From sequence record MF547662.1: a stretch of DNA of 64,000 nucleotides. The stretch is one strand, 5' to 3'. The position numbers and the translations under genes were made by a program. Positions within the stretch are counted from its first letter, which is position 1; every line of letters starts with the position of its first letter. Under the pieces are notes generated by a model that saw nothing but the letters and a program-made list of their open reading frames with translations, ran no database searches and had not been told where the DNA came from. Below are positions 1 through 64,000 of this stretch, piece after piece. Source of the stretch: Clostridioides phage LIBA6276.

Positions 1-24
1 AAAATCAGTGATAAGTTACCTGCA

Positions 25-3000
25 TTGCCAGGAAATATGGTTCAAGCATTAAATGAGCAATTTGCAAATGCTTTTACAGGAGACAATGCTCCTGAAATCA
101 CACCTAGTGTAAATGGAGAAAAAGCTAAAAAGGAATTAAAAGAGTTAGAAAAATTCAAACAAGATACTTTTAAATCAGATAAAATTGTGACTGAAATTAA
201 TAATAAAGGACTAGATTTCGCAAAAAAAGACTTGAGTGTATTAAAAGAACAGTTGGATAGATTTAAAAATGAAGATACAAAGTTGTCTTTTACTACAGAT
301 TGTGCAGATGCTTTTAAAGATGTAAATTCTTTAGAGGAAGCTAGAAAAAAAATATCTGCTCCAATGAGTTTAAAATATGATATAGATGTAGATAAAAAAG
401 GATTGACTGAAGCAAAAAAAGTCTATGATATTTTACCTGATAATCTCAAAAAAAAGATAGAAACAGAAGTAATAGGTATAGATAAATTAGACACATTACA
501 AAACTTAATAGATAAAGCTCCAAATAAAAAAGAAACTATATTTGAAATAATTAATAAAAATCCAGATAAGCTAAATGAGATAGATGAAATTCTTAATAAC
601 GTTCCAAATGATAAAAAGGAAGCTGTTATTGATTTTATAGTAAATAATTTAGACCAACTTGAAAAAGCTAAAAATGTACAAGAATTTATAAACAATTTAC
701 CTCCAGAAATAAAAAAACAACTTGGAATAGAAGTTGAAGGAGGAGAAAATGCAGAGAAAACTGTTAATACAGTTCAAAATGCAGATGGAACTAAGGCTGA
801 CCTTTTAGTAAATGCAGAAGTAAATGGAGAATCACAAGTAGTTGAATGCATAGAAACATTGGATAAGAATGGTAATAAAACATACACTCCTAATTTAAAT
901 CCTCAAGTTAATAATAGTGAAAAAGTTGTTCAGTGCATGAGAATATTAGATGAATATGGAAATGAATCTTATATTCCAATTGTAAGTCCTCAAGTTACTA
1001 ATGAAGAAGGGCTTAACAGTACTAAACAAAAAATGGATGAGTTAGATAATAAAACAGTAACTTCAACTGTACAAATAAAGACAGAAGGAGAAACTGAAGT
1101 TGAACAAGCAACCAATTTTATAGAAAATACAAATCCAACTAAGGTTATTGAGTTATCCATAAACAACTCTGGTAAAGATGAAATTGACAATACAAAACAA
1201 AAGTTAGATGAACTTAATAATGAAAAAGCCACTCCTACTATTGAAGCTACAGGTGCAGAACAAGCATCCAAACAATTAAATCAATTATCACAAAAAGCAC
1301 AAGAAATTGGGCAAGGTAATTATCATATAAATGTTAGTACTTCAACTGAACAAGGGGCTAAGAATATTTCAGGACTTATAGCTAGAGTAAAACAATTCTT
1401 AGCTTTGAAAGTATCTACACTTGTATTTAGAACTGAAACTGCACAAGCAGCAAAAAATGTATCAGGTTTGTTAGCCAAAGTACAAAGTTATGTTAGCCGA
1501 TATGGTGGAAAAACTATAAAGACTACATTTAGTGCATTAACTGCAACTGCTGCAAAGAACATATCAGGGCTTATTAGGAAAATAGAGTCATTTAAATCAA
1601 ATTATGCAGGAAAAACATTCACTACTACATTTGTAACTAATAAAGTGACTAATAGTTCTGGTGGTGGAGGAGGAGGAAATAGTTCAGATAAGACCAATAA
1701 AACTGAACGTACCTCTGTTACTAATGTAACTCCAATTCCAGCTAATCTATTAGCTCAACCTAGAACATCAGAACCAGCACCAATAAGTGACGAAACTCCT
1801 GTAACACCAAAACCATCCTTATTCTCAAGAGCAGTATCAAGAGCCACATCCGCTTTCAAAGTAATCAAACCTAAAGTTACAATAAACAATGACACAATAG
1901 ACTCATCTGTAAAATATAGTATAGAATTATTTAAAGAGTTAGAAAATGCTATATCAGCAGTAACAAATGAAATAGCTCTATTAGACAAAAAAATGGAACA
2001 TGCTACAGGTGATGAGAAGATTAAATACTTACAGGAGCAAAATAAATTATTTGCTCAACAAAAAGATTTAATAAAACAACAACAAGATGGATATAAAGCT
2101 GAAAGTAACAGACTTAAAAATAGATTAAAAGAAAAGAAAATGGGCTTTAAGTTTGATGATACTGGAAATCTAACTAACTATGAAGAAAAGTTAATATCAA
2201 TAGAAAAAGAATTAGACAAATTAAATTCAAAGTCTGGTGACAAAGAAAATAAAAAAGATGAATCCAGAAAAAAAGAGTTGGAAGAAACTAAGAAAGTCCT
2301 TGAAGAATATATTAAAGTTACATTTACAGAACTGCCTAAATGTGAGCAAGAATGGGAAGAATACAATAATAAAATTAAAGAACACAATGAGGAGTTAAGG
2401 AAAGCACAAGAAGAAATGTGGAAACTTAATAAGAATTCCACATGGACTTCTATGTACAAAGATGTAGAGCAAGTAAATAATGAAATAGCAATGATAGATG
2501 TATTACTTAAAAATGCTACAGGTGATGAGCAGATAGAGTTGTTAGAAAAGAAAAAAGAGTTAATGGCCAAGAAGGCTAAAGAACTATCTGAAACAACAGC
2601 ATATCTTCAAGAAACACAAAAAGAGCTACAACAAAAGCTACAAGGCTATGGATTTACATTTAGAGATAATGGCGATATAACTAACTTCATTCAACATAAA
2701 AATCAACTTAAAAAGAACATGACTGATGAAGAATTTAAGAGAATGGAAGAGGCAGCAGAGGGATATTTGGATTTATTGATAAATAAAATACCTGATGCCA
2801 ATAAGGAAATTGCTGAATCTAAGGAAGAAATTGAAGCATTAAATAAAGAAATTCAAGATGCTTATAAAGACCAGCTTAAAGAAGCTCAAAGCCTACAAGA
2901 AAAAATTAGAGACATGTATAAAAAAGAGCTTGAAGAGAGACTTAAAGAAATAGATAAAGAAACTAAAGCTAAAATTGATTCTCTTAAAAAGCAACAAGAT

Positions 3001-3723
3001 GCTTACAATGATTCAAGAAAAGAAGCCAAATATAAAGATGATTATGAAGAACAACAAGATGTAATAAGTGATTTAGAAAAACAAATAGCAATAGCTGAAA
3101 GAGATAGTTCTTTAAGTGGTCAGAAGAAACTTAAAGATTTACAAAAACAATTAAAAGAAGAACAGAAGAAATTACAGGATTTAGTACAAGACCATGTAGA
3201 CGACCAAGTTAACGATATGTATGACAAGGAATCTGACAGACTACAAGAAGAAGCAGATAAGTTAAAAGAAGAGTTAGAGAAAAAATACTCAGATGAAAAT
3301 TTAGTTGATTTAATTAATGAAGCAATTTCAAGCGGTAAATTTGTAGGTCTTGATGGAGAGGTTAAGAAACTTCAAGATGCTATTATTGAATACATAAATA
3401 AATATGAAGATGGTATGTTGGCAATGGGTTCTGTCACTAAGCAGGAATGGCTCGATAGATTAAAAGAAGGTAAAGAGACATTAGAAGATATTAATGACAT
3501 ATTGGATGAATTAGATTTAAGTAAATTTGCTATGCCTAATTATAATCCTCCTTCAAATTCTCGTTCAAGAAGTACATCTCCAATATCAGCAGTTAATTAT
3601 AATTCACCATTTGTTGTTGTACAAGGGAATGTAACTAAAGATGTAATGCCTGAATTTGAAAAGAAGATGAGGAAAATGATTGAAGAAAATAACAAAAAAA
3701 TTATTTCTAATACTAGGTCTTAA
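25..3723 (+). CDS. tail tape measure protein (frame stays open to nt 1, so the 5' end is probably outside the window)
   Basis: 1232-aa K/E-rich coiled-coil ORF with three ~38-aa internal repeats (AKNISGLIARVKQF / AKNVSGLLAKVQSY / AKNISGLIRKIESF) and a G6 linker; lies upstream of the Dit/Tal-like genes. Confidence 0.7.
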   Translation: MPGNMVQALNEQFANAFTGDNAPEITPSVNGEKAKKELKELEKFKQDTFKSDKIVTEINNKGLDFAKKDLSVLKEQLDRFKNEDTKLSFTTDCADAFKDVNSLEEARKKISAPMSLKYDIDVDKKGLTEAKKVYDILPDNLKKKIETEVIGIDKLDTLQNLIDKAPNKKETIFEIINKNPDKLNEIDEILNNVPNDKKEAVIDFIVNNLDQLEKAKNVQEFINNLPPEIKKQLGIEVEGGENAEKTVNTVQNADGTKADLLVNAEVNGESQVVECIETLDKNGNKTYTPNLNPQVNNSEKVVQCMRILDEYGNESYIPIVSPQVTNEEGLNSTKQKMDELDNKTVTSTVQIKTEGETEVEQATNFIENTNPTKVIELSINNSGKDEIDNTKQKLDELNNEKATPTIEATGAEQASKQLNQLSQKAQEIGQGNYHINVSTSTEQGAKNISGLIARVKQFLALKVSTLVFRTETAQAAKNVSGLLAKVQSYVSRYGGKTIKTTFSALTATAAKNISGLIRKIESFKSNYAGKTFTTTFVTNKVTNSSGGGGGGNSSDKTNKTERTSVTNVTPIPANLLAQPRTSEPAPISDETPVTPKPSLFSRAVSRATSAFKVIKPKVTINNDTIDSSVKYSIELFKELENAISAVTNEIALLDKKMEHATGDEKIKYLQEQNKLFAQQKDLIKQQQDGYKAESNRLKNRLKEKKMGFKFDDTGNLTNYEEKLISIEKELDKLNSKSGDKENKKDESRKKELEETKKVLEEYIKVTFTELPKCEQEWEEYNNKIKEHNEELRKAQEEMWKLNKNSTWTSMYKDVEQVNNEIAMIDVLLKNATGDEQIELLEKKKELMAKKAKELSETTAYLQETQKELQQKLQGYGFTFRDNGDITNFIQHKNQLKKNMTDEEFKRMEEAAEGYLDLLINKIPDANKEIAESKEEIEALNKEIQDAYKDQLKEAQSLQEKIRDMYKKELEERLKEIDKETKAKIDSLKKQQDAYNDSRKEAKYKDDYEEQQDVISDLEKQIAIAERDSSLSGQKKLKDLQKQLKEEQKKLQDLVQDHVDDQVNDMYDKESDRLQEEADKLKEELEKKYSDENLVDLINEAISSGKFVGLDGEVKKLQDAIIEYINKYEDGMLAMGSVTKQEWLDRLKEGKETLEDINDILDELDLSKFAMPNYNPPSNSRSRSTSPISAVNYNSPFVVVQGNVTKDVMPEFEKKMRKMIEENNKKIISNTRS

Positions 3724-3824
3724 TATATGTAATTGGTCTTTATTTATTATTCACTCATTTACTTACGTTTTATAATTTATAGTCAGATTTTTTTTGAAAA
3801 TATATATTTATCTAATAAAAAATA

Positions 3825-3855
3825 TTGTTTATAAAAAACGTATTTATGATATAAT
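3825..3855 (+). promoter_or_regulatory. sigma-A-type promoter (TTGTTT-19-TATAAT) for the antisense RNA of TA module 1
   Basis: hexamers read from the sequence; the 19-nt spacer is long. Confidence 0.3.
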
Positions 3856-3928
3856 AGTAATATAAATGATATAAATTTATATCATAAAGACATAAAAAAA
3901 GAGACTACAACTATTTGTGCTAGGGTGT
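3851..3928. repeat. ~80-nt conserved block, copy A (repeated at 4381-4458)
   Basis: ataatagtaatataaatgatataaatttatatcata is identical over 36 nt, then ~90% identical through gagactacaa...agggtgt. Confidence 0.85.
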
Positions 3929-4003
3929 CTCTTCATAAATAAGCGAAGTGTTAATTAGAGGAAGAATCACCTGAATTGCCGTTCGGGTGATTCTTAATTT
4001 TTT
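3860..4003 (+). ncRNA. candidate type I antitoxin antisense RNA 1
   Basis: runs from the promoter at 3825-3855 to an intrinsic terminator at 3962-4003; convergent with the minus-strand toxin ORF and overlaps its 3' end (3951-4003); ~80-nt 5' block nearly identical to 4381-4458. Confidence 0.4.
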
Positions 4004-4130
4004 GCAACGTTTTCTTAAACTCATCTATTTCTTTAAAGAGTCTATTTAAATTCTGAACCAACTTAATCAAACTAATAATTATAGTTGTAAGAAATGTTAT
4101 TATCGTTAACAAACAAATTAGATATTTCAT
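3951..4130 (-). CDS. small hydrophobic toxin-like protein, 59 aa (MKYLICLLTIITFLTTIIISLIKLVQNLNRLFKEIDEFKKTLQKIKNHPNGNSGDSSSN); candidate type I toxin
   Basis: ATG at 4130 with GGAGG upstream; single predicted TM helix plus charged tail; absent from the ORF track (below 60 aa); paralogue at 4491-4652. Confidence 0.55.
   Translation of the reverse strand: MKYLICLLTIITFLTTIIISLIKLVQNLNRLFKEIDEFKKTLQKIKNHPNGNSGDSSSN
3962..4003 (+). terminator. rho-independent terminator of antisense RNA 1
   Basis: aagaatcacc...ggtgattctt stem followed by aatttttt. Confidence 0.6.
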
Positions 4131-4188
4131 AATATCATATCACCTCCCCTCTTGATTTGACATGGGAAGGCTTATGTATATGAAGATT

Positions 4189-4267
4189 CACCCTAATAGT
4201 TTTTTTATGTAGTCTCTAAAAATATTATACCATAAATTACCAATATGTTAAATTTAATATTATATTG
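4189..4267. repeat. ~80-nt conserved block, copy A' (repeated at 4696-4774); candidate toxin-1 promoter and 5' UTR region on the minus strand
   Basis: tcaccctaatagt...gtagtctctaaaaatattataccataa..ccaatatgttaaatttaatattatattg is shared; contains tggtataat on the minus strand. Confidence 0.8.
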
Positions 4268-4355
4268 TCTACAATTGTAAAAGAATATTGTGTTCTAAGA
4301 AGTTATTCTATTAATAGTATAGCTTTTTTATTTTTCAATGAAGATAATGACAACA

Positions 4356-4385
4356 TTGACTATTTTGATAATATTGGAGTATAAT
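4356..4385 (+). promoter_or_regulatory. promoter TTGACT-18-TATAAT for antisense RNA 2
   Basis: good consensus hexamers. Confidence 0.45.
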
Positions 4386-4458
4386 AGTAATATAAATGAT
4401 ATAAATTTATATCATAGGGACATAAAAAAGAGACTACAAACTATTTGCTGTAGGGTGT
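4381..4458. repeat. conserved block, copy B (matches 3851-3928)
   Basis: direct alignment of the two copies. Confidence 0.85.
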
Positions 4459-4545
4459 AGTTCTTAAAGTTAACAATAAAAAGAATAGATTTATGTATTA
4501 CTTTCAGAATCACTAGACCCGCCAGTCTGGTGATTCTTTAGTTTT
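4392..4545 (+). ncRNA. candidate type I antitoxin antisense RNA 2
   Basis: promoter at 4356-4385 and terminator at 4506-4545; overlaps the toxin-2 3' end (4491-4545). Confidence 0.45.
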
Positions 4546-4652
4546 CTAATAGATGCTTTCAAGTTTAAGATTGCATCTATTAGCTTTGTCAAATGATTGA
4601 TTATTCTTGTAATCATAATTATCATTATTAAAAACAAAACTAAGTACTCCAT
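4491..4652 (-). CDS. small hydrophobic toxin-like protein, 53 aa (MEYLVLFLIMIIMITRIINHLTKLIDAILNLKASIRKLKNHQTGGSSDSESNT)
   Basis: ATG at 4652 with GGGGTGAG upstream; TM helix plus KLKNHxxGxSxDS tail shared with the 3951-4130 protein. Confidence 0.55.
   Translation of the reverse strand: MEYLVLFLIMIIMITRIINHLTKLIDAILNLKASIRKLKNHQTGGSSDSESNT
4506..4545 (+). terminator. rho-independent terminator of antisense RNA 2
   Basis: agaatcactagac / gtctggtgattct 13-bp stem followed by ttagtttt. Confidence 0.6.
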
Positions 4653-4695
4653 AGTCTCACCCCCTTTCTTACTGGGGATTTTAACTAAAGAGCCA

Positions 4696-4774
4696 TCACC
4701 CTAATAGTCTAAACTGTAGTCTCTAAAAATATTATACCATAATTTTCCAATATGTTAAATTTAATATTATATTG
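4696..4774. repeat. conserved block, copy B' (matches 4189-4267)
   Basis: direct alignment of the two copies. Confidence 0.8.
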
Positions 4775-4852
4775 ACGACAGGAGTAGAATAAAGATATAA
4801 TACAGATAACAGAAAATTTAAAAATTTTACATAAGAATTACTACTTATCTAT

Positions 4853-4877
4853 GCCACCTTAAAAAGTGGCTATTTTT
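4853..4877 (+). terminator. small hairpin followed by a T-run (gccac-N8-gtggc tattttt)
   Basis: seen in sequence; no obvious upstream + strand gene. Confidence 0.25.
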
Positions 4878-4910
4878 CTATTCTGGTATATATTTAAGGA
4901 GGTGTTACAA

Positions 4911-5066
4911 ATGATAAATAATATAGAAGATTGTAAGCTTCTTATTGAGGCAGAAATAAGAATGAAAGATATAGATGAAAAAGAACTAATATCTCAAAGG
5001 GAGATTCTGAAAGACCTAAATATTAATGAAAAAGACCTTGAAGATATTGAAGTGAATTTTGAATAA
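4911..5066 (+). CDS. small acidic hypothetical protein, 51 aa (MINNIEDCKLL...)
   Basis: AAGGAGGTG RBS 5 nt before the ATG at 4911; the track ORF 4866-5066 starts upstream with no RBS. Confidence 0.45.
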   Translation: MINNIEDCKLLIEAEIRMKDIDEKELISQREILKDLNINEKDLEDIEVNFE

Positions 5067-5167
5067 TGAAATGATTTATAATATACCTATTTTAAATATG
5101 TATTAGTTGATATCAGTAATCGTCTTTATCTAGTGATTTTTTATTTATTAACTGTAAACGAATCTGT

Positions 5168-5195
5168 TTTACAAAAAACGTATCTGTGGTATAAT
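5168..5195 (+). promoter_or_regulatory. promoter TTTACA-16-(TG)gTATAAT for antisense RNA 3
   Basis: extended -10 motif tgtggtataat. Confidence 0.45.
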
Positions 5196-5201
5196 AAAAG
5201 T

Positions 5202-5307
5202 AAGGAATTTAATCTACTTAATACAAAGAGTGATTGTTTCCTTAAAGTTAATTAAAAATTAATTTATCTTTTGAAACCACTCTTATTGGCGTCTGAGTGG
5301 TTTTTTG
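5202..5307 (+). ncRNA. candidate type I antitoxin antisense RNA 3 (~105 nt)
   Basis: promoter at 5168-5195, terminator at 5274-5307; overlaps the toxin-3 3' end (5264-5307). Confidence 0.45.
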
Positions 5308-5380
5308 CTTTATCATATATGTAACAAGCTATTAAACTTGTTGCAATATTTAGGCAAATATTAAACACTACTGTTTCCAT
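5264..5380 (-). CDS. small hydrophobic toxin-like protein, 38 aa (METVVFNICLNIATSLIACYIYDKAKNHSDANKSGFKR)
   Basis: GGAGGTGAATTT-ATG; paralogue of the 25552-25683 ORF (shared YIYDKxKxHSxAxKSG motif). Confidence 0.55.
   Translation of the reverse strand: METVVFNICLNIATSLIACYIYDKAKNHSDANKSGFKR
5274..5307 (+). terminator. rho-independent terminator (aaaccactc...gagtggttttttg)
   Basis: stem-loop plus a U6 run. Confidence 0.6.
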
Positions 5381-5582
5381 AAATTCACCTCCTTATAAAA
5401 AAATAAAGCGAGGCTCACCTCCTTCCTTTGAAGAAGTAGGCTAAATACAGAAACAACCACTCTTAGCACTTTCGATTTAAAATTCCTTACTATACTAGAT
5501 TATACCATAATTTTACAATTAATAAAATATTTTAGCTCATCTTAATTGATGGGCTTTTCTAATACAAAGAAGGTGATAAAAT

Positions 5583-7298
5583 ATGCATTTTAATGTGAAT
5601 CTTAAACAGATAAAATCTGATTACACATTAACCATTCACAAGATGAACAAATCATTTTTAGGTCAAATTCCAATCAACTTTTTAAACTCGATAAAGCGGG
5701 AGCTTGGTGGAGTAGATGAAATACAACTGACCATTCCAAAATATATTACAGATAGATTTTTATTTAATAAAATAATAAATCCCATTTTTGAAGAAGTAAA
5801 AGAAGAACGTCTTATTTGTCTTAATAATAAAGAGTACTTTGTAATTAAGAATGTTGTAACAACAGATGATAAGTTAAAAGTAGTAACAGCTAAATCTAAA
5901 GAAGTTAAACTAGGAAAAATTGATGTGAATATTGAGGACTATGGATTACAGATGTTTACCAAAGATGAAGAAGCATCTATTATATCTCTTAATGATTATT
6001 TAAAACAAGAGACAGGCTGGAAACTTGGTTATGTGGATGATTCAATTGCTTATGAAACTGATAGTGAAGGTAATAAGAGAGAAAAGGTAAGATGGCAAGA
6101 AAGTATTAATTCTAACTGGTTAGACTATTTTAATAATGAACTAAAAGAACAATTTGAATGTATAGCTGATTTTGATACTTATAATAATTTAGTTAATTTG
6201 TATCATATAGATAGTTTTGGAGATAACATTCAGTTATATTTATCTCATGATAACTACATAAAATCACTTGAAAGAACTACAAATAGTGATGATATAGTAA
6301 CTAGACTGAAGCTTGAAGGTAGTGAAGATATGAATGTAATAGGAGCTACAGTTACAGGATATGATTACATTGAGAACTATTCTTATTTCTTAGACAATAA
6401 AGAAATGAGTGAAGAACTTAGTAGAGCTATAAAGAAATACCAAGAAATGAATGAAATAAGAGAGCCAATTTGGAGAGAACTAATAGATACAAAGCTTAAG
6501 AAGCAAAGAGAACGTGATAGTAAAAGCAACGAATGGCAAATGGTAATAGAGATGATAAGTAAGAAAAAAGATATAAAAAAGACATATGATAATCCACAGC
6601 ATAAAGATGAAATAAATTCAGCTAAAATAGCAGTAGAGATAAGTGAACTAGAAGATAAAAAAGTCATATTGGATGTTCAAATAAAACATTTAGAAGAAGA
6701 AATAGCTAAGTTAAATGAAAGTATAAAAGATATAAATATTCTTTGTAAGAGGGAGACTTCAACTGATGAGGATGGATATCTAATATTTAATGAGGTTCTA
6801 TTAGATGAATTAAATGAGTTCCTCTACTATGACACTTATACAAATGATGCTTTTTTAAAAGTTGAAGATTTAATAGCAGAAGGTAAAAGGCAATTAAGTT
6901 TGAAATGTATTCCAACACGAGAATGGACTCTGGATGTTATAAACTTCTTAGATAGAATTATAGATATTAATTTTAGACAGCATTGGAAGGGTGATTTGAG
7001 CTTAGGAGATATTATAGTGTTACATAGCAAAGAATCTAAAGAAGAAGAATTAGTATATTTTACATCTTTTACCCAGAATTTAAAAAACGGGAAGTTAGAT
7101 ACTTTAGAATTAACTTTAAGTAATAAAAAAATAAAAGAAGATGACAAAAGAACTATAGCTGATTATTTGACTAAAGCTGAACACGCAACAAGAACATTGA
7201 ACTCTAAAAGACATTTATTTATTCAGCAACAGAAGAAAAGAATTAACCTACCAGATGAATATATTCCTAAGAAAAATATACAAAAGGAGTTGATGTAG
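5583..7298 (+). CDS. phage distal tail protein (Dit-like) or tail family protein
   Basis: 571-aa ORF with a good RBS; position follows the tape-measure gene; no diagnostic motif seen. Confidence 0.4.
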   Translation: MHFNVNLKQIKSDYTLTIHKMNKSFLGQIPINFLNSIKRELGGVDEIQLTIPKYITDRFLFNKIINPIFEEVKEERLICLNNKEYFVIKNVVTTDDKLKVVTAKSKEVKLGKIDVNIEDYGLQMFTKDEEASIISLNDYLKQETGWKLGYVDDSIAYETDSEGNKREKVRWQESINSNWLDYFNNELKEQFECIADFDTYNNLVNLYHIDSFGDNIQLYLSHDNYIKSLERTTNSDDIVTRLKLEGSEDMNVIGATVTGYDYIENYSYFLDNKEMSEELSRAIKKYQEMNEIREPIWRELIDTKLKKQRERDSKSNEWQMVIEMISKKKDIKKTYDNPQHKDEINSAKIAVEISELEDKKVILDVQIKHLEEEIAKLNESIKDINILCKRETSTDEDGYLIFNEVLLDELNEFLYYDTYTNDAFLKVEDLIAEGKRQLSLKCIPTREWTLDVINFLDRIIDINFRQHWKGDLSLGDIIVLHSKESKEEELVYFTSFTQNLKNGKLDTLELTLSNKKIKEDDKRTIADYLTKAEHATRTLNSKRHLFIQQQKKRINLPDEYIPKKNIQKELM

Positions 7299-7299
7299 A

Positions 7300-9228
7300 T
7301 TGATATTAGATAATTCACCAGCGGATAGCTGGATAAGAATTACTGGAGTAATTGTTACTTACAATAACACACTTTATCAAGTAGTAGATAAAGAGACAAA
7401 TAAAAAATATATATACTGGGATGCTGATAATCCAGGGACATTGAAAGTTTCTAATGTAAGATTACCAGAAGGAAATACACAATTTTTAGTAGTTGTAAAT
7501 GATAATGGAAAGCATACAGAAGTTCCTACAAACTCATCAATATTCAATATATCTTTTGATGGTAATTCAAGAAAAAATACTGAAGAACAAATCTGGGGAT
7601 TGTATGAAACAGATGAAAAACACAATGAAAAGTTTGTAGTTATTGAAAAAGATATTGATGGAATACATCAAACAGTTTTAGAGGTACAAGAAGATGCATC
7701 TCATATAAAAGAAAATATGTCTCTTATAGACCAGAGAGCTGAAAATGTAAATATATTAGTAAAAGAAGTAACTAAAAATTTTGGTGGTTCACAAGAAAAT
7801 ATAACATTAAGAGAAAACATAAATAAGGCTATAATTAAGTTAAATACAGACTTAGGAACATTTAGCTCTAATATGTCTAATTATTTTAACGATAATGAGA
7901 TTACAGATGAAGAAAAAGAAAAGATTGATATTGAACTTAATTTATTAGATACAGACAAAGCAAGTTTATATACAGAGCTACAAAAACTTATTGATAGAAC
8001 TACTGGAGTAGACTTAGTAGCAATAAACACTTCAAAAACAGCATTGGATGCAGCAAGTACCAATCTAAACTCTATAATTGATTCAGTTATTTCAGATAGT
8101 ATAATTACACCTTCAGACAGAATTTTAGCTATAAATGCAAATGCTCAATATAACTTAAAGATAAATGAACTTAAAAATACAGTGGATAGAATTTATATAA
8201 CAGGTATGGGTGGAAGTATATCAGAGGAATTTTCACAGATAAATGCTACAGCTAAAGAAATAAAATTAGAAGTAGCAAAAGTTGATGGTGCAACTAAAAC
8301 AAATGCTGCTGAAATTAAATTAACTAAAGACGATATAACAATGATGGTTACAAGGAATAATTCTGGCTCAATTGTAGGAATTAAACCTGATAAAATTGAA
8401 TTTGGATTCAATGATATATCAAATTATGTAGAGATAAGCAGGAGTGGTCTAACAGTAAATCAAGGAGCTATAGCATGTGATATATTAACTACTCCATCTG
8501 GTCATGAACCAATAATCAGATTATTTGGAAGTAGTAGGTCTGGATTTGCAATAGATGCAAGAAGGTCTGATGGTTCTAGTCAAGCCTCAGCAATAAGATT
8601 AAAATATGATAGCAATAATTATTTTTGGGTAGGATATGATACTGCTGAGATTTATGTTGATGGAGAAGAACACTTTATTGTTGAAAGAGATGATACTTTT
8701 GTAAGATGTGGAGGAGCTACATTTACATTTACAAATGGAGATAGTTTAGGTATAGGATATTCATTTTATCCAGAGCGTTCATCAACTGATTTAGGTTGTG
8801 ATGATTATAAATGGAGGTATTTATATTCACGTTCTACTCTAAGTGAATCTGACAAAAAGTTTAAAGAGAATATAGTATACATAAAAGATATTAAGAATAG
8901 AACTCGTTCAAGTATAACGCCAACACCATTTTTAGATTTTATAAAAGATGAATTTAAACCAGCAACATTTGATTATATTGTATCAGCAGAAAAAGATAGA
9001 ACAATTGCAGACAGTCAAATAGGGTTTATAGCTAATGATTTTAAAGATAGTTATGTTGGAAAAACATTTCTATATGATTATGGAGAAGAAAATGGATTAA
9101 TGTTTAGCCCATCTGGTTATACAACTGTTGTAGCAACTGCACTTCAAGAGGAAATACAAAAAAGAGAAGAATTGGAAATGATAGTTAGTGAATTAAATGA
9201 GAAAATTAATAATTTAGGAGGATATTAA
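7300..9228 (+). CDS. tail-associated (Tal-like / endopeptidase-tail-like) minor structural protein
   Basis: 642-aa ORF with TTG start coupled to the upstream stop (AAAAGGAG RBS); position in the tail module. Confidence 0.4.
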   Translation: MILDNSPADSWIRITGVIVTYNNTLYQVVDKETNKKYIYWDADNPGTLKVSNVRLPEGNTQFLVVVNDNGKHTEVPTNSSIFNISFDGNSRKNTEEQIWGLYETDEKHNEKFVVIEKDIDGIHQTVLEVQEDASHIKENMSLIDQRAENVNILVKEVTKNFGGSQENITLRENINKAIIKLNTDLGTFSSNMSNYFNDNEITDEEKEKIDIELNLLDTDKASLYTELQKLIDRTTGVDLVAINTSKTALDAASTNLNSIIDSVISDSIITPSDRILAINANAQYNLKINELKNTVDRIYITGMGGSISEEFSQINATAKEIKLEVAKVDGATKTNAAEIKLTKDDITMMVTRNNSGSIVGIKPDKIEFGFNDISNYVEISRSGLTVNQGAIACDILTTPSGHEPIIRLFGSSRSGFAIDARRSDGSSQASAIRLKYDSNNYFWVGYDTAEIYVDGEEHFIVERDDTFVRCGGATFTFTNGDSLGIGYSFYPERSSTDLGCDDYKWRYLYSRSTLSESDKKFKENIVYIKDIKNRTRSSITPTPFLDFIKDEFKPATFDYIVSAEKDRTIADSQIGFIANDFKDSYVGKTFLYDYGEENGLMFSPSGYTTVVATALQEEIQKREELEMIVSELNEKINNLGGY

Positions 9229-9229
9229 T

Positions 9230-9385
9230 ATGGAAGTAAATTTACAAAAAGCATATACAGTAGCATTTGAAGAGATAAAAAGTTTATATAATGAACTAAT
9301 ACTTTATAAAGCACTTAACATGCAACAACAAGAAGAAATTGAGAACTTGAAAAAAGAACTAGAAGAACAAAATAAAGAACAATAG
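9230..9385 (+). CDS. small coiled-coil protein, 51 aa (MEVNLQKAYTVAFEEIKSLYNELILYKALNMQQQEEIENLKKELEEQNKEQ)
   Basis: AGGAGGA RBS 8 nt upstream; below the ORF-track cutoff. Confidence 0.4.
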   Translation: MEVNLQKAYTVAFEEIKSLYNELILYKALNMQQQEEIENLKKELEEQNKEQ

Positions 9386-9396
9386 GATGTGATACT

Positions 9397-11472
9397 TTGA
9401 AAAATTATGAAATAAAGAATCATACCATAGAAGTAGATTTTAGTAATTATAGAATAAATAAAAGGTTACTAGACTATTTTATTTATAATGAAAATGATGT
9501 TAAAACAGCTTATATTGAAGCAATATTGAAAAATAAAGATGAAATAATAGATTTATCTGAATATGATAGAGTTTTAGTTAGCATTACAAAAAGTGATGGA
9601 CAAAAGGTTAATGGTGAATGTGAAGTTGTAGATGCAGAAAATGGTGTTGTAGAGATAGAACTTAGTCGACAAGCACTTGCAAGTGTTGGTATAAATACAT
9701 TTCAACTATCCCTTGTGAAAGAGGGAACTCTACTTAATACTACAAATCTTTATTATAGAGTTGAAGAGGGTATGATTAATGATGATGATATCACCTCAAC
9801 TGATGAATATGGAGTATTATTGGTAATAATAGCCCAAGCAGAAGAGATTATAAAAAACAATAAAGAGTTAACTAAAAGAGTTGAACAACTTGAAATAACT
9901 ATCTTAGGAAATGAAGAAGTTAGGGATAAAGCAGAGCAGATTAGGATTTATAATGAAGATATAAGAAACATACAAGAAGAAGAAAGAGAGTTTAATGAGT
10001 TAACACGTCAAAACCAAGAAGCAAATCGTGAAGAATCCATTCAGAATATGCAAATCCAAGTTGATGATAAACTTACTGATTGTCAACTCCAATTAGATGA
10101 AATGATAGATGCCAAGTCTGAAGAAATAGACAATATTGTTGATGATAAAATGCTTGATGTCCAAGCTCAAACAGATAAGAAATTTCAGGACTTAGATACT
10201 AGAGCTAATAATATTTTTGATTTATATGATAAGACATTTGAAGATAAGCTTACAGACAACCAAGAACAAATTGATTATAAACTTGATGAAGTAAATCAGG
10301 CTATATCTAATGTAGAAGATTGTATTGATAAAAGTACTACAAAATTAGATACAAAGATAAAAGAAATAGATGACAAAATAGTTGAAGTAAATACTGCTAA
10401 GACAGATATGACAACAACTGTATCTAACAAAATAACTGAATTTGAAAATAGATTTAGTGAATTAGAAAGTCTTGATGCTAGAGGCGAGTTAATACAAGCT
10501 AGAGAAACTATTGATGGAAATGTAAAGGACACTTTAAAGGATAGATTAACATATGATTTTGAGAAAGTTAATGAGAAAATTGCTGAGATGACTTCTGCTG
10601 CAACTAATGTAGCTTTTAGTAAATCTTATGTTGAATCGGATTGGGTTGCTGATGGAGAATATTTTAAACTTATAGTTAATCATAATTTAGTTACAGAAAA
10701 TATATTTGTAGCAATATTAGATGAAGCAACTAAGAAAAGTATGACTAATTCTTATACTATAGTAGATTCTAATACGATAGAAATATTTAATGAAAGTAAC
10801 ATAAATGTAAGAGTAACTGTTGTAAATGGTAATACAAACAAAGAAGTTATACAAGCTACAATAAATGATAACATAACAACACTAGATAGTACTTATTCTA
10901 GTGTTAAAATTGATGCAAAAATTGATGAGAGTCTAATTAAGATAAATGAAAATAAAAGTAATATAGCTACTAACTTAGAGAAGATAAATCTAATACAAAA
11001 TAAAGTTGGTTCAAGTGAATTAAGTACAATATCTAAAAATATATCAGATGCAGTAAATGAATTAGATGCTAGTGTAAAAATTCTTGAGGCTGGTGGAAAC
11101 TTAGGTCAACAATTAGACAGTTTAAAAGCCAAGTATGACGCACTTTCTAATAAAGTCTTAGATATAGCAGTTTATTTGGAATTGGAATCTGGCTTACTTC
11201 CAGATGAAGTAGGACACTGGTTTGATGGTTTGTCTGATGATAAAGCGATATTATCTATTGATGGAGATTTAAAACTAGATACAGAAAATAGGAAAATACA
11301 AGGTGCTACTGGTAGTGTTACATTCAATAGAATAACAATTCCTTTTGAATGTAAAAAATTAAGATATATACATGAACTAAATGATAATTATATAGAAACT
11401 GTATCTGATAAGAATATATCTATTGGTACAACTATAATAGATTTAGACAAATATTCTTACGAAATTAAATAA
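9397..11472 (+). CDS. coiled-coil tail fibre / baseplate-associated protein
   Basis: 691 aa with a long heptad-rich central segment and TTG start; structural-module position. Confidence 0.4.
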   Translation: MKNYEIKNHTIEVDFSNYRINKRLLDYFIYNENDVKTAYIEAILKNKDEIIDLSEYDRVLVSITKSDGQKVNGECEVVDAENGVVEIELSRQALASVGINTFQLSLVKEGTLLNTTNLYYRVEEGMINDDDITSTDEYGVLLVIIAQAEEIIKNNKELTKRVEQLEITILGNEEVRDKAEQIRIYNEDIRNIQEEEREFNELTRQNQEANREESIQNMQIQVDDKLTDCQLQLDEMIDAKSEEIDNIVDDKMLDVQAQTDKKFQDLDTRANNIFDLYDKTFEDKLTDNQEQIDYKLDEVNQAISNVEDCIDKSTTKLDTKIKEIDDKIVEVNTAKTDMTTTVSNKITEFENRFSELESLDARGELIQARETIDGNVKDTLKDRLTYDFEKVNEKIAEMTSAATNVAFSKSYVESDWVADGEYFKLIVNHNLVTENIFVAILDEATKKSMTNSYTIVDSNTIEIFNESNINVRVTVVNGNTNKEVIQATINDNITTLDSTYSSVKIDAKIDESLIKINENKSNIATNLEKINLIQNKVGSSELSTISKNISDAVNELDASVKILEAGGNLGQQLDSLKAKYDALSNKVLDIAVYLELESGLLPDEVGHWFDGLSDDKAILSIDGDLKLDTENRKIQGATGSVTFNRITIPFECKKLRYIHELNDNYIETVSDKNISIGTTIIDLDKYSYEIK

Positions 11473-11488
11473 ATAGAGGTGGAAAAAC

Positions 11489-14400
11489 TTGAAAGAAAAT
11501 AAATTAATACAGCGTGGAAGATATTTTGATACTATTTATGAGATTGAGGATTTTGAACCAGAATTTGATAAATATGATTTTGTTAAAATGTTTACTTCAA
11601 AATATATAGACTGTACATATGGTTTGAAATCTGATGAAACATTGTGGGTAACAGGAAATAATCAAGTGGTTGGAAAATATAGTCCAAGAAATAATAACAT
11701 TTCACGTAGAGTAGATACATTTACAAAAATTGATGGGGTATCCAATATAAAAGATATTGCAATAGGAAGTGAGCATACTGTAATTTTAAAAAAAGATGGA
11801 ACTTTATTAGGTGTTGGTCAAAATTCAAATGGAGCATTAGGGCTTGGGGGAGATATTACAGTAGCAACAACTTTTACTAAACTACCTATAGAAGATGTTG
11901 TGAAAGTTGTTGTTGGAAGTGGACTTACTATAGCATTAAAATCTAATGGAGAGTTGTATTTTACTGGTTATAATGGTAGTCAACAATTTGATAACTTAGA
12001 GAATACAAATACTTTTATTAAATTATCAATAACAGATGTAAAGGATATAGATTGTGGTGATGGTTTTACTTTTATATTAAAAACTAATGGGGAATTATAT
12101 TCATGTGGTAGTAATTCATATGGACAATTAGGACTAGGAGACAATACTAATAGAAATACTTTTACTAAAGTTAATATAGATAATGTAAAAGAAATATCTT
12201 GTGGTAGATACAATTCATTTATAATAAAAAATGATGATTCTTTATATGGATGTGGATACAATACAGAAGGTCAATTAGGATTAGGTGATATTACCAATAG
12301 AAATGTATTTACCAACATGGCTCTTAATGTAAAAAAAGTTGTATATGGAATAAATTCTACTATAATTCTAAAAAATGATGATTCTTTATATGGATGTGGA
12401 CGAAATACATATGGACAATTAGGTTTGAGAAATGTTCCTAATCCTAAAACATTCATTAAAATTGGTATAAATAATATAAAGGACATATATTGCGGAAATA
12501 ATCATACGATTATGATAAGAAATGATAATAAACTTTTATTCTGTGGAACTAATAGAGAATCACAAATAGGCAATCCAAATAATATAAATTATCCTGTAGA
12601 CGTATTTACAGAATATAAAAGTGCTGAGGTGTTGGGATATAATAAATCTGTTACCATGAACAATAAAAACTATCTTATAAAAGAAAATGGGGATTATATT
12701 TGTTATGGAAACATAAAAAAAATTGTATCTGTTGAAGGTTCGACTTATGCATTACTAGAAAATGGTGAACTATGGGTATCTGGGAATAATACAGATGGAC
12801 AATTAGGATTAAATCATAAAGTAACTCAAAATTATTTTACTAGAGTTCCAATAGATAATATAAGAGATGTTGTTTGTGGTGCTTACTATGCTTTTATAAT
12901 AAAAAACGATGATACTGTATGGGTGACTGGACTTAATAATTCTGGGCAATTAGGAACTGGCAATACTTCTCAACTACAAAAATTTACAAAAATCTCCATA
13001 GATAATGTAAAAAAAATTGCATGTGGTCGTTCTCATGTTTTAATATTAAAAAATGATAATAGTATATGGGGTGCAGGAGCAGGTTATTATTTAGGAATAG
13101 GTACTACTAGTAGTACAGGTATAACATCCTTTACAAAAGTTCCTATAGATGATGTAAGAGATATAGCATGTGGATATGAATGCTCTATAATATTAAAAAA
13201 TGATAATAGTATATGGGGTGCAGGAGCAAATCATAGTGGTCAATTAGGGAAAACCTCAAATAATAGTGTGGAAAAATATTTTATAGAATTATCTATAAAT
13301 AAAGCAGTAAAGGTGAAAGAAATATATTGTGGGATTTATCATACATTAATATTGAAAACTAATGGAGAATTATATGGATGTGGTAGTAATACACAAGGAC
13401 AATTAGGAAGAAGGATTTCTACAGACAAATTAGAACAATTTACTTTAATAGAAACTGATACCACTCATATATGTAACAATCATTGCGAATCATATAATAC
13501 ACTTATAATAGATTCTATCGGAAGGTTAAAAGCTACTGGTCAAAATAATTATAATCAATTAGGTTTAGAAAATAATAAAACTACACTAATAGAAAGTTTT
13601 ACTCCTACAAATATTGTAATCGGACAAGGTAATAATAGATATATTGCTGGTGGTAGTGATTGTACATTTTTAGTAAAAACTGATGGTAAAGTGTATGGTA
13701 TAGGAAATAGACTTAATGGAAGGTTTGGTACAGGTTCAGATAGTGTAGCAGCATCTACATTTACAAGAATTGGTTTTGAATTTAATAGTACAGAAATAGA
13801 CTATAATAATGATTTTAGGATAGCAACTACTAATGTAAATGATTATATGAGTGTCTTTTTAAAAAAAAGTAATGGAGAATTATATGGTGTGGGGAATAAC
13901 ACATATGGTCAATTAGGTATCGGAAACAATTCTACATGTCATTACTTTTATCCAATAAATATAAAAAATATAAAAGATGTGATATGTGGATTAAATTATA
14001 CCTTAATATTAAAAAAAGATGGAGAGTTATTAGTTACAGGTAATACTTCAAGTCAAAAAGCATTAGACACCAAAACCTTGTTAACTAGTGAACCGTATAG
14101 ATTTAATCAAGTGAGTACTATAAGTAATGTAGAAAAGGTTGTATGTGGTTCACTAATTGTTTTTGCGTTACTTGGTGATGGAAGATTATATAGTACAGGA
14201 ACTAATACATATGGTCAATTAGGATTAGGTGATATTGCCAATAGAGATAGTTTTGCAAGGGTCAATATAAATAATGTAAAAGAAATTGCGTGTGGGATAA
14301 GTCATACATTAATATTAACAAGTAATGGAGAATTATATGCCACAGGGAGAAATGATGAAGGTCAATTAGGACTAGGAGACAATACTAATAGAAATACTTT

Positions 14401-16372
14401 TACTAAAGTTAATATAAATAATGTAAGAAAAGTAATATGTGGTGCTTATTACACATTGGTGTTAACAAATGATGGAGAATTATATGCTACTGGAAGAAAT
14501 AAAGAGGGGCAGTTGGGACTAGGTGATATTGTTAATAGAGATACTTTTACTAAAGTTAATATAGATAATGTGAAGGAAATATCCTGTGGTCTTGACCATA
14601 CATTAGTATTGAAAAATAATGGAGAATTATATGGATGTGGGAGTAATGGACAGGGGCAATTAGGATTAGGAGATAACACTGGCAGAAATACTTTTACTAA
14701 GATTAATATAGATAATGTTAAAGGTATTAATGCAGGTGGTCGTTCATCTTATATTTATAAAAACGATGGAAGTGTTTTTTCTACTGGACAAAATACATAT
14801 GGATTATTAGGATTGGGTGATGTTACTAACAGAAATATTTTTACTAAGGTTAATATTAAAATTTTTGACTTTGAAAAAATAACAGATTGTATAGTCAATA
14901 ATAATTTTAATTTAGTAAATAATAAATTTTTAATACCTACAAAAGATACTAAATATCAACATTATGTAACTTCGTCTGATGATTTTAATTACAACGAAAT
15001 ACTAGGCTCTCAATATCCTGTTTCACCTTATGCTAATGAAGTATTAGAATTGCCTTTCAATAATATAAAAGAATTTTGGATGTCTAAAACACATTCTTTA
15101 ATTGTTAATACTGATGGAGAATTATATGGATGTGGTAAAAATACTTATGGACAATTATTAAATCCATTAACAACAACTTCTTTGCTAGAGTTTACTAAGT
15201 TAAACTTTGATAATATTAAACAAGCTTCATGTGGAAATGGATTTTCATATTTTGTTAGAAATGATGGAGCTTTATTTTCTTGTGGTTTAAATTCAAATGG
15301 TCAATTAGGACTGGGTCATAATAATGATGTTTCTGAACCTCAACTGATTACAACAATATCTAATGTAAAAAAAGTAATGTGTGATAATAATTTTACATTA
15401 GCTTTATTAAATAACAATGAATTGTATGCACAAGGATACAATAGATTTGGTAACTTTGGTTTAGGTGAAGAGAAAAAAGATACTATAATACCTTTATTCA
15501 CTAAAATTGCTACAAATGTGGAAGATGTAGAAATAGGCACTAATTATATTTTACTTAGAAAAACAGATAATACAGTTTATATTAGTGGTAGAATAAGAGA
15601 TTGTTATAATATAGAAGAAAACAATATATATGTTTTTAATGAAATTAAAACACCTTCTAGTATATACAAAGAAAATTTAGTATGGGTTAATCCTGTAAAT
15701 GATGAAACTGTATCTTTAATTTATAAAGTAAATTCAGTTAATTCAACTATTGAAATTATTGAAAAAACAATCTCTGGAATAAAGTTAAAAATAAATGATG
15801 ATGGTAATGAAATTATAAAAATAGAAATGTATATAAATAATGAGTTGATTACTACTATGACAGAATTTACAAATAAATATTCTCAATTTACCATACCATT
15901 AGATAAATTAGTTCTTGGGAGAAATAATATTGTATTTAAAGGATATGATAATTTTAAAGGAAATATATATACTTCTTTGACAATAAATAAAGAAAATAAT
16001 TCTATATATGTATCTGAAAATTCAAGTTTATTAATTAATGGAAAAAGATATACTGTTCAATCTGTTTCAGAATCTGAGGGTAAGGTCACAGTAAATTTAG
16101 ATAGAGGTTTAGAAGGAAATGTTAATGTGGGTGATATAATATATCAATTAATCAATAGGTTAAATGTTCAAATAAAAACTAATAACACTGGTATGCATAA
16201 AGATGCTAAATTGCTAGAAATGAAAAAAGTTGACACAGGTTATCAAGAAATATATGAGTTTAAAGAAAATGGAATTAAAGAAGTAGAACCTAAAATTATT
16301 GTAAATGGAAATGAAGATACAGCAATAAAAAGACCATCTATGATATTTTCTATAGATGAGACTACACTTTAG
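11489..16372 (+). CDS. tail fibre / receptor-binding candidate with ~21 RCC1 (regulator of chromosome condensation) beta-propeller repeats
   Basis: recurring Y/N-G-x-N-x-x-GQLGLGD ... F-T-K-V ... CG units; non-repeat C-terminal ~350 aa. Confidence 0.65.
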   Translation: MKENKLIQRGRYFDTIYEIEDFEPEFDKYDFVKMFTSKYIDCTYGLKSDETLWVTGNNQVVGKYSPRNNNISRRVDTFTKIDGVSNIKDIAIGSEHTVILKKDGTLLGVGQNSNGALGLGGDITVATTFTKLPIEDVVKVVVGSGLTIALKSNGELYFTGYNGSQQFDNLENTNTFIKLSITDVKDIDCGDGFTFILKTNGELYSCGSNSYGQLGLGDNTNRNTFTKVNIDNVKEISCGRYNSFIIKNDDSLYGCGYNTEGQLGLGDITNRNVFTNMALNVKKVVYGINSTIILKNDDSLYGCGRNTYGQLGLRNVPNPKTFIKIGINNIKDIYCGNNHTIMIRNDNKLLFCGTNRESQIGNPNNINYPVDVFTEYKSAEVLGYNKSVTMNNKNYLIKENGDYICYGNIKKIVSVEGSTYALLENGELWVSGNNTDGQLGLNHKVTQNYFTRVPIDNIRDVVCGAYYAFIIKNDDTVWVTGLNNSGQLGTGNTSQLQKFTKISIDNVKKIACGRSHVLILKNDNSIWGAGAGYYLGIGTTSSTGITSFTKVPIDDVRDIACGYECSIILKNDNSIWGAGANHSGQLGKTSNNSVEKYFIELSINKAVKVKEIYCGIYHTLILKTNGELYGCGSNTQGQLGRRISTDKLEQFTLIETDTTHICNNHCESYNTLIIDSIGRLKATGQNNYNQLGLENNKTTLIESFTPTNIVIGQGNNRYIAGGSDCTFLVKTDGKVYGIGNRLNGRFGTGSDSVAASTFTRIGFEFNSTEIDYNNDFRIATTNVNDYMSVFLKKSNGELYGVGNNTYGQLGIGNNSTCHYFYPINIKNIKDVICGLNYTLILKKDGELLVTGNTSSQKALDTKTLLTSEPYRFNQVSTISNVEKVVCGSLIVFALLGDGRLYSTGTNTYGQLGLGDIANRDSFARVNINNVKEIACGISHTLILTSNGELYATGRNDEGQLGLGDNTNRNTFTKVNINNVRKVICGAYYTLVLTNDGELYATGRNKEGQLGLGDIVNRDTFTKVNIDNVKEISCGLDHTLVLKNNGELYGCGSNGQGQLGLGDNTGRNTFTKINIDNVKGINAGGRSSYIYKNDGSVFSTGQNTYGLLGLGDVTNRNIFTKVNIKIFDFEKITDCIVNNNFNLVNNKFLIPTKDTKYQHYVTSSDDFNYNEILGSQYPVSPYANEVLELPFNNIKEFWMSKTHSLIVNTDGELYGCGKNTYGQLLNPLTTTSLLEFTKLNFDNIKQASCGNGFSYFVRNDGALFSCGLNSNGQLGLGHNNDVSEPQLITTISNVKKVMCDNNFTLALLNNNELYAQGYNRFGNFGLGEEKKDTIIPLFTKIATNVEDVEIGTNYILLRKTDNTVYISGRIRDCYNIEENNIYVFNEIKTPSSIYKENLVWVNPVNDETVSLIYKVNSVNSTIEIIEKTISGIKLKINDDGNEIIKIEMYINNELITTMTEFTNKYSQFTIPLDKLVLGRNNIVFKGYDNFKGNIYTSLTINKENNSIYVSENSSLLINGKRYTVQSVSESEGKVTVNLDRGLEGNVNVGDIIYQLINRLNVQIKTNNTGMHKDAKLLEMKKVDTGYQEIYEFKENGIKEVEPKIIVNGNEDTAIKRPSMIFSIDETTL

Positions 16373-16385
16373 AAGGGATTAAATT

Positions 16386-16712
16386 ATGAACGTAAATATA
16401 AATGAAGAAAAAATTGAAAAGCTTAAGCAGAAAAAGAAAATAAGTAATTTAAATATAAGTCAAAAAACGCAAGATAATGACATTACAGATTTAATGTTAG
16501 CAACTGCTGAAATATGTGAAATGGTATTAAGTAGTCAACAGACATCTACTATGTCATTAAGAAATATAAAATTAAATGAAGGAGGAAGTAGTATGGCAGC
16601 AATTTATGTGGGATTGATAGAGAGAGGTTTAAAAACAATTGACCAAGTACCTGTAAAATACAGAGAAGAAGTAAGAAAAATGTGTGAAGCATTAGAGATT
16701 TCATTATCATAG
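16386..16712 (+). CDS. hypothetical phage protein, possibly XkdX-like
   Basis: C-terminal AAIYVGLIERGLKTIDQVPVKYREEV resembles the XkdX motif (weak). Confidence 0.3.
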   Translation: MNVNINEEKIEKLKQKKKISNLNISQKTQDNDITDLMLATAEICEMVLSSQQTSTMSLRNIKLNEGGSSMAAIYVGLIERGLKTIDQVPVKYREEVRKMCEALEISLS

Positions 16713-16790
16713 AATTGTAAGAGTTCTTTTTTTATGTTCAAAATAGAGAGTTACTAATGTAGCTCTCTAACTTAAAAAGAAGGTGATAAA

Positions 16791-17120
16791 TTGTTAAATG
16801 AAGAGGTAGTAAAAAAATTAAAGAATGTACCTAGCGACACTAATAATGCAATAGAAACTGCTAAAACAGAGATTAACAACAAAATAGGTGATACAACACA
16901 ACTTACTACAACAGATAAAACAAATATAGTTAGTGCATTAAATGAGGTAAAAACTAGCGTAGATAGCATAGAAACAACAGCAGAGAAAACAAGTTATAAT
17001 AATGCAACAAGTAATCTTACTGCTACAAATGTTCAAGGGGCGATTGATGAAGTTGTTAGAAAAATAGAAAATTTTAATGAGGTTAATATATCTATACAAA
17101 ATGATATGTTACCTATTTAA
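16791..17120 (+). CDS. hypothetical phage structural protein
   Basis: TTG start after AAGAAGGTGATAAA; T/S/N-rich. Confidence 0.3.
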   Translation: MLNEEVVKKLKNVPSDTNNAIETAKTEINNKIGDTTQLTTTDKTNIVSALNEVKTSVDSIETTAEKTSYNNATSNLTATNVQGAIDEVVRKIENFNEVNISIQNDMLPI

Positions 17121-17136
17121 GATAGGAGAGTGAAAA

Positions 17137-18852
17137 ATGGCTATAGTTTATGAATTTAATTATACAGGTGCTGAACAAAGTGTAGTGTTGCCACCTGGTA
17201 AATATAAGTTTGAATGTTTTGGTGCTTGTGGTGGTAATTATTATGATTTTGTACAGTGTGCAAAAGGTGGCTATACTGCTGGTTCTTTAATATTGAAAGA
17301 AAATACTACATTACATGTTTACGTTGGGCAAAGTGGTTATTGTAAAGGTGTTAATGGTATTGAGACTTGTAGAAGTGGTTTTAATGGTGCGGGTGGTATA
17401 ACCACTTATAAAAGTACTTCTGATGGTTATTATAGTCTTGCAGGTGGTGGAGCTACTGATATTAGACTTATTGGTGGTAACTGGGATAATTTACAAAGTT
17501 TGCTATCTCGCATAATTGTTGCAGGTGGTGGTGGTGGTGGAAGCGGAAATTCACATGATAGTATTGGTCATGGTGGTGGTACAAAAGGTAAAGATGGTAT
17601 TTCTATAGCAAATAAATATTTTGCAGGCGGTGGAAGCCAATTTCAAGGCGGTTTAACTTTTAATAGTCTTTATAATGGTTCTTTTGGTGTAAGCGGTGCT
17701 GGAGATGGCATTAGTGGTGTTGGTGGCGGTGGTGGTTGGTATTGTGGTGCAGGTAGTTTTTATGCTGAATTTGGTGGTGGTGGAAGTGGATATATTCTAA
17801 CAAAAGATAGTTATAAGCCAGCAAATTATAGTCCATCTTCTAAATATTATTTTAGCGATATAAATAGCGTTGTAGGTGGAAATACTACGAAACAAGATGG
17901 TTATGCTAAAATAACATTACTCCAAGCATTACCTTTTTTAACTATATCCTCTTATAATTCCACTACAGCTACATTTAAAGCTGACCACACAGACCCTACA
18001 TTGCTTACAAAAATAGAATATTTTATAGATGATGTACTAAAAGAAACTATAACAACAGATTTAACAACAGAGAAAATAATTAACTATACATTAGAAGATA
18101 ATACACTACACACACTTAAGATAGTTGTCACAGACAGCGCTAATGCTACAGCAGAAAAAGTTGTAAGTATAAGCAAAGGAATTGCACCTCTTCCTGCTGG
18201 TTCTACAACAGATGAAGTTACAAGTAAATGGATAGAAATTAAAGATGCATTTAAAAGTGGCAAAACAAGTATTATAAACACTTTAGCATTAAAGAATATA
18301 GAAGCAAGTTTAAATAATACGCTAGTTGAATTATCAGAGAAAATAAAAACAAGTTTTGACAGTTCTGACGCTAGTGTGCAGGATTTGATGAACCAGTTAA
18401 CACAAGCTAATAACACTATAAGTCAGTTAAATTCTAAATATAAATATGCCAGTGGTACTATTGATGTTGTTAAAAATAGTTCTTTAATGGCTAATTTATA
18501 TGGAGAGTCCTTTGGTAGACAACCTGGTACTTGGCTTAAGATTGATAATTTAGGTTTTATTCCTAATATTTTTGTTGCTGAATGCCAATATGTTACTTCT
18601 AATAATTATTTTTTTAAACATATTGTTATTGCTACTTGTAATATAAATTGGTTTTGGGATAAAAAAGATTTTTCAGCTAGAATTGTATTTACTAAAGAAA
18701 AAAATTCTAATCAAGATTTTAGTGGAAGTGGAATTATTTATTCAAATAATGAGTGTGATGTATATATAAATAATAAAGGCATTAATGTTCCTGCAAGTAG
18801 TCCTAATGTTTCTAGTTACCTACATTCTTGGCATGCTATAAAATTTATATAA
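17137..18852 (+). CDS. glycine-rich tail fibre protein
   Basis: 571 aa with long GGGGG(S)G runs in the N-terminal half; common in clostridial phage fibre proteins. Confidence 0.5.
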   Translation: MAIVYEFNYTGAEQSVVLPPGKYKFECFGACGGNYYDFVQCAKGGYTAGSLILKENTTLHVYVGQSGYCKGVNGIETCRSGFNGAGGITTYKSTSDGYYSLAGGGATDIRLIGGNWDNLQSLLSRIIVAGGGGGGSGNSHDSIGHGGGTKGKDGISIANKYFAGGGSQFQGGLTFNSLYNGSFGVSGAGDGISGVGGGGGWYCGAGSFYAEFGGGGSGYILTKDSYKPANYSPSSKYYFSDINSVVGGNTTKQDGYAKITLLQALPFLTISSYNSTTATFKADHTDPTLLTKIEYFIDDVLKETITTDLTTEKIINYTLEDNTLHTLKIVVTDSANATAEKVVSISKGIAPLPAGSTTDEVTSKWIEIKDAFKSGKTSIINTLALKNIEASLNNTLVELSEKIKTSFDSSDASVQDLMNQLTQANNTISQLNSKYKYASGTIDVVKNSSLMANLYGESFGRQPGTWLKIDNLGFIPNIFVAECQYVTSNNYFFKHIVIATCNINWFWDKKDFSARIVFTKEKNSNQDFSGSGIIYSNNECDVYINNKGINVPASSPNVSSYLHSWHAIKFI

Positions 18853-18865
18853 ATGAGGTGATAAA

Positions 18866-19159
18866 ATGAATAGAGCAAATAGAATTATATGTGACCAAAC
18901 CGGGAAAATATTACTCCAAACTGGAGAAGCAACAGGGGATATATTAGAACATGATGAAATAACGGAATTACATTTTGTTGATATTCCGTATGGAAGTGTA
19001 GATTATACTAAAAGCAGAATTGTAAGCATAAATATAGAAACAAAAGAACCTATCTTAGAAGAAATACCAGTATTTGTTTCAGAAGAAGAAAAGAGAATAC
19101 AAGAGTTAGAAAATCAATTACTAATTGCAGAAAATGAAAAAGTAGGAGGAATTTTATAA
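18866..19159 (+). CDS. hypothetical protein
   Basis: ORF with GAGGTGATAAA RBS. Confidence 0.35.
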   Translation: MNRANRIICDQTGKILLQTGEATGDILEHDEITELHFVDIPYGSVDYTKSRIVSINIETKEPILEEIPVFVSEEEKRIQELENQLLIAENEKVGGIL

Positions 19160-19341
19160 TGAATATAAATAATGTTGTAGTAAGAATATTAGCAGAGAGA
19201 ATATTAAACGGAGGGTTAAACCCATTGAAAAATAGAGAATTTCAGTTAGATGACGTGACTAACATAGGGTACAGAAAAGCAGTAGAGGATTATATTATAG
19301 AGCATAGTGGAGTAGTCGAAGAAGCAGAACCAATTGTATAG
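19159..19341 (+). CDS. hypothetical small protein
   Basis: ATGA-coupled to the upstream ORF. Confidence 0.3.
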   Translation: MNINNVVVRILAERILNGGLNPLKNREFQLDDVTNIGYRKAVEDYIIEHSGVVEEAEPIV

Positions 19342-19466
19342 AAGGTTCTTTTTTAGATTATTTAATAAAAACATATTAAAATCATAATTTTAATTAGAAA
19401 TTTAGTGAATAAGAGCCTTGTTTTATAGGCTCTTTTTATATTAATTATTTAAAAGGAGTGGTAATT

Positions 19467-20282
19467 TTGAATATAAAAACATTAACAATTCATGCAGGAC
19501 ACAACCCAGATGGTAAAGTAGGTTCTGGAGCAGTAGGAAATATAAAAGAATCTACAGAAGCAAGAAATGTACTAAAAGAGTTAATACCTTTATCTCAAAA
19601 GGAATGTAAAGTTTATGATTGTACATGTAACAATGGAACTTCTCAGAGTGATATATTGAATAAGATTATAGATAAATGTAATTCATATAACACAGATTTA
19701 AATGTAAGTATCCATTTCAACAGTGGTGGTGGTCGAGGAGTAGAAGTTTTAGTGTATAATTTAAATGACAAAGAAACTGTTGAAATAGCATCAAGAATAT
19801 GTAAAAAAATAACTGAAACTTATCATGCAAAAGGTGATAAAGATTTTAAAAATCGTGGAGTTAAAGAAAAGAAAACTCTAGCATTTTTAAGAAGAACGAA
19901 GGCAAAGTCAATTTTAGTCGAGTGCTGCTTTGTAGACACATCTGATACTAAAAAATATAATGCTAAAGATATGGCCATAGACATTTACGAAGGAATATTT
20001 AATAAGTCTGTAGCTGGTAAACCACAAGATAACAAAGTGAAATACGCAATAGTTTATGAAGGTGAAGTAGATAAAGTTATAGCCCAATTAATGGCCATGA
20101 ATTATAAATCTAATGAAGTCTCTATATGTGAGTTGAAAAATTATGTTCCTGGACATTGTGAAAACCTATATGTGATTGGTAGAGCATCCAGTAAAATTAA
20201 AACTAGCGAGAGATTCACTAAGTTACAAGGTGATGATAGATGGGCTACACTTCATAAAGTGTTAGATTTTATAGGCAAGTAG
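19467..20282 (+). CDS. endolysin, N-acetylmuramoyl-L-alanine amidase (Amidase_3), CD27L-like
   Basis: TIHAGHNPDG...GSGAVGN and VSIHFNSGGGRGVEVLVYN amidase_3 motifs; C-terminal IVYEGEVDK...NYVPGHCENLYVIGR...GDDRWATLHKVLDFIGK resembles the CD27L C-terminus as I recall it; start revised to the TTG at 19467 (RBS AAGGAGTG). Confidence 0.8.
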   Translation: MNIKTLTIHAGHNPDGKVGSGAVGNIKESTEARNVLKELIPLSQKECKVYDCTCNNGTSQSDILNKIIDKCNSYNTDLNVSIHFNSGGGRGVEVLVYNLNDKETVEIASRICKKITETYHAKGDKDFKNRGVKEKKTLAFLRRTKAKSILVECCFVDTSDTKKYNAKDMAIDIYEGIFNKSVAGKPQDNKVKYAIVYEGEVDKVIAQLMAMNYKSNEVSICELKNYVPGHCENLYVIGRASSKIKTSERFTKLQGDDRWATLHKVLDFIGK

Positions 20283-20293
20283 GAGGTAATGAA

Positions 20294-20911
20294 TTGAATA
20301 TATTAGATAAATCAACAGCTACATTAGAACAAGTCTTTTCGTATTTAGACACATTAAAAAATAACTCTAATCCACCACATTTTTTATGCAGAGCTATAGT
20401 ACCAATTATATATAAAGAAGCAGAGAAAAAAGGTGTAAATCCAGTTATTGCAATTGCTCAAGCATTTGTAGAAACTGGATATTTTAATTTTGGTAGAGTT
20501 TTAAATCCTTCTTATTGCAATGTGTGTGGTCTTAAAGGAAATAAAGGTGGAGGAGATTTAGACCCAACAGCTCATACAAGATTTAATTGTTGGGAGGATG
20601 GAGTATCAGCATTTATTGACCATCTAGCATTATATGCTGGAGCTAAGGGATATCCAAAATATAGTGAATTAGTTGGTAAAGTTGAATATAAAGTAAATGG
20701 AACTACATTAGACCCTAGACATTTTCCATATTTACATGGAGAAGCTAAAACAGTAGAAAGTTTATCAGGCAAATGGTGTCCAGATATGAATTATGGCCAA
20801 AACATAATAAATATATGTAATAAGATAAGTTCAATGAAGGTAGAAAACAATGATGTAAAATTAGAGCAAATAAAAACTAAAGTAAAAGAATTAAATGAGA
20901 TTCTTGGATAG
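20294..20911 (+). CDS. glucosaminidase-domain (Lyz2-like) cell-wall hydrolase
   Basis: NPVIAIAQAFVETGYFNFG matches the glucosaminidase AQAxLESGwG motif. Confidence 0.5.
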   Translation: MNILDKSTATLEQVFSYLDTLKNNSNPPHFLCRAIVPIIYKEAEKKGVNPVIAIAQAFVETGYFNFGRVLNPSYCNVCGLKGNKGGGDLDPTAHTRFNCWEDGVSAFIDHLALYAGAKGYPKYSELVGKVEYKVNGTTLDPRHFPYLHGEAKTVESLSGKWCPDMNYGQNIINICNKISSMKVENNDVKLEQIKTKVKELNEILG

Positions 20912-20922
20912 GAGGAAATCAC

Positions 20923-21174
20923 ATGGATATAATGCAATTTATACCTGAAAATTTAATAATGTTAATAGGTGGGCTTTACATATTAGGAACATTTATAAAA
21001 GAATCTAATATTAAAAATAAATACATACCTTTTATATTGTTAGTTATAGCAATGATAAGCAGTTGTTTGTTTATGAAAGAGCTGTCAATAGAAGCTGTTT
21101 TTGAAGGTATTTTATGTTGGGGAGCATCTATAGGAATAAATCAAATACAAGTACAAAACAGAAAGGAAAAGTAG
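20923..21174 (+). CDS. holin (two predicted TM segments)
   Basis: 83 aa, hydrophobic, in the lysis cassette; GGAGGAAATCAC RBS. Confidence 0.55.
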   Translation: MDIMQFIPENLIMLIGGLYILGTFIKESNIKNKYIPFILLVIAMISSCLFMKELSIEAVFEGILCWGASIGINQIQVQNRKEK

Positions 21175-21486
21175 ATGTTATCTAAAGAAATGATTGAATT
21201 ATTAAGCCAATATGGATATACAGCCATACTACTTACAGTAGTAATGTTATGGTTTGGCAGATATTTAGAAAAGAATAGACAACTAGAGCAGGATGATAGA
21301 AAAAAAGAAAGAGCTTATTTTTCAAGAGAAATTAAAGAGCAGAGAACTTTATTTGGTAATACAATAGATAAGTTTGATGATAAATTAGATAAATTTGCTG
21401 AAGCATTAAATACTAATAACAGTAGACTTGAAAGAGTTGAAACAGACATAACAAAAATTAAAGATAAATTAGAGACTAGAGATTAA
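21175..21486 (+). CDS. BhlA/UviB-like holin-like protein
   Basis: N-terminal TM helix then a charged coiled-coil tail; ATG overlaps the upstream stop. Confidence 0.4.
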   Translation: MLSKEMIELLSQYGYTAILLTVVMLWFGRYLEKNRQLEQDDRKKERAYFSREIKEQRTLFGNTIDKFDDKLDKFAEALNTNNSRLERVETDITKIKDKLETRD

Positions 21487-21520
21487 TTTCTCTAGTCTTT
21501 TTTATAAGGAAGTGAAGTAT

Positions 21521-22456
21521 TTGGCAAAACAACGCAGTAAAAGAATAAGCATAAATGGAGAACTAAATCCAGAGAATATTAAATTATGGAAGCAATACAA
21601 AAGAGCAAAACAAATAGCTGGGAAAAGTGAAAAAACAATATATAATTATGAATGTGATATAATGCAATTTTTTAAGTTTTTAAATATAGAATGTTTTGAT
21701 GCATTACTAACTGATATAAATGAAGAAGAAATAGAAGCTTATATAGGTTATTGTATGGAACATGGAAATAATGAAAAAAGAATTAGACGTAGAATAAGTT
21801 CAATTTCATCATTACTATCCTTTTTAAAGAAGAAGAGGAAAATTACTGACAACTGGTGTGAAATGATAGAAAGACCAGGAACAGGCGAAGAAGTTCAGAA
21901 AAGAACTTTTTTAACTGAAGAACAGTTAAGCAAATTAAAAGAAAAGCTTTCAGAGCAAGACAATTTACAGTTAGAAGTTTATATAAATTTAGGATTGGCT
22001 ACAATGGCTAGAAGTAATGAGATAAGTCAATTTAGATGGGACAATATAGATTTAGATAATAGATGGATTCATGGTATTACAGCCAAAGGTGGAGTTTCAA
22101 GAGATTTTAGATTTTCAGAAGAAGTCCAGCATCTATTAATAGAATGGAAGGATTATCTATCTCAAAATAATATAGATTATCCGTATATATTCTTTACAAG
22201 ATATGGAGGCAAATACAATCAAGTCAATTCAAATGTCTTAAGTTCATGGGTTAAAAAAGCTTTCAGGTTAATTGGTATAGAAGGTGGATATAATCATGAC
22301 CTTAGACATAGTATGTCTAATCTTTTAAAAGACAGAGGAGTTCCAATAACTACAGTTTCAAAATTGCTTGGCCACAGTGGGGTTGATGTAACTATAAATC
22401 ACTACACAATAGAAAATAAAAATAAATTAGCTGAGGAATATGATAAGTTTATGTAA
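21521..22456 (+). CDS. tyrosine site-specific recombinase (XerD-like)
   Basis: ARSNEISQFRWDNID ... HDLRHSMSNLL...LGHSGVDVTINHYT (R..HxxR..Y catalytic signature); start moved to the in-frame TTG at 21521 for RBS spacing. Confidence 0.75.
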   Translation: MAKQRSKRISINGELNPENIKLWKQYKRAKQIAGKSEKTIYNYECDIMQFFKFLNIECFDALLTDINEEEIEAYIGYCMEHGNNEKRIRRRISSISSLLSFLKKKRKITDNWCEMIERPGTGEEVQKRTFLTEEQLSKLKEKLSEQDNLQLEVYINLGLATMARSNEISQFRWDNIDLDNRWIHGITAKGGVSRDFRFSEEVQHLLIEWKDYLSQNNIDYPYIFFTRYGGKYNQVNSNVLSSWVKKAFRLIGIEGGYNHDLRHSMSNLLKDRGVPITTVSKLLGHSGVDVTINHYTIENKNKLAEEYDKFM

Positions 22457-22475
22457 ATTGAAAGGAGGTGGTATC

Positions 22476-22517
22476 ATGGCATGTAAAGGTCGTAAAAAAG
22501 GTAAGAAAAAGAGATAG
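22476..22517 (+). CDS. 13-aa highly basic peptide (MACKGRKKGKKKR)
   Basis: perfect AAAGGAGGTG RBS 5 nt upstream and a terminator immediately downstream. Confidence 0.2.
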   Translation: MACKGRKKGKKKR

Positions 22518-22527
22518 ATAAATAATA

Positions 22528-22582
22528 AAGCCCTTTAAGGATTACTCTTAAATGAGTTTTCTTTAAAGGGCTTTATTTTTTT
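22528..22582 (+). terminator. rho-independent terminator after the recombinase operon
   Basis: aagccctttaa...ttaaagggctt stem followed by tattttttt. Confidence 0.5.
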
Positions 22583-22615
22583 GTCTAAAATAGCTTCTTA
22601 TTAAATATATACATA

Positions 22616-22686
22616 CTTATATAACATATTTTTAATAATATTATATGTTATATAAGTATATTTTTGACATGTATAACATATCATTA
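22616..22686. promoter_or_regulatory. operator/promoter region of the XRE regulator
   Basis: perfect 14-bp inverted repeat cttatataacatat-N13-atatgttatataag; a third half-site tataacatat sits inside the TTGACA(22664)-17-spacer of a putative promoter. Confidence 0.45.
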
Positions 22687-22717
22687 AGATAAATAAACTA
22701 ATATAATCTAATAAGGA

Positions 22718-23080
22718 ATGATAAAAATGTTAGAAGAAGATGAAATATATAATGTAATTGGTAAAAGAATAAGAAATTATAGAAGAAAAGCAGGGTATAA
22801 TCAAAATACATTAGCAAAAAAGACTGGTTTATTTCCTGCTTATATTGGTCAAATTGAAAGAGGTGAAAGTAAAGCATCACTTCGTTCAATTTTTAAAATT
22901 GCAAATGCATTAGAGATACCTTTAGAAGTTTTATTTGAAAATATTATACAGAATGAAAATGATGTTGAAACTCTTTCGTCTGAAGCTTATGAGTTAATTG
23001 ATAGTTTAACAGTAAAAGAACAAAAAGCGATAATTAGATTGATAAAAGAAATAATTGAATATCGAAAATTTGAAGAATAA
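22718..23080 (+). CDS. XRE-family helix-turn-helix transcriptional regulator (repressor-like)
   Basis: NQNTLAKKTGLFPAYIGQIERGESKASLRSIFKIANAL HTH_3 signature. Confidence 0.7.
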   Translation: MIKMLEEDEIYNVIGKRIRNYRRKAGYNQNTLAKKTGLFPAYIGQIERGESKASLRSIFKIANALEIPLEVLFENIIQNENDVETLSSEAYELIDSLTVKEQKAIIRLIKEIIEYRKFEE

Positions 23081-23091
23081 AAATTTAATAA

Positions 23092-23128
23092 AGAAGATGT
23101 CTTAAGATTGAGACATCTTCTTTTACTT
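23092..23128 (+). terminator. terminator of the XRE gene
   Basis: gaagatgtct-taagattg-agacatcttc followed by ttttacttt; another cttataacatat operator half-site follows at 23143-23154. Confidence 0.5.
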
Positions 23129-23217
23129 TATGTTAATATATACTTATAACATATATTTTATTATTTTAATGTCTATATATGTTGATATTTTAATTGCAGA
23201 AAGGAATGTACATATCC

Positions 23218-23538
23218 ATGCAAAAAATACCACAAGCTGAATTAAAAGTTATGAAATTCATATGGAATAAGAATGATATAGTAACATCAAAAGAAGTTAT
23301 GGAAGCTATGGAATTAGAATATAACTGGAAGGCGACAACTACACTAACTCTTCTTTCAAGACTCACTATTAAACGTTTTTTAGATTCTGAGAGGATAAAA
23401 AGAATTACACATTATACAATACTTATTACAAAAGAAGAATATAAAATATTTGAAACAAAGAGATTTTTAGAAGAAGTACATTCTAATTCTATAGAAAGCT
23501 TAATTAGTTCTTTAGAGGATTGTTATAAGAATAAATAA
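23218..23538 (+). CDS. BlaI/MecI/CopY-family winged-helix transcriptional repressor, orphan
   Basis: MQKIPQAELKVMKFIWNK...VTSKEVMEAM matches the BlaI N-terminus; start revised to the ATG at 23218 (RBS AAAGGAATG). Confidence 0.5.
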   Translation: MQKIPQAELKVMKFIWNKNDIVTSKEVMEAMELEYNWKATTTLTLLSRLTIKRFLDSERIKRITHYTILITKEEYKIFETKRFLEEVHSNSIESLISSLEDCYKNK

Positions 23539-23630
23539 AGAAGTGAACTTTTATTATATACAAAAAGTTTTCGTAACGATATAATTAATACAATTTATTC
23601 TTATATATATAATAAAATATACATAGAGAG

Positions 23631-23659
23631 TTGACAACTAAAATAATATACACTATCAT
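23631..23659 (+). promoter_or_regulatory. promoter TTGACA-17-TATCAT for the CWB2 gene
   Basis: hexamers read from the sequence. Confidence 0.4.
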
Positions 23660-23692
23660 TCATAGTATAAAAGGATGGGAGGATTTTACAAT

Positions 23693-24955
23693 ATGAAATT
23701 CAAAAGAAAAGCATTAACCTTAGCTATAATATCTTCTATTGTCATGTCTAGCACATTATTAGTTTCAGCTAAAGAACTAAAATTTAGACCTCCAGCTCAT
23801 AGAATACAAGGAGCAAATAAGTATGAAACAGCAGGTTTAATAGCAGACAGAAGAAAATACACCCAAGCAATAATTATAAACACAGATAAAAGTCTTGCAG
23901 ATGGGTTGAGTGCTAGTGGTTTAGCTGGAGCTTCTAACTCGCCAATATTACTTGCTAAACAAAATTCTATACCAAATTCTACTCTTAAAAGATTAGATAA
24001 ATTTAAAAAAATCTATTTAATAGGTGGAGTTAATTCTATAAGCAAAAATGTAGAAAATATACTAAAAAACAAAAAAATAAAGGTTATTAGGATAGAAGGA
24101 AAAGACAGAATAGACACAAGTTATAATGTTGCAAAAGAAATACGCAATCTAAAAAAGGTTGATGAAGTATATCTTACAAATGCTTACCAAGGAGAGGCTG
24201 ATTCTATAAGTATATCTCCAGTTGCTGCTAAATATAAAAATCCAGTTGTATTAACAAATGGAAAGAATATACCATTTAAAACAGATGGGGTAAAAACATA
24301 TGCTATTGGAGGAACAGCATCAATAAACGACTCTTTAGTGAACAGTACAAAAGCAACTAGAATTGGTGGTGTTGATAGACTTGACACTAATGAAAAAATA
24401 ATTAAGCATTTTTATAAAGATGAATTAAAACATCCAAATCAAATATGTATTGTAAGTTCTGATAATTTAATAGATGCACTATTATCTTCTACAATACACA
24501 AAGAATATCCTGTATTTTTAGTAAATGAAACTAATGACAAATCATTAGTTACTAGTGCTAATTTCCCAATAATAATAGGTGATATAAAAAATGAAATTTT
24601 AGACCAATGCTTAACTCCAGATTATATGTTAACTGGTAATACTAAAAGAAGTGACATCTCAAAAGCTTTAGATGCTATATATAAAGCAAAAGGTTCAAAA
24701 GCACATGAATATTGTTATACATATAATTATGGTAACTCAAGATATAAAAAAGCTGAAAATATAGATTTTCCACACTATGAGTTTGAAATAATCAGTGTTA
24801 AAAATGTTAAACAAGATGAATCTAGCACTGATGGTTCTGATACTTATACTGATAAAGAAGATAGCATTAAAACAGTAGGAACTCTAATTGTAAATTCTGA
24901 AACATTAGAAGTATATGAGTATAGTTTTGATACACAAAAGTTAACTAAAATATAA
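23693..24955 (+). CDS. secreted cell-wall-binding protein with three CWB2 repeats (Cwp-like)
   Basis: signal peptide MKFKRKALTLAIISSIVMSSTLLVSA; three CWB2-type repeats (ETAGLIAD...ADGLSASGLAG; IYLIGGVNSIS; YAIGGTASIND); start at the second ATG (23693), 10 nt after GGGAGG. Confidence 0.7.
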   Translation: MKFKRKALTLAIISSIVMSSTLLVSAKELKFRPPAHRIQGANKYETAGLIADRRKYTQAIIINTDKSLADGLSASGLAGASNSPILLAKQNSIPNSTLKRLDKFKKIYLIGGVNSISKNVENILKNKKIKVIRIEGKDRIDTSYNVAKEIRNLKKVDEVYLTNAYQGEADSISISPVAAKYKNPVVLTNGKNIPFKTDGVKTYAIGGTASINDSLVNSTKATRIGGVDRLDTNEKIIKHFYKDELKHPNQICIVSSDNLIDALLSSTIHKEYPVFLVNETNDKSLVTSANFPIIIGDIKNEILDQCLTPDYMLTGNTKRSDISKALDAIYKAKGSKAHEYCYTYNYGNSRYKKAENIDFPHYEFEIISVKNVKQDESSTDGSDTYTDKEDSIKTVGTLIVNSETLEVYEYSFDTQKLTKI

Positions 24956-24967
24956 TCAATTATAAAA

Positions 24968-25008
24968 TAAGGCTCTTTAGTTAATATTGAAAAGAGTCTT
25001 ATTTTTGT
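24968..25008 (+). terminator. rho-independent terminator after the CWB2 gene
   Basis: aggctcttt-N11-aaagagtct followed by tatttttg. Confidence 0.5.
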
Positions 25009-25222
25009 ATGTTAGAGTTGATTAAAGAAATTATATTAAAATTAAAATTTCAATTATTCTTTAAATTCCCATTTAAGGAATAGTATATATAAAACATAGA
25101 ACTTATTAAAAGTACTCTCTTTCATAGTATGTAATTAAAAATAAGTTATTTTGTACATTATGATTTCTTATATTTAATGGTATAATAAGATTAAATATAA
25201 GAATGTTGAAAGGAATGATATT

Positions 25223-25444
25223 ATGAAATTGCCTGAATTAGAGATTAATATAAGTATATCAATACCAATTTTTTTAGTTATCTCTTATTTGGCTATAGTT
25301 TCTATAGTAATGCTAGGGATATCAGCTTTAAATAACTTTACTAATACAACATCAGTACCTATAAATGCTTTAGGTTCAACAGTTGGATTTGTTATATTTC
25401 AACTTTTAGTTAGTTTTTTTGAAAATAGAAAAATTACAGATTAA
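25223..25444 (+). CDS. small membrane protein, 73 aa
   Basis: two hydrophobic segments; tggtataat extended -10 at 25178-25186 and a GGAATGA RBS. Confidence 0.35.
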   Translation: MKLPELEINISISIPIFLVISYLAIVSIVMLGISALNNFTNTTSVPINALGSTVGFVIFQLLVSFFENRKITD

Positions 25445-25463
25445 ATGTTATTTACATGAAATT

Positions 25464-25494
25464 TTGTTTTAATATTCTTAATTTGTGGTATAAT
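25464..25494 (+). promoter_or_regulatory. promoter TTGTTT-19-(TG)gTATAAT for antisense RNA 4
   Basis: same architecture as the promoters at 3825 and 5168. Confidence 0.4.
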
Positions 25495-25500
25495 AAAAGC

Positions 25501-25622
25501 AAGGAAACATATTTTACTTAACTTTGAGTGATGTTTCCAAACTAAATTAGTTTATTTGGATTTTCTTTGGAACTTAATATTAAGTTCCCAGCCACTCTTA
25601 GTCGCGTTTGAGTGGCTTTTTA
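25501..25622 (+). ncRNA. candidate type I antitoxin antisense RNA 4
   Basis: promoter and terminator present; overlaps the toxin-4 3' end (25552-25622). Confidence 0.45.
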
Positions 25623-25683
25623 ATTTATCGTAGATATAACTAGCTATAACACCAGCTATAATACTCATCATTAGATTTTCCAT
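25552..25683 (-). CDS. small hydrophobic toxin-like protein, 43 aa (MENLMMSIIAGVIASYIYDKLKSHSNATKSGWELNIKFQRKSK)
   Basis: AAAGGAGGTG RBS 8 nt upstream of the ATG at 25683; paralogue of the 5264-5380 ORF. Confidence 0.55.
   Translation of the reverse strand: MENLMMSIIAGVIASYIYDKLKSHSNATKSGWELNIKFQRKSK
25590..25622 (+). terminator. rho-independent terminator (agccactc-N12-gagtggct ttttt)
   Basis: seen in sequence; homologous to the 5274-5307 terminator. Confidence 0.6.
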
Positions 25684-25865
25684 AGTTTTTCACCTCCTTT
25701 CATAAGAAAGTGAGGAAATTTCTATGGAAACACCACTCACAGCTTTTTCAAATATTTATTCCTTGCTATGTTTATTATATCATAAATATTGGAAATATAA
25801 AATTTTAATATTTTCTAAAATCTGACGCTTTAAACGCCATTCTAAGGCTTTATAAAAATTTACCT

Positions 25866-27710
25866 TTATATTTGTACCTTTGTTTTTTTATCATACAAAT
25901 TATATATTGGATATAATTTAAATTTATTCAATAATTCTTTACTCATATTATTCATATTATTTTTAGCTTCTTCATACTTTTCAATTAATATATTTATCGC
26001 ACATTGAATCATTATGTCTTTTGAGTTTTTTCTTTTAATATTATCTAAATCAAGTATTTCATCAATGCTAAAATTTCTAATCCTTTTTATTATTTGATAT
26101 TTATTAATTTTGTTTATATCTACATCAACTTCATTTTCTATCCATTCTAATAACTCTAGTGCCTCAATTAAATATTCTTTAATAAGTATTTTATCATAGT
26201 ATTTAATTAATTCTAAAATATATGACATGACTCTATCTGTATACTCTGGTGTTTTTTTATATTTTTTAATATTTATAGTTGCTTTACTTACATCGAAATT
26301 AATACTATCCATATCATTATAATTTAAAAGTATATATGGACTGCATTGCATGTCTCCTTCTCTTTGAGTAATAGTAAGGTTATTTTTTTTATCAAAAATA
26401 TTAATAAGATTCCAACTATTATCTGTTTCTATCTTATATAAGATTATTTTCTTTTCATTAATTTTCATATATGCAAATCCTGAATGTTTACTCATATTCT
26501 TTTTTTTAATTGTTTTATTATTAATAAATATACTTATAAGTGTATTTATCTTCCCATAATCTTCCTGAGACATATTATCTAATAAGAAATTTTCTTGTTT
26601 TATTTCAAGCATCTCTAATAGATTCTTAAAATCTTCAAAAAATAATATATTTTCTATTAAATCATTTTCTTCGCATGGCATAGTTTTTAAATCTAAATCA
26701 ATAAGTTTATCTTTTGTTGAAAATTCTTTTATAAGTACTTTTTTATGTTTAAATATATCTAATAACATCTTTAAATTATTTAAATGACTATCAACAGTTC
26801 CACTTGGTTCTTTTATCGTAAAATTTATATCAATAGACTTATTGATTAATTTCTCATCTAATATACGGTAAATATAAATAACAATAAAATTATTGATAGT
26901 TATTTTGTGATTGGTTTTATTTACTGTTGATATATATTCATTATTTTTATAAATATTATTTTTTATAAAAATATCTACAATAGTTTTTGTATTTAATTCT
27001 TTAAGATACAATTTATTCACACAAGGTAAATCAATTGTATCTAAATCTTCATGTTTAAGTGGTTTGTAAGCATACACACTTCTATTAAATAAATCATATC
27101 TATTATCTATTTCTGCAATATCTATTGAAATCTCTTTGTCTCTTTCACTTAGTTCTATTTGTTTATCTACTAAATTTTTTGTTTGTTTATTTATATTACG
27201 ATAAAACGAATTAACTATTCTTTCAAAATGATTATTTTCAGGTCTTAGTTCATATAGCTCTACAGACTTGGTCAATTGATTTTTCTTCGTTCTATCTATT
27301 TCATTTAATATATTTATCAAATCAACTGGAAGTAAATTTCTATAATAAACTTTTATTTTGTTAACACTTTTAATTTCAACAACAAATAAAATAACACCTT
27401 CATTATTGTAGTAGTTTCTTAAATCACTAACATCCATTGAAAAAGTTCTTTTTTTGCCACTTAACTTTTTTACCTCCTTTGCTTTAAGTTGTATATTTAT
27501 TTTTCTTAATAAATTTTCTTTTTTATTATCTAAACAATTTTCCTTCTCAATTTTATTTTTTTCATATAAAAATAGTTCTCCGTCCCAAGATGGTGTTTTG
27601 TCATTTGATTGAATATTTGCTTCAATATTTCCCGCAATCGCACATAATTTTTGAATCTCAGCAATAGATAAATTTTCCTTGTGTATATTTGAAATCTTAC
27701 TTGTTCCCAT
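25866..27710 (-). CDS. large hypothetical protein, 614 aa; orphan and lysine-rich; possible phage-defence or abortive-infection candidate
   Basis: strong RBS AAAGGAGGTGGC; no recognisable catalytic motif; sits between the integrase and a TA module. Confidence 0.5.
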   Translation of the reverse strand: MGTSKISNIHKENLSIAEIQKLCAIAGNIEANIQSNDKTPSWDGELFLYEKNKIEKENCLDNKKENLLRKINIQLKAKEVKKLSGKKRTFSMDVSDLRNYYNNEGVILFVVEIKSVNKIKVYYRNLLPVDLINILNEIDRTKKNQLTKSVELYELRPENNHFERIVNSFYRNINKQTKNLVDKQIELSERDKEISIDIAEIDNRYDLFNRSVYAYKPLKHEDLDTIDLPCVNKLYLKELNTKTIVDIFIKNNIYKNNEYISTVNKTNHKITINNFIVIYIYRILDEKLINKSIDINFTIKEPSGTVDSHLNNLKMLLDIFKHKKVLIKEFSTKDKLIDLDLKTMPCEENDLIENILFFEDFKNLLEMLEIKQENFLLDNMSQEDYGKINTLISIFINNKTIKKKNMSKHSGFAYMKINEKKIILYKIETDNSWNLINIFDKKNNLTITQREGDMQCSPYILLNYNDMDSINFDVSKATINIKKYKKTPEYTDRVMSYILELIKYYDKILIKEYLIEALELLEWIENEVDVDINKINKYQIIKRIRNFSIDEILDLDNIKRKNSKDIMIQCAINILIEKYEEAKNNMNNMSKELLNKFKLYPIYNLYDKKTKVQI

Positions 27711-27754
27711 AGAATATAGCCACCTCCTTTGATAACCTATTATATATTATACCA

Positions 27755-28867
27755 TTAATTAGCTTTGAATAAATTTTCAGATATTCTATCTGAAGCTTCT
27801 TTATCCATTTCTTTAAGTACATGAGAATATACATTAAGAGTAGTATTAATATTTGAATGTCCCACCCTTTCAGATATAACCTTTATAGGTACTTTAGAAT
27901 TTATAAGTAAAGTAACATGTGAATGTCTTAAGTCATGAAATCTAATATGAGGTAAATCATTGTTCTCTAAGAATTTTCTAAATTTCTTACTCATTACATC
28001 TTCAGCAATTGGATTCCCTTTTCTATCAAAAAATAGTAAGTTATATTCATTTCTAACAATACTTCTCAATAACTTCTTATTCTGCTCCAGCCTATAATTT
28101 TTTAGTAAATTCATAAGCTCTATTGGTGCAAATATTTTTCTAACAGAGCTTTCTGTCTTTGGCTCTTTAAGTATAACAGAACCATCTAATCTACTAGTTA
28201 TCTTATTTACTGTTATTGTATTTTCATCAAAATCAATATTATCCCAAGTTAATCCCAAAACTTCTGAAAGTCTTAATCCTAGACCTATAGCTAAACTAAT
28301 AGGAAGCTCCATATTAGTTCCTTTAGCTAACTCTAATAATTTTAACATTTGTTCTTTATCATAAATTTCATTTTTAAATTTTTTAATTCTTGGACTTTCT
28401 ATACCATCTATAATATTTTCTTTTATTAACTTAATTCTATACGCTCTCTTTATTGCAAGTCTCAATACATTTATATGTACTTTAATAGTTTGAGGGTTTA
28501 AGTTACCAGCTAAATCATCTACATAATTCTGTATATGAATATTTCTCAACTCTTGAAGACGATATTTTCCAATAGAAGGATTAATATGATTTTTACAAAT
28601 AGCAATGTAACTTTTATATGTAGATGCCGAAATATTATCTTTATATTTTTCAAGAAAGTCTAATATAAATCCAGCTAGAGTGATTTCATTTGGAACAAGA
28701 AAACTATCTTTATATATACTGTCCTTAACTTCAGCCAATCTTTTATTAGCATCTCTCTTTTTATCAAAAGCTCCCATATTCTTTTGTTTTCTTTTTCCTG
28801 ATTCATCATCTCTAAATTCTAAGTACACTACATAATTTTTATTTCTTTTTCTTATAAAAGCGTTCAT
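27755..28867 (-). CDS. int: phage integrase, tyrosine recombinase
   Basis: GLRLSEVLGLTWDNID ... HDLRHSHVTLL...VGHSNINTTLNVYSHV catalytic signature; 370 aa with an N-terminal SAM-like domain. Confidence 0.85.
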   Translation of the reverse strand: MNAFIRKRNKNYVVYLEFRDDESGKRKQKNMGAFDKKRDANKRLAEVKDSIYKDSFLVPNEITLAGFILDFLEKYKDNISASTYKSYIAICKNHINPSIGKYRLQELRNIHIQNYVDDLAGNLNPQTIKVHINVLRLAIKRAYRIKLIKENIIDGIESPRIKKFKNEIYDKEQMLKLLELAKGTNMELPISLAIGLGLRLSEVLGLTWDNIDFDENTITVNKITSRLDGSVILKEPKTESSVRKIFAPIELMNLLKNYRLEQNKKLLRSIVRNEYNLLFFDRKGNPIAEDVMSKKFRKFLENNDLPHIRFHDLRHSHVTLLINSKVPIKVISERVGHSNINTTLNVYSHVLKEMDKEASDRISENLFKAN

Positions 28868-29006
28868 GGTTATCCCTCCTATGAAAATTCATATACTTAT
28901 TATACCATACAGAGGAGGCAAAAAATAGTCATTTTAGCTGACTTTCAACTGACTTTTTTAATTCTTTTATTTATATAATTATTGAAATTACTTAGTTGTA
29001 AAGAAA

Positions 29007-29037
29007 TAAGACATAGAATACACAATTCTATGTCTTA
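29007..29037. repeat. perfect 13-bp inverted repeat (taagacatagaat-acaca-attctatgtctta) upstream of int
   Basis: seen in sequence; nearby direct repeats ctgacttt (x2) and aatcgaattt (x2). Confidence 0.5.
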
Positions 29038-29317
29038 TACTAGTAATTTATTTATTTTTTATATTTTGCGTTTTAAGCAATCGAATTTCTGAATAGGACT
29101 AATTATAAGCATTGATTTTTATAAAGCCTTAAAATCGAATTTAGAAGGTCATTTCGTTTTGATAAGTTTTAAATTCTAATTAAGTATTAGGATAATTAGA
29201 TAGTAAAGAGTTAATCTGGAATTTATTATATAAAACAACTTTAATAGTGGAAAATATAACTTTAAATGTGGTATAATATTTTATATAATAAATTATAAAA
29301 AGGAGGTTGATATATCT

Positions 29318-30160
29318 ATGAAACTTGATTTTAAACCAACAAAAGTACCTGAAATTGAAATACAGGATGCAGCAGGTATAAATTATCTAAACAGAATAGG
29401 TACAAAAAATAGTGATACTCATTATAAGATTACTAAAAATAGAGTTACTTTTAGAGTAAAAAAAGAAGATATATTTGTTAAATTTTTAGATAATGGTAAA
29501 AAAGAACTGAATGAAAAATATTACTTATATATCGAATATTTAAAAGAGACTATTTTAAAAGAAGAAGTTGAATCTTTTGAAATAGGATTTGAAAAAGCTA
29601 ATATTTGGGCTGATAAGCACTTAAGTGACTTTGAATATTTAAATTCATTAATTTGGGATATTAAAGAAAAGAGACAATCCAAAATATTAGAAGAAGAAAA
29701 TGTTGACACCCTAGAGAAGGCTAAAACTGTTAAATTTCCTTGTTTCTCAAAATACTCAGGTGAATATATATATGATGTAATGCAAACTGATTTAGAGCAT
29801 TGTGTTGCATATTATGCAGGAAATTTAAACAGTAAAGAATTTAACTTTTCAAGTGTTGGTGTTAATCAGTTAAATTACAATCCATCATCAGAAAGAACTA
29901 AAAGTTATAATTGCATAAAATATTTATTAGATACATTTTATCCTCATATATCAAAAAATTTATTAGCTTATTTTAAAGATATAAGTCTTGATGATGCAAA
30001 AAAAATTATTTTTACAAGTGGAAAATACAAAGGTAAAACAGCATATGATGTTTATAAAGAAAATAGAAGTTATTTAGAATGGTATTTACAAAATACAAAA
30101 AAAACTATATATAATATTAGAATGATAACAGCTATTAATCTAATTAAAGAATGTGAATAA
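29318..30160 (+). CDS. hypothetical protein with two tandem GKYKG/Y..W motifs
   Basis: FSKYSGEYIYDVMQTDLEHCVAYY and FTSGKYKGKTAYDVYKENRSYLEWYL repeats; promoter tggtataat at 29263. Confidence 0.4.
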   Translation: MKLDFKPTKVPEIEIQDAAGINYLNRIGTKNSDTHYKITKNRVTFRVKKEDIFVKFLDNGKKELNEKYYLYIEYLKETILKEEVESFEIGFEKANIWADKHLSDFEYLNSLIWDIKEKRQSKILEEENVDTLEKAKTVKFPCFSKYSGEYIYDVMQTDLEHCVAYYAGNLNSKEFNFSSVGVNQLNYNPSSERTKSYNCIKYLLDTFYPHISKNLLAYFKDISLDDAKKIIFTSGKYKGKTAYDVYKENRSYLEWYLQNTKKTIYNIRMITAINLIKECE

Positions 30161-30162
30161 AA

Positions 30163-31473
30163 ATGGATGTATTAAATTTACCAGATTTTGAAGTTATTGA
30201 TACAATAATAAATGAACACGATATGACTGTAATTGTTAAACCTAAAAAAGAACCCACCATATGTTATGAATGTGGTTGCACTGAATATTATAAGCATGGA
30301 AAGTCTACACGTTCTGTTAAGGATTTAAATATTTTTGACAAACATGTAGTAATAGAAATACATAGTTATAGATATAAATGTAAACATTGTAATTCTACAT
30401 TCAATCAAAAATATAAAAGCATTGATGAAAGAGGTAAAATTACTATTAGATTAAGAAAACAGATAGAAAAAGAATCTCTTAAGAAACCATTTTCCAGTAT
30501 TGCAGATGAATATAGTGTTTCACCAACCACAGTAAAAAGAATGTTTGAAGTTTATATGAAGGAACTTGAAAAAAATATAGTTTACACTACCCCAATAGTG
30601 TTGAGTATAAATGGACTATATCTTAAGAACTCAGTAAGAGCTATATATATAGATGTAGTCCATCATAAAATTCTTGATATTCAAGCAACTAGAAATAAAA
30701 CTGATATCAAAGCATTTTTAAATAAATTTCCTAATAAAAAACAAATCGAAGTCATAATAATTGATATGTGCAAACATTGTAAAGAAGCAATTTATGAGGA
30801 ATTACCAAAGGTAAAAATTATTATAGATAGATTTCATGTTTTACAATTAATTACAAATGCCCTAGAAAAAGAAAGAAAGTCTTTTAAAGATACTTTAACA
30901 ATTAAGCAACGCAAAAAACTATTAAAAGATAAAATTTTACTATCAAAAAATAGAGAGGAATTAAAAGATGAACAAATACAGAATATGCAAACGATATTCA
31001 ATGAATTTCCACATTTAAAATTAGTATATGAGCTTAAGGAACAATTTAGAGATATTTATGGATGTCAAAATAAAGAAGATGCTTTTAAAATATATGAGAA
31101 ATGGAAATTGTCAGTTCCTAAAAATATGAAATATTACCAAGAGGTGATAAAAACAGTTGATAGTTGGTACTTAGAGATATTTAACTATTTTGGATATAGA
31201 ACAGCAAATACTTCTACTGAAAGCGTAAATAATTTAATTAAATATATTGAAAAAGCTGGAAAAGGTTATAGATTTGAAATTTTTAGAGCTAAGATATTAT
31301 TTGAAACAATAGCAACTAATAAACCTAAATATAACAAATTAACCTCAACTAAAATTGTAAATACCATCAAGTCTTTTAGTTGGGATGATTCATATAATAA
31401 AGAAAAATTAATAGAGGGATTCGGAGTTAATATTCCACAATTACTTGAAGTTTTCAAAAGTGATAGATTTTAA
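30163..31473 (+). mobile_element. ISL3-family transposase gene (IS ends not identified)
   Basis: N-terminal C-x2-C...C-x2-C zinc finger, a VSPTTVKR HTH, and PKVKIIIDRFHVLQL, which is very close to the ISL3 consensus as I recall it (PKAKIVIDRFHIVQL); TESVNNLIKYIEKAGKGYR tail. Confidence 0.7.
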
Positions 31474-31777
31474 TTTGTTCTTTTATTTTTTCAATAATAC
31501 TTATGTTATATTATTAACAGATAAAAAAGTCATCTAAATTAATAGATGACTTAATCATTTTTATGCTACTTTTTCAATGTATTTTTCATTAACAACATAA
31601 GTCTTGAACTTATGTACTATCATTATATCCTGCATGTTCTCTAGTGTCATTATAACTCTAATTCATTTTTTCAATAGAAAATCTTAATCCTGTATAGATA
31701 TTTTCTAAATGATATAATGTCATACATTTGTCATCATAATAATAATTATATTTTTCCAGTATTATATATTTATTCAT

Positions 31778-32251
31778 TTATCTTATTCCAGTACTTCCGA
31801 AGCCATTCTTGCCTCTTTGTGATTCAGATAATTCATCTACAACTTTTAATATGGCTCTTGGCACTTGTTGAAATACACCTTGAGCTAATTTGGTATGTTT
31901 AGGAATTAGGATTTCAAAGTCTTCTTCATTATATGTAATTATTTTAATTTCACCTCTATAACCTGAATCAACTGTACCAAATCTTACTGTTGGATATATT
32001 CTAGTTGTTTTGGCATTAAGAAAAAACATTCCCTCAATGCCATTTAAGCTTATACCACTTCTAGGTCTGACTTGCATTTCATACCCAAACGGAATTTCCA
32101 ATGCTATACCTGTAGAAATTGCTACTGCTGACCTAGCTGGAATCACTGTATTTTCTAGTGTGTATAAATCAATCCCACTATCGCCTTCTTTTGCATAAAT
32201 TGGGATTATCGCATTTGGACTTAGTTTTTTTATTTTAACATTTATACTCAT
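31778..32251 (-). CDS. dut: dUTP diphosphatase
   Basis: GDSGIDLY, RSG, and FGTVDSGYRGEIKI dUTPase motifs. Confidence 0.8.
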   Translation of the reverse strand: MSINVKIKKLSPNAIIPIYAKEGDSGIDLYTLENTVIPARSAVAISTGIALEIPFGYEMQVRPRSGISLNGIEGMFFLNAKTTRIYPTVRFGTVDSGYRGEIKIITYNEEDFEILIPKHTKLAQGVFQQVPRAILKVVDELSESQRGKNGFGSTGIR

Positions 32252-32274
32252 TGATTTAATCTCCCTTTTTAAAA

Positions 32275-32769
32275 TTATTTATTAGTATTTATTTTATTTA
32301 AATATGCTATTCCAAGAGCTATAGCATCATATATATCACTACTCTTCGCTTTACAAGTCCTGTCAATATATTCTCCAATATCAATAATATTTTCTCTTAC
32401 ATAAACAGCCACTTCTTCTTTTTTAGCCTTACCACTATTCATAAGATATTTTCTAATAGATACTGGATACATATATTCAATCTCTATATTATTTAATTTT
32501 ACAGTCCTCATTATTGCCCCTAAGAGTTTTCTTAAACTAAGAATTGTTTTAGAATTTCTTGAAGTGAATTGGTCTTCAACTAAGACTATTTGAATATTAT
32601 GAGTTGTAATTATCTCTTGAATTGTATTACAGATATAGCACATTCTCTCATCTTCAGACTTGAATTTATCTTTTTTAGTTACTATTTTTCCATATTTTAA
32701 TACCTTTTTATTTCTATTTATAACTGCCCATCCAGTTGAGGACATGGATATATCTAGGGCTAATACCAT
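32275..32769 (-). CDS. RuvC-like Holliday junction resolvase
   Basis: N-terminal LALDISMSSTGWAV and an internal VLVEDQF acidic catalytic motif. Confidence 0.55.
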   Translation of the reverse strand: MVLALDISMSSTGWAVINRNKKVLKYGKIVTKKDKFKSEDERMCYICNTIQEIITTHNIQIVLVEDQFTSRNSKTILSLRKLLGAIMRTVKLNNIEIEYMYPVSIRKYLMNSGKAKKEEVAVYVRENIIDIGEYIDRTCKAKSSDIYDAIALGIAYLNKINTNK

Positions 32770-33332
32770 TCAATCCCTTCTTTCATATGTATTTTGACTT
32801 GCTCCACTGCATTAATTAGATTAGTGTTGTTTGGTATTGCAATATAACTTTCATTATTTAGAAAATCATTAAATTTAAGTTTATCATCTGCTAATCTTCT
32901 CTCTATTTCTTTAGCATTATCACCCCTATTAATAAGTCTTTTTCTTAATATATTCTCATCTGTATTTATAAAAAATGGTATTAACTTAGTTTTTGTTCCC
33001 ATAAAATATTTTTCTAACGCCTTATATCCACATGCATCTACTATAGTCAAAGCATATTTTTTATTTTCTAATTCAGATTTATGTATACCATATAGCCAAG
33101 TGCTGCCATCATGAACTATATATTTTCTCATTTCAATAAAATTATTTTTTTCTTTCTTAAAAAATTTATTATCTACAAAATGATATGTTTTATTGATGAT
33201 TTCTGATTGGCCACGAGGAGGTCTTGTTGTATGTGATATTAGAATTGGAATATTGAATTGCTTTGAAATTTCTGTTACTATGCTATCTTTACCTGAACCT
33301 GAATATCCTAAAAATACAAATATTTTATTCAT
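32760..33332 (-). CDS. guanylate kinase-like nucleotide kinase
   Basis: P-loop GYSGSGKDS plus the ISHTTRPPRGQSE guanylate-kinase signature. Confidence 0.6.
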   Translation of the reverse strand: MNKIFVFLGYSGSGKDSIVTEISKQFNIPILISHTTRPPRGQSEIINKTYHFVDNKFFKKEKNNFIEMRKYIVHDGSTWLYGIHKSELENKKYALTIVDACGYKALEKYFMGTKTKLIPFFINTDENILRKRLINRGDNAKEIERRLADDKLKFNDFLNNESYIAIPNNTNLINAVEQVKIHMKEGIEWY

Positions 33333-33346
33333 TATATTCCTCCCAC

Positions 33347-33709
33347 TTAACCAAATTTTGGATTATATCCTGCGGGGTCGAAAATCCTTTCATTTTCTTT
33401 TTTTTCATTTGTTTCAAACATATAAGGATTATCTATAATTACTTGATGAAGCCCTTTAGCTAATACATCCACTAAATATTCCTCATCTTCACTCTCTATG
33501 CATCTATCTCTAAATATACAATGAAATAGCTCATGTAAAAATGTAGCTTCTTTTACTCTTTGTGATTGTAAATTATTAGATAATTTTATTGTTTCAGTTC
33601 CATAATCAGCTAATCCATAACATAATTGATTATTTACTAGAATAGGTTCTTCTGTCTCTTCTATTTTATAGAATAAACCTCCTACTTTTACTTGCTTTGG
33701 TATATTCAT
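33347..33709 (-). CDS. small HExxH protein (putative zinc metallopeptidase-like)
   Basis: LHELFHCIF motif. Confidence 0.3.
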   Translation of the reverse strand: MNIPKQVKVGGLFYKIEETEEPILVNNQLCYGLADYGTETIKLSNNLQSQRVKEATFLHELFHCIFRDRCIESEDEEYLVDVLAKGLHQVIIDNPYMFETNEKKENERIFDPAGYNPKFG

Positions 33710-33743
33710 TTAAACACTCTCCAATCTTATTAAAATTCAAATT

Positions 33744-34553
33744 TTATTGTGATTTTGATTTTCTAAAACTCTTGTTTTCCTTGTGTTTACAACCTTCCAT
33801 TATTAAACTTTCTGTATTTCTCATCCTTTTTACCCCCTTATTAAAACTTTCTTCGTTTAATTCTATTCCAATAAACCTTCTATTTGTTTCTAATGCTGCT
33901 ACTCCTGTTGAAATTACACCAGCAGTAAAATCTAAAATTACATCTCCCTCATTTGAATATGTCATTATTAAATCTTTTAAAAGTGGTACAGGTTTTTCGG
34001 TTGGATGTATTGGTGGGTGAGGTCTAGAATATTTTAGGATTTGTTTAGGATATTTTAAGTTCCCTTCTCTCTCAACTCTTGCAAAATTGCCATAATTGTT
34101 ATTGTTTTTACATTTACTTTCTCCATTAACCTTACCTATACTGTGACTAGGCTTTCCAACTATCATTTGTGGGTTATATACTGGTGGTTTTTCATAAAAT
34201 ATTGCTATCTCTTCAACATTTTTTAAAGGCATTCTTTTAGCATTTAAAAAACCACTTGGTCTGTCTTTTTCCCAATATTTCATTATTTTGAAGTGCTTAT
34301 CATTACTGCATATTAATTTAGATGTAAATGGTTGATTGGTAAATAGTATAATTGGAGTATTTTTATTCCTTCTTAATTTATATAATCTATCCCACATAGC
34401 ATTAAATGCTAAAGGTTTATCCCAATTATTTTTAGTTATCCCCTGTGGTATATCAGCAATTATTGCATCTACTTTTACATTTTTTTCAATTAATGTATCC
34501 ATTATTTTTAAACATTCATCATTGTATAACTCATATCTGGTTGTTTTAAGCAA
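33744..34553 (-). CDS. beta-class N6/N4 DNA methyltransferase, orphan, with atypical motif IV
   Basis: HPTEKPVPLL...VILDFTAGVISTGVAALETNRRFIGIEL (motif I region) and N-terminal VDAIIADIPQG where DPPY is expected. Confidence 0.65.
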   Translation of the reverse strand: MLKTTRYELYNDECLKIMDTLIEKNVKVDAIIADIPQGITKNNWDKPLAFNAMWDRLYKLRRNKNTPIILFTNQPFTSKLICSNDKHFKIMKYWEKDRPSGFLNAKRMPLKNVEEIAIFYEKPPVYNPQMIVGKPSHSIGKVNGESKCKNNNNYGNFARVEREGNLKYPKQILKYSRPHPPIHPTEKPVPLLKDLIMTYSNEGDVILDFTAGVISTGVAALETNRRFIGIELNEESFNKGVKRMRNTESLIMEGCKHKENKSFRKSKSQ

Positions 34554-34747
34554 GTTATCACCTCTTATAAACTTTTTAAATTAGGACTGACTCATATCTT
34601 ACAATTTACCCTGTAATGAGAACATAGAGTTTTACAAAAAAAACTGATTACTTTTGTCATCACTTTTGCACCAAACACTCTCATCATTGAAATTTAGCTG
34701 TTTTATTTGAGTAACTGTATCAACAACAAAATCAATTAATTGTTTCT

Positions 34748-35041
34748 CTAGTTCTTTAGTATATTTAATTTACTAAAACTATATAATTTTTTCATTGTAT
34801 CATTCAGTCTCTCTATAAGTTTTTCTATCATATCAAATCCAGCTAACATCATAGAAAAGAATATTCCTATAGATGTTATAATATCTAATATATATTCAAT
34901 TATACATGACGGGCTAGAATAAAAGCCTACATCTGTATTTCTTCCAAAATATAAACTATATCCCAAATTAAAAATTAAGAAAAATATCATCAAGTATAAT
35001 GCTCTGTATTTACTATTAATTATTTTTTTCATTTTCATCAC
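34748..35041 (-). CDS. small membrane protein
   Basis: hydrophobic 97-aa ORF. Confidence 0.3.
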   Translation of the reverse strand: MMKMKKIINSKYRALYLMIFFLIFNLGYSLYFGRNTDVGFYSSPSCIIEYILDIITSIGIFFSMMLAGFDMIEKLIERLNDTMKKLYSFSKLNILKN

Positions 35042-35270
35042 TCACCTTTTTTATATCTATTAAATCCCACGCATAGATTGTTTTTTCTGCTGCACTATAT
35101 TTTTCACTTGTATCTAGTTGTATAAATTGCTCATCTACATTTTTTAATCTTCCCTTACAAAATTGTTCTTTTATATCTTCTATAGTTTTATATTTTACAT
35201 TTATAATATCTCCTGTATATAAAACTAAACCATTTTTTAACTGCATTTCTTGTCTGACGTTTTGTATCAT
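35016..35270 (-). CDS. hypothetical protein
   Basis: ORF with a GGAGGT RBS. Confidence 0.3.
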   Translation of the reverse strand: MIQNVRQEMQLKNGLVLYTGDIINVKYKTIEDIKEQFCKGRLKNVDEQFIQLDTSEKYSAAEKTIYAWDLIDIKKVSDENEKNN

Positions 35271-35279
35271 ATATACCTC

Positions 35280-35945
35280 CTAAATATAAAACTCTTTCAT
35301 ATCATCTAATCTTAAACAAGCTAATTTACCATTATCAAAACATGCTCCACAGTCTATATCTATAATTCCTTTTTGTTTATATATTTCAGCCTTTTCATAA
35401 TCTTTAATGTTTTGAGTTGGTGTATGACCAATAATAATTGTGTATCCTTTTATATGTTTATTAGTATTTAATATTGTTCTATCCCACACACAAATATCTT
35501 CTTCTTGTAACTCAATTATTTGCTCTATACTGAGATTCTCATAGTTATTTGGAAGGTATAGTCCAGCATGGACTAGTATAAAATTATCTATTATCTCTAA
35601 ATATGGAAGGTTCTTAATATATTTATAAAAATTTTCTTTATATTCATAAGACTTCATTCCTAAATCATAAAATGTATCTTTACCTCCATTATAAAACCAA
35701 AGAAAACTACTATTTACATCTGTATAACTTTCTTGAAACATTAACTCATGATTACCTTTTAGAAGAGTTATATTCTTATACTTTCTTATATAATCTATAA
35801 TCTCTAAAGACTTATCCCCTCTATCTAATACATCTCCTAAAATATACAAATGGTCATTTGAATTGAAATTGATTTGCTCTAACATTGAAATAAATTTATC
35901 ATACATACCATGTAAGTCACTCATTACATATTTAATAATTACCAC
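35280..35945 (-). CDS. calcineurin-like metallophosphoesterase (Ser/Thr phosphatase family)
   Basis: DLHG, GDVLDRGD, and GNHE motifs. Confidence 0.7.
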   Translation of the reverse strand: MVIIKYVMSDLHGMYDKFISMLEQINFNSNDHLYILGDVLDRGDKSLEIIDYIRKYKNITLLKGNHELMFQESYTDVNSSFLWFYNGGKDTFYDLGMKSYEYKENFYKYIKNLPYLEIIDNFILVHAGLYLPNNYENLSIEQIIELQEEDICVWDRTILNTNKHIKGYTIIIGHTPTQNIKDYEKAEIYKQKGIIDIDCGACFDNGKLACLRLDDMKEFYI

Positions 35946-35973
35946 CTCCTATTAAAACTAACTTTTTAATGTG

Positions 35974-36168
35974 TTATTTATTCTGTTTAGAATATATTTC
36001 ATTTAAATCACAAAGCATACTTAGAACCCTAGAAGAAGCATAAATTTCTTTTTCCAAACATATTTTTGTTTCTTCATTTATTCGGATATTATTATTTATT
36101 CTATTTAAACTTTGTATAAATTTAATTTCTGAATCTTCCATAACTTCTAATTCCTTTTTAAACTCCAT
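35974..36168 (-). CDS. hypothetical protein (start revised to the internal ATG)
   Basis: the track start at 36198 has no RBS and overlaps the upstream small ORF. Confidence 0.3.
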   Translation of the reverse strand: MEFKKELEVMEDSEIKFIQSLNRINNNIRINEETKICLEKEIYASSRVLSMLCDLNEIYSKQNK

Positions 36169-36169
36169 A

Positions 36170-36322
36170 TTATTTTTTCTCTTTTTTAATTTTATCAATA
36201 ATGTCTTTTATTTCGTCTATTATTTTAGGAATCATACTAATTGAAACAAGCAAACATGAAAGAAATATAGTTACCATTAATATAGCAATAAATATTATTA
36301 TTAATAATTCAAATACTATCAT
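36170..36322 (-). CDS. small membrane protein, 50 aa (MIVFELLIIIFIAILMVTIFLSCLLVSISMIPKIIDEIKDIIDKIKKEKK)
   Basis: ATGA overlap with the stop of the 36319-37125 gene; TM helix plus lysine-rich tail. Confidence 0.35.
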   Translation of the reverse strand: MIVFELLIIIFIAILMVTIFLSCLLVSISMIPKIIDEIKDIIDKIKKEKK

Positions 36323-37125
36323 CTACAGCCTTCTTTCATAAGCAAATATATTATCATATCTTTAGATAAATTTTCTTTTGAATATGCAATTGCCTTGTCA
36401 AGTATATTCATAGTTCTATGTGGATTTATTAAAGGATGATATTCATCAAATAAAACCTGTGAAAAAATATCTGAATAACCAATTTCTTTCATTTTATTTA
36501 TAAATATTTTATTGTAATATTTATAAATACCTAATTTTTTGATAAGATTCCATTCCAGTTCATTGTTTATTTTAGGAAACTTGTCTTGGATATCTTGTTT
36601 TAATTCTTCAAAAGTTAATTCTCTAAAAAGTATTATTTCTTTAGCACCTATGCTACATTTTGCTCCTGGACGTATTGATGAAAAAGATTGTTCCATCTCA
36701 TACTTATATTTATCCTCTCTTCTAACTAAGGCTTTTACTTTGAAAAATCTATTACTTAAATTTAAATTATAACATCTGAAAACATCTTTTAAATCTAAAC
36801 ACAAATGGAATCCATAGTCATATATATTTATATTTCCTCTATGTATTTCTTCAACACTATAAGTTTTATTTAGTTCATACTGAAAGTTTCTACATTTCAT
36901 ATCTGTATCTGTACCCTTATATCCTTCAATCCAAATCCATTCTTCACTATTTTTTTTCATTTCTGAGTCTATTTTTATTTTTTCCATTTCTAATAGCTTT
37001 CTTTTCATTTCTTTATCATATTGTATATTATCCATATCGAAGTTTGGTTGTTTGGGAGGAGGAGAAGGAGGTTCTGCCTCTGTTATTTTTACATTTCTAC
37101 CATATTTTTTATTGAAGATATTCAA
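36319..37125 (-). CDS. hypothetical protein
   Basis: 268-aa ORF with a PPSPPP low-complexity stretch. Confidence 0.35.
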   Translation of the reverse strand: MNIFNKKYGRNVKITEAEPPSPPPKQPNFDMDNIQYDKEMKRKLLEMEKIKIDSEMKKNSEEWIWIEGYKGTDTDMKCRNFQYELNKTYSVEEIHRGNINIYDYGFHLCLDLKDVFRCYNLNLSNRFFKVKALVRREDKYKYEMEQSFSSIRPGAKCSIGAKEIILFRELTFEELKQDIQDKFPKINNELEWNLIKKLGIYKYYNKIFINKMKEIGYSDIFSQVLFDEYHPLINPHRTMNILDKAIAYSKENLSKDMIIYLLMKEGCR

Positions 37126-37142
37126 TATAATATCACCTCGCT

Positions 37143-37691
37143 TTATTGTTTAGAAGCTATTTTAATTTTATATCCTAATTCATCTTCTATTTCTTCTTTA
37201 GTCATTGATTTAAGCTTATCTTCTGACCTAATATATAAATTAGTGAAATTAATCAATTGATTTACTCTTCTTCCCCAATCTATTATTTCTCCAAATTCTA
37301 TTATTACATCTTTCATGAAATTATCATCCAAATCACTAAAATTGAAATCTTTATTATGTAAAAAACATATTGAATCACAAGATGCTATCTTATCTTTAAA
37401 TTCTTGAAAATTTTTACAATTTATTTCTGCAATATTATCTTTAGATAAATCATCTTTTAAAAATTTCAATTGAATAAATTCATTTTCTAGCTCATCTTCA
37501 GTTGGCACACGAATGAAACAATACCCTATTGTAGTCCCACCTCTCATTTTATAAAATTGACTTATATATTCTCCAGTACCTACTGTATAAAATTCTCCTT
37601 TTTTATAACATTCAATATCTTTTATACAATATATCGTATCTCCACCATGTATATCTTTTATTAATAAATTCAACATAAATTTTACCTCCAA
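37143..37691 (-). CDS. hypothetical protein
   Basis: ORF with a GGAGGT RBS. Confidence 0.35.
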   Translation of the reverse strand: MEVKFMLNLLIKDIHGGDTIYCIKDIECYKKGEFYTVGTGEYISQFYKMRGGTTIGYCFIRVPTEDELENEFIQLKFLKDDLSKDNIAEINCKNFQEFKDKIASCDSICFLHNKDFNFSDLDDNFMKDVIIEFGEIIDWGRRVNQLINFTNLYIRSEDKLKSMTKEEIEDELGYKIKIASKQ

Positions 37692-37711
37692 TTCATATTA
37701 AAACACATATT

Positions 37712-37957
37712 TTATTTTATAAATTCTTCCCATAAATAAGAATTATTAGAATCAATATTATATTCTGGGTCTATTTTATCTGCTTTAATATTTTCAACTA
37801 ACCATTTAATACCTTCTTCTTCCGAAAAAAATACTATTTTCTCCCCATCTTCATCATATTTAAATCTTTCTGAAGAATACTCATAATAATCATCTGGATA
37901 TATTGTAAGTAATTTTACTTTATTTTCATAGCTTATAAAAGGGTAATATGTAGGCAT
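37712..37957 (-). CDS. hypothetical protein
   Basis: ORF. Confidence 0.3.
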   Translation of the reverse strand: MPTYYPFISYENKVKLLTIYPDDYYEYSSERFKYDEDGEKIVFFSEEEGIKWLVENIKADKIDPEYNIDSNNSYLWEEFIK

Positions 37958-38113
37958 AGTCTCTCTCCTTTATCTTTTTTTATATTTTTTCCACGCTTTA
38001 AATCTAATTTCAGATTTAAAATTTATAATATCATATTCTAATATTTTTCTTCTTCTCTGCTGCTCTTTAAGAAATTTAGTAATAAATTCTTCTTTGGTCA
38101 TAACAATCATCCT

Positions 38114-38488
38114 CTAAATATATTTTTTTATTTCTAATAAATAATTAAGTATAATTTTTTCTGGAAATGTCTTTGCTGTTATTATATCTATTGATTGTAT
38201 AATTATAAAAACAGCAGAAAAGATTATAATCAGTAAGCCAATAGTTGCATATACAGGGATATCATCTTCATCATCTTTCCAATCTATATAAATTAATAAA
38301 GCACCAACAATTATTCCAATTACACATATAATTATCCAAAATATACTTATATCTACCTCATAATTAATATATTTAGTAGTTAATGTTTGCAGATATGGAA
38401 TTACATTCTTGTTAGACCAATCAATAGTCATTCCAAATTTATCACTTAGATTATCTAAAATTTTTATAATTTGTTCACTAAACTCCAT
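38114..38488 (-). CDS. membrane protein
   Basis: two long hydrophobic segments. Confidence 0.35.
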   Translation of the reverse strand: MEFSEQIIKILDNLSDKFGMTIDWSNKNVIPYLQTLTTKYINYEVDISIFWIIICVIGIIVGALLIYIDWKDDEDDIPVYATIGLLIIIFSAVFIIIQSIDIITAKTFPEKIILNYLLEIKKYI

Positions 38489-38525
38489 TTAACTCACCTC
38501 CAAAGAGGGAGTAATCCCTCTTAAT

Positions 38526-40706
38526 TTAATTACATTTACTCCATCCACAATTAGGACAAGTCATACATCCTTCCATCATTTGAATCTCTAGCCCACACTC
38601 AGGGCATTTTGGCTTAAATTCTTTAAATTCCTCTATTTTTTCTCCTTGTTTTTCTTTAAGAAAATCTTTTACAGCATTTAAAATAGTAATACCACAATGA
38701 TTTCCTCTATCTAATATATTTCCTTTTGCTCTACTTGTAGCAAAACTAGGACAAGTATTAACACCCCTTAAAGCTTTTTCTATATTATCTAAAGTTCCTC
38801 CAAGTCTAAGCATCCCAGACATTGCTATTGTTGCAGCTTCAAGAAGTTTTTCACACCCACCTGAACCAGCCTTTTTTACATACAACTCTTGTATATCCTT
38901 TTCTTTTTCTGAATAGGATATAAATAAAATTAATTTACCACATCCAACATATAGCTCTTTTTTGTATGAAACAGTATCACTTGATATAGGTTTCCAGTCT
39001 CCTCTCTTAAGCCCTTGTGTATTGTTTACAGTATTAGTTGTAAGAACTCCTTCGCGCTTACATCCAGCTCTATATATTGTCAATCCTTTTAATCCATTAA
39101 CCCATGCCAATGAATATAATTCTTCGACCTGTTCAACCGTTGCTTCATTAGGTAAATTTACAGTAGATGAGATACTTGCATCTATATGTTTTTGGAAAGA
39201 TGACTGCATTAAGATACGTTCTCTTGGAGTTAGCATTTCTGCTGTTACAAAATAATCAGGAAGGGCTTTTTCATCTTCAATGTTGTTTTCTCTCATATAT
39301 TTTTTAACTATAGGTGTGTAAACTTTATAATATTTCTCTTTATCATGTAAACTTTCAGTTTTTCTAGTGTAAGAAAAGGCGAAGATTGGTTCTATTCCTC
39401 CAGATATTCCTAACATAGTTGATATACTTCCAGTTGGAGCGATTGTTAAAAGTTGTGAATTTCTAAGACCATATTTTTCTATTAATTCCAGTGTTTCATG
39501 AGATGCATTTTCTTGAATAAATTCTGATTTTAAAATACATTCTTTATATTTTGGATATGTACCATATTTTTTTGATAATAATGCTGATTGTTTTAGTGTT
39601 TCATCTGCCAGACATTTACCTATCACATTACATAATTCAACAGCCATTTCTGAACCATATCTTACATTCATTTTTATGAGCATATCAGCTATTCCCATAA
39701 CTCCAATACCTATTTGTCTGTAATTTCTAACTGTATCTTTTTGGATTTTCAATGGATGCAAAGGTAGACCTTCATCTAAAACATCATTCATTGCTTTTAC
39801 TACTATTTTTATATCTTTTCTAAAATCATTATAATTAAAAGTTTTATCTTCTTTAACATATTCGCTTAAGTTAAATGAGCCTAAAAGACAACTACCACCT
39901 GCTGGAAGCGGTTCTTCGGCGCAGGGATTTACACCTGCATATTCAAATTCATCATCCTCACTCAATAAATTATAATTATTTATTTTGTCCCAAAATAAAA
40001 TTCCTGGTTCTGCATAATTCCAATTATTTTCACATAGTTTATTAAATAGTTCTTTAGCGTTTATTTCTTTAACTATAATTTCACCAGTTTCTTCTTTTGT
40101 AAAAGAACAATTATACATTGGATTTGAATCTATTCCTGTAGCCTTTTGCATAAATTCATCTGTTATTCTTACAGATATATTAGCTTTAGTAATTTTGTTT
40201 AAATCTGTTTTAATATCTATAAATTCTTCAATGTCTGGGTGATTAATATCGAGAGATATCATTAAAGCAGCTCTACGACCACTTTGACCTATTGTTTCAG
40301 CAACTAAGGAATATGTATCCATAAATGAGACTGCACCTGTTGTAGATTTAGCTGAATTATTGACTTTTGCCCCTCTAGGTCTTAACTTAGATATATCAAT
40401 TCCTACCCCTCCTCCATAACTAAATGTTCTTGCAGTATCACTACATGTTTGGTATATATCTTCAATAGAATCACCAGTTGCTAAAACATAACAGTTTGAA
40501 TAGGTTATTTTTCTTCCATCATTCTGTAATCCTCTATTAGCTAATATCCTTCCTCCAAATAAGAATTTTTTTTCTTGTATCAACTGTTTTACTTCTTTAT
40601 CTCCATTAGACACTCTATTGAGCCATTCATCAAAAGTTTCATTATTATTCCTATATTTATTATTCCATATTGCATTTTGCATTTCATTCATTTCCCAACC
40701 TGTCAT
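38526..40706 (-). CDS. nrdJ: class II (adenosylcobalamin-dependent) ribonucleotide reductase
   Basis: NPCAEE...CLLGS active-site motifs; C-terminal CPECG...CPNCG zinc ribbon; no glycyl-radical motif and no NrdB partner. Confidence 0.65.
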   Translation of the reverse strand: MTGWEMNEMQNAIWNNKYRNNNETFDEWLNRVSNGDKEVKQLIQEKKFLFGGRILANRGLQNDGRKITYSNCYVLATGDSIEDIYQTCSDTARTFSYGGGVGIDISKLRPRGAKVNNSAKSTTGAVSFMDTYSLVAETIGQSGRRAALMISLDINHPDIEEFIDIKTDLNKITKANISVRITDEFMQKATGIDSNPMYNCSFTKEETGEIIVKEINAKELFNKLCENNWNYAEPGILFWDKINNYNLLSEDDEFEYAGVNPCAEEPLPAGGSCLLGSFNLSEYVKEDKTFNYNDFRKDIKIVVKAMNDVLDEGLPLHPLKIQKDTVRNYRQIGIGVMGIADMLIKMNVRYGSEMAVELCNVIGKCLADETLKQSALLSKKYGTYPKYKECILKSEFIQENASHETLELIEKYGLRNSQLLTIAPTGSISTMLGISGGIEPIFAFSYTRKTESLHDKEKYYKVYTPIVKKYMRENNIEDEKALPDYFVTAEMLTPRERILMQSSFQKHIDASISSTVNLPNEATVEQVEELYSLAWVNGLKGLTIYRAGCKREGVLTTNTVNNTQGLKRGDWKPISSDTVSYKKELYVGCGKLILFISYSEKEKDIQELYVKKAGSGGCEKLLEAATIAMSGMLRLGGTLDNIEKALRGVNTCPSFATSRAKGNILDRGNHCGITILNAVKDFLKEKQGEKIEEFKEFKPKCPECGLEIQMMEGCMTCPNCGWSKCN

Positions 40707-40847
40707 TAAATCACTCCTTTGTATTTTATTTAGTTTATAAAAATTTTATAAATTTAATTAAGTTTAATATAAGTATAACACTCAACTGGATAAAATGCAA
40801 TACTAGATTTTAAAAATATTTTTTATTTTTAAAATCTAGTATTATCT

Positions 40848-41987
40848 CTATTGTTTTTGCTGCTGAATTGCAAATTGCTCTAAATATATATCTTTTAAGG
40901 TTCTTCTTGTACTTGTATTATTAATAATACTTAATCCAGAACTTGTTTCTCTCATAACTCTGCTCCAAATAGAACTGCCTTTATCCATATCTATATACTT
41001 AATACATTGCATCTTCTTTTTCCAATTTGAGTGTCTCCATAAATATAAATTATGCGCAAGACCTAGATATGCATAAAACATGAAATTCTCACAAGTTAAT
41101 GAGATTTCTTTAGACATTTTTCTTCCTTCATAAGACATCATCTCAGGATAAATTTTAACTAATTCTTCAAAAAACTCTTTTAAAAATTTAAAACATTCTT
41201 CTTCCATATTTTTGTCTTCGATATCACTAAAAATATTTTTAAATGCTGTTACAAGTGTATTTAAAGTAACAATATTCATCATATCATTTTTTGCAATAGA
41301 TGTTTTAACCATATCTATTTTATTCTTTAATGCCCCTTTTTCATTTAATTTTATCATAATACGATTTACTGCATCTTGTTTATTAAAAGATTCAATTCTC
41401 GACTTAGAAAGAGTTTCGTGCAAGTTTAATTGCCAGAAATGTTCCATTGCAACTTCCATGTTATGACAAGTTATTAGAACAGGAAATTTAAGAGTTTTTA
41501 ATATTTTTATTATTCTCTTTTCATCTTCTCCTCCTATTATTTTGGCATCCTGATATATATTATGTATTGCTTTTGTTCTATGTTGACCATCTTGCATACA
41601 CATTAAACCTAGTATTATTGTTAGTTGCGAAGTATATTCATCATATATTACTTTTCCTTCTTTTCCATTTTCATCAAGTATATTTATTGTTAATTGGTCT
41701 GGAAAATATTTTTCTTGTAATATCTTTTTTTGAATACTTTTGACTCTTGTTTTATTAAAAACTGCTTTATATTTAAATGTTCCATCTGCTTGTTTTTTTG
41801 CTAATAGACCACGCTGTGTTGCAGGATAGTATATTATTTTTTGTTCATCCCATAATTTTGCTATTTCATATGCAGAAATATTTATAGTCCACATTTTTTT
41901 ATATAAGTGGTCTACTCCTTGAAATGTGTAGTTCTCAGTAAGTTTATGTTCATTAGGATTATATATATTATCAAATGTTATCGCCAA
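40848..41987 (-). CDS. DGQHR-domain (DndB-like) protein
   Basis: GLMCMQDGQHRTKAI motif. Confidence 0.5.
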   Translation of the reverse strand: MAITFDNIYNPNEHKLTENYTFQGVDHLYKKMWTINISAYEIAKLWDEQKIIYYPATQRGLLAKKQADGTFKYKAVFNKTRVKSIQKKILQEKYFPDQLTINILDENGKEGKVIYDEYTSQLTIILGLMCMQDGQHRTKAIHNIYQDAKIIGGEDEKRIIKILKTLKFPVLITCHNMEVAMEHFWQLNLHETLSKSRIESFNKQDAVNRIMIKLNEKGALKNKIDMVKTSIAKNDMMNIVTLNTLVTAFKNIFSDIEDKNMEEECFKFLKEFFEELVKIYPEMMSYEGRKMSKEISLTCENFMFYAYLGLAHNLYLWRHSNWKKKMQCIKYIDMDKGSSIWSRVMRETSSGLSIINNTSTRRTLKDIYLEQFAIQQQKQ

Positions 41988-42157
41988 TTAAATCTCTCCT
42001 TATTTTGTATTTTATTATATTATTATTATATACCATTTTCAACTGAATAAAAATAGACTTTAAACAATTTATCTGTTTTTTATTTAGTTTATAATTTACT
42101 CTAACATCCTTATTTTATACATAATCCTAAGTTTTAAATCTTATTAAAATAGTGATT

Positions 42158-42460
42158 TTAATTACTTTTTTTCTTCTTAGATTCCTCCTCTGTCTTTTTC
42201 TTATTTTTTAAATTTCTTGCTTCCTCTTCTATTAATTCAATCATAGTATCAATAAAGGTTTTTACAAATATTTTTTTATAATTTTTAAATTCTTTATCAG
42301 TCAAATCTAACTCTTGTTCATCTACGATATTTTGGAATCTATCATTCGCAAATTTTTCTAAATATTTTTTTGAATATGTTATAGTAAAACATGCTTTGAA
42401 TGATTTAGCATATTCTTTAGTCCAATCTTTTAAATTATTTAATTCTATTCTTAATCCCAT
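42158..42460 (-). CDS. hypothetical protein
   Basis: ORF with a lysine-rich C-terminus. Confidence 0.3.
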   Translation of the reverse strand: MGLRIELNNLKDWTKEYAKSFKACFTITYSKKYLEKFANDRFQNIVDEQELDLTDKEFKNYKKIFVKTFIDTMIELIEEEARNLKNKKKTEEESKKKKSN

Positions 42461-42572
42461 TTGAATCCCCTTTTATTTATAAAAATTTAATTCCTCTATA
42501 TTTATATATTTTATCTTTTTTAGATTTTATTTATTCTTTAAAATCACCACTAGAATTTTATTTATGGCATAT

Positions 42573-45500
42573 TTATTCAATTATCCAGTAAGAACTTACC
42601 CATATATCAATTCCCTCTACATCTACATAATCATCATTTATAAATCTCTTTTTTGATTCAGTTCTAGTTTTATTTAAATATACTTTGTCAAACAATTTAA
42701 TTGGATTGTTTTTAAATGTTTTTTTCTTTATCTTACATTCTTTTATTCTTCCAGAGCGTATATTATAAAATGTAATTTTAGGGGAGTACTTAGTATTAAT
42801 ATCTACAGCTATACAATGCCTTGGATTTTCATCAGATTTAATAATATTACAACTTCCTACATTTTCATAATGAGCTTTAATTAATTCTTCAATTGGAATA
42901 TCTTTATTCTCAAAAACATCTTCCATGTATTCACACAATGCTAAAATATTTACATCCATGAACATTTTTTCAGTTTTTCTATTTGCGAATTTTTCTATAT
43001 ATTTCGCATAGATATTAGTTTTCTTTAATTGTTTTTTTTCATAAAAAGCACTAAATACTTGAACAATATTTAATAATTTAGATGTCTTACCAAACTCTTC
43101 AAAAAAGTTTAACTTAATTAATATTTCTAATTGTCTACTATTGATATTTTTATTTAAATCAATTAACAATTTAGTAAAAGTATTATATTCATTATTTCTT
43201 AATGAATATAAATATTCAGCAACTTCAGTATTTAAATATTTAATACTTGATATACCTTTATATATAGTATTTGTTTTTTTGTCCATGAAATACTCTGCTC
43301 TTGAATATCTAAATTTACAATTTTTAACTTCTATCCCATATTCTTTTGCCAACTTTATTCCATTATTCAAATCTTCTTCATTATCTGCCCAATTTAAATA
43401 TGATGTTGTAAATTCTAAAGGATAGTAGTATCTTAACATTCCACATATATAACCATTCATAGAGTATCCAGTTGAATGGTTGTATCCAAATTGATATTCT
43501 GAAGAATCTGATATTATTTGTATAAATTCTTTCGCTTCTTTTTCAGCTATTTCTTTGGGTTTATTTGAGTGTTTACAATAGCCATTTAAAATCTTTGGCA
43601 ATTGTTTTTCTAATTCAACATCATCTTTTTTTCCTATTGCTCTTCTAGTTGTATCAGCTAAAGAGCCATCAAAATCACATATGTCTGTTAAGAACTTTAT
43701 TGTATCTTCTTGAAATACTAAAAACCCATTATTATCTTTTAATAATTCATCTATTTCTTCTGATGGATTTTTATTAAATTCTCTATTTATTAATCTTTCT
43801 CTATATGATTTTCCACTAGGTCTTAAACTTGCATTTACTAAAGACATATCATTTACACATTTTGCTTTATATGTACTTAATAAATCAAAAGCGTAATCAC
43901 CTTCAAATTGAAAAATTCCAACATTAATTCTATTTATATCTTCCCAAACATTTTTATCATTCCAATTTATTTCGTGAGCATACTTCCACTCTTTATTTAT
44001 AAGTCTATACGTATCTTGAATTATACCTATAGTTTTTAATCCTAATATATCAAATTTCACATAATTCAATGAATCTACTGCTTTCATCGTGCAAAATGAT
44101 ACTGGACTGTTTTCATTTCCATCTTTATAAAATACACCCAAATTATCATACAAAGTTATTGGGCTACCAATCATCCCTGCTGGATGTGTACCTTTAGAAG
44201 TTATTACTCCTCTAATCCCATCAAAATAATAAAACAAATCCTTATTATGTTCTCTTAACTCATCCCACATTTCTTTTAATTTAATTAATCTTTGTTTTTT
44301 CTTATTGTTTCTTATTGTATGCAAATATAATTCATGGTCTATAAAGTCTGGCGATTTACTTTCTTTGCCTTCTAGCTCTTCTATGTTTATTTCTTCTATA
44401 ATTATCTTGGAATATTCTTTAAAGATATTATCAAATGTGTCTTTTATATTTTTAACCAAATTCAAATTATCATAATTTAATCCTTTAGCAAGTACATCTA
44501 TACTGCCTCTATCCTTTATAGTTTGAAATGTTAGTATATATGATACTTTATCTTTTCCAAATCTATTAATTATATATTCATAAACCTTTTGTCTATCTGA
44601 TGGACTAAAATCTAAATCTATATCTCCAAGTGATATTCTATCAGCATTGCAGAACCTTGAAAATGCAGTTTTCCATCTAATAGCATCCACATCTGTTATT
44701 CCTGTTATGTATGCTATTAAAGAACCACCAACAGAACCTCTACATGGGCTAACATGAATATCATTATCTTTGCACCAATTTACTAATTCAGCTACAAACA
44801 GCATGAAACTAGCCATGCCTTGATTACACATTATTTCATATTCTTCTTGTACTCTTAGTTTATATATATCTATTTTTTCTTTTTCAATAGCATTTACATT
44901 TATTAATTTTAAAAGTTTTTCATCTATGTAATCTTTCCATGTTTGATTGGCATTTTCCCCATATAAATTAGGATATTTAAAAGTTTTATCTAGTGTAAAA
45001 TCTTCAACCATAGCAGCTAATTTATTTGTATTATTAATTGCTTCCAATATAATATCAATAGGTAGAATATTTTGTTTTTTAAACTCATCAACTAAATCAT
45101 CATAATTTTTCCATGTTAAGTCAAATTCATCTTCTTCTCCATAGAAGCTATTTTTAGATTTTTGAAGCACTTTTCTACATTCTGCTTTATATTCAGATGA
45201 TGAATGAGTGTCTGTCCCTGCTATCAATGGTATTCCATATAAGATACTCCACTCATAGAGCATCTTATTATACTCTTTTTGACTATCGCAGTTGTGATAT
45301 TGTATTTCTAAAAAACATCTATGATTATTTTTAGACATCCATTCTAGTAACTCTTGTCTTTTTTTAATATTATAATTATATTTCTCAATACCCTCAATAT
45401 CTATTATATTTGTATCACCTAGCTTCCATAATGGTGATGCTAGACAAGCAGAAGTTATTATTATATTATCGCTTGTATTCATTAATTCATCAAATGATAT

Positions 45501-45905
45501 TCTTGGATTGAAATAAAAATGACGGTCACTATTATCTTTTAAAATTCCTTTAGATGTAGCTTTTGACATTAGAGAATTTAACTCTCTAACACCTTTTAAA
45601 TTTTTTGCATATAAGCCAATATGCCAACCTCTATTATTATCTTCTAAATTTATGCATGTATATAGTTCTACACCATGAATATACTTTATTTCTGCGTTAT
45701 CACACGCCTGTTTCTTTTTTACCCAGTCATAAATACCACCATGATTGCTAAATGCTATTGCTTTCATGTTATTTTCTTTTGCTAATGATATATATTCATC
45801 ATATTTGCTACATGAGTCAGCAAAACCATTACAATTAGAAGTATCATCATGTAAGTGGTATACAACATAATTATTTGTTAATATTTCTTTTTGTATTTTA
45901 TTCAT
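42573..45905 (-). CDS. DnaE-type DNA polymerase III alpha subunit with an N-terminal PHP domain
   Basis: HLHDDTSNCNGFADSC...AIAFSNHGG PHP motifs; 1110 aa. Confidence 0.7.
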   Translation of the reverse strand: MNKIQKEILTNNYVVYHLHDDTSNCNGFADSCSKYDEYISLAKENNMKAIAFSNHGGIYDWVKKKQACDNAEIKYIHGVELYTCINLEDNNRGWHIGLYAKNLKGVRELNSLMSKATSKGILKDNSDRHFYFNPRISFDELMNTSDNIIITSACLASPLWKLGDTNIIDIEGIEKYNYNIKKRQELLEWMSKNNHRCFLEIQYHNCDSQKEYNKMLYEWSILYGIPLIAGTDTHSSSEYKAECRKVLQKSKNSFYGEEDEFDLTWKNYDDLVDEFKKQNILPIDIILEAINNTNKLAAMVEDFTLDKTFKYPNLYGENANQTWKDYIDEKLLKLINVNAIEKEKIDIYKLRVQEEYEIMCNQGMASFMLFVAELVNWCKDNDIHVSPCRGSVGGSLIAYITGITDVDAIRWKTAFSRFCNADRISLGDIDLDFSPSDRQKVYEYIINRFGKDKVSYILTFQTIKDRGSIDVLAKGLNYDNLNLVKNIKDTFDNIFKEYSKIIIEEINIEELEGKESKSPDFIDHELYLHTIRNNKKKQRLIKLKEMWDELREHNKDLFYYFDGIRGVITSKGTHPAGMIGSPITLYDNLGVFYKDGNENSPVSFCTMKAVDSLNYVKFDILGLKTIGIIQDTYRLINKEWKYAHEINWNDKNVWEDINRINVGIFQFEGDYAFDLLSTYKAKCVNDMSLVNASLRPSGKSYRERLINREFNKNPSEEIDELLKDNNGFLVFQEDTIKFLTDICDFDGSLADTTRRAIGKKDDVELEKQLPKILNGYCKHSNKPKEIAEKEAKEFIQIISDSSEYQFGYNHSTGYSMNGYICGMLRYYYPLEFTTSYLNWADNEEDLNNGIKLAKEYGIEVKNCKFRYSRAEYFMDKKTNTIYKGISSIKYLNTEVAEYLYSLRNNEYNTFTKLLIDLNKNINSRQLEILIKLNFFEEFGKTSKLLNIVQVFSAFYEKKQLKKTNIYAKYIEKFANRKTEKMFMDVNILALCEYMEDVFENKDIPIEELIKAHYENVGSCNIIKSDENPRHCIAVDINTKYSPKITFYNIRSGRIKECKIKKKTFKNNPIKLFDKVYLNKTRTESKKRFINDDYVDVEGIDIWVSSYWIIE

Positions 45906-47598
45906 TTACAACACTACTTTCAACATCTATTATATCTATATAAGAATATCCATTTTCATTGTTTTTAATAGAAAATAATATATTCATTATTAAATCCTTA
46001 GATTTAAGATTATTATTATCTTCGTTAATCATTTTGCTAAAAAATTTTTTACTACAAAAATCTTTTTTAAATAAAATTTTATCTTTCATAAAACTATAAC
46101 TAGCATTCCCATATTTTTTTATATCCATTGTATTTATTCTTAAGTCTTTAATTATAAATTTAGGTCTTTCAATTGTCCCACACCAAATATCTTCTAATTC
46201 TCCTATACATATTAAATCATTTATGTTTATATTGCTGTCAAATACAAAATCTACTTCTACATTACTTGTTATTGTTATATTTTTAAATTTATCATTTGTA
46301 TATTTTATAAACTTACTTATATTTTCTTTGGGAAACTCATATCCAAAACTAGATTCATGTCCTTTACACCAATTGAATAATTTGCTGTCTACACAAATAG
46401 ATTTAAAATTATCTATATAATTAGGGCATCTTACTGAACCTGTATAATTATTTTTATTGTCAGATTCTCTTATCATAAGTATTGGCTTGTTGAATACATT
46501 CATAAATTTATTTGCTACCAATCCTGTTACTTTTGCATCTATACTATTTGAATCAATTAATACAACCTTATCATTCTCCACTGAAAATAGTTTTACATTT
46601 CCCTTTATTGCTTTATCAGTTATATCTTTTTGCTTTCTTTTATAGTTTTTACCTATCCTTATAATAGCATCTTGTAATTTCTGTTTTTTAATTTCTCCTT
46701 TTGATTTATATGTAATTGTTTTTTCTTCACCTATAAAAGCTCTAAACAACAATTCTTTATCTTCTATTGTTCCATTTCTAATTATTGCATTTATTATGGG
46801 TGAAATACCCCAAACAACATTGTCTATCTTTAAATAATTTTTTATTTTTAAATCATGAACAAATGATAATATTAAGGGATTAGTTATATGGTTTACTTGC
46901 TTACCTATATTGAATATATATCTGTTTTCTAGTGACCTCATATCCATAGAATCACTTATATTTGCAACATTAGCCAAGTCAATATATTTATATCCTATAT
47001 CTAAATTTACTTTATCTACTATGTATCTTATGAATTTATATGTAACCATCGCCCCACTACCATCTATATTTTCTACTTCTCCATTTTTATTATTAATTAT
47101 TATGCTTGTATCTGGCACTTTAGTTAAATCATACATATGATGGTCTAATGCAATGAAATCTATTCCATTCCTATTCAATTCTATTTGTTCTTTAAAATTT
47201 TCTGATGAGCTATCTGGAGTAATCAATAGTTTTGTGTTGTCTTCAATTACTTTATCCATAACCTCTTTTGTTAGTCCATGAACTTTTGCCTTTTCAGTAT
47301 GTTGTATATAATACACATTGTCATATTGTAAGTCAAATTTAATAAACATATATATTATTGAAGAACTACAATAACCATCAACATCTGTATCCACTAGTAT
47401 ACCTATTTTATTATTATTTCTAATATTTTTTAATAAACAATTGTAGGCTCTATCAATATTGGTGTAATTATTATAATCTTCCCAATTTAAAATATCTGCA
47501 TTTAAAAGCCAATTTATTTTTTGATTATCAAGACCTCTATTTTTTAAAACAGTATTTAATACTGTATCTTCTATATGGTTTTTTAGTTCCCATTCCAA
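45898..47598 (-). CDS. DHH-family phosphoesterase (RecJ-like nuclease)
   Basis: ILVDTDVDG and ALDHH motifs. Confidence 0.55.
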   Translation of the reverse strand: MEWELKNHIEDTVLNTVLKNRGLDNQKINWLLNADILNWEDYNNYTNIDRAYNCLLKNIRNNNKIGILVDTDVDGYCSSSIIYMFIKFDLQYDNVYYIQHTEKAKVHGLTKEVMDKVIEDNTKLLITPDSSSENFKEQIELNRNGIDFIALDHHMYDLTKVPDTSIIINNKNGEVENIDGSGAMVTYKFIRYIVDKVNLDIGYKYIDLANVANISDSMDMRSLENRYIFNIGKQVNHITNPLILSFVHDLKIKNYLKIDNVVWGISPIINAIIRNGTIEDKELLFRAFIGEEKTITYKSKGEIKKQKLQDAIIRIGKNYKRKQKDITDKAIKGNVKLFSVENDKVVLIDSNSIDAKVTGLVANKFMNVFNKPILMIRESDNKNNYTGSVRCPNYIDNFKSICVDSKLFNWCKGHESSFGYEFPKENISKFIKYTNDKFKNITITSNVEVDFVFDSNININDLICIGELEDIWCGTIERPKFIIKDLRINTMDIKKYGNASYSFMKDKILFKKDFCSKKFFSKMINEDNNNLKSKDLIMNILFSIKNNENGYSYIDIIDVESSVVNE

Positions 47599-48480
47599 TC
47601 AATCACCTACTTTAATTTTATTTTTTAACAATTTTTCAAAAACATCTTTCCCTTTATCTATTGGAGAGTCTTTGTAAGACAATAAATTCTCTACATCCCA
47701 TAACACATATACATCTACTAACCCAGATAGATTTTTAGTCATTTTTTTTATTTTATTCCACCATTTAGTACAATCATCATCTTCTAGTTCTTGAAATTGT
47801 CTATCATATGCTATTATGATTTCTGTTACTCCTAAATCCAAAATCATTTTTTTCTGATAATTAGAAAATGAACTTCCACAGGTCGCAACTGCTATATTAT
47901 TTTTAGGATATATGGTCTCAAACTTTAATACTGATTTTTCACCTTCAAATATAAAAACTTTTTTCTTATGTCTTATATTTTCTTTGTTTTTATTTAATCC
48001 ATACAAATTCTTTCCTAATGGATGGTTATATCCTTTATCATCTAACCATAATGGATAATATTTTCCATATCTTTTCGTTAGATATTTATTAAATGCTCTT
48101 ACTCTTATGCCTACAACTTCATTATTAATATTCATATGTGGAATTACAACCCTATTGTTCTCTATATCATACCTTACATCAAAATTTTTTATAGCTTCAA
48201 ATGATATTCCTTCCTCTTCCCATTGCTTAATGCGTTTTTGTGGGTACGTCCTGTGTAAAAAAGGCTTATCTATACGATTTAATATTTCAACTTCTATATC
48301 TAATATGGATTTGCTTTTAGTTAGATTAAGTGTACCAAAACCTATTTTTGGTTCGTAACAATATGTGCATTTCACTATATCTGTGATGAATTTAATGGAA
48401 CTTTTAAAATCTATATTTTTAGATGCCATAACCAAATCAAATAAAGACATATTTCCACAATTAGTAAAACAAGTAAACAA
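47599..48480 (-). CDS. DNA primase (Toprim domain)
   Basis: VFIFEGEKS and IIAYDRQ Toprim-like acidic motifs. Confidence 0.4.
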   Translation of the reverse strand: MFTCFTNCGNMSLFDLVMASKNIDFKSSIKFITDIVKCTYCYEPKIGFGTLNLTKSKSILDIEVEILNRIDKPFLHRTYPQKRIKQWEEEGISFEAIKNFDVRYDIENNRVVIPHMNINNEVVGIRVRAFNKYLTKRYGKYYPLWLDDKGYNHPLGKNLYGLNKNKENIRHKKKVFIFEGEKSVLKFETIYPKNNIAVATCGSSFSNYQKKMILDLGVTEIIIAYDRQFQELEDDDCTKWWNKIKKMTKNLSGLVDVYVLWDVENLLSYKDSPIDKGKDVFEKLLKNKIKVGD

Positions 48481-48673
48481 CTTTGAATCTTTATGATAAT
48501 ATAATTTATAGCTACACTCATCATTTGGATTATTGTGACATATTGTTTTAAATATTAATTCTTTGTCATTACTTCTTTCAGATAAATCACTTCCAAGTTC
48601 ACTAAGTATTTTTATTATATCTTCTTCAGTTATGCTTTTTAAAAGCTCTTTCGCATCTATATATAATCACCTC

Positions 48674-50275
48674 CTAATAGGTTAATTGCCCAACAAATAC
48701 GTTATCACAATATGCTTTTTCTATAAATCTTCCTGACCTTCCATCCATTTCATACAATAATATTTTATTATCGTCATCACCAGACCTAGTTTTATTTACA
48801 AATAATAAAATGTGTTTTTTTCTAATATCTATACAATTTTTGTCAAACTCTCTTTCTTTTCCTTCTTTTGTGGAACTATCTATAATCTCTAAATATGACT
48901 TTTGAAGCTTCCCTTCTAACCTACCTTTTTTCCATCTGTACGGTTTTAAAAAATATCTATCTTTTTCGGGATTTAGTTCATCTGGTATTATTTTTCTCAT
49001 CAATGTTATTGTATGCCCCACCTCTTTAATTTGTTTTGCATTTGATATACAAGCAGCAGTCAAATAACTGACTTTCCCTTCAGTATAAGTTGCTAATTGT
49101 ATAGGAAAAATTATCCTCATCCTCATTTGTTTTCCAAACTTATCAAAATCTCTAGCTGCTTCATTCATTTCACCTGTAGAATTTCCTGATGAGGCATCTT
49201 CAGCTTTGAAAGTATCAAGTATCAAAGTATCATAACCTTCACTCAAACTTAATTTTTTGGCTATTTTTTTTATTTTTTCAGTGTTAAAATCATACATTGA
49301 TATAAATTTAAGTTTTCCTGGTATTGAATATTTCTCTTCAATAAATTTATTTGCTAAGTAGAAAGTTTTTTCTTCTTCAATTGTAAAATCAAAATTTTTA
49401 ACTTTTCTTCTAGTCATTGTATGACAATTAAATATAGCATTTGATATATATGTTATTAATATCTGTTTGTAGTATTCACTTTGTTGTTCGTTACTTATTA
49501 TCAAGACTTTACAATCAGATTCTACTAGCCCCATAGCCATATTTAAAGTAAAAGTTGTTTTTCCAGTGCCACTATGACCTGCTATAAAATATATACCATT
49601 TGAATGCCCTACTCCATCTATTATGTTACTCAACATAGGCATACCCTGAACATATCTTTCTTCTCCAGTATCAGTTTGCCATCTTAAAGCTATTGCAAAA
49701 CTAGCTGAGTTATCATCTTCATTATTTTTCTTTTTTAATATTTCTTCTGAAGTATAATGCAAGTCTTCTATAACAACATCATTTCCAACTAAATTAATAC
49801 TACTATCTGCTAATAACATTTCATAAAAATCATGAACTTGAGATGCAGTCATAGAAGGAAATAAGTCTATTGGTTTTACTTTTACACCTTCCACTTCAAT
49901 TTCCTTATCTATATTAAAGCCTTTACTTTCTAGCCTTATTATAAGATTAGATTTTTCTAAATCATCTATATATTTTTTTTGATTGTGTATATTTCCTAAA
50001 TCTCTAACTTTTTGTATGCTTTCCCAACCACCATATTTTTCATATAATTCATTTAATGAAGGAGACATTCCTACAAATGCTGATACCGTCACTTCATCTA
50101 TCTCTTTATATTTTGTACTTAATTCTCTTATGAGATTGTAAAAAAATTTAGTTTTCGGAAAAGTAAAGTCATTTTCAGATAGAGGATAGTCAGCAATTAT
50201 ACTTATATCTTGCAACAGAACCGATATCACAAGGCTTTCAATATTCCCTCTATTTTCTAATACCATTTTCTCCAA
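48674..50275 (-). CDS. DnaB-like replicative helicase
   Basis: Walker A IAGHSGTGKTTFTLNMAMG plus a RecA-like core. Confidence 0.6.
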   Translation of the reverse strand: MEKMVLENRGNIESLVISVLLQDISIIADYPLSENDFTFPKTKFFYNLIRELSTKYKEIDEVTVSAFVGMSPSLNELYEKYGGWESIQKVRDLGNIHNQKKYIDDLEKSNLIIRLESKGFNIDKEIEVEGVKVKPIDLFPSMTASQVHDFYEMLLADSSINLVGNDVVIEDLHYTSEEILKKKNNEDDNSASFAIALRWQTDTGEERYVQGMPMLSNIIDGVGHSNGIYFIAGHSGTGKTTFTLNMAMGLVESDCKVLIISNEQQSEYYKQILITYISNAIFNCHTMTRRKVKNFDFTIEEEKTFYLANKFIEEKYSIPGKLKFISMYDFNTEKIKKIAKKLSLSEGYDTLILDTFKAEDASSGNSTGEMNEAARDFDKFGKQMRMRIIFPIQLATYTEGKVSYLTAACISNAKQIKEVGHTITLMRKIIPDELNPEKDRYFLKPYRWKKGRLEGKLQKSYLEIIDSSTKEGKEREFDKNCIDIRKKHILLFVNKTRSGDDDNKILLYEMDGRSGRFIEKAYCDNVFVGQLTY

Positions 50276-50807
50276 CCTCCTTTATTAAATCCTTTAAGGT
50301 TGTTGTTCTTTTTTTTCTCGCTACTGGAATTTTCATTGTTTCTTCAGGTATGTCCACTAAATCCATCTCAGTTTCTTTTTTCTCTTTTCTTTGTATATTT
50401 TTCTTTACAACTGTAACATCTCTTATATTATTTTTTAATATTGTAAATATATAGCATAGTTTTTGATATTCATTTTCTATATCTTTTCTAAACTCTAAAG
50501 CGTCAATTATTTGATTTTTCATTTCTAAAATACAATTATAAACATCTTCTCTTGTATAACCGTTATCTAACATCTCTTTTATCATTTTAGTCTTATTTTT
50601 TGCGATACATTTGTAACCAATAATACTATCTATTCCTAATAAAATTTGATTCCATAGCCATTTCTCTCTTTCTTCTAATCTATAGTGTAATTCACAACAA
50701 TAATTTCGTTTTTCTTCTCTACCCGTTTTAGTAATATGAATCACTGAGTATATATCTTCAGCTAGAAATTTTTCTTTACAGTATCTACAAGTTATTTTTC
50801 TTCCCAA
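50250..50807 (-). CDS. hypothetical protein (C4 cluster at the N-terminus)
   Basis: CRYC...CCELHY. Confidence 0.3.
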   Translation of the reverse strand: MGRKITCRYCKEKFLAEDIYSVIHITKTGREEKRNYCCELHYRLEEREKWLWNQILLGIDSIIGYKCIAKNKTKMIKEMLDNGYTREDVYNCILEMKNQIIDALEFRKDIENEYQKLCYIFTILKNNIRDVTVVKKNIQRKEKKETEMDLVDIPEETMKIPVARKKRTTTLKDLIKEVGENGIRK

Positions 50808-50873
50808 TAATTCTCCTCCTTCTTATTGTTGATGTTAAAAAGTCGCCCTAATTGAGCGACCTTTTAAATTATT

Positions 50874-51449
50874 CTATATTCTTCCAGAACGCTTAGGTTG
50901 GGTACTTTGAATATCTTGAGATGTATTTTTTTTACTAGGAGGTTTAACTTGAGAATTGCCATCATCATCCTCGCAAAATGATAATTGAAGTAGGCTGCCT
51001 AGTGCATAACGCTTACTATATGTTTCTGTTGCTCCATATCCTTGAATATCTAATTTACTCGGTTTTATAGGTACACTATCAGACTCCATAAACTGACCGC
51101 TAGAATGCCATAATACAGTTTTAATTGATACTGAATTGTTTCCACCAGAAATGGGAAATTGAGTTATACATAAATCAAATTTTGCTAATATTGGTCTTAT
51201 TGTTGTTAGAATATCATCTAAATTTGCATATTTGCTATTATAAAATGGATTATTAGAACTCTTTTCAATACTTTCTACCTCTTTTTGAAAATCAACTAAA
51301 CTTACTAATAAATCTTTTATATTTTCACTTCTGCGAAATGGTATTAATGAATCTTTATTCTCATTTTCTTTTAAATCTCCAACCATTTTTCTTATTACAT
51401 CTTTTAATTGTTTTACTTCGCTCTCTATGTTAGCTATTTGTTCTTCCAT
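50874..51449 (-). CDS. ERF-family single-strand annealing protein
   Basis: KYANLDDILTTIRPILAKFDL ERF-like motif. Confidence 0.45.
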   Translation of the reverse strand: MEEQIANIESEVKQLKDVIRKMVGDLKENENKDSLIPFRRSENIKDLLVSLVDFQKEVESIEKSSNNPFYNSKYANLDDILTTIRPILAKFDLCITQFPISGGNNSVSIKTVLWHSSGQFMESDSVPIKPSKLDIQGYGATETYSKRYALGSLLQLSFCEDDDGNSQVKPPSKKNTSQDIQSTQPKRSGRI

Positions 51450-51489
51450 AAAACCCTCCTTTTAATTTTATTCAGTTTATAAATATTAA

Positions 51490-52335
51490 TTAAAATGGTA
51501 AATCTGATTCTTCAATATTTATGTTATTTTTTTGTGCATCTTTTTCTTTCATGGCATTTTCTTTTTCTTCCATTTTATCTATCATGGCTACTATATTATC
51601 CTTATAGAATGGATTAGGCTTCCCATCTTCACCAAAATCATTTTCTTTTGATATCTTATTTCCTGAACCTCCAGTTATTCTAAGATATTTTATTATTTTA
51701 TCTTTTTTCCCTGTACCAAATCCACCAGTTCCTTCTATTATCTCAGTTACTATATCTCCTTCTAATTGTGGTACATCTCCCACTTTATATAGCTTTTCAA
51801 ATTCTTTTATTACTTCTGTATTATCAATTACAAGTCTAACTCTAAATCCATTATCATTGTATTTATTCATTATTCCTATTACTTCTAATCCCTCTTCTAT
51901 TTTTATTATTTCCTCCAAGTATACATATGCTCTCCATAATATACCTGCCTTTATAGGTAGTTTTGCATCTTTTTGTCTGTTACAAAATTTACCTTGTATT
52001 CTAAATCCTTCATGTTTTTCTCCATCACTATAATATGTATTGTCATCTAATTGACAGGTGCATCTAACTATTTCTCCTCTACCCTCTTCTGCTCTAGTTA
52101 CAATATCATTCACAACTGTTTCTAATCCCTGTGATATCTTATTAACTCCTCCAGCAGATGTGTATATGCTTCCATAATAATCAACTATTTCATTCTTATC
52201 TTGTGATATAGCAACATTAAGTTTAAACTTTATTGCTTCTTGTGGAGTTCCTTCTTTTACTCTTTCTGCTGCTAATATATCTAACACTTCCCCACTAACA
52301 AAAACTTCATTGTAATTTACATTTTTTTTCGCCAT
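51490..52335 (-). CDS. SSB-like protein with a C-terminal acidic D-L-P-F tip
   Basis: ...EESDLPF terminus resembles the SSB DDDIPF tail; adjacent to the ERF gene. Confidence 0.35.
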   Translation of the reverse strand: MAKKNVNYNEVFVSGEVLDILAAERVKEGTPQEAIKFKLNVAISQDKNEIVDYYGSIYTSAGGVNKISQGLETVVNDIVTRAEEGRGEIVRCTCQLDDNTYYSDGEKHEGFRIQGKFCNRQKDAKLPIKAGILWRAYVYLEEIIKIEEGLEVIGIMNKYNDNGFRVRLVIDNTEVIKEFEKLYKVGDVPQLEGDIVTEIIEGTGGFGTGKKDKIIKYLRITGGSGNKISKENDFGEDGKPNPFYKDNIVAMIDKMEEKENAMKEKDAQKNNINIEESDLPF

Positions 52336-52647
52336 AAATATTCTCCTCTTTTATTTTGTATTTTATTCAGTTGTAATCATTCTTAATTTTTCTATATACT
52401 TATAATAACATGTTCTATTTATTATTTCAATACTTATTTTTAATTTTATTTATTTTAACTAAAAAATCCTCCCCAATACAATAAACCAAAAATTACTAGC
52501 TTTGAAATTGTAGATACTCCAAAACTTATTTTCATTTCTTTTACCTTTCCATTATTAGCTAAAGACACTCCTAATTGCATAACGTATATTATTATTACTA
52601 AAATTTGTGGTATTCCTAATTTCATTTAACCTCTCCTTTTAATATGA

Positions 52648-53313
52648 TTACATCATTAATTCTTTATATTTTGGTAATGTTTTAAAGAAATCACATAAAA
52701 TCCTCCATTCTTCCATTTTATGATTTTCTCTTTGATTTATCATAGATTTTATTTGTAGATAATTTAATGTAACTCTTGCAGTTAACATTAATCCTGATGG
52801 GCAATTTGATATTATAATTTTCCAAAGAGTTTCCTTTGTGGCTCTAATATTTTCTCCATTTCTAAGAGTGACTTCATCAGATGCGGTTAATTTTAATTCC
52901 TGAAAATTATTATAATCGTAAATCAATTCATTCAGGAAGTTTATTGTATTTTTAACAACATACTTATTACACATATCATCAATATTAAATTTGGTTAATC
53001 TGTGCATTTTACTTTGACTAGATACATAGTCATTATGATGATATCTATCCCACTGTCTCCACATATATTCTGACCATTGCAAATCCATTTGGACAATAAT
53101 TCCTTTAGAGAAGCAATCATGGCCTGAACCTTGTTTTGATTTGCCTAATTGACATGCTCGTTGTAAATCTTTTTCTGAAATATTTACTTCTCTCATATCT
53201 TTAATCTGTTGCTGCATAGGATAACCACTCGAAATTATACTTTCTTTAATTCCATAAACACACACATTTGATACATCAATAATTCCTGGTATTTTTATTC
53301 CATTTACTTTCAA
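52648..53313 (-). CDS. hypothetical protein
   Basis: ORF. Confidence 0.3.
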   Translation of the reverse strand: MKVNGIKIPGIIDVSNVCVYGIKESIISSGYPMQQQIKDMREVNISEKDLQRACQLGKSKQGSGHDCFSKGIIVQMDLQWSEYMWRQWDRYHHNDYVSSQSKMHRLTKFNIDDMCNKYVVKNTINFLNELIYDYNNFQELKLTASDEVTLRNGENIRATKETLWKIIISNCPSGLMLTARVTLNYLQIKSMINQRENHKMEEWRILCDFFKTLPKYKELMM

Positions 53314-53324
53314 TTTATCAACTC

Positions 53325-53897
53325 CTAACCTTCCACAATAATATAACCTTCTTTATAATGTCTTCCCATATTGTTCACCCTTTTATAATACTTATAATCA
53401 CTCTCCCCTTTTATTCTTGGCACAAATACATCTATTGCATTAGAATTTCCAAAATATTTATTAGAACCTCTGTCTTTGACTACCTTTAAATTTCCATCAA
53501 CTAATATTTTAGTTCCGAATTTAAGATGATTATTGGCCACAAACCCATATTGTAATTTTTCTCCTGTAGCTGTAATAGCTCCATATTTACTATTTTCACA
53601 GTTTAAAGAAGTATAGTAACTTACTTCCCATGTTACAGGAATTAATTTTTCTATTTTTATTCCTAAGTCCTTTTCTAAATTAATTCTCTTGATTTCTAAT
53701 TTATATTCAGAACTATTTTTGTGTTGCTCCCACTCATATTTATACATTAAGTTAATATTTTTAGCTGTATCTGCTACAATATTTTTATCCATCCTGCTAG
53801 TACTCATTTCTTTAGTATTAGCAAATATATGTATGCTACTACCCATTACTAAAACACTTGTTACTAATATATTTCTCCACCTCATAAAGACCTCCAA
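53325..53897 (-). CDS. secreted 3D-domain protein (cell-wall-active)
   Basis: signal peptide; FGTKILVDG...VKDRGSNKYFGNSNAIDVFVP 3D-domain pattern. Confidence 0.5.
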   Translation of the reverse strand: MEVFMRWRNILVTSVLVMGSSIHIFANTKEMSTSRMDKNIVADTAKNINLMYKYEWEQHKNSSEYKLEIKRINLEKDLGIKIEKLIPVTWEVSYYTSLNCENSKYGAITATGEKLQYGFVANNHLKFGTKILVDGNLKVVKDRGSNKYFGNSNAIDVFVPRIKGESDYKYYKRVNNMGRHYKEGYIIVEG

Positions 53898-54093
53898 TCA
53901 TATTAAAATGATAATTTTAAATACTTATTTATTCTTCAAGAGCATCATCTAACTCTTCGTCTGTTGGCTTTCTCCCTTCTCCATTCCATTCAAAAGCATC
54001 TTCTAAATATGCATTTGGATTATAACAACAATAATCGCAATCTCTATTTTTATTCTCACATCTTTCTTTAAATTTACAACTCATTCTAACCTC

Positions 54094-54525
54094 CTAAATT
54101 TCTTTATTATTTATTTTATCTAATACTAAATTCACCTGTTTATTTGCTTTTTTAACTTCAATTCTTGCTAGACATAACTCAACACCTTTATTTAAATTAA
54201 ATTCATCTGTATCATGGCAAGTAGAGGATGCTTTAAAATTTCCTTTTCTAACTTCTACTTTTTTCCCATTTGTTCTATATAGATATGCTCCAGAGAAATC
54301 TCCTCTTATAGACCATGCACCCCATTCATATTTTTTCTTTTGTTGAACAATTTCAAAATATGCTTCAAATTCACTATAGTTCATAAAACCTATTCCATAA
54401 TCTGTTTTAAAATGTATAGCTCCATTATTTCCCACAGATGTAATAATAAATATATCTCCTATTTTTAACATCTCAAAACCTTGTATTTCTTTCATTAATC
54501 TTATTTTAGTTCCTTCTATTAACAT
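54094..54525 (-). CDS. hypothetical protein
   Basis: ORF. Confidence 0.3.
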   Translation of the reverse strand: MLIEGTKIRLMKEIQGFEMLKIGDIFIITSVGNNGAIHFKTDYGIGFMNYSEFEAYFEIVQQKKKYEWGAWSIRGDFSGAYLYRTNGKKVEVRKGNFKASSTCHDTDEFNLNKGVELCLARIEVKKANKQVNLVLDKINNKEI

Positions 54526-55640
54526 ATTTTCTTCATCCTTTCTATTCTATTATTATATTTATCAATTGCTTCTTGCTCTCTTTCATTGACATCTCTATTA
54601 TATTTACCTTTAGCTTGGACTATTTTGCCATTTCTAACTTCAATTGTTACTAAACTTTTACTTGGATTATCCTTTTTTCTCATAAATAATATATGACATT
54701 TTCCATCTATAACATTTTGAATATAACTACTTACACAATTATTTTGTTGTACTGCTTCATCTTTAATTTCATTTGTATTTTTAGGGTATATAAATTTATA
54801 ATCTTGATATGAATATTCTAGTGACTTGTCTATTCTTTTATTAAATACTTCTTCTTCAAATTGAGTTTTAAGACGATTATAATTTCGAGATGCTATTTTA
54901 TGAGTTGTTAAGAAATGTCTTGGATATTTTTCATATTTATCACTTATTACACTCATCATAACAACATAGTCATATAATTCGTTTAGAGTGCTTTCAAGCC
55001 CATTTAATGCTTCATATGTCATCAGATTATCTATATAATTTATAAGTGATTGAGGTTTATATTTATATATGTCTATTAATCTATCAAATATCATTCTATC
55101 ATAACCAGAATCAAGAATTGAAATTAAATTAGTTTTTCTTATTGAATTCAATTCTAAGCTTAATAAATTATTATATAAATTTGGGTTTTTACTATACCCT
55201 TGTATCAATCGGTCACTCAAAGTAATACTATGATTCCTACAGATAGAAATAAGACCTTTAGGTATACTCTTAATATCACAATGTATCGGATAAATTATTT
55301 TTTTTAATCCTGCTGAGAATAATTGTTCATACTCAGAATAATTATTTATTTCATTTAAAAAACTTCCTATATTTCTTATTCTTTCAACTCTCCTTCCCCA
55401 AGTTCTGCTACTCTTACTTCTATTTACTCTTCCGTCTACAAAATTTAAAAAACACTTATAATTTTCATCTTCAAAAGAATTTATTACCTCATGTAAATCA
55501 TATCCTCTAAGCTGAGTGCATACATCTTTTACAATCCTTCCAGATTTACCAATACATTCTCCTGTTGCTAAATTATATTTTACATTCTTCCCATCTTCAA
55601 ATTCAAATACTAAAAACTGTTTTTCTTTATAAGATTTCAA
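54519..55640 (-). CDS. hypothetical protein, possibly PcfJ-like
   Basis: weak resemblance only. Confidence 0.25.
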   Translation of the reverse strand: MKSYKEKQFLVFEFEDGKNVKYNLATGECIGKSGRIVKDVCTQLRGYDLHEVINSFEDENYKCFLNFVDGRVNRSKSSRTWGRRVERIRNIGSFLNEINNYSEYEQLFSAGLKKIIYPIHCDIKSIPKGLISICRNHSITLSDRLIQGYSKNPNLYNNLLSLELNSIRKTNLISILDSGYDRMIFDRLIDIYKYKPQSLINYIDNLMTYEALNGLESTLNELYDYVVMMSVISDKYEKYPRHFLTTHKIASRNYNRLKTQFEEEVFNKRIDKSLEYSYQDYKFIYPKNTNEIKDEAVQQNNCVSSYIQNVIDGKCHILFMRKKDNPSKSLVTIEVRNGKIVQAKGKYNRDVNEREQEAIDKYNNRIERMKKIC

Positions 55641-55718
55641 ATATTAATCACTACCTCCTTTACATCTTGATGACAATTGTATGACATAAGTTATTTTTCC
55701 ACCTATGTAATAATCATT

Positions 55719-56027
55719 TTAGATTTTTTTAGAATTTATATATTTTTCTTTTAAACCTTTATTACCTCTTGTTTCCATAATTTTATTTATAGATTTTATA
55801 TAGTTTATATCATTAGAAATTCTCTTAAGACTTGTTATAAAGTAGACAGAATAGCTTCTTGGTATCTTCTTTTTGATAGCTAAATCAATTACTGTTCTAG
55901 CAGCATTGTAACTTTTTAAATGAGTATGCCCTTCTTCAAATTTTTTATTTGTATTATAAACAATATATCCAGTTTTACATTTGATAATAATATATTCTTT
56001 TTTCTCATATATTTTATTTGTATCCAT
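55719..56027 (-). CDS. hypothetical protein
   Basis: ORF. Confidence 0.3.
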   Translation of the reverse strand: MDTNKIYEKKEYIIIKCKTGYIVYNTNKKFEEGHTHLKSYNAARTVIDLAIKKKIPRSYSVYFITSLKRISNDINYIKSINKIMETRGNKGLKEKYINSKKI

Positions 56028-56278
56028 TACAAATCCTCAATTTTATGCCATATCATTTCTAACTTTCCATGTTTTCTATTTAGCCTTCTTCTAATTTCAT
56101 ATGCAGATTTAATTTCTTCTTTTACATTTTGCCACTTATCTAAAACTTCTTCATATTCTTTATTCTCTTCTTTTAAAAATAGTATTTCTTCATTCAATTC
56201 ACTAATTTTGATATTTAACTCTCTGTTCTTTTCTAATAAATTATAATATCTTTGTTCATCTATAAGTATTGAAATCAC
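56027..56278 (-). CDS. hypothetical coiled-coil protein
   Basis: ORF. Confidence 0.3.
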   Translation of the reverse strand: MISILIDEQRYYNLLEKNRELNIKISELNEEILFLKEENKEYEEVLDKWQNVKEEIKSAYEIRRRLNRKHGKLEMIWHKIEDL

Positions 56279-56400
56279 TACCTTTCACAAACTTCGTATA
56301 TGCCATTTTAAGCAATAAAGGTATAAACACAAGCAGTCATTTTTACAAAACCTTAGAATGTCATATACGAGACCATGTTTTTTAATTTAAAACTGACATT

Positions 56401-56610
56401 TTATAGTTTATATTTTCCATCATCCCTTGGATATAGAAATTTTATATCTTTAAGGTCTAAACCATTTCTCTCGTAATAATTCTTTGCTCTTATACATTCT
56501 CCTGGCGACACTCCATATAATTTAATTAAATCTCTAAAATTTATAAAATGTTTTTGGCCATCATTTTTTGATGTAATCTCCCATTCAAATACAACGTATT
56601 TAACTTTCAC
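56401..56610 (-). CDS. hypothetical protein
   Basis: ORF. Confidence 0.3.
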   Translation of the reverse strand: MKVKYVVFEWEITSKNDGQKHFINFRDLIKLYGVSPGECIRAKNYYERNGLDLKDIKFLYPRDDGKYKL

Positions 56611-56624
56611 TTTACACCTCTATT

Positions 56625-57227
56625 TCATTGACTTATTAATACTTTTAACTGAGAAAATTTTGGATTATACCCCTTCTGCCATACAAAATGAGCATATTCT
56701 ATGCTATCTGTCTTTTTATCATCTGTAAAACTCATTCTTTTGTTGTGAACAAATATGTATTTAGGCATATTATTTCCCCACAGTCTTTGTCTTACTTTTT
56801 CTCCAAGATAATTTAATCTTAGCAACATAATAACGAAACCACCTTCTCTTACATCATTTAAAGCTTTATTAATTATATCCAAGCTTAAATTAAAGGGAGG
56901 ATTAGTAATAATTACATCGTATTTTTCTTTGGGCTGAAACTTTAAATAATCTTGCTTTACATTTGCCCTTGAATCATCTCTTATATCTACTGTATCTATT
57001 GAAATATCTTGATTTAAAAATTCTTGAATTGCAGTTGGATAACTCATTAGATTTGTATTATCTCCACCTGCACATGGGTCTAATATTTTTATATTTGAAT
57101 TGAGTATATTTTCATATCTACTGAACTCAGTTAAAAACTCTTTGATTTTAGTAATTGGAGTTCTATAATAATCACTTACATGAAAATCTCTAGCATTACT
57201 TCTATTTGTACTACTTATAAATATCAC
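56625..57227 (-). CDS. N6-adenine DNA methyltransferase, orphan
   Basis: motif I ILDPCAGGD and motif IV VIITNPPFN. Confidence 0.7.
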   Translation of the reverse strand: MIFISSTNRSNARDFHVSDYYRTPITKIKEFLTEFSRYENILNSNIKILDPCAGGDNTNLMSYPTAIQEFLNQDISIDTVDIRDDSRANVKQDYLKFQPKEKYDVIITNPPFNLSLDIINKALNDVREGGFVIMLLRLNYLGEKVRQRLWGNNMPKYIFVHNKRMSFTDDKKTDSIEYAHFVWQKGYNPKFSQLKVLISQ

Positions 57228-57316
57228 CTCTACTTATTTACCACTTTATCTATTGTTTTGTTTACTAATATTTCATTTATAGTAGCAACAACAAATATAA
57301 GTATATCCTCAATATT

Positions 57317-57643
57317 TTAATCTTGTTTTCCAAAATATTCTTCTAGTGCCTTTATAAATAAATGCTCTTTATTTTTAGCATTTTTTATTATGTTTTTAAT
57401 ATCTTCTACAGTACAAACATATTCGTCGCCCCACGAATCCCATCCATTTTGATATGTATGGATTAAAATATATCCATATTCTTTTAACTTCTCATCTATC
57501 TCTACTAAATTATATTGAGCATCATATAGTCTATATTGGTCGAATTGATTTACATCTTTACTGTGATTCATTGATATAGCACATATAATGTTATAATTTT
57601 TTATCTCAAATTTTTCGTTTTCTAATACATTTACTTTTCTCAT
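57317..57643 (-). CDS. hypothetical protein
   Basis: ORF. Confidence 0.3.
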   Translation of the reverse strand: MRKVNVLENEKFEIKNYNIICAISMNHSKDVNQFDQYRLYDAQYNLVEIDEKLKEYGYILIHTYQNGWDSWGDEYVCTVEDIKNIIKNAKNKEHLFIKALEEYFGKQD

Positions 57644-58000
57644 ATATGTATCTCCTTAAAATAATACTTTTAATCTAAGTCATTATTCAATAATAATAAT
57701 GCTATAAGACAAAATCCATTAAGTAGTATCCCATTAGTATTATCTTGCAAGTAATTAGCTACCATACAACCTAAATTAAAAATTGCAGCAATATTTAAAA
57801 TCAAATTAATACTCCTTTCTTTTATTCTTTTTTGTCAATATATATACTACTTGATGGTATAAGAATCCAGATTAGCAACCATGCTAAGGTATTGATTGGA
57901 TATGTTGTATCTAAGAATTGAAATTGTGGGAAGTTTAAAATATCTACTACCCAAATTATTATAAGAATTGTTTTTAAGACTTTAAACATTTAACTCTCCT

Positions 58001-58285
58001 TTATTTATTAGATGAATTTTCTTCTATTACTACATGAGCATTACATATAATCACCCTTTTACCATCAAAATCTAGTGTTATAGTACCACCATCTCCATCT
58101 TTAACTCTCATGCTTTTACTTGTATATGTTTTTAATACCTCGCCATTATCTGAATATACATTTACAGTTCTATTAAGCCCTGATACATCACTTTCAGCAT
58201 CTTTCATTGAGCTTTGTATCCCTGTACATCCAGACATTCCTATTAACATTGTTCCTAATACCCCTATTAATAAAAATCTTTTCAA
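58001..58285 (-). CDS. lipoprotein
   Basis: MKRFLLIGVLGTMLIGMSGC lipobox signal. Confidence 0.45.
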   Translation of the reverse strand: MKRFLLIGVLGTMLIGMSGCTGIQSSMKDAESDVSGLNRTVNVYSDNGEVLKTYTSKSMRVKDGDGGTITLDFDGKRVIICNAHVVIEENSSNK

Positions 58286-58384
58286 TATAATTTCACTCCT
58301 TTATTTTTAATTGAATTGTAAATAAGAATATATATTTAGAATTTTTGAATTGGTTAAATGAATTTCTTAGAATTGAAATTTTGA

Positions 58385-58780
58385 TTAATCATTTACAACA
58401 TTATATTTATCATCTTCTCTCCATCCAAAATTATATGGTTTTATAATATTACATATTATATCTTTGCATAAACACATATAGTCTTCAATACTATCTTCAG
58501 AGTCACTATCTTGTATATTTATTAATGTATCACAGCCACTACAGCTTCCATAACCAACATATGTCATAAGATATTCATATTCATTAGGTTGGTATGTTTT
58601 TTTAGGTATTAAATATAATAAAGTACCTTGATAATGTCCATTATCTATTTCACTTATATTGTCGACATCCCACTCATCATCTTCATTTATATTGTCATTC
58701 AAAATATGTTTTACAGATAATTTAACCAAATCTTCATAGCTACAGTAACTATCACGATTAATGAAATCAGACTCTAACAA
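58385..58780 (-). CDS. hypothetical protein
   Basis: ORF. Confidence 0.3.
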   Translation of the reverse strand: MLESDFINRDSYCSYEDLVKLSVKHILNDNINEDDEWDVDNISEIDNGHYQGTLLYLIPKKTYQPNEYEYLMTYVGYGSCSGCDTLINIQDSDSEDSIEDYMCLCKDIICNIIKPYNFGWREDDKYNVVND

Positions 58781-58849
58781 TGCTTCATGTAATCTTGTTT
58801 TATTTTTTTATCCACTTTTCTTTACAATATTTTATCATTTAGCTCTCCT

Positions 58850-59200
58850 TTAAATATTATTTAGATTTTCTATTTGAATTGTTCCAGTAGCACAATCTAT
58901 ATGTTGCCCAAGAATAGATGTTAAGCAACAATCTATATCATCTACTACTATTTTTATATGAGGGTCTATTTTTAAAGATATTCCATTTATGGCTTTTGTA
59001 TCATATATTTTACTTCCATTAAACATGTATTCTTTAAAGGTTCTTGGGTTTATTATATCTAAATTCATTGTTTTTGCTAAACTAATTATGTAATTTTTAT
59101 TAGCAATAGAATGACATAATATAAGTGCATTATTTTCATAAGCATACTTTATTAATGCAGTAGTTTTCCCACTACTTCTGTTTCCATTTATTAATTTCAT
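58850..59200 (-). CDS. small P-loop protein
   Basis: GNRSSGKTT Walker A-like motif. Confidence 0.35.
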   Translation of the reverse strand: MKLINGNRSSGKTTALIKYAYENNALILCHSIANKNYIISLAKTMNLDIINPRTFKEYMFNGSKIYDTKAINGISLKIDPHIKIVVDDIDCCLTSILGQHIDCATGTIQIENLNNI

Positions 59201-59225
59201 AATTATTTTTCTCCTATTAAAATAT

Positions 59226-59408
59226 TTATTTTAATTCTATTACTACCTTGTCACCTTCATCATTAGTTACAGTTAATTCATATCTTAATTTTATCCAATC
59301 TTGAATGCCTCTAAGTATACCATCCTCATCAAAAAATGTTACATACTTTAAGTCGCTTGATGGATGCTCCTTATTAGTCCTCATATCATAAGCCATTGTC
59401 TTAATCAT
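59226..59408 (-). CDS. hypothetical protein
   Basis: ORF. Confidence 0.25.
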   Translation of the reverse strand: MIKTMAYDMRTNKEHPSSDLKYVTFFDEDGILRGIQDWIKLRYELTVTNDEGDKVVIELK

Positions 59409-59622
59409 TAGTACCTCCTTTAAATTTAACTTCCTCCTGATTTAACAATTCTTTTAGCAATTTATTATATAGTTCTCTACTTATATACTTAAATTCTGGT
59501 TTCCCTCCTATTTGCCTAAGACCTATACTATAACTATCTGTTTTTATATCATTAACTAACGTAACTTGTAAGTTACCATTTTTTAATATAACATTTCTTT
59601 CAAAATCCATAGCTCCCTCCAA
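59401..59622 (-). CDS. hypothetical protein
   Basis: ORF. Confidence 0.25.
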   Translation of the reverse strand: MEGAMDFERNVILKNGNLQVTLVNDIKTDSYSIGLRQIGGKPEFKYISRELYNKLLKELLNQEEVKFKGGTND

Positions 59623-59830
59623 TTAAATATTATTTTACTCTTTCATTATACTTACCTCTTAGGTAATGTAAATCTTTCCATGCCCTATCAAACTTACTAT
59701 CTCTTTTAAATATGTATTTTCCTTCTTCATTTTTTGTATATTCAAATCCTAACCAGACTAAAAAATCAGCAACATTTCTATAATTAACAATTCTTGTCTT
59801 TTCCATTTTATAATTCTTCCTCCAATTTGT

Positions 59831-60061
59831 TTATTCTGCATCATATATTTTCATATCAATTTTATTTGTCTTAGGATGTACTTTTTCAAAATCTGTATCT
59901 ATTTCAAATTTAGGTCTAAAATCACCATCTCCATCTGAGTAAATACCTACTATTTTACTAGAACCTACATCTCCTAAATTTTCCATCATTTTAAGCATAG
60001 AACAAAAATCATTAATCCATCTTTCTTCCATTTTAATTTTTATTGTTATTTCTTTTTCCAT
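59831..60061 (-). CDS. hypothetical protein
   Basis: ORF. Confidence 0.25.
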   Translation of the reverse strand: MEKEITIKIKMEERWINDFCSMLKMMENLGDVGSSKIVGIYSDGDGDFRPKFEIDTDFEKVHPKTNKIDMKIYDAE

Positions 60062-60078
60062 AATATACTCCTTCTTTT

Positions 60079-60441
60079 TTAAAAACGTTTCTTTCTATAT
60101 GATTTAATGTTTAATCCATAATATTCATCAACTGTAGTTATGCTTTTATAATCATCTCTATTTTTTACTTCATTTAATAATTCAATTATAGTTGACATAT
60201 CCTTATATGTTAATTTAGAGTTTATATTCCAATCATGAAATAAGTTATTTATAGATTCAATATGCATGTTTCGTATATCTATTGTATCTCTTCTTTTATT
60301 TTCTTCAATTATCTCAATTATTTTAGCAGTACATTTTTCGCATACTGGAGTAGAAACAAATAACTTATCATATACATCACATTTATTACTATTTGTTTTA
60401 CAAAATGCACATTCTTCCCATTCTTCACTATAATGTCCCAT
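60079..60441 (-). CDS. zinc-finger-like hypothetical protein
   Basis: CAFC...CDV...CEKC cysteine pairs. Confidence 0.3.
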   Translation of the reverse strand: MGHYSEEWEECAFCKTNSNKCDVYDKLFVSTPVCEKCTAKIIEIIEENKRRDTIDIRNMHIESINNLFHDWNINSKLTYKDMSTIIELLNEVKNRDDYKSITTVDEYYGLNIKSYRKKRF

Positions 60442-61177
60442 TTAATCATCTCCTTAATTATTTTTTATATTCCCATTCATCAAATTCTTCTTTATCTTCA
60501 TAAGCACACATTTCTGACCAACCACAATCACAATGTAGTGGTTCATAGCAAAATCCTACGCCTACATCTATACCATCTGCATAAGCAATCCCTCCACATC
60601 TAAAACTCATACACATCACTCCTTCTTAATTTTATTTAAATCTTTGAATCTTAATATCTTGTCTTAGATGTTCTACCATATTGACTATTTCTTTTTCTGA
60701 ATATTCCTTTCCATATATTGTATCCATATAAAATTGAAATTGCTCTTTGTCATAATGAACAAATCCTATCATATACATTATTAAACCTATCTGACTATCA
60801 TCTAATCTCATAATTACTCCTATATAACAAAATCTTAATTCTAATCATTTATATAATTAAATTATATTTTAATATTTTTTGTCATATACAATTCCCACCT
60901 CCACCATATATTTCTTTTATTTCACTTATTTTCACTCAATATATATACTCTTTCATATTGTCCTCATTTCTTTATTATTGTAATATCATTTAAATCGATT
61001 TTACATGTATTTAAACTCTTCATATAAGAAACTATAGGTTCTACTATATTCTCAATGTCTTCATATTAGACTCTAACTATATCGCAATTATCATTTTCTT
61101 CATTATCTATAAATTCAACATAAATTAATTAGGCATATCTTTTTTTATCCTTTTGATTTTATTTAAATAACAAGATT

Positions 61178-62431
61178 CTAATTGCTTTTAAAATTATAAA
61201 TTGGCTTTAACACCTCCATTATCTCAATAGTATCTCCTATATTGTTTAAGATGTCCTCTATAGGTTTGTATGCTTGTGGTGCTTCATCTAGTGTTGATTG
61301 ACCTACGCAAGTTGTAAATATTTCTTTCATAGATTCTTCAAATTCATCTAAAGATATTTTTTCTTTAGCTTTTCCTCTTGATAAAATTCTTCCTGCTCCA
61401 TGTGGTGCTGAATAATTCCACTCAGAATTACCTTTACCTTTTCCTAATATAATCCCATCTCTCATGTTTACTGGAATTATTACTGTTTCATCTTTATTTG
61501 CAGAAATTGCTCCTTTTCTAAGTATTTTACTATCCATATCTATATAGTTATGAATACATTCTATAACATCACATTTAATATCTCTTATAAAATGGTCATA
61601 ATTTACATCTAGGCTGTTATATTTAAACAATATATCCGCAATTATAACCATTCTATTTGCAACAGCGTATTTTTGAGCTATACTCATATCATGTAAATAA
61701 TCTTCCATTAAATCATTTTCTAAATAACATAAATCATCATGTGGCTTATTCAATTTTCTATCACTAAGGTCTTTCAAATATTTATTTATCAAATGTTCTT
61801 TATTGTCTTTTTTTAGAGTAGATATTAAAAACTCTTTTGCATCATCATATGACTTTTTATATTTTTCAATACAATATTTTATAGCTTTGTCTTGGTAATA
61901 ATCAGCTATTTGTTTTCCTAAATTTCTTGAACCTGTATGAACAGTAAGATACATTTGACCTTTTTCACTTTTATCAACTTCTATAAAGTGATTGCCTCCA
62001 CCTAAAGTTCCTAACGACATATATGCTCTATTTTTATTCACCTCGCATCTAAGATTATTTATGTCTATATTAAATAAATTCTTTAATAGTTTTTCTCTTG
62101 ACTTATTATGTATTTTAAATCCATGAGGAATATAATCTCTTATAATCTTATCTAATTTTGTATAATTTATATTATTAATATATTTTTCTAATGGAATAGT
62201 AGCCATTCCACAACCTATATCCACCCCTACCAGATTTGGCACTACTTTATTACTTATAGTCATTGTCGTTCCTATTGTACATCCTTTACCAGCATGACAA
62301 TCAGGCATAATTCTTATACTAGATTCTTTAAATTCCTTTTGATTACATAAATTTATTATTTGACTTATTGTTGTACTATCTACATTATCTGTAAATATTT
62401 TTGCTTTATTATATTTTCCTTTAATTTCCAT
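61178..62431 (-). CDS. rtcB: RtcB-family RNA 3'-phosphate ligase
   Basis: GTLGGGNHFIEVD, MRDGIILGKG, and APHGAGRILSRGKA RtcB signatures. Confidence 0.8.
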   Translation of the reverse strand: MEIKGKYNKAKIFTDNVDSTTISQIINLCNQKEFKESSIRIMPDCHAGKGCTIGTTMTISNKVVPNLVGVDIGCGMATIPLEKYINNINYTKLDKIIRDYIPHGFKIHNKSREKLLKNLFNIDINNLRCEVNKNRAYMSLGTLGGGNHFIEVDKSEKGQMYLTVHTGSRNLGKQIADYYQDKAIKYCIEKYKKSYDDAKEFLISTLKKDNKEHLINKYLKDLSDRKLNKPHDDLCYLENDLMEDYLHDMSIAQKYAVANRMVIIADILFKYNSLDVNYDHFIRDIKCDVIECIHNYIDMDSKILRKGAISANKDETVIIPVNMRDGIILGKGKGNSEWNYSAPHGAGRILSRGKAKEKISLDEFEESMKEIFTTCVGQSTLDEAPQAYKPIEDILNNIGDTIEIMEVLKPIYNFKSN

Positions 62432-62483
62432 TTATTCTCCTTCCAATCCTTTTTTAACATATCTACACTCCTTTAATAATCTT

Positions 62484-62915
62484 TTAAGATATCTCGACCC
62501 CCTTTAAAATAAATTCGGATTTATCATCGCTTAAACTAATGTACCAATTATCATATTTCTCTTTAATATGACAATTGTCATACCATAGTATTTTTCCTAT
62601 AACTTGGTTATCTACTATTGCTACATCCATTATAATTCCTACAACTTCATCTTTATAAAAATCATTTACTCTATCAGCATCTCTATAATCTGATAATTCT
62701 TGATTTGGATTATATATAACTGGTGCATTTTTAAAAGTATGTATAGATTTTTCAACCATAGCTTTAGTTATTTCTATATTATGGCCTTTGGATATATCCA
62801 TAACAATCATATTTGTGCTTACATAATTAGTATTAATATTCATCATATTCTCCTTTTTAATTTTATTTAAATAGTAAAACTCCATGAAAAGGCTTATATT
62901 CTTTTTTATATACAT
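62484..62915 (-). CDS. hypothetical protein
   Basis: ORF. Confidence 0.3.
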   Translation of the reverse strand: MYIKKNISLFMEFYYLNKIKKENMMNINTNYVSTNMIVMDISKGHNIEITKAMVEKSIHTFKNAPVIYNPNQELSDYRDADRVNDFYKDEVVGIIMDVAIVDNQVIGKILWYDNCHIKEKYDNWYISLSDDKSEFILKGVEIS

Positions 62916-63330
62916 TCATAAAAAGTAAGACTAGTTTTATTTGCTCTGTAATGAAATTTTGGATAGTTTTATTTGAAGTGTTTACATCTACTATTACACA
63001 TTCACCCCTGTACCCTCTCAACTCCTGATAATTTATATCCCTATCAAATATTAAAAATTTTATTAATCTATCTGTGTTAAGAACTTTTAACTCTATTTCT
63101 ATATTGTGTTTGATTCTATTTCTATGCTTTATTAGAGTATATTTATTTTTTATAGCTGCTCTTATTAATTCTTTGTAGACAAGTTGTTTGTTTGTAGTAA
63201 AAATTATTATTGTTTCTCCTTGTTTAATATCATCTTCATGAGTTTCGTTAGAAAAACTATTTATCAATGTATCATAAATATTTTCATTGTTGTATTTGAA
63301 TATTTCTTTATTTATTATCATATCAAACAT
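62863..63330 (-). CDS. hypothetical protein
   Basis: ORF overlapping the downstream gene by 52 nt. Confidence 0.3.
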   Translation of the reverse strand: MFDMIINKEIFKYNNENIYDTLINSFSNETHEDDIKQGETIIIFTTNKQLVYKELIRAAIKNKYTLIKHRNRIKHNIEIELKVLNTDRLIKFLIFDRDINYQELRGYRGECVIVDVNTSNKTIQNFITEQIKLVLLFMNVYKKEYKPFHGVLLFK

Positions 63331-63521
63331 GTTTTATCTAAGCTCCTTTCTTGTAAAATCTAAACTATTTATTCTTGTCAAATTTACCATCAATAGCTAT
63401 TTCTCACTTTTTCATTTCAAATTATAATACTATAAAAATAACTCCTAGTATTATAATTTCATATTAATAATATAAGTCAATTTACACTTATATTATTAAT
63501 GTGCTCATTTTTAATTAAATC

Positions 63522-63884
63522 CTATTCTTCTAAAATCATCAAATTATCTATGTAATTCTCAAAATCAATACTTTCACTACTTAATTTTTCCCCACATAAG
63601 AAACAATATTTAAATGGTATTCCTCCTGCAAATCTATCCACATTTAACTTTATATTTTGATTTGAATCTTTGACAATTAGATTGTGTTCTACTGATAAAT
63701 TTATATTCCCTTCTTTAAATTTATAAAAACTAATATCAAAATACTCTTCCTGGTCTAAAAGTTCTGTACTCTCATAAGTAGTATCTTTTCCTTTGATTCC
63801 TACAGAAGAAATTCTTACTCTTCTAGTTTCATGTTTTTTCATATCTTTTATACTGTCACAAAATTTACACATATTTACCTCCAA
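63522..63884 (-). CDS. hypothetical protein with CxxC pairs
   Basis: CKFC...CFLC. Confidence 0.3.
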   Translation of the reverse strand: MEVNMCKFCDSIKDMKKHETRRVRISSVGIKGKDTTYESTELLDQEEYFDISFYKFKEGNINLSVEHNLIVKDSNQNIKLNVDRFAGGIPFKYCFLCGEKLSSESIDFENYIDNLMILEE

Positions 63885-64000
63885 CTAATAATTATATCAC
63901 CCTTTTACTTATATTCATTTTAGCATATTCCAAAACTTTTATTATAAAACTAGCACTAAATTTTCTATTGATATTAAATCCTGTATTTTAACTTGTTATT

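Follow-up and report, generated by a model that had tools for sequence, protein, structure and literature searches.

[quoted passage not shown] Modules of this type associated with prophages and CRISPR in C. difficile stabilise plasmids and phiCD630-1 (PMC7699646), and for CD2517.1-RCd8 and CD0956.2-RCd10 the transcripts have been measured, with antisense RNAs of 134-140 nt and toxin mRNAs of 298-306 nt that carry 5' UTRs of 83-88 nt (PMC5961336). The locus described here, which we call module 1, has in common with these RCd-type modules its host, the kind of mobile element that carries it and convergent sigma-A-type promoters. Its antisense RNA, predicted at ~142 nt against the measured lengths just given, ends as theirs do at an intrinsic terminator inside the C-terminal codons of the toxin. 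Its toxin mRNA, for which ~325 nt, a leader of 87 nt and sequestration of the ribosome-binding site are predicted, resembles RCd-type mRNAs of ~300 nt with leaders of 83-88 nt, in which that site is likewise sequestered.

In Bacillus subtilis, the toxins TxpA (59 aa) and YonT (58 aa) are close in size to the toxin candidate of module 1, T1. The modules txpA/RatA (skin), bsrG/SR4 (SPbeta) and yonT/SR6 are located in Gram-positive prophages, as module 1 is, and in all of them the antisense RNA overlaps the 3' end of the toxin transcript, including the reading frame (T1TAdb, PMC8594479). With its 3' region occupied, the module 1 leader is predicted to refold over Shine-Dalgarno (SD) sequence and start codon, which resembles the reported action of SR4 on bsrG (cited in PMC5961336). 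The B. subtilis modules differ from module 1 in showing no sequence similarity to it (no Pfam matches). To our knowledge, closure of the toxin mRNA between its 5' and 3' ends is not a described feature of the txpA, bsrG and yonT systems. It is one of hok/sok from plasmid R1 and aapA1/IsoA1 from H. pylori, where, as predicted for module 1, the extreme 5' end of the mRNA pairs with the 3' end and the ribosome-binding site is sequestered; those systems serve the maintenance of a plasmid or element, a role likewise proposed for module 1. Their sequences and hosts are unrelated to those of module 1, for which neither Pfam nor Rfam revealed any Hok/Sok homology. Whereas Sok and IsoA1 exert their effect on the 5' side or the start region, the module 1 antisense RNA lies at the 3' end rather than on the 5' leader and covers the 3' arm of the closure, and would thus compete with the 5' end of the mRNA.

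The window, by which we mean the whole 64,000-nt stretch of DNA that was analysed (Clostridioides phage LIBA6276, MF547662.1), is 100% identical to Clostridioides phage LIBA2945 (phiCD5763), a phiCD211-like, extrachromosomal phage of 132 kb. LIBA2945 is plasmid-like and has parM-type genes (PMC5786514), and phiCD211-like phage-plasmids, which are maintained outside the chromosome, occur in ~5% of C. difficile genomes (PMC6127314). Module 1 lies on the opposite strand, flanked by the tape-measure gene and the tail gene that comes after it, and, as a preliminary description of this DNA had stated, directly follows the former, whose reading frame ends at 3723. All sequence features in that description were recovered at or very near the positions first assigned to them, with the corrections given below. 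One of these concerns annotation: the toxin reading frame, which had been called unannotated, is so in MF547663 (LIBA2945), but phiCD211 (PHICD211_29023) and phiCDIF1296T (phi026) already list it as a hypothetical protein. Annotation pipelines mostly pass over the family, seven of nine plasmid records carrying no annotated feature under the family match, and the supplementary files of Peltier 2020 mention neither phiCD211 nor LIBA2945 nor the motif.

As judged from sequence conservation, the 59-aa minus-strand reading frame reported earlier (MKYLICLL...KIKNHPNGNSGDSSSN) is a real gene under purifying selection, because it is intact in every non-redundant variant, synonymous changes outnumber non-synonymous ones among its variants (for example 11:4, 9:3 and 7:1), and its distant homologues P0018 and P0019, identified by an exhaustive HMMER search, keep the same length and layout at 38-41% identity. 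GGGGAGGTGA sits 10 nt 5' of the ATG. The encoded protein runs from a hydrophobic helix through a Lys-rich amphipathic helix to a disordered, polar and acidic tail, NHPNGNSGDSSSN. AlphaFold2 models a single helix over residues 2-46 (pLDDT 89, with 93-98 over residues 1-40), and residues 1-24 have a GRAVY of 2.03, as expected of an N-terminal hydrophobic transmembrane segment. The net charge of +4 has its positive residues in the juxtamembrane helix (residues 23-46).

T1 matched phrog_5620, a family to which no function is assigned (E 4e-29), and gave only sub-threshold noise in Pfam. A word-indexed protein search returned only two near-identical C. difficile proteins, and a profile search added, besides the two homologues known already, only proteins of the type of T2, the product of the paralogous module 2, which is 39% identical to T1. 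With tblastn against phages, matches were confined to phiCD211-like phages and, owing to low-complexity masking, to residues 25-59. In IMG/VR the 16-mer AAAAAAGAGACTACAA mostly met chance matches in unrelated viruses, the real ones being contigs with two matches ~530 nt apart, and a 17-mer hairpin pattern in GTDB genomes yielded ~50 chance matches in high-GC genomes and relevant loci only in Clostridioides (Metaclostridioides) mangenotii, where further, unannotated family members were found. In all, relatives at 38-41% identity are present in other contigs as well as in C. mangenotii.

Comparison with the CD0956.2/CD2907.1 family, which had been suggested as a check, did not place T1 among its members. 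Neither T1 nor T2 matched the NCBIfam model of C. difficile type I toxins, NF047374 (CD_typeI_toxin), at E <= 1, and hhalign aligned the T1/T2 profile to the canonical C. difficile toxin profile over 8 columns (KxKNH) with a probability of 2%. We therefore rejected the reading of T1 as a divergent CD_typeI_toxin, since only KxKNH is common to the two, is not significant and coincides with the antitoxin terminator stem. The PHROG classification agrees, with the NF047374 toxins in PHROG 738 and T1 and T2 in PHROG 5620. T1 and the known C. difficile toxins do have in common an N-terminal hydrophobic helix and a K-x-K-N/S-H motif at the terminator stem, but T1 is longer (59 aa) and has an extra amphipathic helix between membrane segment and motif. 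In addition, lysines are abundant in the tail of the characterised C. difficile toxins (PMC7699646), whereas that of T1 is Ser/Asp/Asn-rich and net negative; its last 13 residues carry a charge of -1, as against +3 for the tails of T3 and T4, the toxins of modules 3 and 4, so that no lysine-rich, positive C-terminal tail is found in T1. By sequence comparison, T1 would be a member of a not yet described toxin family outside the known C. difficile type I toxins.

On the plus strand, the transcript of ~140 nt earlier proposed to converge on the toxin corresponds to a predicted antitoxin RNA with its own promoter and terminator (Table 1). Of the promoter first read as TTGTTT...TATAAT, the -10 box at 3850-3855 stands, while TTTATA (3828-3833), with a spacer of 16 nt, fits better as the -35 element, since with TTGTTT at 3825 the spacer would have to be 19 nt long. 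Modules 1 and 3 are alike in their promoter regions (repeat families D2 and D4); for the antitoxin promoter the counterpart at 5148-5196 is 73% identical over 49 nt and keeps the TTTATA register (D4). The antitoxin RNA has a minimum free energy (MFE) of -36.9 kcal/mol (z -4.8), matched by none of 200 shuffles, and a scan of 3000-6500 against Rfam 15 on both strands matched no family at E <= 1. Its 5' palindrome is identical in module 2 (4396-4415) and missing from the C. mangenotii and metagenome relatives, where a shorter distance separates the antisense promoter from the 3' arm.

Table 1. Predicted features of module 1 (coordinates of the window)
Feature	Position	Strand	Details
Antitoxin promoter	3828-3855	+	TTTATA-16-TGaTATAAT (extended -10); 10/12 matches, TG present
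Antitoxin RNA, ~142 nt (predicted)	3862-4003	+	start 7 nt past -10 box; end at terminator T-run
Antitoxin 5' stem-loop	3866-3885	+	perfect 20-nt palindrome ATGATATAAATTTATATCAT; inverted repeat I3
Antitoxin intrinsic terminator	3962-4003	+	AAGAATCACCTGAA-TTGCCG-TTCGGGTGATTCTT then AATTTTTT; inside toxin codons K46-S56
Toxin promoter	4251-4224	-	TTAACA-16-TGgTATAAT; 11/12 matches, TG present
Toxin mRNA, full length, ~325 nt (predicted)	4217-3893	-	MFE -88.4 kcal/mol, z -6.5, 0/100 shuffles
Helix A, 5' arm	4208-4217	-	AGAGACUACA; predicted +1 of mRNA; pairs 10/10 with 3909-3900
Helix B, 5' arm	4189-4195	-	UAGGGUG; pairs 7/7 with 3927-3921
Helix C, 5' arms	4170-4186	-	UCUUCAUA ... AUAAGC; pair with 3944-3930 in full-length fold
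Anti-SD	4164-4170	-	CCUUCCC; sequesters SD in MFE structure
Shine-Dalgarno (SD)	4141-4149	-	GGGGAGGUG; paired with anti-SD in MFE structure; mean P(unpaired) 0.18
Toxin candidate CDS, 59 aa	3951-4130	-	intact in 12/12 non-redundant variants
Toxin 3' UTR	3893-3950	-	3' arms of helix C (3944-3930), helix B (3927-3921, CACCCUA) and helix A (3909-3900, UGUAGUCUCU); U7 tract 3899-3893

The terminator lies, as had been reported, within the last codons of the toxin, with a stem of 15 pairs at 3962-3995 followed by the T-run. RNAalifold on a MAFFT alignment of antitoxin cores from seven lineages recovered this element only (14 pairs, 4 of them with compensatory double changes), the central hairpin being lost to indel misalignment, and helices were therefore examined lineage by lineage with a script. 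The U-G wobbles of the terminator are valid on the plus strand only, and its 17-mer GAATTGCCGTTCGGGTG is identical in homologues whose proteins are a mere 38-41% identical. Conservation of the KNHPNGNS motif could partly reflect a constraint on RNA rather than on protein.

Modules 2 and 3 carry repeats of the toxin promoter (families D1 and D2). Its -10 region, TGGTATA, looks SigB-like by eye; a matching -35 element was not found. The position of this promoter sets the predicted start at A4217 and the 87-nt leader at 4217 to 4131. A leader at 4189-4267 containing agagacuaca had been suggested; the motif is indeed in the mRNA, but 4220-4267 belongs to the promoter. In the predicted full-length fold, 32 base pairs form between the first 48 nt and the last ~50 nt of the mRNA. 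Helix A, at the extreme 5' end, accounts for the complement of the motif that had been placed just beyond the toxin's 3' end: AGAGACTACA at 3900-3909 (+) is the reverse complement of 4208-4217. Its homologues span 10-15 bp, are fully canonical in 7/7 lineages with compensatory changes, and begin 5-7 nt past a -10 box in every lineage; directly after the 3' arm comes a U-run of 5-6 in five of the seven, whereas in the remaining two (L122 and L124) the U-rich stretch is shorter or interrupted. Helix B, 7-12 bp in the other lineages, contains G-U pairs valid on the toxin strand only, and helices A and B together are 100% canonical in all seven lineages, with 10 internal G-U pairs and zero A-C on the toxin strand.

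The duplex between the two UTRs has z-scores of -3 to -11, and in 6/7 lineages no shuffle reached the observed value; L124 did not pass this simple duplex-shuffle test (z -1.5), and its helices A and B are paired at 15/15 and 11/11 positions. Since all seven lineages keep the helices canonical, through compensatory changes and G-U pairs that are valid on the toxin strand only, the 5'-3' fold-back is well supported, and the hok-like closure that the preliminary description held conceivable now has both an MFE structure and covariation behind it in silico. Helix C adds a feature predicted for module 1 alone: in the fold computed with the 3' region blocked, its 5' arms cover the start codon, a rearrangement that the same 3'-blocked folding did not predict for module 2. 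An anti-SD/SD hairpin is predicted in 5/7 lineages (module 1, module 2, L122, L126 and L132); the leaders of L124 and L127 also place the SD in paired structure, in which a clear anti-SD arm is absent.

The 3' end of the toxin mRNA is tentative because the candidate terminator, a local minus-strand hairpin in the 3' UTR (-10.2 kcal/mol, z -1.45), is weak alone. Most likely the mRNA extends to the U7 tract, in which case the two RNAs would overlap not over ~50 nt, as had been estimated, but over ~110 nt, of which 53 nt fall within the coding sequence.

The arrangement of module 1 recurs in module 2, which is located 530 nt downstream and has a 3' UTR nearly identical to that of module 1 over ~60 nt, as well as in five other lineages, and is thus beyond chance; convergent promoters and a terminator are present at the independent loci L122 and L124 too, and the antisense RNA with its terminator is also kept at the C. 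mangenotii loci. Modules 3 and 4 of the window are of the canonical type, T3 (5264-5380) and T4 (25552-25683) matching NF047374 with E-values of 5e-7 and 7e-15, and have promoter regions similar to those of module 1 as well as the UTR-UTR complementarity seen there. The architecture proposed at the outset, that of the phage-associated type I TA loci of C. difficile, agreed with every in-silico test run, and we put at roughly three in four the probability that module 1 is a type I TA cassette, a moron that sits among the tail genes of this extrachromosomal phage-plasmid.

The alternative that survives best, though we consider it unlikely, is that T1 is a non-toxic phage membrane protein expressed from the prophage, such as a moron that excludes superinfecting phages or blocks injection, or else a holin-like accessory protein, and that its level is tuned by the antisense RNA or its gene shielded by that RNA from transcription of the tail operon. 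Exclusion morons occur at tail-module positions in other siphophages, and the cassette lies in the tail module beside the tape-measure gene; phrog_5620 has no known function, and the acidic tail is unlike those of characterised C. difficile toxins. However, an mRNA that is closed and has its SD sequestered, together with a short antisense RNA that has a strong promoter of its own and terminates inside the coding sequence, forms a type I TA signature, and this anatomy is common to the neighbouring modules whose proteins match NF047374. Homologues are moreover found outside tail modules, beside integrase, Fic and HTH genes, so the link to the tape-measure gene is not conserved, and one module 2 variant has lost its start codon, as toxic genes frequently do.

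It is also rather improbable that the 5'-3' complementarity is the by-product of an inverted repeat in the DNA, formed by two facing copies of a promoter-leader unit and kept alike by gene conversion. The elements AGAGACTACA...CTATT...TAGGGTG do follow in the same order in the toxin leader and the antitoxin RNA, and both promoters are of the TGnTATAAT type with similar starts after them. Against this, each of the 10 imperfect positions within helices A and B reads as G-U in the toxin strand, with no A-C and no transversion mismatch, an asymmetry expected from selection on a minus-strand RNA rather than from homogenisation of DNA; the wobbles of the antitoxin terminator have the opposite strand polarity, and in 7/7 lineages the arms lie exactly at the mRNA +1 and beside the U-rich stretch. 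Scarcely credible is the view that the locus consists of mere intergenic bidirectional terminators with fortuitous promoter-like hexamers around a non-functional reading frame and antisense RNA, for although such hexamers often arise by chance in DNA as AT-rich as this (36 sites versus 20.8 +/- 5.1 in shuffles), the annotators of LIBA2945 did not call the gene and Rfam and Pfam gave no matches, the reading frame is conserved with its synonymous excess, homologues at 38-41% identity are alike in length and layout, covariation is strand-specific in the antisense terminator and likewise in the helices of the toxin mRNA, and terminator-like sites in the 3-kb region are ~8-fold enriched (6 versus 0.7 +/- 0.9 in shuffles).

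Module 1 is thus probably a type I TA module with the full anatomy of one, its toxicity and transcripts being assigned by analogy. What the sequence analysis does show is a gene under selection, promoters and a terminator in place and two RNA structures conserved with strand-specific covariation; from CD0977.1-RCd11, CD2907.1-RCd9 and bsrG/SR4 we infer the transcript ends, toxicity, action at the membrane, the role of RNase III, relative half-lives and a role in maintenance. We propose that the toxin mRNA closes on itself, its first ~48 nt pairing with the 3' UTR through helices A, B and C while the ribosome-binding site is held in the anti-SD hairpin; with closed ends and a sequestered ribosome-binding site, such an mRNA would be expected to be stable and poorly translated. 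The antitoxin RNA, fully complementary to the last ~110 nt predicted for this mRNA, would probably begin to pair at the GC-rich hexaloops, UUGCCG in the antitoxin and CGGCAA in the toxin mRNA, and pairing would extend into a long duplex that may serve as a substrate for RNase III. The toxin 5' end would be displaced from the 3' UTR, and in module 1 alone the freed leader is predicted to cover the start codon. Upon loss of the phage-plasmid, the labile antitoxin would decay, the stable toxin mRNA would be translated, and the membrane peptide would stop growth, a post-segregational killing that would stabilise the prophage.

More tentatively, and with clearly less confidence than in the assignment of module 1 itself, these elements can be read together. 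Under this doubtful but possible joint reading, phrog_5620 would be a family of type I toxins, so far overlooked, on mobile elements of Peptostreptococcaceae, and one short DNA segment in it would be triply constrained, as the K-N-H-P-N-G-N-S peptide, as the antitoxin terminator and as a kissing loop; the antitoxin would mimic the 5' end of the mRNA, compete for its 3' UTR and open a circularised, protected mRNA, leading to decay and, in module 1, to occlusion of the start codon. As modules 3 and 4 share the closure, it would then be common to RCd-type modules in general, a feature of theirs that has not been described before.

Module 1 and its paralogue would widen the type I TA repertoire of C. 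difficile by a toxin family that escapes searches for homologues of CD0956.2 or CD0904.1. The T1 toxin is a possible counter-selection marker, like CD2517.1 in the pMSR vectors (PMC7699646), and the covariation-supported closure offers a concrete account of how a toxin mRNA may be long-lived and yet controlled by an antisense RNA that binds its 3' end. If our reading is correct, three tandem type I TA cassettes in the tail module and a fourth elsewhere in the window would help to explain the stable inheritance of these phage-plasmids, and would hinder efforts to cure strains of them.

Module 1, in which a 59-aa toxin candidate (T1) faces a convergent antisense RNA, is probably a type I toxin-antitoxin module, judging from its sequence and from folding models. 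All of the sequence features claimed for it in a preliminary description are present; the observation is confirmed with minor corrections, and its type I interpretation is supported. The plus-strand promoter and the strong plus-strand terminator were both recovered by our scans, the promoter with another -35 register, and six terminator-like sites were found against 0.7 expected from shuffles. The toxin leader is long, as described, but positions 4220-4267, previously counted as leader, are promoter. The RNA overlap, put at ~50 nt, is instead ~110 nt, because the toxin mRNA most likely runs on to a U7 tract at 3899-3893. The term "unannotated" holds for MF547663 but not for phiCD211 and phiCDIF1296T, where the ORF is listed as a hypothetical protein.

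Coordinates of predicted features in modules 1-4 and their surroundings
Feature	Position	Strand	Details
T1 ORF (module 1)	3951-4130	minus	59 aa
Ribosome-binding site (module 1)	10 nt upstream of toxin ATG		GGGGAGGTGA
Antisense promoter (module 1)	3828-3855	plus	TTTATA-16-TGaTATAAT; promoter scan
Toxin promoter (module 1)	4251-4224	minus	TTAACA-16-TGgTATAAT; promoter scan
Antisense terminator (module 1)	3962-3995	plus	15-pair stem, then T-run; terminator scan
Toxin leader (module 1)	4217->4131	minus	87 nt
Module 2	4340-4780		paralogue of module 1
T2 ORF (module 2)	4491-4652	minus	53 aa
Antisense promoter (module 2)	4356-4385		
Terminator (module 2)	4506-4545		
Toxin promoter (module 2)	4758-4731		
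Modules 3, 4	5150-5530, 25450-25800		convergent; toxins unannotated in MF547663
T3 (module 3)	5264-5380	minus	38 aa; NF047374 'CD_typeI_toxin' E 5e-7, below model's 60-bit cut-off
T4 (module 4)	25552-25683	minus	43 aa; NF047374 E 7e-15, below model's 60-bit cut-off
Next tail gene	start 5583		

Comparison among variants indicates that the 59-aa ORF is a real gene. It is intact in 12 of 12 non-redundant DNA sequences of module 1 (91-100% identity, from phage records and IMG/VR contigs), and synonymous codon changes exceed non-synonymous ones in the four most divergent (11:4, 9:3, 7:1 and 10:7), with most amino-acid changes at residues 51-52, whose codons form the loop of the embedded hairpin. 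T1 is strongly hydrophobic over residues 1-24 (GRAVY 2.0) and carries a net charge of +4, with -1 in its final 13 residues; its AlphaFold2 model is a single continuous helix (residues 2-46, pLDDT 89) followed by a disordered tail. The paralogue T2 is 39% identical (E 5e-9). T1 (E 4e-29) and T2 (E 6e-23) both hit phrog_5620, which has no known function. When 1.84 billion representative proteins were searched exhaustively with HMMER, only two others proved related, P0018 (57 aa) and P0019 (58 aa), with 38-41% identity and C-terminal ends KIKNHPNGNSDDSEENF and KIRNHPNGNSDGSDDN, respectively, while a genome scan with the hairpin 17-mer found distant, unannotated relatives in Clostridioides (Metaclostridioides) mangenotii (...KKLKHPNGNSDASD and ...KITKHPNGNSDASDK). 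The database start of P0019 looks too short (L124, 2960-3177): initiation at a TTG located 7 nt past GAGGAGGTGA would extend it by MGLIV, lengthening the hydrophobic N-terminus.

The predicted antisense RNA (3862-4003) folds far better than shuffles (-36.9 kcal/mol, z -4.8) and has no family match in Rfam. In scans of two independent loci of relatives, L122 and L124, an antisense terminator lies precisely over the KNHPNGNS codons and a convergent TTGACT-type promoter ~100 nt downstream of the toxin stop codon. Across seven lineages (modules 1 and 2, as M1 and M2, and relatives' loci L122, L124, L126, L127 and L132), RNAalifold gives a terminator hairpin of 14 pairs, four with compensatory double changes, one column holding UA, GU, CG and GC alike. 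Its U-G and G-U wobbles are valid on the antisense strand and become A-C mismatches on the toxin strand, so it is on the plus strand that the hairpin is under selection, as an antitoxin terminator should be. The 17 nt GAATTGCCGTTCGGGTG are identical in module 1, L122 and L124 despite proteins only about 40% identical, so third codon positions are RNA-constrained. The hexaloop UUGCCG, with its complement CGGCAA on the toxin mRNA, would be the obvious site of first contact. In one module-1 variant (L095, 2395-2885) the hairpin centre is apparently inverted (toxin strand CACCTGAACTGCCATTCGGGTG), changing the peptide to KNHLNCHSG and moving the wobble pair to the other strand.

Closure of the toxin mRNA between its ends is an unusually well-supported prediction for module 1. 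A complement of the leader motif had been noted beyond the toxin 3' end, and AGAGACTACA indeed lies at 3900-3909 with its reverse complement at 4208-4217; the hok-like fold-back, advanced only tentatively, is among the best-supported features given the UTR duplex z-scores and the canonical helices A and B in seven lineages. In the minimum-energy structure of the predicted 326-nt toxin RNA (4217->3892; -88.4 kcal/mol, z -6.5), the first 48 nt form 32 base pairs with the 3' UTR, and CCUUCCC pairs with the SD sequence GGGGAGG. Leader:3'-UTR duplexes in modules 1-4 reach z -4.4 to -6.7, with 0 of 300 shuffles as strong; those of L122, L126, L132 and L127 also exceed shuffles (z -3.1 to -11), and that of L124 is weaker by a crude shuffle test. 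Helices A (10-15 bp) and B (7-12 bp), checked individually, contain only canonical pairs in all seven lineages, although their sequences vary (for example AGAGACUACA:UGUAGUCUCU, GAGAUUACAU:AUGUAAUCUC and AAGGGUUACAACUG:CAGUUGUAACUCUU). Helix A always starts 5-7 nt past a -10 box. Immediately after its 3' arm come five or six consecutive U residues in five lineages; in L122 and L124 the U-rich stretch there is shorter or interrupted. Such complementarity could in principle reflect simple homogenisation of a DNA inverted repeat, but the 10 imperfect internal positions of helices A and B all read G-U, never A-C, on the toxin strand, a pattern that argues against homogenisation and for the minus-strand RNA as the target of selection. 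The folds predicted for M1, M2, L122, L126 and L132 include an anti-SD/SD hairpin; the leaders of L124 and L127 likewise fold, with no clear anti-SD arm in the per-lineage check.

The antisense RNA is a perfect complement of the last ~110 nt of the toxin mRNA, a stretch that takes in the 3' arms of helices A-C. The central antisense segment thus repeats the sequence of the toxin 5' end, which makes the two competitors for the 3' UTR. Blocking the 3' 112 nt of module 1 in silico raised the unpaired probability of the 5' end from 0.04 to 0.84, lengthened the SD helix and lowered the unpaired probability of the start codon from 0.56 to 0.01 as the freed leader folded over it, a predicted refolding that resembles SR4 action as described for bsrG/SR4. 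The same blocking of module 2 gave no refolding over the start codon, and we therefore treat refolding as a hypothesis. By analogy with characterised C. difficile modules, RNase III would cut the long antitoxin:toxin-mRNA duplex, the antitoxin would be labile and the toxin mRNA stable, and the peptide would damage the membrane, causing post-segregational killing. In those modules the antitoxins measure 134-140 nt, the toxin mRNAs 298-306 nt and the leaders 83-88 nt, and half-lives are 8 min vs 89 min; their duplex is cleaved by RNase III in vitro, and the modules stabilise plasmids and phiCD630-1 (PMC5961336; PMC7699646).

Module 2 shares 67% DNA identity with module 1 over ~440 nt. Near-identity to module 1 covers the opening ~28 nt of its leader and, for 3' UTR and antitoxin, the opening ~60 nt, so antitoxin cross-talk is possible. 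One module 2 variant (L007, 6924-7394; IMG/VR 2541047286_000015) has ATA for the toxin ATG, is otherwise 99.6% identical and looks like an inactivated toxin. A G-run in the module 2 SD region (about 4655-4665) differs in length (5-10 G) between variants L091, L114 and L049, and could be a slippage-prone tract altering SD strength and spacing, or an assembly error.

T3 and T4 also match phrog_738, and tblastn finds their relatives in many C. difficile phages. Complementarity of toxin 5' and 3' UTRs extends to their modules (z -5.6 and -6.7), which raises the possibility that C. difficile type I modules share this closure in general. When T1 was compared with the C. difficile type I toxins, as earlier suggested, neither it nor T2 matched their NCBIfam model, NF047374, at E<=1, and T1 is without their lysine-rich tail; profile-profile comparison aligned only eight columns (probability 2%) around K-x-K-N/S-H, a motif encoded by the antitoxin-terminator stem in both toxin groups. 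Modules 1 and 2 resemble module 3 in their promoter regions (repeat families D2 and D4; blastn within the window, E 6e-4 and 2e-3). Module 1 is thus outside the group by sequence, but is predicted to work like the characterised RCd-type modules, with which it may have a common origin as a cassette. A 614-aa minus-strand ORF (25866-27710) immediately adjoins module 4.

Over positions 3700-5600 the sequence matches Clostridioides phage LIBA2945 (MF547663.1) at 100% identity and phiCD211/phiCDIF1296T at 97.5%; LIBA-2945 carries phiCD5763, a 132.5-kb siphophage and circular extrachromosomal element with parM-like genes (PMC5786514). Module 1 lies in a 1.9-kb gap between the next tail gene and a long ORF ending at 3723, which the phiCD211 and phiCDIF1296T annotations name as the tape-measure protein. 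Between these same-strand genes stand no fewer than four plus-strand terminator-like hairpins (3962, 4506, about 5274 and 5534), so late tail transcription must restart or pass them; any read-through transcripts would run antisense to each of the three toxin mRNAs in 3723-5583. Between modules 2 and 3 lies a plus-strand acidic 51-aa ORF (4912-5067, MINNIEDCKLL...; hypothetical protein LIBA2945_00033). A promoter-like site of its own (TTGACG-18-TATAAT, 4772-4801), a hairpin (4853-4870) and a strong SD accompany it.

Module 1 is present, usually with no annotated feature beneath it, in phiCD211-like phages and ~130-kb C. difficile 'plasmids', and two 300-kb Clostridioides megaplasmids have partial matches. 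Distant relatives of T1 in two metagenome contigs adjoin integrase, Fic and HTH genes. As far as seen, the T1/T2 family is small, mobile and restricted to Clostridioides relatives. The literature searched, with Garneau et al. 2018 (phiCD211) outside its scope, mentions neither type I modules in phiCD211-like phages nor this protein family. As a probable type I system, module 1 would be built on a toxin family whose function was previously unknown.

Follow-up and report, generated by a model that had tools for sequence, protein, structure and literature searches.

We identified a type I toxin-antitoxin (TA)-like cassette at positions 4355-4775 of the window, i.e., the whole 64-kb stretch of phage DNA that was analyzed. 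The cassette is likely to be self-contained and to be the second of two paralogues, with flanks kept nearly identical to those of the first by RNA and promoter functions and by their use in crossover. Judging from the sequence, this module 2 is a complete TA-like module and a paralogue of module 1, as the preliminary description had proposed, and the two units share ~67% identity over 433 nt. It has a small hydrophobic, membrane-type toxin-like ORF (T2) with a predicted promoter and ribosome-binding site (RBS) of its own, and a predicted cis-encoded antisense RNA (AT2) that overlaps the toxin mRNA. By analogy, we infer toxicity and RNA expression for the T1 and T2 cassettes.

Genomic setting and organization of the modules

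Modules 1 and 2 lie in tandem on the strand opposite to the structural genes, with the tape-measure gene on one side and the next tail gene on the other, in DNA with a GC content of 27%. The window is a 100% match to the phiCD211-like Clostridioides phage LIBA2945. The phiCD211-like elements, ~130 kb in size, are entered in databases as plasmids; the phages have been described as extrachromosomal, and ~5% of C. difficile genomes are reported to carry such phage-plasmids (PMC6127314). The number of phiCD211-like prophages reported is ~149 in 2,584 C. difficile genomes. The type I TA pairs of phiCD630-1 stabilize the prophage, and they stabilize plasmids too (PMC7699646).

Both toxin ORFs given in the preliminary description are present (Table 1). 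The window also contains module 3, of the canonical C. difficile type I toxin family, and module 4 at a separate site. Against the NCBIfam profile NF047374 (CD_typeI_toxin), T3 scores 30 bits (E = 5.2e-7), below the 60-bit cutoff, and T4 scores 55.1 bits (E = 7.3e-15). Inverted repeats are found on both sides of the toxin gene in all four modules, the repeat of module 3 being I1. The promoter stretches of AT1 and AT3 are 86% identical over 29 nt, and those of T2 and T3 are 95% identical over 21 nt.

Table 1 Coordinates of the ORFs and predicted elements of the four modules (window positions)
Feature	Coordinates	Strand	Basis and remarks
Module 1, paralogue of module 2	3828-4251		ORF, promoter, terminator and fold predictions
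AT1 predicted promoter	3828-3855	+	
AT1 predicted RNA, ~140 nt	~3862-4003	+	
AT1 predicted terminator, then T-run	3962-3995	+	
T1 ORF, 59 aa	3951-4130	-	ORF list
T1 SD (GGGGAGGUGA)	4140-4149	-	
T1 anti-SD	4164-4170	-	
Toxin-1 predicted promoter	4251-4224	-	
Toxin-1 predicted mRNA, ~327 nt, 5' UTR 87 nt	~4217 to 3890	-	
AT2 predicted promoter (-35 TTGACT 4356-4361, -10 TATAAT 4380-4385)	4356-4385	+	11/12 consensus matches
AT2 predicted antisense (antitoxin-like) RNA, ~155 nt	4392-4546	+	Promoter and terminator prediction, fold; predicted ends
AT2 5' hairpin, perfect 20-nt palindrome	4396-4415	+	Sequence identical to AT1 3866-3885
AT2 intrinsic terminator hairpin, then T-tract	4506-4537	+	Hairpin search; within the last T2 codons, KNHQTGGSSDS
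T2 toxin-like ORF, 53 aa	4491-4652	-	ORF list; phrog_5620, E = 5.7e-23
T2 SD GGGGGUGAG (4664 to 4656) and upstream anti-SD AUCCCC (4679 to 4674)	4656-4679	-	MFE and ensemble folds
Toxin-2 predicted mRNA, ~304 nt, 5' UTR ~72 nt	4421-4724	-	Promoter prediction, fold
Toxin-2 predicted promoter (-35 TTAACA 4758-4753, extended -10 TGgTATAAT ending at 4731)	4731-4758	-	11/12 matches; in block B
Module 3, canonical C. difficile type I toxin family	5168-5518		ORF, promoter, terminator and fold predictions
AT3 predicted promoter	5168-5195	+	Consensus match
AT3 predicted terminator	~5275-5303	+	Hairpin search
T3 ORF, 38 aa	5264-5380	-	ORF list
T3 predicted toxin promoter	5518-5489	-	Consensus match
Module 4, separate site in the window	25489-25775		ORF and fold predictions
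T4 ORF, 43 aa, with a predicted terminator inside the ORF	25552-25683	-	ORF list
Module 4 predicted antisense promoter, -10 box	25489-25494		Convergent to T4

The predicted AT2 RNA consists of a 5' hairpin, an A-rich linker, a stretch complementary to the toxin-2 mRNA tail and the terminator, in this order, and is a perfect complement of the last ~125 nt of that mRNA. [quoted passage not shown] In variant m16, the palindrome stem is preserved through a double change from U-A to C-G together with one G.U pair. Measured C. difficile systems have antisense RNAs of 134-150 nt, mRNAs of ~300 nt, 5' UTRs of 83-88 nt and overlaps of 131-134 nt (PMC5961336, PMC7699646), and the predicted AT sizes (140 and 155 nt) match those of the characterized antitoxins. 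Promoter-like hexamers are common in this DNA (29 found, 16.8 expected); the best-scoring promoter matches (10-11 of 12 positions) include the antisense and toxin promoters expected for modules 1-3, and most are TG-extended. Six terminator-like sites were found against 0.2 expected, and those on the + strand lie inside the 3' ends of ORFs.

Comparison of the two copies

Module 2 (4355-4775) is a second copy of module 1 (3828-4270). The preliminary description placed it about 530 bp downstream, which is the start-to-start spacing of one conserved block (block A, 530 bp), that of the other (block B) being 507 bp. It also described these blocks as about 90% identical with a 36-nt perfect core, and the alignment bears this out. 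Block A (3851-3928 and 4381-4458) is identical at 74/80 positions (92.5%) with gaps and at 64/78 without, its longest perfect run being 36 nt (3851-3886). Block B (4189-4267 and 4696-4774) reaches 72/81 (89%) with gaps, and its longest ungapped perfect run is 28 nt. The toxin coding sequences have diverged, as was also claimed (59.6% nucleotide and 39-44% amino acid identity). The SD region and the stretch from block A to the terminator are each ~50-55% identical. The antisense -10 box marks the exact point at which the homology of the two modules begins.

The blocks had been regarded as RNA regions. RNA elements do lie inside them, including the toxin mRNA terminator in block A, but promoter sequence is there too: the antisense -10 box and all of the toxin promoter. 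They do not look like parts of an unrelated repeated element, a possibility raised in the preliminary description: elsewhere in the 64-kb window we found no further copies, only weak AT-rich matches of at most 33 nt, and in 20 related loci the blocks stand beside a T1 or T2 toxin ORF. The one exception is an antisense gene with a truncated toxin remnant on a 300-kb C. difficile plasmid.

Toxin peptides and their relatives

The N-termini of T1 and T2 are hydrophobic (maximum Kyte-Doolittle value of 2.7-2.9 over 15 residues), and in T2 an amphipathic charged helix and a KLKNH...SDS tail follow. The C-terminal halves contain 4-6 K+R and 2-4 D+E residues and finish with a Ser-rich tail that is uncharged or acidic; over their full length, the peptides carry a net charge of +2 to +4. 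The tails, KIKNHPNGNSGDS and KLKNHQTGGSSDS, fit the pattern KxKNHxxGxSxDS reported for them earlier. The ORF is preserved in 12 of 13 T2-type variants and in 22 of 23 module variants overall.

Both toxins belong to phrog_5620, and the searches below suggest that T1 and T2 are a so far unannotated toxin family. Pfam, NCBIfam and PADLOC returned nothing significant for T1 and T2, and Rfam gave zero matches at E ≤ 1 for both strands of 3000-6500. At the 60-bit cutoff, T1 and T2 do not appear to be members of the NF047374 family, whose profile did not match them even at E ≤ 10. An hhalign comparison of the T1/T2 family with the canonical T3/T4 family aligned only 8 columns with a probability of 1.4% and provided no proof of homology; the profile likeness is confined to KxK(N/S)H, a stretch whose codons form a terminator arm. 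For CD1663.2 of C. difficile 630 (59 aa), a 'divergent' pairing with an antisense RNA has been described.

A word-indexed protein search with T1 and T2 found only four close clusters, and a scan of genome contigs found one locus; the family appeared to be limited to phiCD211-like phages until an exhaustive HMM search recovered ~20 relative clusters from Clostridioides and Clostridium faecium. The remote homologues of T2 have E values of 1e-7 to 1e-20. We rejected the reading that the ORFs are spurious and that only sRNAs are encoded, because frame, length and hydrophobic N-terminus persist in remote relatives at 25-40% identity. All nine relative loci inspected have an RNA layout like that of the modules. 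By eye, and with L035 and L043 left out, a TATAAT-type -10 box lies on the opposite strand just past the toxin terminator in eight of nine relative loci; it is TG-extended in four of these eight and in module 1.

Predicted RNA structures

Covariation supports a fold-back of the toxin mRNA in which the 5' end and the 3' tail pair. The first 10 nt of the predicted toxin-2 mRNA (4724 to 4715, AGAGACUACA) pair with the tail (complement of 4429-4438; UGUAGUCUCU). The leader:tail duplex of toxin 2 has a predicted energy of -36.7 kcal/mol (z = -7 against shuffles), and for all four leaders in the window the cognate tail is the best partner (z of -5 to -10.5). The 5'-3' pairing and an anti-SD hairpin are present in both toxin mRNA folds, for which the z-scores are -6.1 and -8.0 (the latter for toxin 2). 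Among 18 sequences, this closing helix is 99.4% paired, with compensatory changes in 7 of 10 pairs; 0 of 500 shuffles reach the observed values, and slid controls collapse. On the toxin mRNA strand there are 7 G.U cells against 1 mismatch, which favors pairing on that strand. Since MAFFT placed the second and third leader:tail helices out of register across subfamilies, the 10-bp closing helix is the only one for which formal covariation is given; support for the extended pairing comes from duplexes predicted for each sequence separately. As there is little variation within each type, most of the covariation signal is due to distant relatives.

A local hairpin is predicted to hide the SD in both modules, with a P(unpaired) of 0.23-0.25 for the SD (~0.23 in toxin 2). 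The equivalent anti-SD hairpin of module 1 has a different sequence (CCUUCCC/GGGGAGG), and an anti-SD was seen by eye in relatives. The RBS is also sequestered in characterized C. difficile type I systems (PMC5961336, PMC7699646). In the folding model, SD accessibility is unchanged by the antisense RNA (~0.2 with or without it bound).

Conservation of the antisense terminator stem through compensatory changes is likewise supported by covariation. The preliminary description held that both terminators had diverged while each remained a perfect hairpin. The AT1 and AT2 stems are identical in their outer 8-9 bp and differ in their inner 4-5 bp, where two of the changes are double and compensatory, as claimed; each stem is perfect, however, only with one G.U allowed and only on the + strand, the - strand having a C.A mismatch there. 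The claim does not extend to the toxin mRNA's own terminator, which is conserved and lies inside block A. Alignment of the family shows compensatory changes in 8 of 13 pairs of the AT terminator, with G.U pairs on the antisense strand, and the hairpin is more stable on that strand in 11 of 11 homologues.

The conserved peptide tail had been offered as separate support for RNA-level selection. KNH and (G/S)DS are simply what the two arms of the antisense terminator stem encode, and the tail is therefore no independent evidence; in relatives, the arms change compensatorily and the peptide follows (RNR...DDF in L032). More generally, a peptide motif can be conserved as a side effect of RNA structure on the other strand.

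Cross-talk between the modules

The overlap regions of T1 and T2 have a 16-nt perfect word in common, and ~35 nt of the toxin mRNA 3' ends are nearly identical between modules. Predicted non-cognate duplexes have energies of -81 to -88 kcal/mol, compared with ~-200 to -215 for cognate and ~-40 to -48 for unrelated pairs. For other C. difficile pairs, rescue by cognate or near-identical antitoxins only has been published (PMC5961336, PMC7699646), which makes it plausible that the T1 and T2 pairs are insulated from each other.

Proposed mechanism

We propose that a strong sigma-A-type promoter drives a ~300-nt toxin mRNA for the 53-aa hydrophobic peptide and that a convergent promoter drives a ~155-nt RNA, whose Rho-independent terminator would be embedded in the C-terminal codons of the toxin. 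The closed 5'-3' fold would keep the toxin mRNA stable and poorly translated. Because the antisense RNA carries the sequence of the leader, it would bind the tail and displace the leader. The long duplex would be a substrate of RNase III, and the mRNA 5' end would be open to RNase J or Y; from its predicted unpairing, we infer that the exposed end would lead to decay. On loss of the phage-plasmid, the antisense RNA, being short-lived, would decay first and the toxin would be made, resulting in post-segregational killing. The near-identity of the blocks would reflect their RNA and promoter functions and their use in crossover, with cassette shuffling, duplication and deletion as the result. More tentatively, the cassettes may form a distinct Gram-positive type I TA family in Clostridioides and relatives, defined by a 5'-3' helix lock; a leader-mimic antitoxin acting by strand displacement at the 3' tail, with release of the mRNA 5' end for decay, instead of by RBS block; and a KNHP...GDS motif set by the terminator stem. 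In that case, terminator loops and inner stems would insulate T1 and T2 from each other, and shared recombination 'handles' would allow phage-plasmids to shuffle the cassettes.

Alternative explanations

The likeness of the blocks may mainly be a DNA-level matter, arising from recombination or gene conversion between the tandem copies and from cassette swaps at these handles; RNA selection would then be secondary and the cores would be older alleles that diverged independently. We are evenly divided on this reading. It would account for the onset of homology at the antisense -10 box and for cores of 39-44% amino acid identity between flanks of ~90%, which are hard to derive from one recent duplication. 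The arrays are of four types (T1-T2, T2-T1, T1 only and T2 only), and the sequence upstream of the antisense -10 box (the -35 region) tracks array position, not toxin type: T2 modules in first position (m2, m4 and m9) have the upstream sequence found at module 1 of the window. Tracking of position is also seen at the right end of block B (TTGACGAC, the -35 of the orf51 promoter) in m3, m17 and m22, and m9 is a chimera of a T1-type block A and a T2 core. These sequence arrangements indicate that the blocks are recombination crossover points. Given the position-bound flanks, the chimera and the varied arrays, part of the 90% identity probably stems from homologous exchange or gene conversion. 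On the other hand, there is no clear homogenization within genomes, the AAAGAC, AGGGAC and AAGGAC block variants not being sorted by genome, and function is compatible with the same pattern: the blocks hold promoters and both strands of the closing helix, which covary in distant relatives that lack the blocks. The covariation check suggested in the preliminary description, run with distant relatives, supports the closing helix and the antisense terminator and shows that RNA-level selection is real for these two elements. The earlier proposal of selection on RNA function stands to that extent; because the blocks also carry promoters and act as crossover points, it is only part of the story.

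The leader-mimic role of the antisense RNA could be questioned if its likeness to the leader were a DNA inverted repeat, an operator pair for a regulator of both promoters, with the 20-bp palindrome as another site. The inverted repeats beside the toxin gene in every module and the position of the perfect palindrome, at ~+4 to +23 of AT1 and AT2, would suit such sites. We nevertheless regard operators as unlikely, since the changes in the helix (7 wobble cells, 1 mismatch) are mostly G.U when read on the toxin mRNA, as expected of RNA pairing and not of a symmetric DNA site. Furthermore, the offset of the leader-like segment differs (~+1 in the toxin mRNA, ~+35 in AT1 and AT2), and relatives without the palindrome retain the helix. 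It is very unlikely that the ORFs encode common membrane proteins of phages, of the holin or superinfection-exclusion kind, with antisense promoters that are chance AT-rich matches and no TA pair at all. In favor of this reading, 'Holin' is the UniRef name of one remote homologue, P0031 of Clostridium faecium, this DNA is rich in promoter-like hexamers, and some relatives lie 1-2 kb from holin or amidase genes at prophage ends. Other relatives lie beside unrelated chromosomal genes, and the cassettes, which have promoters of their own, are not on the strand of their neighbors. In the inspected relatives, both the terminator within the ORF and a -10 box on the opposite strand recur, and the terminator shows antisense-strand covariation. 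T1 and T2 do not qualify as phage holins, as Pfam gives no holin match and the neighbors in the window are tape-measure and tail genes on the other strand, without an endolysin.

Discussion

The small genes of phiCD211-like phage-plasmids are poorly annotated, their ORFs being 'hypothetical' or uncalled, and an extra type I TA family beside the canonical one would help to explain how a 130-kb episome is maintained. New counter-selection toxins are a possible use, as similar toxins serve C. difficile mutagenesis (PMC7699646). The covariation gives a testable model for the long-lived, 'tightly folded' type I toxin mRNAs of C. difficile, with a 5'-3' closing helix and with a toxin C-terminus shaped by the antitoxin terminator. 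Because precedents exist for the type of system, for tandem paralogy and for probable cognate specificity, the finding is moderately surprising.

The modules resemble hok/Sok and aapA1/IsoA1 in combining a covariation-supported helix between the mRNA 5' and 3' ends with SD sequestration. In hok/Sok (R1) and aapA1/IsoA1 (H. pylori), the toxin mRNAs are locked by a 5'-3' long-distance interaction and SD sequestration, and the antisense RNA targets the 5' region of the 3'-processed mRNA. Unlike in hok/Sok, the antisense RNA of modules 1 and 2 overlaps the 3' end and not the leader, there is no mok-like frame, and the sequences are unrelated. On the position of the antisense RNA and the absence of a mok frame, a hok/Sok-type locus was rejected despite the covarying fold-back. 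The antisense RNA of modules 1 and 2 could pair with the closing helix's own 3' strand and would thus be a competitor of the leader. We know of no report of a 5'-3' closing helix for C. difficile type I TA systems.

The E. coli pairs zorO-orzO/zorP-orzP and ibs-sib are, like modules 1 and 2, tandem toxin/antisense duplicates with conserved regulatory parts and few discriminating nucleotides. Lack of cross-repression between them has been published, as cited in PMC5961336, and they can be taken as a precedent for the 'paired, non-cross-reacting' idea of the preliminary description. Their antisense RNAs, however, act on the 5' UTR or the whole ORF and not on a 3' overlap, and these Gram-negative systems are unrelated in sequence.

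The Gram-positive systems par (Fst/RNA II of E. faecalis pAD1), bsrG/SR4 and txpA/RatA (both B. subtilis) have a convergent 3' overlap like that of modules 1 and 2, and they share the antisense-terminating hairpin, the prophage or plasmid location and a maintenance role. The hairpin of modules 1 and 2 is tuned to the antisense strand only, a G.U there being a C.A on the other strand, unlike in these systems. In par, direct DNA repeats give complementarity at the 5' ends, whereas the repeats of modules 1 and 2 are inverted, so that the antisense RNA resembles the leader and does not complement it. A par/Fst-type locus was ruled out on this ground.

The closest comparison is with the type I systems of C. 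difficile itself (CD2517.1-RCd8, CD2907.1-RCd9, CD0956.2-RCd10, CD0977.1-RCd11 and others), which have the same host species and a similar location on mobile elements (Maikova 2018, PMC5961336; Peltier 2020, PMC7699646). Modules 3 and 4 of the window fall within or close to their toxin protein family. The tails of T1 and T2 are Ser/Asp-rich, whereas those of known C. difficile toxins are Lys-rich (PMC7699646). Also unlike in these systems, no CRISPR array or c-di-GMP riboswitch adjoins the T1 and T2 cassettes; a C. difficile CRISPR repeat used as the query had no match in the window, which is a weak negative. The known systems share with T1 and T2 a hydrophobic toxin (34-59 aa) and 3'-overlapping convergent transcripts, and with modules 1 and 2 an antisense RNA of ~140-150 nt, a toxin mRNA of ~300 nt with a 5' UTR of ~70-90 nt, a sequestered RBS, sigma-A promoters and several paralogous modules per element. 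In their predicted organization, the T1 and T2 cassettes are built like the known C. difficile type I TA systems, although the toxin family differs.

Results

The preliminary description presented module 2 as a second copy of module 1, and a comparison of blocks A and B, the two near-identical stretches flanking the toxin core, as well as of the ORFs and terminators, bore this out. Block A, put at about 90% identity with a 36-nt perfect core, is 92.5% identical with gaps and contains a perfect run of 36 nt; block B, also put at about 90%, reaches 89%. The toxin coding sequences have diverged as described (59.6% nucleotide identity; 39–44% amino acid identity between T1 and T2), and the Shine-Dalgarno (SD) region and the stretch from block A to the terminator are ~50–55% identical. 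Membership in a longer repeat occurring elsewhere had been considered for the blocks, and no further copies of either were found elsewhere in the 64-kb window. Both plus-strand terminator hairpins are present, with the outer 8–9 bp identical and the inner pairs differing, including two double changes. They are perfect hairpins, as first described, only on the plus strand and only if one G.U per stem is allowed; on the minus strand this pair becomes a C.A mismatch.

Coordinates of the modules and associated features
Feature	Coordinates	Strand	Remark
Module 1	3828-4251		
T1 ORF	3951-4130	-	59 aa
Module 2	4355-4775		
T2 ORF	4491-4652	-	53 aa
Block A, modules 1 / 2	3851-3928 / 4381-4458		
Block B, modules 1 / 2	4189-4267 / 4696-4774		
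Antisense promoter, module 1	3828-3855	+	promoter scan
Antisense promoter, module 2	4356-4385	+	promoter scan
Antisense promoter, module 3	5168-5195	+	promoter scan
Toxin promoter, module 1	4251-4224	-	promoter scan
Toxin promoter, module 2	4758-4731	-	promoter scan
Toxin promoter, module 3	5518-5489	-	promoter scan
orf51	4913-5066	+	phrog_13860, unknown function
Module 3 (T3, 38 aa)	5160-5525; ORF 5264-5380	-	directly downstream
Module 4 (T4, 43 aa)	25480-25780; ORF 25552-25683	-	NF047374, 55.1 bits

The promoter scan gave 10–11 of 12 consensus matches, most of them TG-extended, at the sites that a convergent gene pair needs in three successive modules. The left edge of block A is exactly the antisense -10 box; there follow the start of the antisense RNA, a perfect 20-nt palindrome (5' hairpin) and an A-run, and the block also spans the complement of the toxin mRNA terminator and tail. 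Block B comprises the first ~29 nt of the toxin leader, the entire toxin promoter and 16 nt past it. The leader part of block B repeats the 3' part of block A in inverted orientation; as a result, the toxin mRNA 5' end (AGAGACUACA...UAGGGUG...) is complementary to the 3' tail of the same molecule, and the leader sequence recurs in the antisense RNA.

In the minimum free energy folds of the two predicted toxin mRNAs, the molecule is closed by pairing of its 5' end with the 3' tail, and the SD is buried in an anti-SD hairpin (CCUUCCC/GGGGAGG in module 1, AUCCCC/GGGGGU in module 2); the z-scores are -6.1 and -8.0, respectively. The same closure is predicted for modules 3 and 4, which are unrelated in sequence, and in a 4x4 leader:tail matrix the own tail was the best partner each time (z -5 to -10.5 vs shuffles). 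Across 18 leader and tail sequences, 99.4% of the cells in this closing helix are paired, with compensatory changes at 7 of 10 pairs; none of 500 column shuffles attained these values, and slid registers all dropped to 36–58% pairing. Since G.U cells number seven and mismatches one, the constraint lies on the toxin mRNA strand. In the antisense terminator (11 sequences), 8 of 13 pairs show compensatory changes and G.U pairs are numerous on the antisense strand, on which the hairpin is the more stable in 11/11 loci.

The codons of the KNH...GDS tail are the terminator stem arms AAGAAUCAC...GGUGAUUCU; in one relative (L032) the arms are GAAAUCGUC...GACGAUUUC, and the peptide therefore reads RNR...DDF. 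The conserved toxin tail is thus, in part at least, a side product of the antisense terminator. Among T1-type variants all changes in this hairpin are confined to the loop, which makes the loop a candidate determinant of specificity or kissing.

In T1 and T2, a strongly hydrophobic N-terminus is followed by a charged, amphipathic middle, and the end is rich in Ser and Asp. Both are members of phrog_5620 ("unknown function"), and Pfam, NCBIfam and PADLOC scans gave no match. Exhaustive HMM and follow-up searches yielded ~20 clusters of proteins, 44–62 aa long except for a few lengthened by extended ORF calls, from C. difficile chromosomes, other Clostridioides, Clostridium faecium and metagenomes, sharing the motif L(K/R)xS(I/L)(H/Q)KL(K/R)N(H/R)P(D/N)G..(S/D)D. 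All nine relative loci inspected have a TATAAT-type promoter (mostly TG-extended), a tail-complementary leader, an anti-SD and a hairpin in the last codons; by eye, an opposite-strand TATAAT-type -10 box lies just past the toxin terminator in 8/8 loci checked. A remote relative from Clostridium faecium (P0031, L031:3001-3156) is named "Holin" in UniRef; the name has no Pfam backing, and the locus has the complete toxin–antitoxin-like RNA layout.

The LIBA2945 and AR1086-1 records have no annotated feature under the T2 ORF match. On the plus strand, a "hypothetical protein" ORF of phiCD211 (PHICD211_28023, 34 aa; here a mechanical ORF of 40 aa, 4338-4460) runs across the promoter and 5' region of AT2, the module 2 antisense RNA, and is unlikely to be a genuine gene. 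The small ORF orf51 is preceded by a promoter of its own (4772-4801), the -35 of which lies at the end of block B; the terminator-like hairpin in its 5' UTR (4853-4870) might serve as an attenuator or belong to a distinct small RNA.

Discussion

Modules 1–3 lie in the 1.86-kb gap that separates the tape-measure gene (25-3723, +) from the next tail gene (5583-7298, +). Clostridioides phage LIBA2945 (MF547663.1) matches region 3700-5600 at 100% identity, and phiCD211, phiCDIF1296T and AR1086-1 match it at 97.5%. The phiCD211-like phages are siphophages of ~130 kb and 26–27% GC that are entered as C. difficile plasmids in PLSDB, and extrachromosomal upkeep of their DNA has been reported (PMC6127314).

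The identity of the blocks had been attributed to selection on RNA function. This stands insofar as the blocks hold RNA and promoter functions; RNA alone does not account for it, and homologous exchange probably helps to keep them alike. Among 23 distinct modules from 20 phiCD211-like loci, the toxins are of T1 and T2 types only, and the arrays found from tape-measure to tail gene are T1-T2-orf51-T3, T1-T2-T3, T2-T1-T3, T2 only, T1 only and T3 only, so the T1 and T2 cassettes, each also found alone, are each self-sufficient. Upstream of the antisense -10 box, and likewise at the right end of block B, the sequence sorts by array position, not toxin type, and one module (m9) is a chimera of a T2 core and a T1-type block A; blocks A and B are therefore crossover points. 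In two IMG/VR contigs (L023, L024), ~2 kb of additional DNA separates the end of the tape-measure gene from the T1 cassette, further evidence for an insertion hot-spot at this junction. In one T2 copy (m12, L007:6950-7344) the start codon is ATA instead of ATG and the antisense gene is intact, so that this toxin may be inactive. On the 300-kb plasmid of C. difficile BI1 (NC_017177.1, L030:680-810) and in CP061362.1, an AT1-like antisense gene that has a promoter and terminator of its own adjoins only the last ~22 codons of a T1-like toxin; the alternatives are decay of a module and an orphan "anti-addiction" antitoxin.

Cognate pairs have predicted duplex energies of -199 and -215 kcal/mol; the values are -81 to -88 when T1 and T2 partners are exchanged and -40 to -48 when the RNAs are unrelated. 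The T1 and T2 overlap regions have a 16-nt perfect word in common. Insulation between the two pairs is plausible because the loops and inner stems differ and cognate-only rescue has precedent in other C. difficile type I pairs (PMC5961336, PMC7699646). When the antisense-bound state was modelled by forcing the overlap region of the toxin mRNA unpaired, the unpaired probability of the mRNA 5' end rose from 0.04 to 0.84 (module 1) and from 0.03 to 0.59 (module 2), but the SD was hidden in either state. In this folding model, the antisense RNA would most likely act by displacing the leader from the tail and forming a duplex open to RNase attack. By analogy with phiCD630-1 (PMC7699646), loss of the episome would lead to post-segregational killing. 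The gap 3724-5582 has five plus-strand terminator-like hairpins (3962, 4506, 4853, ~5275 and 5534). Late-operon read-through across it would need antitermination, and the resulting transcript would be complementary to the three toxin mRNAs and might thereby silence the toxins in lytic growth.

The architecture of modules 1 and 2 is that of C. difficile type I toxin–antitoxin systems. Predicted values for modules 1 and 2, with those measured in such systems in brackets (PMC5961336, PMC7699646), are ~140 and 155 nt for the antisense RNA (134–150 nt), ~327 and 304 nt for the toxin mRNA (~300 nt), 87 and 72 nt for its 5' UTR (83–88 nt) and ~114 and 126 nt for the 3' overlap (131–134 nt); the RBS is predicted to be sequestered in both modules and, likewise by prediction, in the known systems. 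Module 4 has a convergent antisense promoter, an in-ORF terminator and leader:tail pairing like the other modules. Only a truncated T3 cassette is found in phiCD211, phiCDIF1296T and AR1086-1; in phage ES-S-0173-01, T3 is the sole cassette. CD1663.2 (n00610) of C. difficile 630 might, judging by its description in the literature, belong to the T1/T2 family; this small protein of 59 aa, termed "divergent", is encoded near CRISPR 9 and has an antisense RNA (PMC5961336, PMC6563280). A literature search, with Garneau 2018 outside its scope, found no account of this family. Modules 3 and 4 belong or are close to the canonical NCBIfam family CD_typeI_toxin (NF047374; T3 30 bits and T4 55.1 bits vs the 60-bit cutoff), whereas T1 and T2 fall outside it, and hhalign aligned the KxK(N/S)H stretch alone between the two families. 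With CD1663.2 outside the comparison, T1 and T2 are a new toxin family within the known kind of C. difficile type I toxin–antitoxin systems.

Follow-up and report, generated by a model that had tools for sequence, protein, structure and literature searches.

A minus-strand open reading frame (ORF) of 38 codons, preceded by a good Shine-Dalgarno (SD) sequence, converges with a plus-strand RNA unit, as the preliminary description of this DNA had proposed (Table 1). Three such cassettes are grouped in the structural operon, antisense to late transcription, and the one described here is the third; the others are referred to as modules 1 and 2. The window is the whole 64-kb stretch of DNA that was analysed. 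The encoded peptide has a hydrophobic N-terminal segment of 22 aa followed by a basic tail, DKAKNHSDANKSGFKR, with a net charge of +3. Mean Kyte-Doolittle hydropathy over the N-terminal 22 aa is 1.45, with a value of 1.86 for the best 17-aa segment; the N terminus of relatives is more hydrophobic (mean ~2.0 vs 1.45). ORFs at 5368..5469 (minus strand) and 5133..5255 (plus strand) were judged spurious, as no SD was seen ahead of either.

Table 1. Features of the third cassette, in window coordinates
Feature	Position	Strand	Basis or remark
Antitoxin promoter, TTTACA-16-TGgTATAAT	5168..5195	+	Scan: 11/12 matches, TG present
Predicted full-length toxin mRNA, ~293 nt	5199..5491	-	Promoter; 3′ end inferred from mapped long-variant relatives (PMC5961336)
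Predicted antitoxin RNA, ~110 nt	5202..5311	+	Ends inferred from promoter and U-tract
Antitoxin 5′ box AAGAGTGATTGTTTCC (M3)	5226..5241	+	Inverted repeats I1, I8; covariation on A4
Toxin ORF, 38 aa	5264..5380	-	Peptide METVVFNICLNIATSLIACYIYDKAKNHSDANKSGFKR; homologs by tblastn, phrog_738, NF047374
Hairpin in toxin 3′ coding region, codons K-N-H-S-D-A-N-K-S-G-F	5273..5304		Folding
Segment of 163 nt deleted in relatives	5354..5516		Alignment A1; toxin codons 1-9, both SDs, leader, promoter
SD AAGGAGGTGA (plus-strand TCACCTCCTT)	5385-5394	-	7 nt ahead of ATG
Clade-specific 30-nt insertion carrying the functional SD	5385..5414	-	Alignment A3: missing in all other clades; repeat D4
Upstream, ancestral SD copy, within GGAAGGAGGTGA	5415..5424	-	Identical to functional SD (repeat D4)
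Toxin 5′-UTR box, RNA UAAGAGUGGUUGUUUC	5450..5465	-	Repeats D3, I1, I6; mini-alignments
Toxin promoter, extended -10 TGgTATAAT, poor -35	5499..5507	-	Sequence reading; position and sequence kept in all family loci

Transcription of the toxin is predicted to start at ~5491. The promoter scan also lists a weaker, overlapping minus-strand candidate, TTGTAA-18-TATAGT (5518..5489). The scan found no canonical terminator on the minus strand, so that the 3′ end of the toxin mRNA is putative. The two consecutive SD-like sequences previously noted in the toxin leader proved to be identical copies. The downstream copy lies in AAGGAGGTGAATTTATG, with GGAGG 7 nt from the ATG, within the spacing of 7-8 nt expected for an AGGAGG ribosome-binding site. 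The upstream copy is 37 nt from the ATG, has no start codon behind it and is predicted to be mostly paired; a leader peptide translated from it was ruled out, as there is no ATG, GTG or TTG at a workable spacing. Further upstream, the 5′ half of the 5′-UTR box repeats the 3′ arm of the hairpin in the toxin coding sequence (CDS), and the antitoxin 5′ box recurs in the 3′ half.

On the plus strand, the scan recovered the extended -10 promoter that had been proposed for the antitoxin. Its -10 element and the AAAAG[T/C]AAGGAA that comes next are conserved with loci of the RCd13/RCd14 type. The antitoxin RNA is predicted to fold into a 5′ stem-loop, an A/U hairpin and a terminator; the fold of 5200-5315 (116 nt) has an energy of -27.9 kcal/mol (z = -4.2), and none of 200 shuffled sequences folded as well. 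The terminator, a hairpin with a 10-bp stem (5273-5282/5295-5304) and a U-run to ~5311, is located within the last 14 toxin codons, and folding thus confirmed that it sits inside the toxin 3′ coding region. With a loop of 12 nt, this hairpin exceeds the 8-nt maximum of our terminator scan, which missed it. The hairpin arms co-vary between clades (CACTC/GAGTG vs CACCC/GGGTG). In silico, the antitoxin therefore has what defines a convergent antisense RNA: its own sigma-A promoter, an overlap with the toxin 3′ end and a terminator. A search of Rfam with positions 3600-5700 (E-value mode) gave no match, and no curated family, for the antitoxins.

The window peptide matched phrog_738 with E = 9e-13 (E = 9e-7 for the CD0956.3 type). 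It also matched the NCBIfam model NF047374, 'CD_typeI_toxin', at 30.0 bits (E = 5.2e-7), without reaching the equivalog cutoff of 60 bits for the whole protein. Peptides of the CD0956.3, CD0904.1 and phiCD146 types are likewise below this cutoff, at 53.6, 53.4 and 48.1 bits. As NF047374 models toxins of ~51 aa, the window peptide is a relative and not an equivalog. A Pfam search with the peptide found no family match. The toxins of modules 1 and 2 belong to phrog_5620 and have no NF047374 match, which upholds the placement of the third module in a distinct toxin subfamily.

By tblastn, homologs of the peptide at 40-51% identity are present in many C. difficile phages, and identity to the CD0904.1- and CD0956.3-type peptides is 40% and 47%. 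Judged by sequence, the peptide is a homolog of the short-variant C. difficile toxins CD0904.1/RCd13 and CD0956.3/RCd14. All three published CD0904.1-RCd13 primers match exactly in three of the loci we retrieved (L068/L070/L080), and all three CD0956.3-RCd14 primers match exactly in sixteen, L041 included. The toxins share the core IYDK.KNH..ANK. In length, hydrophobic N terminus and positive C-terminal tail, the window peptide falls among the short variants (34-47 aa). Every family locus has an extended -10 toxin promoter, an AG[C/U]AAGGA start, the box, an SD and the CDS hairpin. Downstream, each also has an extended -10 promoter that converges on the first and precedes another AG[C/U]AAGGA. 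The SD, start codon and open frame are kept in 70 of the 83 loci, and the hydrophobic N terminus and basic tail are retained among them despite many amino-acid changes.

CD0904.1 and CD0956.3 are toxic and are neutralised by the antisense RNAs RCd13 and RCd14, and stabilisation of plasmids and of a prophage by these modules has been reported (Peltier et al., 2020; PMC7699646). Besides the homologous toxin, with its hydrophobic N terminus and basic tail, the window module shares with these two modules of phiCD630-1 a GGAGG located 7-8 nt before the ATG, a convergent antisense RNA that has an extended -10 promoter and starts with AG[C/U]AAGGA, a terminator hairpin encoded over the K-N-H...K-G/S codons, the 5′-UTR box, the inverted-repeat layout and carriage on phages and phage-plasmids. 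It differs from them in several respects. The window toxin is 38 aa long, compared to 34-35 aa; its N terminus is extended by a new METVV, and its transmembrane segment is more polar. Its leader is ~112 nt with two SDs, as a result of the 30-nt insertion, whereas the CD0956.3/CD0904.1 leader is ~84 nt. Hairpin and box are in the 'AAGAGUGG' state in the window and in the 'AAGGGUGA' state in CD0956.3/CD0904.1. Only the window module lies in a phiCD211-like genome of ~130 kb, at a tape-measure/tail site and adjoining two toxins of another family.

The long variants CD0956.2-RCd10, CD2907.1-RCd9 and CD2517.1-RCd8 (Maikova et al., 2018; PMC5961336) belong to the same superfamily; the short variants were first found by tBLASTn with CD0956.2. 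Like the window module, they have convergent, 3′-overlapping transcripts, a long 5′ UTR and a ~300-nt toxin mRNA that overlaps the whole of a ~130-nt antitoxin. Mapped toxin mRNAs of these relatives span the entire short antitoxin, with an overlap of 131-134 nt (PMC5961336). Their toxins are 50-53 aa long, compared to 38 aa in the window.

Clostridioides phage LIBA2945, recorded as a circle of 132.5 kb, matches the window region at 100% identity and is a phiCD211-like phage-plasmid of ~130 kb in which the cassette lies between the tape-measure gene and the tail genes. The complete module is also present on two C. difficile plasmid records, each of ~130 kb. No gene is annotated over the cassette region in the LIBA2945 record, from which all three small toxin genes, the 38-aa ORF included, are absent, and the 38-aa toxin gene is also unannotated in the phiCD211 and phiCDIF1296T records. 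Related plasmid records, in which the gene table is incomplete, give no gene under the matches. The literature searched, which did not cover the toxin list in Figure 6 of PMC7699646, contained no paper tying phiCD211 or LIBA2945 to type I toxin-antitoxin modules. We conclude that the cassette is an unannotated, divergent copy of a characterised C. difficile phage type I toxin-antitoxin family and no new kind of system. The earlier assignment as a toxin-antitoxin-like module is thus supported, as type I and within a family that was already known. New here are the inverted-repeat cassette with its predicted panhandle, the 30-nt insertion that duplicates the SD and the 163-nt deletion that removes the toxin start, leader and promoter in most phiCD211-like phages.

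The best explanation for the locus, with a probability of roughly 0.85, is a short-variant C. difficile phage type I toxin-antitoxin cassette that would function as its relatives do. The minus strand would produce a ~290-nt toxin mRNA and, from it, a 38-aa peptide with a transmembrane N terminus and a basic tail that, by homology, would stop growth when made. The plus strand would produce an antisense RNA of ~110 nt, starting from the extended -10 promoter, ending at the terminator in the last toxin codons and fully complementary to the 3′ coding end and 3′ UTR of the toxin mRNA. From what is known of the relatives, the duplex in this overlap would block toxin production through RNase-mediated decay and possibly through a change in how the mRNA folds. 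Again by analogy with relatives (half-lives of 8 min for the antitoxin and 89 min for the toxin mRNA, for CD0977.1/RCd11 only), the module presumably combines a long-lived toxin mRNA with a short-lived antitoxin, so that cells losing the element would be poisoned. Such poisoning of element-free cells would stabilise the extrachromosomal prophage. These functional statements are all transferred from relatives at 40-51% identity. As phiCD211-like elements are large extrachromosomal prophages that are common in C. difficile, an addiction module would help explain their persistence. Toxins of this family already serve as counter-selection markers, for which a divergent, possibly orthogonal pair could be useful.

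The 163-nt deletion is present in approximately two-thirds of the retrieved phiCD211-like loci, among them phiCD211, phiCDIF1296T, AR1086-1, ~10 IMG/VR prophages and four plasmids. The deletion spares the antitoxin promoter, RNA and hairpin, and there is no obvious microhomology at its junction. Since most close relatives lack the toxin start and promoter, the toxin is dispensable, and the module may be decaying in the phiCD211-like lineage. One could go further and regard the window cassette itself as a decaying or silent remnant, with a toxin that is unexpressed or non-toxic and with only the antisense RNA and its terminator of any importance. Such a remnant could, for instance, supply an anti-addiction RNA that acts on related elements entering the cell, or terminate transcription in the tail operon. 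The deletion fits such a remnant, as it strips the toxin start, SDs, leader and promoter and keeps the antitoxin, and in four of the deleted loci the ORF that is left is additionally frameshifted by a 1-nt change. So do the leader of the window clade, rearranged by the 30-nt insertion, and the less hydrophobic N terminus. However, the promoter, SD, start codon, ORF and conserved residues (I21, Y22, K26, N27, H28, A31, and K33) are intact in LIBA2945 and in four other loci, and the intact copies vary by few amino-acid changes, none of them disrupted, making a mere remnant unlikely. The deleted loci are ~97.5% identical to the window, so that the antitoxin may have been retained simply because the deletion is recent, and its retention is poor evidence for selection. 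The polymorphism between intact and deleted loci provides natural strains for testing a role in addiction.

The same molecules could also act in something other than post-segregational killing, such as conflict between phages or between phage and host (abortive infection, superinfection exclusion) or the timing of lysis. The three cassettes are antisense to late transcription, and RNA read through from the late genes would be complementary to each of the toxin mRNAs. C. difficile type I modules, the long variants among them, co-localise with CRISPR arrays and are stress-regulated (PMC5961336), and a review counts abortive infection among the validated roles of toxin-antitoxin systems in general (PMC6563280). 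The sequence discriminates between none of these roles. We nevertheless consider a function in conflict or lysis to be quite improbable, as plasmid stabilisation and prophage maintenance are the only roles demonstrated for close relatives (PMC7699646) and the carriers are extrachromosomal phage-plasmids of ~130 kb, which would most obviously benefit from addiction.

The cassette is organised as an inverted repeat. Repeat I1 comprises 42 nt at the two ends of the toxin mRNA (5199-5240 and 5450-5491; 74% complementary). The 5′ part of the antitoxin has nearly the same sequence as the toxin leader, and the minus-strand complement of the antitoxin 5′ box is an arm in the toxin 3′ UTR. With this layout, the toxin mRNA should close into a 5′-3′ panhandle. 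In the predicted full-length mRNA, with its putative 3′ end, the panhandle pairs have probabilities of 0.65-1.0, and 35.9 long-range pairs are expected compared to 4.2 when the 5′ end is shuffled.

For pairing tests we used anchor-registered, gapless mini-alignments (A4 and A5). In A4, which like A5 is biased towards pairing because the 3′ segment was picked by its resemblance to the 5′ box, 88.7% of the panhandle cells are paired and eight of 17 pairs change on both sides. None of 500 shuffles reached this covariation score, slid controls gave ~50%, and cognate panhandle duplexes had a mean energy of -21.5 kcal/mol compared to -15.8 for non-cognate pairs; these three controls offset the bias only partly. 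Paralogy or gene conversion between the arms could also mimic covariation. A MAFFT alignment of whole toxin transcripts (A3) mis-registered the 3′-UTR box between clades, and RNAalifold was for this reason not applied. The panhandle is not strictly conserved. L041, which is of the strain-630 CD0956.3 type, combines its own leader with a phiCD146-type antitoxin 5′ segment and has a panhandle of -16.2 vs -26.5 kcal/mol; an L041-type module is functional nonetheless. Modules 1 and 2 have the same panhandle design.

We tentatively suggest, as a possibility with the odds against it, that these cassettes (the short variants and the phrog_5620 modules) are inverted repeats that form a three-partner RNA switch controlling the start codon. 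The panhandle between leader and 3′ UTR would keep the toxin mRNA stable and its start codon open. The 5′ part of the antitoxin, as a near-copy of the leader, would invade the 3′ arm and free the leader, in which a CAU/UGU element adjacent to the box, with its UGU at 5447-5449, would then pair with the start codon and turn translation off. This shut-off would be additional to duplex-triggered decay. When the antitoxin-complementary region is blocked in silico, the AUG is sequestered in most family members; no such refolding is predicted for the L008 clade, and of the four nearest relatives of the window module three are predicted to refold only weakly. The published literature searched contained no description of an inverted-repeat or three-partner layout. 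A panhandle together with a leader mimic offers a testable route by which a 3′-overlapping antitoxin could control a distant start codon in C. difficile systems.

The preliminary description had drawn attention to a motif of the terminator stem that recurs in the toxin leader. The repeat is real: the 64-kb window contains two copies of AACCACTCTTA and no more, at 5275-5285 and 5455-5465; the second position had been given as 5451-5461, which is off by ~3-4 nt. An 11-mer repeat within 480 AT-rich bases is unremarkable alone, and a second exact 11-mer repeat is present within the same stretch. The repeat is significant because it is conserved in homologous loci. On the strength of this motif, it had been proposed that the antitoxin could pair with the toxin 5′ UTR as well as with the 3′ end. 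In a two-site model of this kind, the terminator's 5′ arm (AACCACUCUUA) would make the contact with the 5′-UTR motif, and this second contact would be what blocks translation. Such an arrangement would resemble the multi-site contact between RNA I and RNA II of par (Fst) on pAD1. The exact 11-nt repeat at the two positions is in keeping with this proposal, and other clades match as well, box AAGAGUGG with CDS arm AAGAGUGG and AAGGGUGA with AAGGGUGA. In the pair test, the 9-bp core is paired in almost every case, and at two pairs both partners change. Co-folding of the antitoxin with the 5′ UTR gave a ddG of -6.5 kcal/mol, the contact with the 5′-UTR box included.

Complementarity of 9-11 bp is thus present in nearly all clades, but the pairing is thermodynamically marginal: the 11-mer is the 5′ arm of the antitoxin's own terminator, and with 10.6 kcal/mol for its opening the net energy is ~-0.3 kcal/mol. 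The covariation signal is weak, with 26 of 500 shuffles scoring as high, the motif has just two sequence states across clades, and L089 breaks the pairing. Moreover, the box, at transcript positions 26-43, lies upstream of the Ptet constructs of CD0904.1 (-43 to +109) and CD0956.3 (-35 to +108), which start at 41 and 50, and yet both constructs were fully neutralised by their own antitoxins (PMC7699646). By the same similarity, the box can pair with the 5′ arm of the CDS hairpin in the toxin mRNA itself, which makes an intramolecular reading equally possible. We conclude that the 5′-UTR box is better explained as a panhandle arm within the toxin mRNA than as a required second antitoxin site, and a two-site antitoxin is very unlikely. 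RNAduplex, applied to the whole antitoxin and the 5′ UTR, returned a many-helix duplex of -43.6 kcal/mol compared to -32.6 for shuffles, a result that we judged uninformative since the method ignores intramolecular structure.

Other type I systems share parts of this design. bsrG/SR4 of the Bacillus subtilis SPbeta prophage is reportedly one of them, described by Jahn and Brantl in 2013. Its antitoxin overlaps the 3′ end of the toxin mRNA, and both decay and a long-range refolding that occludes the translation start have been proposed. The window module resembles bsrG/SR4 as a prophage type I system of a Gram-positive host with an antitoxin over the toxin mRNA 3′ end. The two have no sequence homology, however; the refolding in the window is a prediction, and the CD0956.3 construct without the element was still neutralised.

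In hok/Sok of plasmid R1 and AapA1/IsoA1 of H. pylori, 5′-3′ long-distance pairing locks the toxin mRNAs, and the antitoxin hits the 5′ translation-initiation region of hok or AapA1 after 3′ processing. As in these systems, the full-length toxin mRNA of the window module is predicted in silico to pair stably between leader and 3′ end, and one would expect a stable toxin mRNA and a labile antisense RNA. There is no homology to hok or AapA1, and the window antitoxin is aimed not at the 5′ leader and initiation region but at the 3′ CDS and 3′ UTR, and thereby at the 3′ arm of the panhandle. Folding of the AapA1, TisB, ZorO, and DinQ toxin mRNAs is cited in a review (PMC6563280).

The par locus (Fst/RNA II) of Enterococcus faecalis pAD1 has convergent RNAs with a terminator hairpin in the overlap and repeated motifs. 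Likewise, the window module has convergent toxin and antitoxin RNAs, a terminator hairpin in their overlap and repeats that would allow more than one contact. In contrast to par, the toxin is not of the Fst type and has no homology to Fst, the two RNAs resemble each other at their 5′ ends instead of carrying complementary repeats over the translation start, and the 5′-UTR site is dispensable in relatives. One complementarity, for which we saw by eye no obvious counterpart in CD0956.3-type loci, does reach the translation start: the antitoxin 5′ box (5235-5246) is 11/12 complementary to the toxin start-codon region (5372-5383; repeat D1).

Homology of both its peptide and its RNA elements to validated pairs places module 3, at the level of sequence, in a known type I toxin-antitoxin family that has been validated by experiment; it is a divergent member that lacks annotation. 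This homology supports the toxin-antitoxin interpretation in the preliminary description. An ORF scan recovered the 38-aa ORF and its peptide as described there. In tblastn searches, this peptide matched many C. difficile phages at 40-51% identity. We mapped published cloning primers (Peltier et al. 2020) onto the retrieved loci: those for CD0904.1/RCd13 match CDMH1-type loci (all three exact in L068, L070, and L080), and all three for CD0956.3/RCd14 are exact in L041 and 15 further loci. Aligned with the window peptide, the resulting CD0904.1-type (MLINFLLSIVAGIVSAYIYEKIKNHPNANKGDLKK, 35 aa) and CD0956.3-type (MIGFLLSILAGVISAYIYDKIKNHPDANKGDLKK, 34 aa) peptides share an invariant core with it, I-Y...K-N-H..A.K, and the CD0956.3 type falls in phrog_738 together with the window peptide. 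Against NCBIfam NF047374 ("type I toxin-antitoxin system toxin"), the window peptide scores 30 bits and the CD0956.3 and CD0904.1 types 53-54, all below the 60-bit cutoff. Both CD0904.1 and CD0956.3 arrest growth and are countered by their own antisense RNAs, and the modules stabilize plasmids and the phiCD630-1 prophage (Peltier et al., PMC7699646). The SD, start codon, and frame are kept in 70 of 83 loci, and a hydrophobic N terminus and basic tail are maintained across the family despite many substitutions. The exact window toxin type is intact in five loci only (the window, L012, L013, L006, and L007). Family members or antitoxin halves also occur in a Veillonella-labelled MAG, a Romboutsia MAG, and small Terrisporobacter plasmids (L091, L093, H65, H67); thus, either the family is not confined to C. 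difficile or contamination affects some bins.

The RNA elements are homologous as well. All family loci share six elements in identical order: a toxin promoter with an extended -10; the toxin transcript start AG[C/U]AAGGA; a 5'-UTR box, AAGRGUGRYU...UUUYC; an SD; a hairpin covering the K-N-H...K-S/G-G/D codons; and a downstream convergent extended -10 promoter followed again by AG[C/U]AAGGA. The motif AAGRGUGRYU is present three times per short-variant module: in the toxin 5' UTR (M1), in the 3' arm of the coding-sequence hairpin (M2), and near the antitoxin 5' end (M3), the complement of which lies in the toxin 3' UTR. The 5' half of M1 tracks M2 (AAGAGUGG in the window, phiCD146, and L008 clades; AAGGGUGA in the CD0956.3 and CD0904.1 clades), and its 3' half tracks M3 (variants UUGUUUC, UUAUUUUC, UUUUCUC, and GCUAUUUCC). 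Within the window, both SD-like copies proposed for the toxin leader were found, AAGGAGGTGA 7 nt ahead of the ATG and an identical copy 30 nt farther upstream, and a promoter scan located the proposed antitoxin promoter. The antitoxin terminator in the toxin 3' coding region also holds (z = -4.2, no shuffle as good); a simple terminator scan missed it solely for its 12-nt loop.

Coordinates of features in the window
Feature	Position	Strand
Tape-measure gene	25..3723	plus
Module 1 cassette	3790-4270	
Module 1 toxin ORF (59 aa)	3951..4130	minus
Terminator-like hairpin	3962-3995	plus
Module 2 cassette	4330-4790	
Module 2 toxin ORF (53 aa)	4491..4652	minus
Terminator-like hairpin	4506-4537	plus
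Near-consensus promoter, TTGACG-18-TATAAT	4772-4801	plus
Terminator-like hairpin	4853-4870	plus
Acidic ORF (MINNIEDCKLL...)	4911-5066	
Antitoxin promoter, TTTACA-16-TGgTATAAT	5168-5195	plus
Inverted repeat of predicted toxin mRNA ends	5199-5240, 5450-5491	
Antitoxin 5' box	5235-5246	
Module 3 toxin ORF (38 aa)	5264..5380	minus
Antitoxin terminator-like hairpin (arms 5273-5282/5295-5304, then U-run)	5273-5304	plus
11-mer repeat	5275-5285, 5455-5465	
Deletion in relatives (163 nt)	5354-5516	
Insertion in window clade (30 nt)	5385-5414	
Terminator-like hairpin	5534-5555	plus
First tail gene	5583..7298	plus
1627-aa ORF	11489-16372	

The preliminary description also proposed that the antitoxin pairs with the toxin 5' UTR through a repeated motif. 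The repeat is real: the 64 kb contain exactly two copies of AACCACTCTTA, the second of them 3-4 nt away from where it had been placed. An 11-mer repeat within 480 AT-rich bases is not significant by itself; conservation in relatives decides. Pairing between the antitoxin terminator arm and M1 is possible in almost every clade (9-bp core), but the idea of two-site pairing is weak overall. Two pairs of the helix change on both sides, with weak covariation (26 of 500 shuffles as high), and the antitoxin 11-mer is locked within its own terminator stem, so that opening costs 10.6 kcal/mol and the net energy is about -0.3 kcal/mol. Inducible constructs carrying CD0904.1 from -43 to +109 or CD0956.3 from -35 to +108 were neutralized by their cognate antitoxins, which rescued growth (PMC7699646). 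Because these constructs start at transcript positions 41 and 50, respectively, past the box at 26-43, the 5'-UTR site is not needed for neutralization in these relatives.

The 5'-UTR box is better explained as one arm of a predicted panhandle within the toxin mRNA. The predicted transcript begins and ends with 42-nt segments that form an inverted repeat (74% complementary). In long-variant relatives, whose toxins are 50-53 aa, mapped toxin mRNAs span the whole short antitoxin, overlapping it by 131-134 nt (PMC5961336); by analogy, the module 3 toxin mRNA probably extends to the antitoxin start. If so, folding predicts that it would close into a panhandle, with pair probabilities of 0.65-1.0 and 35.9 expected long-range pairs vs 4.2 with a shuffled 5' end. 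Across 12 distinct sequences, the helix between M1 and the toxin 3' UTR is 88.7% paired, with both sides changed in 8 of 17 pairs; no shuffle reached its covariation score, and slid controls gave about 50%. In five of seven clades, cognate arm pairs rank first or close to first, and the terminal helix co-varies (AGUAAGG...CCUUACU in the window clade vs AGCAAGG...CCUUGCU elsewhere). By our reading, M1 differs from M3 mostly in having G where M3 has A. In the toxin-sense RNA such positions form G-U pairs, and on the opposite strand they are A-C mismatches, a pattern that points to selection acting on the toxin mRNA. Similarity was used to register the mini-alignment, and paralogy or gene conversion could account for part of what looks like covariation. 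The CD0956.3 module of the strain-630 type is a natural recombinant whose antitoxin 5' segment is of the phiCD146 type; it is functional despite a weaker helix (-16.2 vs -26.5 kcal/mol). Inverted repeat and panhandle together are a modest, testable addition to a known family.

CD0956.3-type toxins with identical leader and coding sequence carry either of two antitoxin 5' segments (L009 vs L041, about 35 related loci), and recombination has therefore occurred inside the cassette, between toxin stop and antitoxin start. The L009 segment matches its own leader box; the L041 segment is of the phiCD146 type, and loci of this L041 type are the ones matching all strain-630 primers.

Panhandle opening could also affect translation. 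To mimic the bound state, we folded the toxin mRNA with its antitoxin-complementary region held single-stranded. In most members the start codon became sequestered, its unpaired probability falling from 0.48 to 0.03 in the window, 0.72 to 0.03 in L041, and 0.40 to 0.00 in L004. In this predicted bound state, the AUG pairs with a leader triplet, CAU/UGU, immediately 3' of the box. Shuffling the released 5' segment abolished sequestration (0 of 40 shuffles as low, five representatives). Sequestration is weak in L006, L007, and L013, L008 does not show it, and the CD0956.3 construct lacking the CAU/UGU element is still neutralized, so we infer that such a switch would be at best an extra layer. 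In the window, the antitoxin 5' box is complementary at 11 of 12 positions to the toxin start region, UUUAUGGAAACA.

Modules 1 and 2 encode mutual paralogs (39% identity) that belong to phrog_5620 (unknown function) and did not match NF047374. The assignment of module 3 to a distinct subfamily was therefore right: among the three, only module 3 belongs to the characterized C. difficile family, and modules 1 and 2 may represent a less characterized one. The K-N-H codons, in the 5' arm of the hairpin, are the sole feature common to all three peptides. The convergent promoter/terminator layout recurs in both cassettes. In each, the toxin 5' end AGAGACUACA has a perfect complement, UGUAGUCUCU, downstream of the stop and just ahead of a U-run, suggesting the same panhandle design.

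The 30-nt insertion, confined to the window clade, is the source of the second SD and the new start METVV; the old SD now stands 37 nt away from the ATG and has no start codon of its own. The clean 163-nt deletion occurs in phiCD211, phiCDIF1296T, AR1086-1, about ten IMG/VR prophages, and four plasmids. The toxin promoter, its leader, both SDs, and codons 1-9 are gone, and the antitoxin promoter, RNA, and hairpin are left in place. Because the cassette is complete in every other clade, the deletion is the derived state; since the toxin start is lost in most phiCD211-like loci retrieved, the toxin is dispensable. The antitoxin may be retained by selection, or the deletion may simply be recent. 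Compared with positions 5130-5190 of the window, homology of L006, L007, and L013 ends at the antitoxin -10 box, and the -35 region and beyond differ; the cassette behaves like a mobile unit with a boundary near the -10. From its shorter toxin ORF spacing, L006 seems to lack the small-ORF segment between modules 2 and 3.

The three modules occupy a non-structural 1.9-kb insert that follows the tape-measure gene and precedes the first tail gene. LIBA2945 (MF547663.1, circular, 132.5 kb) is 100% identical to the window, and phiCD211, phiCDIF1296T, and AR1086-1 are about 97.5% identical. All three small ORFs are missing from the LIBA2945 annotation, and the third also from those of phiCD211 and phiCDIF1296T. 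The sense strand of the structural operon carries five terminator-like hairpins, and we found no strong plus-strand promoter ahead of 5583. Late transcription would need to pass these hairpins, and such read-through RNA would be antisense to all three toxin mRNAs. The near-consensus promoter is followed ~50 nt on by a terminator-like hairpin and then by a strong SD and the acidic ORF (51 aa, or 66 aa from an upstream GTG), annotated as hypothetical in LIBA2945 and phiCD211; positions 4772-5066 may specify a short RNA or act as a leader/attenuator. The 1627-aa ORF, which lies downstream of the tail genes, has numerous tandem repeats bearing a G-Q-L-G-L-G-D motif that look RCC1-like, and presumably encodes a tail fibre or receptor-binding protein.
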